This document shows positions 1 to 26,081 of a stretch of DNA of 26,081 nt, in pieces; positions within the stretch are counted from its first letter, which is position 1, and every line of letters begins with the position of its first letter. The stretch is from Octopus sinensis (lineage: Eukaryota). The notes under the pieces were generated by a model, which was not told the DNA's origin, ran no database searches, and was given only the letters and a program-made list of their open reading frames with translations. Where the stretch lies: contig NW_021835651.1 of assembly GCF_006345805.1 (NCBI RefSeq), positions 1 through 26,081 on the forward strand, written 5' to 3'. Position numbers and translations under genes: made by a program.

Positions 1-303
1 ACACACACACACACACACACACACAAAACCTGAAAATCTCACGGCTGGTTGGTTTTCAACGAACGCGGGGGGTTTCTTGACACGAAAACCGTGGCACAGA
101 AGTGGGGGGAAGAAAGGACGAGCGCGGCCTAACGGGAAGCAGGGTCGATAAATGGACTTGAACTTGGTTTTTTTGGTCCCTTTGTATTTTATTCTTTCAT
201 ATTTGCCACCATGCGCCCCGTCTCAGCCCCATCCCCCTGCCCTCCCCCAATCGAAGGGGTTAGGTGTGCCTGCCAAATGAATGCTTTCCCTGAATTAGAT
301 GGG

Positions 304-305
<2 letters not shown>

Positions 306-347
<42 letters not shown>

Positions 348-661
348 ACACACACACACACACACACACAACATATAGACATACACAAACACACATATAC
401 ACAAACTCACACATACACACGTACACACATGCATTTATATATGTCACACATACATAAACACATATAGAAGTATGTCTATGTGTGTATATGTATGTTGGGG
501 GGGGGGTTATATAAAAAAGAAACTCAATTCGAACAGGTTAATTGGAATATTGGAATGCTACAGTCGAGGCGGGGCAGCAAGGTGAGTTGTTTGTGGAGGT
601 CAGCGGTAGCAGCCGGCCCTGCCCCTTGTTTAGACCGGCCACCTAGCGGGTAATGAAGTCG

Positions 662-701
<40 letters not shown>

Positions 702-825
702 TGGAAGGAGGGGGCGTTGATGACGACAGCGGATATAACGTTGGTGATGATGATGGTGGTGGAGGGGGAGAAAGAGGAGGAGGTGTCGGAGAAAAGGGGA
801 TTGTCGTGATGAAGGTTGTGATGAA

Positions 826-868
<43 letters not shown>
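306..868. repeat. Microsatellite cluster: (CA)n, (ATT)n, (GAT)n
   Basis: Direct inspection; unique sequence lies between the tracts (about 490-660). Confidence 0.9.
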
Positions 869-1621
869 ATAGTCGTAATAGTAATGGTCCTGATAGTGAG
901 CTCTTCAATGCTTGAAAACTTACAAGAAGTACGACCAACCGCAAAATAACAAATTGATGAGACTCAATTCACGCTGCTGCCTCTAATCCCCCCCCCCAAC
1001 AACCACACTAACCTCATACCTGCCCCCATCATTTTCTCTTTCCCCCTCCTCTGTCCTTCATTTCTACCTGCTTAATTAGTCTTTTCCCCCACCTCCTCTT
1101 TCGCAGAGCATTGGTAGTCATTGAGGTGCCTGGCACCAGGGAACTCGTAAGGTTCCCATCGCCCTCCACCAGTCGGTGCTAAGCGGTCGGTTGGCATTTT
1201 ACGATATAGAAATCTGGAGATGCGAAGGAGCGATGATATTGACGGAGAAACTCCAGGCGTCGACGAGGACCAACAAACTGGTTTGTTTTGGTCATTCGGG
1301 GACAAAACTACCAGGGATTACTTTGGAAGTGCTACCGCGTTAAAGTCCACAGGCATCTCGAGCAGTCCCGCTCGGTGGTATTGCCAGAGAGGCACACACA
1401 GCGCGCTCGTGCCGCGTCCGACCATCGCTAGCTTGTGGAGTTACGTTGACCAGCGGTTGACGTGTGTAGGATGAATCCGACAATCGGCCGAGTCCACCGT
1501 AATAATCACCTTACCACCCTCTTTTCCAACACGATTTCTTCTTCCATTCAGAAAAATCACCTTAGCACTTTCTTCCAACCATATTCACCATTCTCAGATA
1601 ACTTTCCATAAATTATACTCA

Positions 1622-1684
1622 GCCCCTCCCACAAAATTGCTGCCCTTGTAGCAAAGTTTGGAATCATCATCATCATCATCATCA

Positions 1685-1737
<53 letters not shown>

Positions 1738-1738
1738 T
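1622..1738 (+). mobile_element. 3' end of a SINE with (ATC)n/(ATT)n tail
   Basis: cccctcccacaaaattgctgcccttgtagcaaagtttggaat resembles the 3' ends of the copies at 5547-5770 and 5362-5512 and runs into a trinucleotide tail. Confidence 0.65.
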
Positions 1739-2269
1739 ATGGGTTTTTCTTCTTCTTTCAAATTTGCTTCCATTTCTTGCCGGGTGTCTTCCCGACTCCT
1801 AGGGCAAAGAAACTCATAGTATACATTGGTAGGTCATTAAACTAAACTCATTAGTTCGTTCATTTTTTTTTTTAATAGAAATAAAGTTAAATTAATATAC
1901 ATGGGTAGTAATAGTTCTCACATCGACAATGCTCTTCTCAATACTCTTATTATTATTATTATTATTATCATCATTATCATCATCATCATTATCATCATAT
2001 AATCAGTTTCATGCAGGCAAATATCTGCATCACCAAGTGCACAGCACGATGTTCCGGGGATGGAGGGTAGGTGGGGGGTGTTCGTGCTGCATTGTCTTGA
2101 GGGAAGCAGGACGGAGAGGGATGCAGAATCGTGTTTGTAGGGTGGTACATCTGTTTTGTCTTATTCGGGTAGGAGTCGTCTTGTTGTTTCCTGGCGGAAT
2201 AATGGCGTTGCGCGGGTTTTGTTCATTTTATTTCTGCTGTAGAATACATGCAGGCAGTGTGTCGTGGTA

Positions 2270-2311
2270 TATTACTATTATTATTATTATTATTATTATT
2301 ATTATCATCAT

Positions 2312-2343
<32 letters not shown>

Positions 2344-2755
2344 TAGTAGTAGTAGTAGTAGTAGTTAGTAGTAGTAGTAGTAATAGTAGTAGTAGTAGTA
2401 GTAGTAGTGAGTTTTGACATATGCTATTACATAAACAATAGAGTAATTGGCATGCATACACACATATGCACAGACGGATATACATACATACACACACATA
2501 TGTCGATGCTCATATACAATGCATACATATATATAACAGAGATGTGTCTATGCAGGCATGAATGCATACACACACACACACACACATACATATACATACA
2601 TACATAGATACACGACTACCCTGTTTGAGGTTGTTTATATTTTAATGCAAGAACCTTGTGCCAAGGTTAAGAACTGGCCTTTTCTCCATTGGTGAGAAAT
2701 TCGAAAAATAAAACCATCAGCATATACATACATACATACATACATAATACATAAC

Positions 2756-2811
<56 letters not shown>

Positions 2812-2941
2812 TATATATATATGTATAGCATTTACCTCTATATACAGATATGTATGCATGTATACATGTAACTACAAAATGTAACTACACGTGAAATGTT
2901 GCCTTCAAATGACGCATCCCGCTGGCTAAGCGAGCAGGCCA

Positions 2942-3013
<72 letters not shown>

Positions 3014-3145
3014 GAGAGAGAGAGAGAGAGAGAGAGGGGGAGAGAGAGAGAGAGAGGAGAGGAGAGAGAGAGAGAGAAGGAGAGAGAGAGATAGATAGAT
3101 AGATAGATAGATAGAAGATGAGATAGATAGATAGATGATAGATAA
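2270..3145. repeat. Microsatellite cluster: (ATT)n, (AGT)n, (CA)n, (CATA)n, (TA)n, (GA)n, (GATA)n
   Basis: Direct inspection. Confidence 0.9.
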
Positions 3146-4045
3146 GACCTTGGTAAAAGTGTTTAAGACAGATTAGAGATGCTTACATTTTCTTTTACTA
3201 TATTGGTAGAACATTCCAATGTAAAGACTGATACAACGGAACTGACACGTTAAAAAGATGCCAAACAGATGTGAATGGTACATCAGTTGAAAGACCAATA
3301 AGGGAACCTCTCCGTGGTCGATTAATCTGCTAGAATTAGCAGCCGGTCAAAATCTCCTGATGATCATTCCCAATGAGTAACGAAATAGGATAAGGTATTT
3401 CCAAATACACCTTTACCAGATGAAATGATTTTGGCCGTAGGTCCGGTCGATCACCAGAGATCGAACATTAAACAACGGCAGCAGCAACCACATCTATACC
3501 TAAAGCACAGAAGCTTCTTAAATTTTAATGTCCGTATCTAACCAGAAGATAATATATACACACCACAGCATAGACGTAAATGTTAGCATCTATAAAGACG
3601 ACAACTCGCACGGCGCCTGCGCGTGGCAATGCGCGCGCTGGATTTCAGTTCAAGTCTTTTCTTCTGAAGAAATAGGATTCGTCACTTTTATATCAATTAC
3701 GTGATTATATTCATGATGACTCTGTTGAAGCAGATGTCGAACACAATTAGATTATAAATTCCATGAGAAATTTCATTTATTCTTATTTTTATTCTCTCTA
3801 TATACATATATATATATATATATATATCATTAGAGAGTCGGTTTCTAACCTAGATCCAAACCTCCTTCACTGAAATGTCAACATCAACAGGGTATGTATG
3901 TATGTATGTATGTATGCATGTATGTATGTGTGTGTGTGTGTGTGTATGCATATATGTATGTGTGCGTGTATGTATGTATGTATGTGTGTGTGTGTGTATG
4001 TATGCATATATGTATGTGTGCGTGTATGTATGTATGTATTCATTC

Positions 4046-4146
4046 CGGCGTTATAGTAGAGGTCACTTGTCCCAAGGTGCTGTGCAGTAAAGTCAAATCT
4101 AAAACCACGTTACTGTAAAGCGAACTTTTAACCACACACCTAAGCC
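4046..4146 (-). mobile_element. 5' fragment of a tRNA-derived SINE
   Basis: ttatagtagaggtcacttgtcccaaggtgc...aaccac...ttttaaccacaca is homologous to the SINE head at 18835-18936. Confidence 0.65.
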
Positions 4147-4237
4147 TCTGCACACACACACATCACCATTTACAACTGCGTTGCGTGCGGTGTGTTAGTA
4201 TCTCTGACGAATGTATATGTATGTATTTATGTGGCAT

Positions 4238-4282
<45 letters not shown>

Positions 4283-4323
4283 TATAATATATATATATAT
4301 ATGCATACATACATACCACACAT

Positions 4324-4373
<50 letters not shown>

Positions 4374-4711
4374 TATACCCGTATAGTTTTCTTCATGCAG
4401 TTCTGGTGTGTATGTGTGTATGCCTGCCTCTATGTGTGCGTCTGGCTTTGTGTATTTTACATTTTCTCCGTTCATTCCGAAATGTCGGCCAAGATGCCAA
4501 AATTAAGTTGTTCCTCGCCCCTAAAAGTGTCAGATGAAACCCCACATCGTTCTAATAGACCCCTTACCATGCCAGTCCTCATTAAAACATGTCGAAGGAT
4601 TGTCAATGAACTTAGGGGCAGGATGGAAATAACGGTTATGGCAGTGGTAGTGGTGGGAGCTAGGACTGTGGAGGAGGGATCCCAGCAACTAAAGGCTCTC
4701 TCTATATTATG

Positions 4712-5046
4712 CTTTCTTCTTCTTCTTCTCCTTCTTTTTCTTCTTCTCCTCCTTATTCTTTTCTTTCTTTTTCTTCTTCTTCTTCGTCTTCTTCTTCTTC
4801 TCCTCCTTCTCCTCCTCCTCCTTTTTCTCCTTATCCTTCGCCTTCTCCTCATCTTGCTTTCTCCTTCTTCTCGTCCTCCTCTTTTTCTCCTTCTTTCTCC
4901 CCTTCTTGTTTTTCTTGTTCTTCTTTTTCTTCTTTGTCTTCTTCTCTTTCTTCTTTTCCTTCGTCTCCTCGTCCTAGCCCTCCTTCTCCTCTTCCTCTAC
5001 CTCCTTCTTCGTGTCCTTCCTCTCCTTCTTCTTGGTGTTCTTCTTC
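4712..5046. repeat. Polypyrimidine (CTT/CCT) low-complexity tract
   Basis: Almost purine-free on the + strand; source of the poly-L, poly-S and poly-R ORFs. Confidence 0.95.
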
Positions 5047-5074
5047 ACACGACGTTTTAAATAATAACAATTAC

Positions 5075-5275
5075 AAAAGTTTCTAACTTAAGTCCACGAG
5101 GTCAATAATTTTGAGGGGCGGGGGAAATAGTTGCCACCAACGACTCTAGGTCGGTGCTATTCATTATTTTCCCTTCTCGTGTCTTCATTTATCGACCACG
5201 GACGAATGTAAGGTAGAGTTGATCTTGGTGGGATTTGAAACAGCAAAGCATTTTTCCAACGCTTTGTCAATTTTG
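5075..5275 (-). mobile_element. Degenerate SINE copy
   Basis: The reverse complement ttcaaatcccaccaagatcaactctaccttacattcgtccgtggtcgataaatga parallels ttcaaatgccaccgagtttggctatgcctttcattccttccggggtcgataaaaga at 5630-5685; it ends in an AT-rich tail. Confidence 0.6.
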
Positions 5276-5361
5276 TCGGTGCAAATAATAATATTAAGAT
5301 CAATATTAAAATCCTTATTAAGATCAATATTAATATCAATATCAAAATCAATATTAAGAGC

Positions 5362-5512
5362 AATATTGGTTTCAAATTTTGGCACAAGACCAGGAGTTTC
5401 GAAGGGGCAGGGCCGTAAATCGATTAGATCGACCCCAGTGTTTAGAAGGGAAAAGTTGACCCCGGCGGCATTTGAATTTAGAACATAAAAACGATTGTGC
5501 CAACTTGTCGCC
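5362..5512 (-). mobile_element. Internally deleted SINE copy; its tail is a degenerate 12-bp aatattaagatc repeat (about 5290-5361)
   Basis: Reverse complement: head ggcgacaagttggcacaatcgt, then ttcaaatgccgccggggtcaac, actggggtcgatctaatcgat and cttgtgccaaaatttgaaaccaat, each matching segments of the + copy at 5547-5770. Confidence 0.8.
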
Positions 5513-5546
5513 ATAATCATCCTCTTACTATAACTCTTAATGTTAA

Positions 5547-5770
5547 GGCGGCCAGCTGGCAGAGTCGTTGGCGCGGCGAACAAAATGCTGCTAAACTAAG
5601 CAACATTTTGTCCGATTTTACATTCTGAGTTCAAATGCCACCGAGTTTGGCTATGCCTTTCATTCCTTCCGGGGTCGATAAAAGAAGTACCCCTTGAGAG
5701 CTGGGGGTCGATGTCATCAAATTACTAATCCCCCCGAACTCGGTGCCTTGGGCTAAAGTTTGAAAATATA
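5547..5770 (+). mobile_element. Near full-length tRNA-derived SINE with a Nin/Deu-like central domain
   Basis: Head ggcggccagctggcagagtcgttgg, B-box-like gagttcaaatgc, central gcctttcattccttccggggtcgataaaagaagtacc (recalled Nin/Deu-type core) and 3' gctaaagtttgaaa. Several related copies occur in the window. Confidence 0.85.
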
Positions 5771-5852
5771 ACAATGATAGTGACAACGTCTAGGATCACA
5801 ACCACATATGATTGTCACTCTTTGTCATATGTGTGTGTGTGCACATGTATGC

Positions 5853-5886
<34 letters not shown>

Positions 5887-6087
5887 AACAAAGGTTAAAG
5901 AACAAACAAATGCAAGGTCATCCGCATAACATTTCATAATTCGAACTTTTAATCATAGAATATACATTTAGACATCACGGAAGATGAAACATAATTCATC
6001 TGTACAAGCAATAAGCATATAATAAGGTGCGAGAAAAAAGTTCATTAATCTTTTTTGTTCCTGACAAGAAACAATCACTGTATTATT

Positions 6088-6150
6088 GATATATATATAT
6101 AATATATATAATATATATATATATATATATTATATATAATATATATAATA

Positions 6151-6188
<38 letters not shown>

Positions 6189-6337
6189 ATGTATATGTAT
6201 CTATGTATATGTATGTATATAGATATATGTATGTACACACACATATACATATAGTTCATATACAGTTAAACGAAGAAAAATAGAGAGTAGGAAGTTAATA
6301 TATCATTACAAATTGGTCATCTTTGCTTCTTACATAA

Positions 6338-6377
<40 letters not shown>

Positions 6378-6440
6378 GTATATATTTATATATATGTATT
6401 ATATATATATATGTATATAATATATATGTATATATATATA

Positions 6441-6495
<55 letters not shown>

Positions 6496-6729
6496 GTATA
6501 TATATAATGTATATATATATGTACATATATATGTATATATATATATGTATATATATATTATGTATATTATATAACAGATAAGAGGAAAAATTCTATAAGA
6601 AAGGAACTCTAATCTCTCTTTTATATTTTGATAAGCATAACAAATGCGCAACCGGTAAAAGAACTTTCACCTAATTAAATTACTTAAATTACTTCAATTA
6701 TTTGTCAGCATTTTCTTCATTTCCTTTTT

Positions 6730-6786
<57 letters not shown>

Positions 6787-6807
6787 ATATATATATGTAT
6801 ATATATA

Positions 6808-6853
<46 letters not shown>

Positions 6854-6900
6854 TATATATATATATGTATATATAATATATATATATGTATATATATATG

Positions 6901-6931
<31 letters not shown>

Positions 6932-6950
6932 GCATGTATATACATATATT
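6088..6950. repeat. Large interrupted (TA)n blocks
   Basis: Three TA-rich blocks at about 6088-6250, 6340-6570 and 6730-6950. Confidence 0.95.
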
Positions 6951-8431
6951 ACGCTTTGTTCTTTTTCTTCTTGTTTTCTTCTTCTCTTTCTTCTTTTCCT
7001 TCGTCTCCTCGTCCTCCTCCTACTCTTCCTTTACCTCCTTATTCGTGTGTCTGTCTGTTTGTATTTGCACATATAATAGAAATATAAGGTGTTTTGTAAG
7101 CAGACCATTAGCTTTATTGTTAAAAAACAAAATGTCGTCGTTCATATCACACGATTTCTCTCTCTCTCACTCTCTCTCTGTCTGTGGCCAGTAAAAGATG
7201 TTTGATCTGGTGCTGTTCCTCATTCACCATCACTTCTCCAAATATCGCTTACCTGTCTGGGACCACGAACAGAATATTAAATTTAACTTAATTATTACAT
7301 ATGCAATATTAAATCTAATTAGGTAGGCCTAATTTGCATAACAAAATGCAAGTATTGATAACTCGAATAATTAATTGATATCTATATTGATCTCTCCGCT
7401 GTGCTGTGTGTTTCTGTTCATCAGATAACTTATTAAAGTTGTCAGATAAATTCGTACGGCTTCTTTCTCTTGCACGAAAAAAAAATATTTTGTAACTCTG
7501 CTCTTCCTCTGCAACTTTAGTTTGTCTTTTTGAAATTTGAATAAATGTCACCTTTTTTCAGACATATGACGACAGAGTGGCAAATCTTAAAATATGAACG
7601 AATTTATCTGACAAACTAATATTTGTATATTAATTGATATTAATTCGATAGAAAACCAGTCAGTCGAGAAGCAAGACAATGGAAGATCATGTATAATGAT
7701 GTGTATGAAAAGAAAACAAGAACCACTGTGTGTGTGTGTATGTGTGCGCGCACGCGTGCATGAGTGACAGAGAGAGGGAGAGAGAGAGTATATATCTTTC
7801 TATAATTGTGAGACTTCCTCTAGAGATGGAGAAAATTTCAGCAATCAGGACTTTCTGTTGTATAACATTTGCTGTACCTGTATTTTGTCTATGTTGTTCA
7901 AATGCAAGCCACTGGCCATTCTGAGTTACATGTCCGGGCACAGTTTTAGTTTACACACACACACACACATTATATATAAAGATATACTTTTATATATATA
8001 TATATATAGATGTATATCTTTATATATAATGTAATATACATACATATATTCATACTTACACAAGCACGCACGCACAGACACACACACACACATACACACA
8101 CATTGTTTACGTTATAAGAATTTAGAAACTTCGAAAGAACATGAAATAATTCGTTTTAACGGTCGAACTTGAAGTAGATAAAGCTATAAATAATAACGTG
8201 TGGAAATTGTTTGTATTGTTGTTGTTGTTGTTGTCGTAATCCTTGTTGCTATTATTATTGCTTTCCCTGGTATTTAACCAGAGGGCAGCTCTAATGACCA
8301 AAAAACTCACGATTAAAGGTTGGGTCCTCCTGGAAACATGCCCATATTTTGTTTTTGTAGGTCATCTATCTAGGATTACATCATCCAATATGTCCGTTTT
8401 TTAGAGACGCTAGGGCGTATTGGTTTGTATA

Positions 8432-8488
<57 letters not shown>

Positions 8489-8788
8489 GAAAGAAAGAGA
8501 GCGACCACGTTGCGAATCCACCTTTACACGGTTGCTCCTTCCAAATCAGCTTTGATCGAACAACCATATTATTTTTTTAAAAAATGGCAAATTCATCTTT
8601 TTCTTGAAGTACATTTACTGAATTCTTCCTTTTTTTTAAGAGAGTAAAGTGTAAAATTAGATTTGATGGTTCGGCTGATTGTGCATAAAGACTGCCTGAT
8701 TGTTTCGTTAACTGGACTTTTGAGTCAAATTAAGACAGCTTTAATTTCGCCATATTAACACCAATGTTTGTTTCGCATTTGCTTTCAG

Positions 8789-8866
8789 AAGATAATATCT
8801 GTCAACCATGTAAAGAACCCGATACATTCGAAGGTCTTGTAGACAGCTTTTGCCGTGCCGGGGCAG
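8789..8866 (+). CDS. SFRP1/2/5: SFRP1/2/5-like gene, internal coding exon (start of NTR domain), 78 nt, phase 1-1
   Basis: Acceptor tttgctttcAG (8787-8788) and donor GTaagg (8867-8872). Translates xDNICQPCKEPDTFEGLVDSFCRAGA+G, giving the C-x2-C-x13-C pattern of the SFRP1/5 NTR N-terminus (human SFRP1 recalled as CPPCDNELKSEAIIEHLC). Its last G joins the TG at 20213 to give Val in frame with the next exon. Confidence 0.93.
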
Positions 8867-9114
8867 GTAAGGAACAGCATCCAGCTTCTTAAACCCCATT
8901 TTCCTTTCCTTTTCTTTCTCATTTTATTAATTTTTATATTATTTACTATCTTATATTTTATATCATGCATTTTGTTGTCGGAGGCGTCGTTGGTCGTTAC
9001 AAGGTCTCTCAGAAGCCAATCGCTGCTTCATTGACCAGGAATTATAAGGGAGTGTTTGAGAAACTCGGGCCGAAATAAATACCACACAAGGTATTTTCAT
9101 TCGACACACATATT

Positions 9115-9665
9115 ACCAACTTTCTCTATAAACTATGTTACCAAAGACTGTGTCTATCTATAGAATATGCTATCTACAGAATGTGACTATCTTTAATCTG
9201 TGTCTAACTATAGATTGCATCTGTCTATAGTTTTTATCTATCTATAACTGTATTTACAAACTATATCTATCTATCCATCTATCTATCTACCTACTTGCCT
9301 GTCTGTCTATCTGTTATCTTTCCGTCTAACTCTGTATAGATTTGTTTATCTCTAGACCGGTCTATAGACTTATTTACTGAGGATGTCTATCTGTAGACTG
9401 TTTCTATGTAGAGCTTATGATTGTCCATAGACTGTCTCTCTATCCACAGATTTGGTCCGTTTATAGATAATGGCTATTCAGATTTTGTGACTAACCATCT
9501 ATAAACTGTGTATCTACAGACATTTATCTATCCATAGAATGTGTCTATTTATTAACTGTGGTTAGATATTGTGACTGTCTATAAACAGGCATCATGACTG
9601 TATAAACTGCCTTTGTATAGTTCATTTCTATTGACTATCTATAAACTTTCGTCTGTTCATAAGAT
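9115..9665. repeat. Cryptic degenerate minisatellite built on (gtc)TATCTATAGACT-like units
   Basis: Many variants (tctatagaat, tctacagaat, actatagatt, tctctagacc, tctatagact, tctgtagact, tctataaact) recur at irregular spacing; the pattern resumes at about 9825-9865. Confidence 0.7.
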
Positions 9666-9689
9666 GTCACTTATACAGGTGCGGCTTAA

Positions 9690-9790
9690 AATATATGTCC
9701 AGGGGTATTTTGTCCGCCTAAACCCATAAGGACGGTAGCCCAGCGTGGTCGCAGTCCAATAACTGAAACGAGTAAAGGAAACAAAAGTGA
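9690..9790 (+). mobile_element. 3' tail fragment of a SINE
   Basis: gacggtagcccagcgtggtcgcagtccaataactgaaacgagtaaag matches the SINE 3' end at 17970-18013 (18/25 over the core). Confidence 0.65.
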
Positions 9791-9865
9791 AAGGTCTAAA
9801 GACTAAAGCCAAATAGCGTCTTTCCACAGAATCTAACTATCTTTAGACCGTGTCTTTATATAGAC

Positions 9866-10183
9866 CAGGGGTTCTCAACTGAGGCCCATACGACCCTTGG
9901 GGGCCCAAAAGATTTTGTTGTTTAAATTTATGAGCGATAAATTAGTTTTACTTCTACGATACACAAAATATTTTAACAATCTTTTTAAATACAATTCTAA
10001 ATAATATTTAATCTTAAAAATAAAGTAGCCCTTTTCTTCATATACAATGAATGGTCACGAGGGTCCAGTAGAGAAGAGCAGGAATGAAAAGAGGGCATAG
10101 GTAATGAATGGTCACGAGGGTCCAGTAGAGAAGAGCAGGAATGAAAAGAGGGCATAGGTAAAAAAAATAGTTGGGAACCATTA
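9866..10183. mobile_element. hAT (Charlie-like) MITE
   Basis: Imperfect 15-bp TIRs caggggttctcaact (9866-9880) and agttgggaaccatta (10169-10183), 11/15. The 8-bp flanks atatagac and atgcgggc match only 4/8, so any TSD is decayed. No coding capacity. Confidence 0.6.
10047..10160. repeat. Perfect 57-bp tandem duplication inside the MITE
   Basis: atgaatggtcacgagggtccagtagagaagagcaggaatgaaaagagggcataggta occurs at 10047-10103 and 10104-10160. Confidence 0.95.
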
Positions 10184-10550
10184 ATGCGGGCTGTAGTTTT
10201 CTACAGATTATGCCAAGCTACGGGCTGTCGAAACGTAAATTCTCTCTCTCTCTCTCTCTCCACAAACTCCATATCTCTGATATTACCAACACACTGTATG
10301 ACCTCCTCTCCTGGCGACGGAGTTAGAAACAGCAATAACAAAAAGTTTTTAAAAAAAGAGAAAAGAAAAAAAGAAATGAAAAAACATAAAAAAGCAACGC
10401 AAAAAATACTCTCACTTTTCTCCTCCATTTTCAATGTGAATGAACTTCGTTCATGCGACAGCAAAAAAACAACGAAGCAGACAGATAACTGGTTGGGTGG
10501 GGGTCGGGTGGAGAGGCGGGGGTCGGGTGAGGCAGTGAAAAACAGTGTAG

Positions 10551-10634
10551 TGGCGTCGGCGAGATTCGAACGCAGTGCTACACGATTTTAAGTGTCATAC
10601 TTGACACAATGACAGCTTATCAATTGACCGAAGC
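10551..10634 (-). pseudogene. Degenerate tRNA-like sequence (pseudo-tRNA or SINE head)
   Basis: The minus strand has a perfect B box (gttcgaatc), a weak A-box-like ggtcaattgataag, a cttaaaa loop and a ...cgacgcca end. The T and anticodon stems do not pair properly. Confidence 0.35.
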
Positions 10635-10654
10635 AAAAGTCGTAAACAACCTGT

Positions 10655-10686
10655 CACTTGCACACACACGCACGCTCACACACACA

Positions 10687-10726
<40 letters not shown>

Positions 10727-11478
10727 TACACTCACGGACACACACACACACACGCCACATACACACACGTACACACACACACGTACGCACACGCCACATA
10801 CACTCTCACACACATACACATATGCACACAGGCACACAGACATTCACACACATTCGTACACATTGAGGCACATACGCGCGCACGCACACACACACACACA
10901 CGCACCTAGCACAAAAATCCGTGCCCCCGCTACACACACATCACACATACCGATATACGCGCACGCATGTACACACACACATACACATAAGCACACATAT
11001 AACACAACACACATCTAAATACGTATGCATATCATCATCATCATCGTTTTAATGTCCAAAATCTCTTACACACGTGCGCACTCACAGACGTACACACGCA
11101 CACACACGCACTTGCATACAGACACATATATGCTTGCGCTCACATAGAAACAAACGCATAAACACACACACACATACACACACACACACACAGATAGCGC
11201 ACATGCATCTCCAAACCTCGAACATACACAACCACTGCGCACGCGCGCTGATCTGCTCAAATTTCATCCGACCCCACAACTACCCTCCACACACACACAC
11301 ACACACAGGTCCCCACCACCTCCTCCTCCTTTACCGACGCCCCTTTCTTCCCCATCACTTTCAAGGCCACCATCTTTCCATTAACATTCACTCAGCAAAT
11401 ACGTGGATACTGCTAACATCGCAAAACACAAGCGCACACACACACAACACACCATACACAGAGACACACATACACACA

Positions 11479-11553
<75 letters not shown>

Positions 11554-11605
11554 CAGAGTCACACACGCCGCCCTTGCACACACACACACACACACAGACA
11601 CAAAT
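10655..11605. repeat. Extended degenerate (CA)n/(TA)n region
   Basis: Direct inspection. Confidence 0.9.
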
Positions 11606-11639
11606 GACCTCGTCCTTCCTTCTGAGCCGTGCCCCATGG

Positions 11640-12500
11640 CGGAAGGGGTAAATCCAGAAACTCCTTTACAAACCTTACAGAAATATATAATACACTACAC
11701 TCCGCCAGCATACATTTCTACATACATTCTCCAAGATCCCTGCCAAACAAACGCAGTGATAACCGATGAAGAGGCAAGAGGAAAGAAAAGTCTCGGCTGT
11801 GCTCAACAGCACCTCCTCAACAAAGCTGTCCTTAAGGAAGCCAGCAACATTGCCATAACCGTCTTTGCGATATTGCTAGATTACAAGGAAGCGTTCGATT
11901 CTTGCCCCGTGAGTGGATAATAGAATCACTACATCTTGCTAAAGTACCAGCTGCTATCGGGAATGCCATTGAAAGACTGACCCCAGCATGGTCCACATAA
12001 TTATCACTGACAACTACTAGAGCAAAACCTATTGTCACAAACAGAATTAAGCTATCAACAGGGTGACAGTCAATCCAGGGTGATAGTCTATCTGTAATGC
12101 TGTTTTGTACTGGTAGTGAGTCCTTTGTCAGCCCTGTTAACAAATAACAAGGCTACATGCTAAGATATGCAGAAAAAAATTAAGTTAATGTTGCTCACAA
12201 CATTTTTTGTTAATTACTTAAAGCTATATTTTTGGTAAAATGACCAAAATCAAGGAACAATTAGAAATAGTCGCAACATTCACATGAGATATAAGAATGG
12301 AGTCTGGGCAAGATAAATGCTCGTACGTGTCAACCGAGGAAAGGTTGTCGACCAGGCAGAGAACATGTACATCAATGGCTTGTCTGCCTCCTCTATCTCT
12401 AATGACGAAAGCTACAAATACCTTGGAATCGATGAGGATGTTGCATATGTTGGTGCTGTGACTAAAGCCAGAATAATAAAAGAGTTCTGTAGAACATAGG
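11640..12500 (+). mobile_element. Decayed non-LTR retrotransposon RT fragment, R4/Dong-like (RLE type)
   Basis: Frameshifted pieces: GCAQQHLLNKAVLKEA, LDYKEAFDS, WIIESLHL, IQGDSLSVMLF, TFFVNYLKLY (catalytic DD mutated to NY), DIRMESGQDKC and ESYKYLGI. These follow the order of RT motifs typical of R4/Dong-like elements. Confidence 0.85.
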
Positions 12501-13039
12501 TCAGAAGATACTTCAAACAATGAGACCGTTGGGCGGAATGGAACCCATGTCTGTGCGGCCAAGAAGTTTGCGTCTTAGTTTCGTTGTTTTGGGGTCAACT
12601 ATTGCATGACGACGCTTTGGGTGGTCGTCTGAGATGGAACCAGGTCTTGTGTGTGTGAAACTGTGTCGATGGGAACTGTCCCACGCTTTCATTTAGTGGA
12701 CCCAATATTATAACAACTTAAGGTTGAAGGGATCTGTCAAGTTTTGTGATTTACTTATCTCATAAGCACCGGTATAGGAACGAGGGTCAAATAAATGTAA
12801 ACTGCGAATTTGTATCTCACCGTAAGCGGAAGCATAACCAGCAGCAGAATGTATGAGAAGGGATAACAGCATCATCCTGTAGAGATGGAATCAACTGTGT
12901 GTCTCCATTTATTTTAATCGTAGAATATAAATGGATAAAAACAACAACAAAAAAACCCCCAGACGAGTCCACACAAAACTCATACATGCCATGTGACTGC
13001 GGTTTTAAATTATTTAAACAAATGTACAGCATTTGCTAT

Positions 13040-13280
13040 ATATTGATTAGGAGTTCAATACACGACAGATCACAACTGATCAATAACTTGCCGAAAAGCC
13101 TTAAATATCTCTAAAGTGTAGACGGGTTCAATTTTTAGAAAAGGCAGTAAGAGAAATTTTTATCTGAGATAATAGAAGGACTTACTCTTCGCCAAGAAAC
13201 GCAAGTGAGGGCAAAACCGAAGACGGAGATGTGGTGTGAAAATGGATTCAGAATTACACAAATGGTGGACACATCCTCCG
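13040..13280 (+). mobile_element. Degenerate CR1-type LINE 3' fragment
   Basis: cacaactgatcaataacttgccgaaaagccttaaatatct (QLINNLPKSLKYL) parallels cacaactgatatgtggccgaaaaacctaagagatct at about 17286-17325; downstream spacing is similar. Confidence 0.5.
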
Positions 13281-13345
13281 GTTGGACCAAATACAAATGT
13301 GTGTGTGTGCTCGTGTCTGAGTGTGTGTGTGTGTTTGTATGTGTG

Positions 13346-13403
<58 letters not shown>

Positions 13404-13594
13404 GTCGTCATAAGAATTTAGAAACTTTCGAGAGAACATGAAATAATTATCTTTTGGAACGGTGAGTCTCGAAGCACACAAAGCTTTAAACAAAAACGCG
13501 TAAAATATTGGGTTAAAAACCATTTGAGTAGAAAAAGGTGAAGGTAGCGTTCGATGTTTTCTGTTGCAAGGGTGCGTCTGAGGATTGCCTGTCA

Positions 13595-13643
<49 letters not shown>

Positions 13644-14405
13644 CATAACTACACACACACAGATACACACACACATCTTTGTCCAAATCTCTCTTCTTCT
13701 TGCTTCTCCCCCTCCTCCTCCCCTCTTCCTCTCTTTCCCCTCACCCCCGCCCGCCCGTCGTTCCACCCTTAAATATCCGACCCTACCTTTTAATTCCTCA
13801 CCTGACATCTCTGCGTGTCATGCGCTCAGTTTTCCAATTGACACGTCGTTATGGTTCACACACACACCACCACCACCACCACCACCACCGTCACCACCGC
13901 CACCACCACCATTAACACCACCACCACCGCATTCATCCTCGCCCTCCACCTCCCTCTCCACATCCCATTATATCTCCTTCCCCGCCCTCCATCACACCAT
14001 CTAGCAATATTTAGCCACCACCACCACCATCATCCCTCACCCCTGTCCAATCTTGTCAATTGCAGTTTAAATCTAGACACATGCACGCATGTGCAATATG
14101 CACGCCATGCACTCATGCACATGGAAATGCACCCGGGGCTGAACTGCCAAGTTTTCTATTTCACTTCGTGCACCGCCGATGTGCACATTGACTCCGGCCA
14201 CGTAAGGCTGTTCTGGCGGGAATAGTGGGGTGTGGTGGTGGTGGCGATGATTGTTGTTGTTACTGTTGTTTTAGCCCCAGGTCAGCCCTAATTGAACAGG
14301 TCTAATACACACAGTTGAATGACAAGGAACGACCTACACTCATATTTAAACATTCATACAAGCATCCATCCATCCATCCATCCAATCCATCCATCCATAC
14401 ATACA

Positions 14406-14436
<31 letters not shown>

Positions 14437-14444
14437 GCATACAA

Positions 14445-15029
14445 AAGAATTTATTGAACTACATTTCTCAGCTCCAGGTCGTTGTCAAAGGAAACGCGTC
14501 GCAGACAAAGGGAGAGCGACCCAAAAACGTGGTAATCTGAAGGCGATATATATCTGAAGAATATGTCGGTAGTGGCAGACCTGACCAACTGAACTCATGA
14601 ATAGCAATTTTGGTCAAAATAGCGGCGTGGGAGAGGAGCGTTGTCATGTTGAAGAAACACGGGTGAAGGTGGCAGATAACAGTATCTTGGGACCAATCCA
14701 TCTGCTTGACCAATTCCCTGGTGGATTGGCGAGGATCCTCGTGGATGTGCTTGTTGAACTGAACAGGTCGACCGGGGTGCGGAGAGTCTGTGAGGTCGAA
14801 TTATTCCTTCTTGAAGCGTGAAAACCGTTTCAGTACATTTTTTTCAGTAATAGCGTAAAATTATGTCTTAAAAGAGGTAAAATTTATTCAAATTTCAAAA
14901 ACAATAAACAAAAGTTGTTGAGAAAGAACAGAGCTACAGCAAAGAAACCATAAAACACAACGATAAAAATGTTTTTCGTCTTAATCCAAAACACATTGGT
15001 CAGAAAGGAATTTATCCGAAAACCCAGTA
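14445..15029 (-). mobile_element. Internally deleted, frameshifted mariner (DD34D) transposon relic
   Basis: The minus strand encodes FSRFKKE*FDLTDSPHPGRPVQFN..HEDPRQSTRELVKQMDWSQDTVICHLH (HTH region), then LQHDNAP, and LPTYSSDI/SPSDYHVFGSL (YSPDLAPSDYHLF motif). A mariner-like terminus TA|CTGGGTTTTCGGATAAATT sits at about 15009-15029. The other TIR was not found. Confidence 0.88.
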
Positions 15030-15399
15030 GAAAACTGTACAGTTATGTATATGAAAGCCTTTGGCCATGGAGATTCCTGACGATGTGGAAACATTCTATT
15101 GCTCTTTTCAATATACAGAAAAATAGTAGGATACCCGAGAGGGGAATGCTAGCTATGGTTCCCCTGCCTTCTTTTCTCGTATATCTCATTCAGTATTAGC
15201 TTATCTCGCATAGTTAACTATTTTGTAAGCGTTTGTGTAAAGTTTGAAAAAGATTTGGTTGTTACTTTTAACAGAGTGAGCGACCGCGTAGATATCTCTG
15301 TCGTTGGTTTCTGTTGATTGTTGCTGTTGTTGTTGGAGGCGAGAGAAAAATCCTTAAATTTACAAACTGATTATTACGCAGCTTGTATTAAATTAAATT

Positions 15400-15470
15400 T
15401 GTTTAAGGCTTCAGAAATGGAGATCCGACGGGTCTCTGGAGCAACGTTGCTCGACAGGGTCTCTTGGAAG
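15400..15470 (+). mobile_element. Possible short RTE-type LINE ORF remnant
   Basis: LFKASEMEIRRVSGATLLDRVS resembles the recalled post-RT motif (A.EM..LRRI.GVT..DRVRN). Too short to be sure. Confidence 0.35.
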
Positions 15471-15550
15471 CCAAAGGGTCTCTACTTCTCAGAATTCACA
15501 GGTCACGGCTCCGCTACAGCAGACACGTGATTAGACAGACAGAGAGACAG

Positions 15551-15591
<41 letters not shown>

Positions 15592-15818
15592 CACAACACA
15601 CGCACGCACACACACACACACACAAACACACGTGCAGTCGTTAATTAAATCAAGTTTTCTCTCCAATTTTTTTCCCTGTCTCTCTTTTCTTTCTTTCTGT
15701 AGAAGAGCGTAGGCTCGAAACTCCAGAGATTTCCTCCATTTTTCCTGAGCGCCAAACTAAAACACCGTGTTTGTTGTTCCTCGTTTGTTATTTTATGCTT
15801 TTAGTATAATTTTGAACG

Positions 15819-15819
<1 letters not shown>

Positions 15820-15882
<63 letters not shown>

Positions 15883-15972
15883 TATATATATATATACATA
15901 TATATCGAGCGTTAAACTAATACATCTGTTTGTTGTCTACATCACCAGTCTTCGTCTTTTTTTTGTGAATTC

Positions 15973-16022
<50 letters not shown>

Positions 16023-16384
16023 AACATACATACACACATATGTATATATATATATGTATATACATATGTGTATACACACAAGTACATACACATATATATG
16101 TGTGTATATATATATGTATATATGTATATATATAAACATATACATATACTCACACATATACATATACACACACATATACATATACACACACATATACATG
16201 TACACTCACACGTATCAATTACTGGTGCGTTAAGAGTGTTTTGTTTCAATACTATCATCTTTCTATCAATGCAGGTATCACATATACAGGCAATGGGTTT
16301 ACAAATATTCAGTGTGAGTGTGTATGTGGTATATATATTCATATCTGTATGGTGTATGTGTTTGGCGTGTGTACGCGCGCGTGC

Positions 16385-16482
<98 letters not shown>

Positions 16483-16510
16483 GCCGACAGACAGACAGAC
16501 ATACACTTAA
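15820..16510. repeat. (TA)n/(CA)n/(GA)n/(CAGA)n cluster
   Basis: Direct inspection. Confidence 0.9.
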
Positions 16511-16839
16511 ACACAGACACACATATATTTTTATCTACGTACAGTTAAACAAACACATAAAGATTTACGTTGGCCGCTGCTTTGAATATCGTGTTCTGAT
16601 ATTTATTGGGAGTTTTTTAACAAAGCAAGTCCTTAAGAGATGCTGTCTCACGACAGATGCTACAGTTGTTGGCCTATCGACACTGTGTATAGAATAAGTA
16701 TAAGGCATAGGTGGTTATATAAATGTACATATACATATACATCCAAACATATACACCCATACACACACACACACACGCACGCACACGCATGTGTTTGTAT
16801 GAACATAGAAGATTCTGGAACGGTTGACACCAATCTTTA

Positions 16840-17505
16840 GTGTCAAGAGTTAAAAAGTCGATGTTGGCCGCAGAGTGTCCTCATGGATCCTCAGAGCTTT
16901 TCAATCTAGGGGTCATGAAACCATCATCCTTCTCTTCTCCACATTCGCAAGGCCCCATCTCGAATACTGTTGCCCGTTGTGGTCTCCTTACAAAAGAAAA
17001 ATTCCTCCAGGAAATACCGGATAAACCACCTACACCTAGATACGTCTCAACCAACAGCAACTCACTGCTTGAGTGGTCCATGCTGTCCCGAAATAATTAA
17101 CTAGAAGCCTTTTCCAGGCGGTGTTATTGAGTTACTCATGGCCTAGGCCGATAATGTCCGAAACCAATCTAAGTTATCTAAATTATACCAACACCCGAAC
17201 AAGACGCCACTGCACAGTAGCAAAGGCCCTAACCATCCTGTCTATAGTAAGGATCCGCTCTACAATAACTTGGGTTTGAAGGGTACACAACTGATATGTG
17301 GCCGAAAAACCTAAGAGATCTACATAGAGTAAGGCTAGATGTTTTCAAGCAGCACGTGGGCCTTCTGCTGTCCAAGGTCCCAGGTGTACCTCTTTGACGA
17401 CAAGGGACTCACATGCGAGCAGCAATATCAAAAGCCAACCATAGAAGAATGCTCATTGAAAAGATTACGAAGATGGCAGTGCTCCAACATGGTCGCAGTG
17501 TTTAC
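16840..17505 (+). mobile_element. CR1-type LINE 3' portion (ORF2 C-terminus plus 3' tail), decayed
   Basis: SWILRAFQSRGHETIILLFSTFARPHLEYCCPLWSPY is the typical CR1/L2 post-RT motif (RPHLEYC...WSP). A later piece reads NLGLKGTQL...LRDLHRVRLDVFKQHVGLLLSKVPG. Stops and frameshifts are present. Confidence 0.88.
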
Positions 17506-17509
17506 GCTG

Positions 17510-17683
17510 GAGCGCAAAGTTTGCATCCCAAGTACATGGTTCTGGATCCAGGCCCATTGATGTCACCTTCTACTATAACCCCGAGTCGACCAAAGCCTTG
17601 AGAGTGAATTTGGTAGACAGAAACTGAAAAAAGCCTCTCGTATATATATATATATATATATAAGATTTATATATAATATATAG

Positions 17684-17742
<59 letters not shown>

Positions 17743-17767
17743 ACACATATATATATATTTCTGGGTG

Positions 17768-17823
<56 letters not shown>

Positions 17824-18013
17824 ATTTGTCCTCCAGCACAGCTTGACAACCCGTGTTGGTTTGTTTACGTGCCCGTAATTCAGCGGTTCGGCTAAAAGAG
17901 AAAGATAGAATAAACATCAGACTTAACAAATGGAATACTGCGGTCGATTTGTTCGACTAAACTCCTCAAGGCAGAGCCCCAGCATGGCCGCAGTCTAATG
18001 ACTGAAACAAGTG
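17510..18013 (+). mobile_element. Composite SINE: tRNA-like head, V/MER6-like domain, internal (TA)n(TG)n, Nin-like domain, CR1-like tail
   Basis: Segments in order: acatggttctggatccaggccc; ttctactataaccccgagtcgaccaaagccttgagagtgaatttggtagacagaaactgaaa; a microsatellite (about 17640-17820); cttgacaacccgtgttgg...agcggttcggc...gatagaataa...ggtcgatttg; ggcagagccccagcatggccgcagtctaatgactgaaacaag. Domain names are from recall. Confidence 0.88.
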
Positions 18014-18249
18014 ACGTACATATAAAATACAATTCTGTTTGTCGATATAACGAAGAGCTTCGCGAAAGGCTGCGACCGAACGACAGTGTGTCCTCGCCCC
18101 CCGTCACACATCTATTCTTAATATATTGGACGTCGTATCCTCTTCCAATGTATCGCGTCATCACCAGTATTTCTACACATATCACGTGTACACTGATGGT
18201 GTTTTACATGTCTCAGGTGACCAAGCCCCAGTTTAGATTTATAGACTTA

Positions 18250-18570
18250 CTAGCAGTATCGCCCGGCGTTGCTCGGGAATAGTGAACATTTTTCTGGTTG
18301 AAATACACTGAAAAATGGCGACACAGCAGACAAAAAATCGTAAAAAATAGGGATTTTCATAGAAAAAAAGCACCTTTTTGATGTAAATAATTTTTGGTGT
18401 TAACATGGTCTGATTTGAATATTTTCTTCTATGGAAGGAAGAGCAAGCCTTCTTCTATTATACTCTCAATTTTGGTCAACTTGCGCCGCAGGGTCTCGGA
18501 GGAGATAGTGTTAGTTGAAGGCTACCAAACCTGTCATACACAGACAACTTCAGCTTTATATATATAGAGA
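18250..18570 (-). mobile_element. Non-autonomous Helitron (321 bp)
   Basis: The minus strand starts TC and ends CTAG, inserted between A and T with no TSD. A GC-rich subterminal hairpin cccgagcaacgccggg (plus 18262-18277) lies 8 nt before the CTAG. Confidence 0.85.
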
Positions 18571-18599
18571 TATCCTCACATTATTTTTGTGGCTCCCGT

Positions 18600-18936
18600 C
18601 GTTGTGTTGCGGTCAAGCTGTAGCACTTCTTTGCTTTAGATTCTTTTTTCGTTTTGTTAGATCAATTACGTATCGACGCCTGTAGTGTTTCATTTGTTAT
18701 TTACTTTATTGATCTCTATCGATTAAATTATCATATGGAGTTATCGCACTTTAGGAAATAAATATAACACGTGTGTGTGTTTCTTTCAGTTTCCGTCTAT
18801 CAAATCCACTCGCAGAGCCTTGGTCGACCCGAGGTTATAATAGAAAACACATATCCACGGTGTAAGGCAGTAGAACTGAACTCAGAACCATTTGTTTGGG
18901 AAACAAGCTTCTTACAACACAGCTACACCTGCGCCT
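18600..18936 (-). mobile_element. tRNA-derived SINE related to 17510-18013, opposite orientation
   Basis: tttcagtttccgtctatcaaatccactcgcagagccttggtcgacccgaggttataatagaa is the reverse complement of the V-like domain. The head ends ...cagctacacctgcgcct; a tail remnant gcggtcaagctgtagcac lies at about 18608-18626. Confidence 0.8.
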
Positions 18937-19592
18937 TTAGGAAAAATATGGAACGCTTTATGAATTTGAGTGTCAAAATGAAAAAACAATTTCATAATAA
19001 CATTCGAAAAAAAAAAATGAAACTTTGCAAAGTAAAATAAAAATATAAAAAAGGAGAAAAAAAACAGCCAATAGCTCTTTGTTTATGTTAAAAGCCAGAA
19101 GGCCTTCAAGTAGTGTTTGGCGGTATAAATATTTGGCAGATATAAAGTATTGGCTGTTATTTCTTCCTTTTAATATATTTTTATTTAATTTTCGGTGGTT
19201 TTTTTTTTTTTTATAATATTGCTCTGATATTGTTTTTGCATCTTGATCTACCTATAGGCGCAGTTGTGGCTGCAGCAAAACAAAATATGATTCAACTCAG
19301 GTATTAGACTTTAAAAGCTAATTTACCTTGTAAAAAGAAATGTTTAAGAGATAAATTAAACAAGAATTCGAACTTTAAACCGGTCTAAAAAAAACTCTAA
19401 ACCAGATCACTCATATAAAAGCAGGAGTAAACAACAAATCTTCCATATCACGGACTTTCCGTAATATGGAAAATTGTGGGATTATGAATATAAATAGTAA
19501 GAATATTATTTAATATTTTATGGCTTGGTTGAGTTAATATCGTTTGGAGTTGATGAAGTTGTGGGTGTTTCTATCTCTAACACTATTTTGAT

Positions 19593-19625
<33 letters not shown>

Positions 19626-19921
19626 GGATAATAAAATGAATGGTTTACGCCTGGTAGCTTATTGGTAGCTTCTAAATATATAAATGAAAAATTCTCCTCC
19701 GCCTGGCTGCTTTTCTCTCTACAAAACAGAAAGTTGCAGTGTGGAACAGTCATTTTAAGGATATTATTTATTTATCACCCGACGAGATACATCTGCACCA
19801 CCGGATACACCTGAACCAGTTGTTGAGTGACCCACAAGAGGAGTCGATGTATCGAAACAATTGTTGTGATTAATAATATATTCTCGTATATTCCATCTTC
19901 TGTCTTTCATTTTGTTATTTA

Positions 19922-19958
<37 letters not shown>

Positions 19959-20212
19959 TATATAGATAGATATAAACATAGATATACTCTTAATTGAATA
20001 ATAGCAAAACAATGTTCACGTCCAATAATTCCTTACATATCTATTTCTGTTTGCATCTTTGCTTGCGTGTATGTATGTATGAAATTTGTGTGTTTCTCTT
20101 TTTTTCTCTTTTTTTTTTTTGTCTGTCCTCTTCTAGCTTTTCAACAACTTACTATATTTCTTTCTCGCTCTCTCTCACATACACTCTTTTCTCTTTCTTT
20201 GTCTTCTTTCAG

Positions 20213-20730
20213 TGTTCCGTGTAACGGTGGACAGTGTGAACGCAGAAAATGGCTACCTACGAGTGAATTTCATGCGGAAGAAGCGAGCGTACAAACGTGG
20301 TTCGCTGGTGAAGAAACAGATCCGAAAATTAGCTGGTTACATTCCGGTGACCAACAAATGCGACTGTGCTAAGAACAATGCTTCTTTGATCGCTCCAAAG
20401 AAGAGGCTTCTAGTGATGGGCCGCATGGAGCAAGATAAATTCCTTCTTTTTTTCGTTAGTCCATATCAGAGAAAATCGGAAGGTTTCCGAGCGGCGACGA
20501 AAATGTGGAAGAAAGATAACCCATGCAAATCGTGGGCCATACCGGATGTGTATAACCGGGACAAGACAGAGAAAAAGGAGAAGAACAAAACGGATAAAAA
20601 GAGGAACAGGAACGACAAGAAGAATCGCAAGAAGAAGAAGAAGAGGAGGAAGAAGAAGGGATCGAAGAAGAGGAACAAGGATAGAAAGAAGTCGAAAAAA
20701 GGCAATGAAGTATCTCCTCCCTCTCAGTGA
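20213..20730 (+). CDS. SFRP1/2/5: SFRP1/2/5-like gene, terminal coding exon (rest of NTR domain plus Lys/Arg-rich tail)
   Basis: Long polypyrimidine tract and AG at 20211-20212, phase 1. Reads VFRVTVDSVNAENG...YKRG...KCDC...LLVMGR...FLLFFVSPY...F...MWKKDNPC, which aligns with recalled SFRP1 (FALRMKIKEVKKENG...LKLG...DCPC...FLIMGRK...YLLTAI...F...MKNHEC). Six NTR cysteines across the two exons. Stop TGA at 20728-20730. Confidence 0.93.
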
Positions 20731-20774
20731 TCTGAAGTCGACATTTTATAATGGGGGTCCATCAAGTTGAGTTA

Positions 20775-21012
20775 CATGTATGTGTATACATATATGTGTA
20801 TATGATGTATGTATCTGTGCAATTACATACATATATATACACATATACATATATATATATAAATACAGATGTACATATACACATATACATACATGCATAT
20901 ATACATACATATATATAAACACACGTACATATATATACATACACACGCACATACGTATATATATATGTATATACATATAGACTGACAAACAGATAGATAG
21001 ATAGATAGATAC

Positions 21013-21076
<64 letters not shown>

Positions 21077-22747
21077 TTACAGACGAACGCCTTCGAAGAA
21101 TTATGATAGGATTAAAACGATAATAGCAACAGACGACGACGACGACGATGAGCACGATTATGAGAAAGAAAGAGCAAATACAATATCAATGATGATAACA
21201 ACAACAACAACAACAATAATAATAATGCGGGTGATGTTAACATGAATTATTAGTAAGCAAGACACTGACAGTGGTATTGAGAATAAGAGACAGAACCACC
21301 CACAACTGCGACAAGAAGAACAACCAGTGGCTATGATGGACGTTGGTAGTAATGGCAAAGGACGAGAACAACAACAGCAGAAACAACAGCATATCCCCCC
21401 ACACACACTCACAAAGACAATAACAACAACAACAACAAATATGTTAGTAAAAATATTAATTAATCGTAACGTTAATCAAGAGTTTGTGAGTAGACAAATG
21501 GCTCTTATGATGACAGTGACGACGATGATGATGATGACGATGATGATGATGATGGTGACGACGACGACGGTGTTGGTGGTGGTGGTGGTGGTGGTTTACC
21601 GAAATCTACGTCCTCCCCGCCACACATAAAAATACAATACATACAAACACGCACACGCACGCACATGCGCACACACATATATACACAGACGATGGTGATG
21701 ATGATGATAAAGATAATCATGATGATGATGATGATGATAAAGATAATCATGATGATGATGATGATGATAAAGATAATCATGATGATGATGATGATGATGC
21801 AATATTGATGATGTTGTGATACTGAGGTTGCTGTTGAAGAAGAGGAGGAAGAGGAGGAAGTGGAGGTGGTGGACGATAATGACTGCGAGATTGATGCCGT
21901 TGGTGGTGCTGGTGATGATGATGATGATGATGATAATGATGTCGATTCGACGCCGATGCTGGAGAGGAGGAGGAGGAGGAGGAGGAGGATTTGAGGGCTG
22001 TCAATTCGTTAATTGAACAATTACCATTTTTTGCGATGACATGTCATGTCTGCAGAATTGGTTTCCGATTCGGGGTAGGTTTCGGGGTGGGTAGCGAGTC
22101 ATTGCACTTTCTCATTGTTTATCTTAGTGCCACCGGTAAAAGTACCCTTGGCCCCATCGCTGTGATGTAAGGAGAGTGAGGGTGGGGCATAGTTAAGGGT
22201 GCCTTCCCCTTCGCTCTCCTTAACCTTCTCCAGGTCGTGCTCTCCTGAAATCCCTCAACCCTCACTTCCTCTTCCTCTACCTTCTTCCACCACCACCACC
22301 ACCACCACCGCAATCTTCCACCACACCCCTTACCTTCCCGAACCTTCCTTCTCCCCCCCCCGCACCCTGCCACCCTACTCCAACCCAGTCTCCTCCATTT
22401 TCCTTCCCCATCACAACAAACGCATTCTTCTTAATCACTTCTCCACGCATTAAATAACTCTCGCCACTGTCAATACCTCCACTATCACCACCACCACCCC
22501 ACACACACACCATCTCCACCAACACCACCATCACCATCACCAACACCACCGCCACCACCGTCGCCAACACCATCTCCACCAACACCACCATTCCAACACC
22601 GAGGCCACCACCATCACCCCTACCATCGTCGTTTTCACCGTCACCCCACTGACACCAACAAAAACATGTCGTCACTCCCATCAGCAATATCACCACCATT
22701 ATTGTACCCCGCTTCCATTACTATCATCATCGTCATCATCATCTTCG

Positions 22748-22788
<41 letters not shown>

Positions 22789-22886
22789 GTCATCACTACC
22801 ATTGTCATAAATCTCACCACCAACCACAACACCATCTTAATCTCAACCATCATCAACCACAATCCCTCATTATCATAACCCTCACT

Positions 22887-22922
<36 letters not shown>

Positions 22923-22945
22923 GTCGTCGTCGTCGTCGTCGTCGC
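20775..22945. repeat. Microsatellite-dominated region downstream of the SFRP stop: (TA), (GATA), (CAA), (GAT), (GGA), (CCA), (CAT), (CGT)
   Basis: Direct inspection. The 3' UTR end cannot be placed; the first AATAAA I noticed after the stop is at 23228. Confidence 0.85.
21691..21798. repeat. 30-bp higher-order repeat, (GAT)6-AAAGATAATCAT x3 plus a partial copy
   Basis: Units start at 21691, 21721 and 21751; the first has one substitution. Confidence 0.95.
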
Positions 22946-23286
22946 CGAGATGTTTACTATTGCTTTTCAGCAGCATGGGTGGATGGTCACTCCGTGGACA
23001 TTGCTACTTCAGATTCGGGATGGTTTCGGGGTGTTTTATAGGATAAGAACGTTGAGCTGAAGTTACAGCCTTTAATCTGAAGTTGGTGATAATAGAATTG
23101 TTGCCACCTCAGAGCAAATTGCCGTTATTCTGAGGTTATTCGAACTGTGGTCATGTCGACGCAAGTTTGCTACAATTAGGTTCGGAATTCTACACGGAAT
23201 ATATGGAGTGGGCTGGAGAATTTGTGGAATAAAGAGTAAATTGGTGGGGTGGCAAAGAATGGCGAGCACCAGGAGTAGATGGAAAT

Positions 23287-23409
23287 TATCACAGCATAAG
23301 GGATTAACCAAGAATATCACAGCATAAGGGATTAACCAAGAATATCACAGCATAAGGGATTAACCAAGAATATCACAGCATAAGGGATTAACCAAGAATA
23401 TCACAGCAT
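23287..23409. repeat. Perfect 28-bp minisatellite, 4.4 copies
   Basis: tatcacagcataagggattaaccaagaa starts at 23287, 23315, 23343 and 23371, with a partial copy at 23399. Confidence 0.97.
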
Positions 23410-23884
23410 CTGGAGTGGACGCATTAAGGCGCTTAAGTTTCAGGACCCTACAACATATGGGTAATTTGAAAGTACTTTAGAAAAAGGCATAAATATTTGG
23501 TGGTACCAGTTTCAAGGTACCACATTATGATGGTTAAAGCGAAGTTTTTGCAATATCAGGGGTAGATTGTATGGGTTACATATTTAGACTGCAGAGTTAG
23601 AAATAACAACTGGATTTATCGTAGTTTTAGGAAAACATTAAAAGGGGTTTGATTAGGGAGTACAGCAATATAACGGGTAGATGTGAAGTTTATCGGGTAC
23701 GTCAGAAAACAGGAAAACTAAAAACTGAGAACGGGAAGGTTGAACAACCATTCTGATGCGATAGACTGAGGACGTTGAAATAGCCTCAGATTTGAAGTAC
23801 CAGAGTACAAAAAGAGGACTGACATTATTAAGGGTGGATAGATTACCCCAGCGAATAAGGACTAGTCAGAAACACAACAGCGTA

Positions 23885-24054
23885 GCATGCATATAATAAA
23901 TGTGTACATATGTGTATGTATAAACATATACACATATATGCATGTATACAAGCGTGTATAAATATAGAGTCACATGTGTATATGTATGTATGTATGTATG
24001 TATGTAGTAAATAGTTTGGATCGTTAGCGCTTCATGAGAATCAGATATCAGGAG

Positions 24055-24100
<46 letters not shown>

Positions 24101-24428
24101 CATACATATATACATATATATACATATATGTATACATACATTTATTTATATATATGTATACATACATTTATGTATATATATATATACACATGTATATGTG
24201 TAGTAGTTGGTCGCTATAGATTGGTGGAGTAAATAAATGTGGAGATGGTGACATAAGATGGAGAAAATCTGTTTGTAATCACAGCATCCCATCATCTGGA
24301 CGGCCCAACATGTTATAAAACATGTGTGACACTTCTCAATGTAAACTATACATACTCTTGGTGTAGACCATAGGAAGCGAGGCTGTTTATGATGTATGTG
24401 CGCGTGTGTGTGTATGTGTGTGTATATA

Positions 24429-24463
<35 letters not shown>

Positions 24464-24690
24464 CATATATATGTGTGTGTGTATGCGCGTAAAAATATAT
24501 AAATTTATATATGCATACATATATACATACACACACACACATATACATACATATACATTGAGAGAGCGAAAGAGAGAGAGAGAGAGACCTACATACACGT
24601 ATGCACATAGGTACAGTCATTACATACATATATATATACAAGTATATATATATACATATACACACGCATGTATTTATACAAGTGTGTGTG

Positions 24691-24728
<38 letters not shown>

Positions 24729-24790
24729 CGCACACATTTATTTATATCAATGTAGGTATGCACGCGCAAATACACACACACACACACAGA
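23885..24790. repeat. (TA)n/(TG)n/(CA)n/(GA)n cluster
   Basis: Direct inspection. Confidence 0.9.
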
Positions 24791-25777
24791 CTCATAGAAG
24801 CTACACCAACCATCGCCGCCTCGACAATAACGACGTATATGACTGGAATTACACACTAAACAAACAGCAACATACGTCATAACGTGGACATAAAGTTTAA
24901 ACGCATAAGAAGACTAAAGACACATATGACTAATGTCTAAGACAGAGACAAAACAGTTTGATCTTGCTGTACAAGCAGTTATGACAAATACCGAACGTCA
25001 TAAAGAAGACATCATAATACACATATACATATGTGTACAAATACACACACGGGCGAACACACAGGTACACAAACATACACACAACACATGGGTATAAATG
25101 AAATTTTAAAACAAATAATTCTTTCTACGAGGACAATATTTGAATATTTGACACTTAAAGAAAAAAAAAATTAAGACACACGCTATGGAAGACATGAAAA
25201 TAATTTTACACATGCTTGGAACGGTGTTAACAGTCGAAAGCGCCTACATATATATATATAATATATATATATATTTAGATGAATATGATTGAGGCATCAG
25301 AATTTAGTACGGTATTATTCATACAATTTCAAAGTAAGGTGATTAAAATCAAAATAAGCAACAAGGATATCCTTGTTGCTTAGTTTGATATATATATATA
25401 TATATATATATATACTCTTCATATCTTTCAGAAGCTCTGTGTTAATCTGAGATTTTAAAGAGATTTTTAAAGATAAATTTTAATTAAAAAAGGATGTTTT
25501 TTTAAAATATATGTTTTATATATAACTGACGTCATAATATACATAAAATAATAAAATAACACGGACGCAAATATTTGAATCATTTTTTTTTTTAGAAAGT
25601 AAAAAATTCTGTAAAAAATCATGATGAAGGTAGTATTATATTCACAATGGGGTGGCGGAATGAAAGGTAAATGAAAAATAATAATAAAAGTCCCAAAATA
25701 TGCAAAAACTTGGTATTAAGCAGACATGCCACTCTGTCTAGTATCTCCTGCTTTCCACCTTATAATTTCACTAGAAG

Positions 25778-25915
25778 CTTGTAGTAGTAGTAGTAGTAGT
25801 AGTAAGTAGTAGTAGTAGTAGTAGTAGTAGTCAGCAGCAGCAGTAGTAGCAGCAGCAGCAGTAGCAGCAGCTGTAGCAGCAGTAGCAGTAGTAGTAGTAG
25901 TAGTAGTAGTAGTGA
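25778..25915. repeat. Compound (TAG)n-(CAG/TAG)-(TAG)n microsatellite
   Basis: Direct inspection. Confidence 0.95.
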
Positions 25916-25919
25916 TGGT

Positions 25920-26005
25920 GTTAATTTCTAATTTAAACACAAGGCCAGCAATTCTGAGGCGGGGTGGGAAATTAGTCGACGCTATTTTGACTCCAGTACT
26001 GGATA
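25920..26005 (-). mobile_element. SINE 3' fragment; the adjacent (TAG)/(CAG) tract is its probable tail
   Basis: The reverse complement ctggagtcaaaatagcgtcgact...cagaattgctggccttgtgtttaaattagaaatt resembles the SINE 3' ends at 5700-5765 and 1622-1663. Confidence 0.6.
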
Positions 26006-26081
26006 GAATAATAATACAACAATGGGTGGTAGAAGAAGAAGAAGAACAAGAACAACAAACAACAAGGTTTATAGTTTTGAA

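What the first reader, a model, noticed from the sequence alone, without database searches (positions are those of the whole stretch)
20527..20730. SFRP with a 67-aa C-terminal extension containing a 49-aa polybasic stretch (32 K/R, 6 D/E)
Seen: after the last NTR Cys the frame continues KSWAIPDVYN-RDKTEKKEKNKTDKKRNRNDKKNRKKKKKRRKKKGSKKRNKDRKKSKKG-NEVSPPSQ. It uses mixed AAG/AAA/AGG/CGC/AAC codons rather than a pure repeat and stays open throughout. Known: vertebrate SFRP1/2/5 end within about 10 residues of that Cys, and SFRPs bind heparan sulfate, which shapes Wnt distribution. Inference: the tail is a strong heparan-sulfate or membrane tether that makes this Wnt modulator short-range. Alternatively it is an NLS/NoLS-like signal or a cleavable peptide (dibasic KR/RR sites), possibly derived from an exonised (AAG)n tract. 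Its many Lys codons are also potential A-to-I recoding targets.
Basis: partly seen in the sequence, partly recalled or inferred. Interest (0 to 1): 0.7.

Follow-up and report, generated by a model that had tools for sequence, protein, structure and literature searches.

The report
Basic tail on an Sfrp1/2/5 gene
The lysine-rich tail is a real, conserved end of a secreted Wnt-antagonist gene (Sfrp1/2/5), but equally basic tails occur in its counterparts in snails, oysters, worms and arthropods, so it is typical of invertebrates and absent only from vertebrates.

Summary
Window 20527-20730 (+) encodes 67 residues after the last NTR cysteine, including a 49-residue block with 24 K + 8 R and 4 D + 2 E.

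It is the 3' end of the last coding exon (20213-20730) of an Sfrp1/2/5 orthologue. Exon 2 lies at 8789-8866. The CRD exon is outside the window.

The closest relatives (71-73% identical) carry a homologous tail with a shared GSKK(R)NKD core and a PP-containing end. In them, short RNA-type contigs read straight through CRD-NTR-tail. Tail dN/dS is about 0.14-0.15, against 0.06-0.08 for the NTR. AlphaFold models a confident NTR fold and a disordered tail.

The tail is not special to this lineage:
- 43 vertebrate SFRP1/5 proteins end 8-16 residues after that Cys with 0-1 K/R.
- Named molluscs, annelids, a nemertean, a brachiopod, a priapulid, chelicerates and insects almost all carry K/R-rich tails or linkers.
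- Haliotis, Pinctada and Saccostrea reach 33-34 K/R in 49 residues, as many as here or more.

A heparan-sulfate retention role, possibly with polybasic ER export, is plausible but untested. I found no paper describing the tail. Interest is low to moderate.

The parts
8789..8866 (+). Exon 2 of the Sfrp1/2/5 gene. It encodes (E)DNICQPCKEPDTFEGLVDSFCRAGA, the first three NTR cysteines. Acceptor tttcag|AAGAT, donor GCAG|gtaagg, phase 1 at both ends.
   Evidence: tblastn of P0002 against the window: 71% identity, E 7e-12. Splice-site sequences and coordinates. The frame joins exon 3 as G|TG = Val, matching RADA-V-FRVTV in the spliced relatives.
8867..20212 (+). Intron 2, about 11.3 kb and rich in microsatellites. 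Its last ~165 nt (20049-20211) are pyrimidine-rich.
   Evidence: Bounded by the exon 2 donor and the exon 3 acceptor. Only exon 3 is conserved with the related genomic contig L001.
20213..20526 (+). Exon 3, the NTR-domain part (FRVTVDS...KKDNPC). It holds the CDC pair and the last NTR Cys (TGC 20524-20526), and the internal polybasic motif KKRAYKR.
   Evidence: 71-73% identical to P0001/P0002. The six NTR Cys are invariant in a 30-sequence alignment. AlphaFold block-mean pLDDT is 84-96 across most of the domain (one 10-residue block at 70), and the best PDB fold hits are Sizzled, C345C, TIMP and PCOLCE NTR.
20527..20556 (+). Short spacer KSWAIPDVYN between the last Cys and the basic block. IPDVY is conserved in the close relatives.
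   Evidence: Alignment of the window with L001, L003 and L004.
20557..20703 (+). Polybasic block of 49 residues: 24 K + 8 R, 4 D + 2 E, net charge about +26, pI 11.5. Includes an (AAG)10-like core at 20629-20658 and six overlapping BBBxxBB motifs.
   Evidence: Modelled as disordered (block-mean pLDDT 50-61, no secondary structure). The homologous GSKK(R)NKD core is shared with relatives, and tail dN/dS among them is 0.14-0.15.
20704..20730 (+). Non-basic C-terminal cap NEVSPPSQ plus the TGA stop (20728-20730).
   Evidence: Similar Pro/Ser/Thr ends follow the basic block in other molluscs: Saccostrea ...NVVSPPS, Haliotis ...SATTPSP, close relatives ...KPPTN.

Best explanation
[quoted passage not shown] After the last NTR cysteine the protein continues as an intrinsically disordered tail of net charge about +25, ending in a short Pro/Ser cap. 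This tail is the normal architecture of protostome SFRP1/2/5 and is missing only from the vertebrate paralogues surveyed.

Most likely mechanism (inferred): the tail acts as a multivalent electrostatic binding module for sulfated glycosaminoglycans. It adds to the already basic NTR (+14), so the secreted protein, and any Wnt bound to its CRD, is held on heparan-sulfate proteoglycans of the cell surface and matrix near the producing cells. This would sharpen or localise Wnt inhibition or presentation. The same BBBxxBB clusters could also serve earlier in the pathway as polybasic ER-export signals of the SURF4 type described for human SFRP1.

Shown here: the sequence, the gene structure, presence of the tail in spliced transcripts of relatives, purifying selection, predicted disorder, and phylogenetic spread.

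Inferred: glycosaminoglycan binding, range restriction, ER export, and protection of the tail by the non-basic cap.
For: - Exact translation and composition; exon 3 acceptor and exon 2.
- The closest relatives P0001, P0002 and P0040 carry a homologous 66-68-residue tail with 28-31 K/R.
- Logan contigs of 1.8-4 kb (L002-L006) contain one uninterrupted ORF through signal peptide, CRD, NTR and tail. The genomic gene has an intron of more than 11 kb, so these are spliced transcripts.
- Nei-Gojobori dN/dS among three relatives is 0.14-0.15 for the tail and 0.06-0.08 for the NTR.
- AlphaFold gives a confident NTR and a tail at pLDDT 50-61 with no secondary structure. Foldseek's best PDB hits are Sizzled and NTR-type domains (C345C, TIMP, meteorin, PCOLCE1).
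- K/R-rich tails or linkers occur in 19 of 20 NTR-search hits and in nearly all protostome SFRP1/2/5, whereas 43 vertebrate SFRP1/5 have 0-1 K/R.
- Six overlapping BBBxxBB motifs lie in the tail and one in the NTR.
- Literature: the sFRP2 NTR mediates HSPG-dependent cell-surface binding (bioRxiv 10.64898/2026.02.09.704138). Lower NTR charge of sFRP4 is linked to weaker heparin affinity and longer transport (PMC12505536). Polybasic stretches of human SFRP1 drive SURF4-dependent ER export (PMC9731852). The R-spondin basic region binds HSPGs (PMC7239654).
- The longest A run is 6 or fewer in all four tails despite 20-24 Lys codons, consistent with a sequence that must be translated through.
Against: - No binding, localisation or range data exist for any tailed SFRP.
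- No transcript from the window's own species was found, so inclusion of the tail there rests on relatives.
- The CRD exon is not in the window.
- Tail sequence is poorly conserved between the window and its relatives apart from a short core (tail dN 0.5-0.6), as expected for composition-driven but also for weakly constrained sequence.
- Some family members lack a terminal tail: a tick protein, and heterodont bivalves where the basic stretch is an inter-NTR linker. A terminal position is therefore not essential.
- Vertebrate sFRPs bind HSPG without any tail.
Confidence: 0.6

Rival explanations
1. The tail's main job is inside the secretory pathway. It is a polybasic ER-export signal captured by a SURF4-type cargo receptor, and extracellular glycosaminoglycan binding is secondary.
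For: Human SFRP1 needs its lysine-rich stretch (aa 223-245, containing (K/R)(K/R)(K/R)XX(K/R)(K/R)) for SURF4 binding and efficient ER-to-Golgi transport (PMC9731852). The window tail has six overlapping matches to that motif and the NTR has one, KKRAYKR.
Against: The conserved internal NTR motif should already suffice for export, as in vertebrates. A 49-residue block is far more than the 7-residue signal. The two roles are not exclusive: in the Shh model, proteoglycans take over from SURF4 in the Golgi.
Confidence: 0.15
2. The tail is weakly constrained low-complexity sequence kept long by AAG/AAA replication slippage, with no specific function.
For: There is an (AAG)10-like core. Relatives differ by Lys indels, for example KKKKKK versus KKKKKKK in P0028. 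The tail is not alignable at nucleotide level between the window and L001. Tail dN is roughly twice that of the NTR.
Against: dN/dS is 0.14-0.15, well below 1. The GSKK(R)NKD core and Pro-containing end are conserved. A basic tail persists across molluscs, annelids, a nemertean, a brachiopod, a priapulid and arthropods. Codons are mixed, with A runs of 6 or fewer.
Confidence: 0.1
3. The tail is a removable pro-segment. Proprotein convertases or basic carboxypeptidases clip it to release a more diffusible SFRP, and possibly a cationic peptide.
For: The tail holds many dibasic KR/RR/KK sites. Retention motifs of PDGF and VEGF and the semaphorin-3 tails are regulated this way (my own knowledge, not checked here).
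Against: There is no furin consensus R-X-K/R-R in the tail; the only match, RKKR, is inside the NTR. The non-basic Pro/Ser cap would hinder stepwise trimming by basic carboxypeptidases. No shorter protein forms are documented.
Confidence: 0.07
4. The tail is an NLS/nucleolar-type signal serving an intracellular (nuclear) role of the SFRP.
For: The K/R clusters resemble classical NLSs. Nuclear sFRP4 binding beta-catenin and DNA has been reported (review PMC12505536).
Against: Orthologous full-length proteins start with a hydrophobic signal-peptide-like segment and ten-Cys and six-Cys disulfide domains typical of secreted proteins. Vertebrate sFRPs reported in nuclei have no such tail.
Confidence: 0.05
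5. The tail is not translated in this species. Transcripts end or splice before it, and the open frame is an accident of T-poor sequence.
For: No transcript of this species was available. The purine-rich tract is open in two frames.
Against: The homologous tail lies in frame in spliced transcripts of two relatives and in a third genome. No GT[AG]AG donor occurs in 20501-20735. The stop position and Pro-containing end are conserved.
Confidence: 0.03

Closest known systems
Protostome SFRP1/2/5 orthologues in public databases (e.g. Haliotis rubra P0059, Pinctada imbricata P0039, Saccostrea cucullata P0052, Owenia fusiformis P0007, Lingula anatina P0046)
   Same: CRD + NTR followed by a K/R-rich tail after the last NTR Cys. 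Tails run 36-87 residues, with 33-34 K/R in the best 49-residue window in Haliotis, Pinctada and Saccostrea. Molluscs often share a Pro/Ser end; Saccostrea ...NVVSPPS compares with NEVSPPSQ here.
   Different: The tail sequences are not alignable beyond composition. GK-type repeats dominate in oysters and abalone, against K/R/N/D here. Some bivalves, gastropods and horseshoe crab have a second NTR after the basic stretch.
Cuttlefish Sfrp1/2/5 (Sepia bandensis MK756072; Tarazona et al. 2019, PMC6581508)
   Same: Probably the same gene in a related lineage: a Wnt antagonist expressed dorsally in limb buds. That paper notes the octopus orthologue was mis-annotated as Frizzled1.
   Different: Only a partial cDNA and its expression were reported. 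The C-terminal tail is not mentioned. I could not compare sequences because none is held in the supplements.
Vertebrate SFRP1 / SFRP5
   Same: Same domain order, the same six NTR cysteines and the same internal lysine-rich NTR stretch (KKRAYKR here; aa 223-245 in human SFRP1). NTR-mediated heparin/HSPG binding.
   Different: They end 8-16 residues after the last Cys with 0-1 K/R. The basic charge is confined to the folded NTR.
R-spondin TSP/basic-region tail
   Same: A secreted Wnt-pathway modulator whose C-terminal polybasic region binds heparan-sulfate proteoglycans and thereby changes signalling (PMC7239654, PMC5800842).
   Different: An unrelated protein family (furin-like repeats + TSP1). 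It potentiates rather than antagonises Wnt signalling. HSPG acts there as a co-receptor for ZNRF3/RNF43 clearance.
Cardin-Weintraub / polybasic motifs of Hedgehog, BMP8A and SFRP1 (SURF4 clients)
   Same: The (K/R)(K/R)(K/R)XX(K/R)(K/R) clusters are present six times in the tail. Dual use for ER export and proteoglycan binding has been proposed (PMC9731852).
   Different: Those motifs are single short clusters inside or beside folded domains, not a 49-residue disordered block.
Xenopus Sizzled (PDB 5XGP, 7EL5)
   Same: It is the best structural match of the modelled NTR and an sFRP-family protein with CRD + NTR.
   Different: Only 13-16% sequence identity over the aligned region. It is usually described as a tolloid inhibitor rather than a Wnt binder (my own knowledge). 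Its C-terminus was not examined here.

Membership tests
SFRP1/2/5 subfamily of secreted Frizzled-related proteins | N-terminal Frizzled-type cysteine-rich domain (Pfam Fz, PF01392) | tested here: inconclusive
   tblastn of the full-length relative P0002 finds exons 2 and 3 but no CRD in the window, so exon 1 must lie upstream of position 1. The 73%-identical orthologue P0002 and P0040 carry PF01392 at E 2e-26.
SFRP1/2/5 subfamily of secreted Frizzled-related proteins | C-terminal NTR module with six conserved cysteines (CxxC, C, CxC, C) | tested here: met
   C5, C8, C22, C76, C78 and C131 of the exon 2+3 product are invariant across 30 SFRP1/2/5 sequences, vertebrates included.
SFRP1/2/5 subfamily of secreted Frizzled-related proteins | NTR fold (OB-like beta-barrel with flanking helices) | tested here: met
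   In the AlphaFold model 97 of 198 residues have pLDDT of 90 or more, and block means across the domain are mostly 84-96. Foldseek top PDB hits are Sizzled, C3/C5 C345C, TIMP-1/2, meteorin NTR and PCOLCE1 NTR, E 3e-5 to 1e-3.
SFRP1/2/5 subfamily of secreted Frizzled-related proteins | Match to the Pfam NTR profile (PF01759) above threshold | tested here: not met
   No NTR hit for the exon 3 product, the exon 2+3 product or P0002, even at E up to 10. The Owenia and Saccostrea orthologues do hit it (E 2e-13 and 3e-11). This lineage's NTR is divergent in sequence but not in fold.
SFRP1/2/5 subfamily of secreted Frizzled-related proteins | Closer to SFRP1/2/5 than to SFRP3/4 | tested here: inconclusive
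   Every named SFRP among the 120 best profile hits is called SFRP1, SFRP5, SFRP1-like or SFRP5-like, apart from one Aplysia 'frizzled-related protein 2'. These are source names, and no tree including SFRP3/4 was built.
Heparin/heparan-sulfate-binding polybasic tails (Cardin-Weintraub type) | Clusters of basic residues matching BBBxxBB or XBBXBX | tested here: met
   Six overlapping BBBxxBB matches and one XBBXBX (EKKEKN) in the tail; net charge about +25, pI 10.95.
Heparin/heparan-sulfate-binding polybasic tails (Cardin-Weintraub type) | Measured binding to heparin/HS and HS-dependent cell-surface retention | not testable with these tools
   Needs heparin chromatography or heparinase experiments. 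Only shown for vertebrate sFRP NTR domains in the literature.
SURF4-dependent polybasic ER-export cargo | (K/R)(K/R)(K/R)XX(K/R)(K/R) motif on a soluble secretory protein | tested here: met
   Motif present in the NTR (KKRAYKR) and in the tail. Motif definition from PMC9731852. Dependence on SURF4 itself is not testable here.
Furin/proprotein-convertase-cleaved C-terminal retention tails | R-X-K/R-R cleavage consensus at or in the tail | tested here: not met
   A regex scan finds RKKR only inside the NTR, at residue 48 of the exon 2+3 product, and none in the tail.

The most novel reading that the evidence does not exclude
A disordered polybasic C-terminal tail, or inter-NTR linker, is an ancestral and selectively maintained part of protostome SFRP1/2/5. 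It sets how far this Wnt modulator travels by binding heparan-sulfate proteoglycans. Vertebrates lost it, leaving only the basic NTR. On this reading, invertebrate Wnt gradients would be shaped by a much 'stickier' sFRP than the vertebrate models suggest. The tail has apparently never been described or tested.
Probability: 0.4. Interest if true: 0.5.

Novelty: new member of a known kind. Interest (0 to 1): 0.3.

Why it matters
Models of how sFRPs shape Wnt gradients come almost entirely from vertebrate proteins that lack this tail. If the tail governs matrix retention, then invertebrate Sfrp1/2/5, used as a marker and presumed Wnt antagonist in cuttlefish limb, spider, myriapod and annelid studies, may act over a much shorter range, or present Wnt on HSPGs differently. 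The practical points are modest:
- The gene is an ordinary orthologue.
- Its NTR escapes the Pfam profile, which may explain past mis-annotation.
- The tail is a ready-made, easily deletable element for testing charge-dependent range control.

Tried and rejected
- Pfam and PDB sequence searches with the exon 3 or exon 2+3 product gave only spurious low-complexity hits. The NTR assignment had to come from homologues, the Cys pattern and the fold.
- An exact look-up of the window's own 172-residue ORF in public assemblies found nothing, so there is no same-species transcript evidence.
- Stop-codon A-to-I editing was suggested by the variants ending PPTNWL instead of PPTN. It is rejected: the contig DNA reads TGA TTA TAG and 'translates_to_query' is 'no', so the gene caller read TGA as Trp.
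- A specific intron-exon dsRNA as an editing substrate is rejected as sequence-specific. The pyrimidine-rich intron end pairs with the purine-rich tail at -79.8 kcal/mol, but shuffled introns do the same (mean -79.5), and the related genome lacks the pyrimidine tract.
- The furin-cleavage idea fails: no consensus in the tail.
- Recent exonisation of an (AAG)n tract is rejected because the tail is shared across phyla.
- ORFs inside intron 2 and elsewhere gave no Pfam domain, and no tRNAs were found.
- The supplements of the cuttlefish paper hold accession numbers only, no sequences.
- The third large homologue search was not spent. The tool lists only the best 120 hits and cannot be aimed at echinoderm, hemichordate, amphioxus or cnidarian SFRPs.
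- The taxon of the window and of its unnamed closest relatives could not be established with the tools.

Full report
**1. Observation**

It reads KSWAIPDVYN, then a 49-residue block with 24 K, 8 R, 4 D and 2 E, then NEVSPPSQ and a TGA stop. The preceding TGC (20524-20526) is the last cysteine of the domain.

Codon use is mixed: AAG 19, AAA 6, AGG 5, AAC 5 and others. Tandem Repeats Finder also reports an imperfect (AAG)10 core at 20629-20658.

The open frame alone proves little. The tail DNA is only 7% T, and a second frame is open over the same stretch.

**2. Gene context**

The frame opens at a canonical acceptor (ttcag|TG, exon start 20213). A second exon lies at 8789-8866 and encodes (E)DNICQPCKEPDTFEGLVDSFCRAGA. 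It has an acceptor tttcag|AA and a donor G|gtaagg. It joins exon 3 in phase 1 to give ...RAGA-V-FRVTV..., exactly as in spliced relatives.

Intron 2 is about 11.3 kb. No CRD-coding exon is in the window, so exon 1 lies upstream of position 1.

No GT[AG]AG donor occurs within the tail-coding region. The first polyadenylation-like hexamer downstream of the stop is at 21111.

**3. Identity of the domain**

Pfam does not recognise the exon 3 or exon 2+3 product, nor the NTR of the full-length relative. Three other lines of evidence assign it:
- An exhaustive HMMER search with the tail-less 115 residues found 20 proteins. Nineteen are SFRP-like NTR regions.
- A profile search returned more than 1000 SFRP-type proteins. 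Nearly all named proteins among the best 120 are called SFRP1, SFRP5 or '-like'.
- The six NTR cysteines are invariant across a 30-sequence alignment that includes vertebrate SFRP1/5.

An AlphaFold model built on that alignment gives high confidence for most of the domain (block-mean pLDDT mostly 84-96). Its best PDB matches are Xenopus Sizzled, C3/C5 C345C, TIMP-1/2, meteorin NTR and PCOLCE1 NTR.

So this is an SFRP1/2/5-type NTR that is divergent in sequence. A cuttlefish Sfrp1/2/5 has been cloned and is expressed dorsally in limb buds. The same paper says the octopus orthologue was mis-annotated as Frizzled1 (PMC6581508).

**4. Is the tail real coding sequence?**

The closest relatives carry a homologous tail of 66-68 residues with 28-31 K/R. 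They are:
- P0001, on a 264-kb genomic contig (L001);
- P0002 and its cluster;
- P0040.

In the genomic relative, nucleotide similarity with the window starts at the same splice acceptor.

P0002 and P0040 sit on Logan contigs of 1.8-4 kb. There a single ORF runs from a hydrophobic, signal-peptide-like N-terminus through CRD and NTR to the tail and stop. With an intron of more than 11 kb in the gene, these contigs can only be spliced transcripts. Intron-retaining fragments in the same cluster mark the exon 1/2 boundary.

The four tails align with a shared core, RRKKKGSKKRNKD here against RRRKGSKKNKD, and a Pro-containing end.

| Comparison (three close relatives, Nei-Gojobori) | dN/dS |
|---|---|
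| Tail | 0.14-0.15 |
| NTR | 0.06-0.08 |

Synonymous sites are near saturation, so these values are approximate. Between the window and the relatives dS is saturated in nearly every comparison.

The model places the tail at block-mean pLDDT 50-61 with no secondary structure. No exact match to the window's own ORF is on record, so expression in this species is inferred.

**5. Is it unusual?**

No. For every retrieved protein I counted the residues after the aligned last NTR Cys and after the protein's final Cys.

| Group | n | Residues after last Cys | K+R in tail | Max K/R in 49 residues |
|---|---|---|---|---|
| This window | 1 | 67 | 33 | 32 |
| Closest relatives (P0001, P0002, P0040) | 3 | 66-68 | 28-31 | 26-29 |
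| Named molluscs | 17 | median 75 | median 27 | up to 34 |
| Annelids, nemertean, brachiopod | 4 | 38-117 | 12-34 | 12-23 |
| Priapulid | 1 | 102 | 28 | 21 |
| Insects | 5 | 50-81 | 9-15 | 9-15 |
| Vertebrate SFRP1/5 | 43 | 8-16 | 0-1 | 0-1 |

Among molluscs, Haliotis rubra reaches 34 K/R in 49 residues, and Pinctada, Saccostrea and two other Haliotis species reach 33.

Spiders, scorpions and a myriapod carry tails of 47-101 residues with 11-15 K/R. In the three horseshoe-crab isoforms, as in Mercenaria, Mya and Mactra, the basic stretch links two NTR domains and there is no terminal tail. A tick protein lacks the tail.

The window's tail is therefore at the high end of a general protostome feature. 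Even its ending (NEVSPPSQ) resembles the oyster's (NVVSPPS).

The second half, 'already described', I could not confirm. Full-text searches for SFRP with lysine-rich, polybasic, basic-residue or tail terms found no description of it. Neither did the cephalopod and panarthropod sFRP papers.

**6. Mechanism**

The exon 2+3 NTR already has net charge +14. The tail adds about +25 (pI 10.95) in a flexible segment, with six overlapping BBBxxBB clusters.

In vertebrates:
- The NTR is the part of sFRP2 that binds cell surfaces in a heparan-sulfate-dependent way (bioRxiv 10.64898/2026.02.09.704138).
- Lower NTR charge in sFRP4 is linked to weaker heparin affinity and longer transport (PMC12505536).
- Polybasic stretches of SFRP1 bind the ER cargo receptor SURF4 (PMC9731852).
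- Within the Wnt pathway, the R-spondin basic region is a C-terminal HSPG-binding element with signalling consequences (PMC7239654).

By analogy I commit to a glycosaminoglycan-binding retention tail as the most likely function (about 0.6). It may also double as an ER-export signal.

Two smaller inferences follow:
- The non-basic Pro/Ser cap would protect the tail from basic carboxypeptidases.
- The preference for AAG, with A runs of 6 or fewer in all four species, fits avoidance of poly(A) tracts that stall ribosomes. That stalling effect is my own knowledge, not checked here.

None of this is shown experimentally.

**7. Rivals**

- An export-only role is possible, but the internal NTR motif should already suffice.
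- Neutral slippage-driven low complexity is contradicted by dN/dS far below 1 and by persistence across phyla. Slippage clearly does modulate length: K6 versus K7 variants and the (AAG)10 core.
- Convertase processing lacks a furin consensus in the tail.
- An NLS role conflicts with a secretory, disulfide-rich protein.
- Non-translation is contradicted by the relatives' transcripts.

**8. Editing**

The only variant that looked like recoding was a stop read as Trp, giving PPTNWL. It is an artefact. The contig DNA has TGA, and the tool reports that the locus does not translate to the query.

The pyrimidine-rich end of intron 2 can pair with the purine-rich tail-coding RNA. In the minimum-free-energy fold, 95 of 147 tail bases pair with it (-79.8 kcal/mol). 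Shuffled introns do equally well, and the related genome has no such tract. So this is a compositional effect, not evidence of an editing site.

**9. Verdict**

The gene is an ordinary member of protostome SFRP1/2/5. What remains of interest is that a conspicuous, conserved, easily testable polybasic tail seems never to have been examined, in a family whose range-setting behaviour is debated. Whether it is ancestral to bilaterians was not tested, because no non-vertebrate deuterostome or cnidarian sequences were retrieved.

Noticed in passing
Relatives P0004/P0036 (Batillaria), P0006 (Littorina), P0016, P0043, P0045, P0047 (Mercenaria), P0054/P0066 (Mya), P0055 (Mactra), P0073-P0077 (Tachypleus): Many bivalve, caenogastropod and horseshoe-crab SFRP1/2/5-like proteins have CRD + NTR + basic stretch + a second complete NTR. 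In heterodont bivalves the basic stretch is only a linker and there is no terminal tail. This looks like a tandem NTR duplication that I have not seen described.
   Followed up: partly
L002 1740-1752 and L003 1565-1576 (relatives); proteins P0022, P0033, P0034, P0035: Cluster members ending PPTNWL instead of PPTN looked like A-to-I editing of the stop codon. The contig DNA reads AAT TGA TTA TAG, so the extension comes from gene calling with TGA read as Trp, not from editing.
   Followed up: yes
window 20049-20211 versus 20557-20697: The pyrimidine-rich 3' end of intron 2 is predicted to pair with the purine-rich tail-coding RNA (-79.8 kcal/mol; 95 of 147 tail bases pair with the intron in the MFE fold). 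Shuffled introns give the same energy, and L001 lacks the tract, so the effect is compositional only.
   Followed up: yes
window 19916-19958 and 20824-20941: TA/TACA microsatellites flank exon 3 in the intron and just after the stop. They are mutually complementary (arms of 35-43 nt, 72-87%), so the pre-mRNA could bracket the exon in a long-range duplex. This is probably just self-complementary TA repeats.
   Followed up: no
window 20991-21076, 21132-21148, 21197-21216, 6001-7000 and throughout: The window is very rich in microsatellites: about 16% of bases lie in runs of 1-6-nt units. Examples are (AGAT)21 just downstream of the gene, (GAC)n, (AAC)n, and a 1-kb stretch of 15.5% GC.
   Followed up: no
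window exon 2+3 product; P0002, P0040: The NTR domains of this protein and its closest relatives fall below the Pfam NTR (PF01759) threshold. The Owenia and oyster orthologues pass it. This may contribute to mis-annotation; the octopus orthologue was reported as annotated 'Frizzled1' (PMC6581508).
   Followed up: partly
P0031 (relative, Logan contig): One transcript-derived variant ends prematurely (…EEETEEKNKE) just where the A-rich Lys run begins. This looks like a one-base slip in an A run, from assembly error, sequencing error or transcriptional slippage.
   Followed up: no
P0050 (Mytilus edulis SFRP5) and P0168 (Ornithodoros turicata): These are exceptions to the basic tail. The M. edulis model switches to an acidic/hydrophobic C-terminus after the shared spacer (net -14), possibly a gene-model error or an alternative last exon. 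The tick protein ends 6 residues after the last Cys.
   Followed up: no
window 25388-25433 versus L001 6720-6761 (opposite strand): A 46-bp, 87%-identical match between the window and the related genomic contig lies outside the gene. It may be a shared repeat or small conserved element.
   Followed up: no
window 20590-20598 (NKT in the tail); P0002 tail NKS: An N-glycosylation sequon sits inside the basic tail here and in one relative, but not in L001 or P0040. If used, a glycan within the polybasic block could modulate its binding.
   Followed up: no
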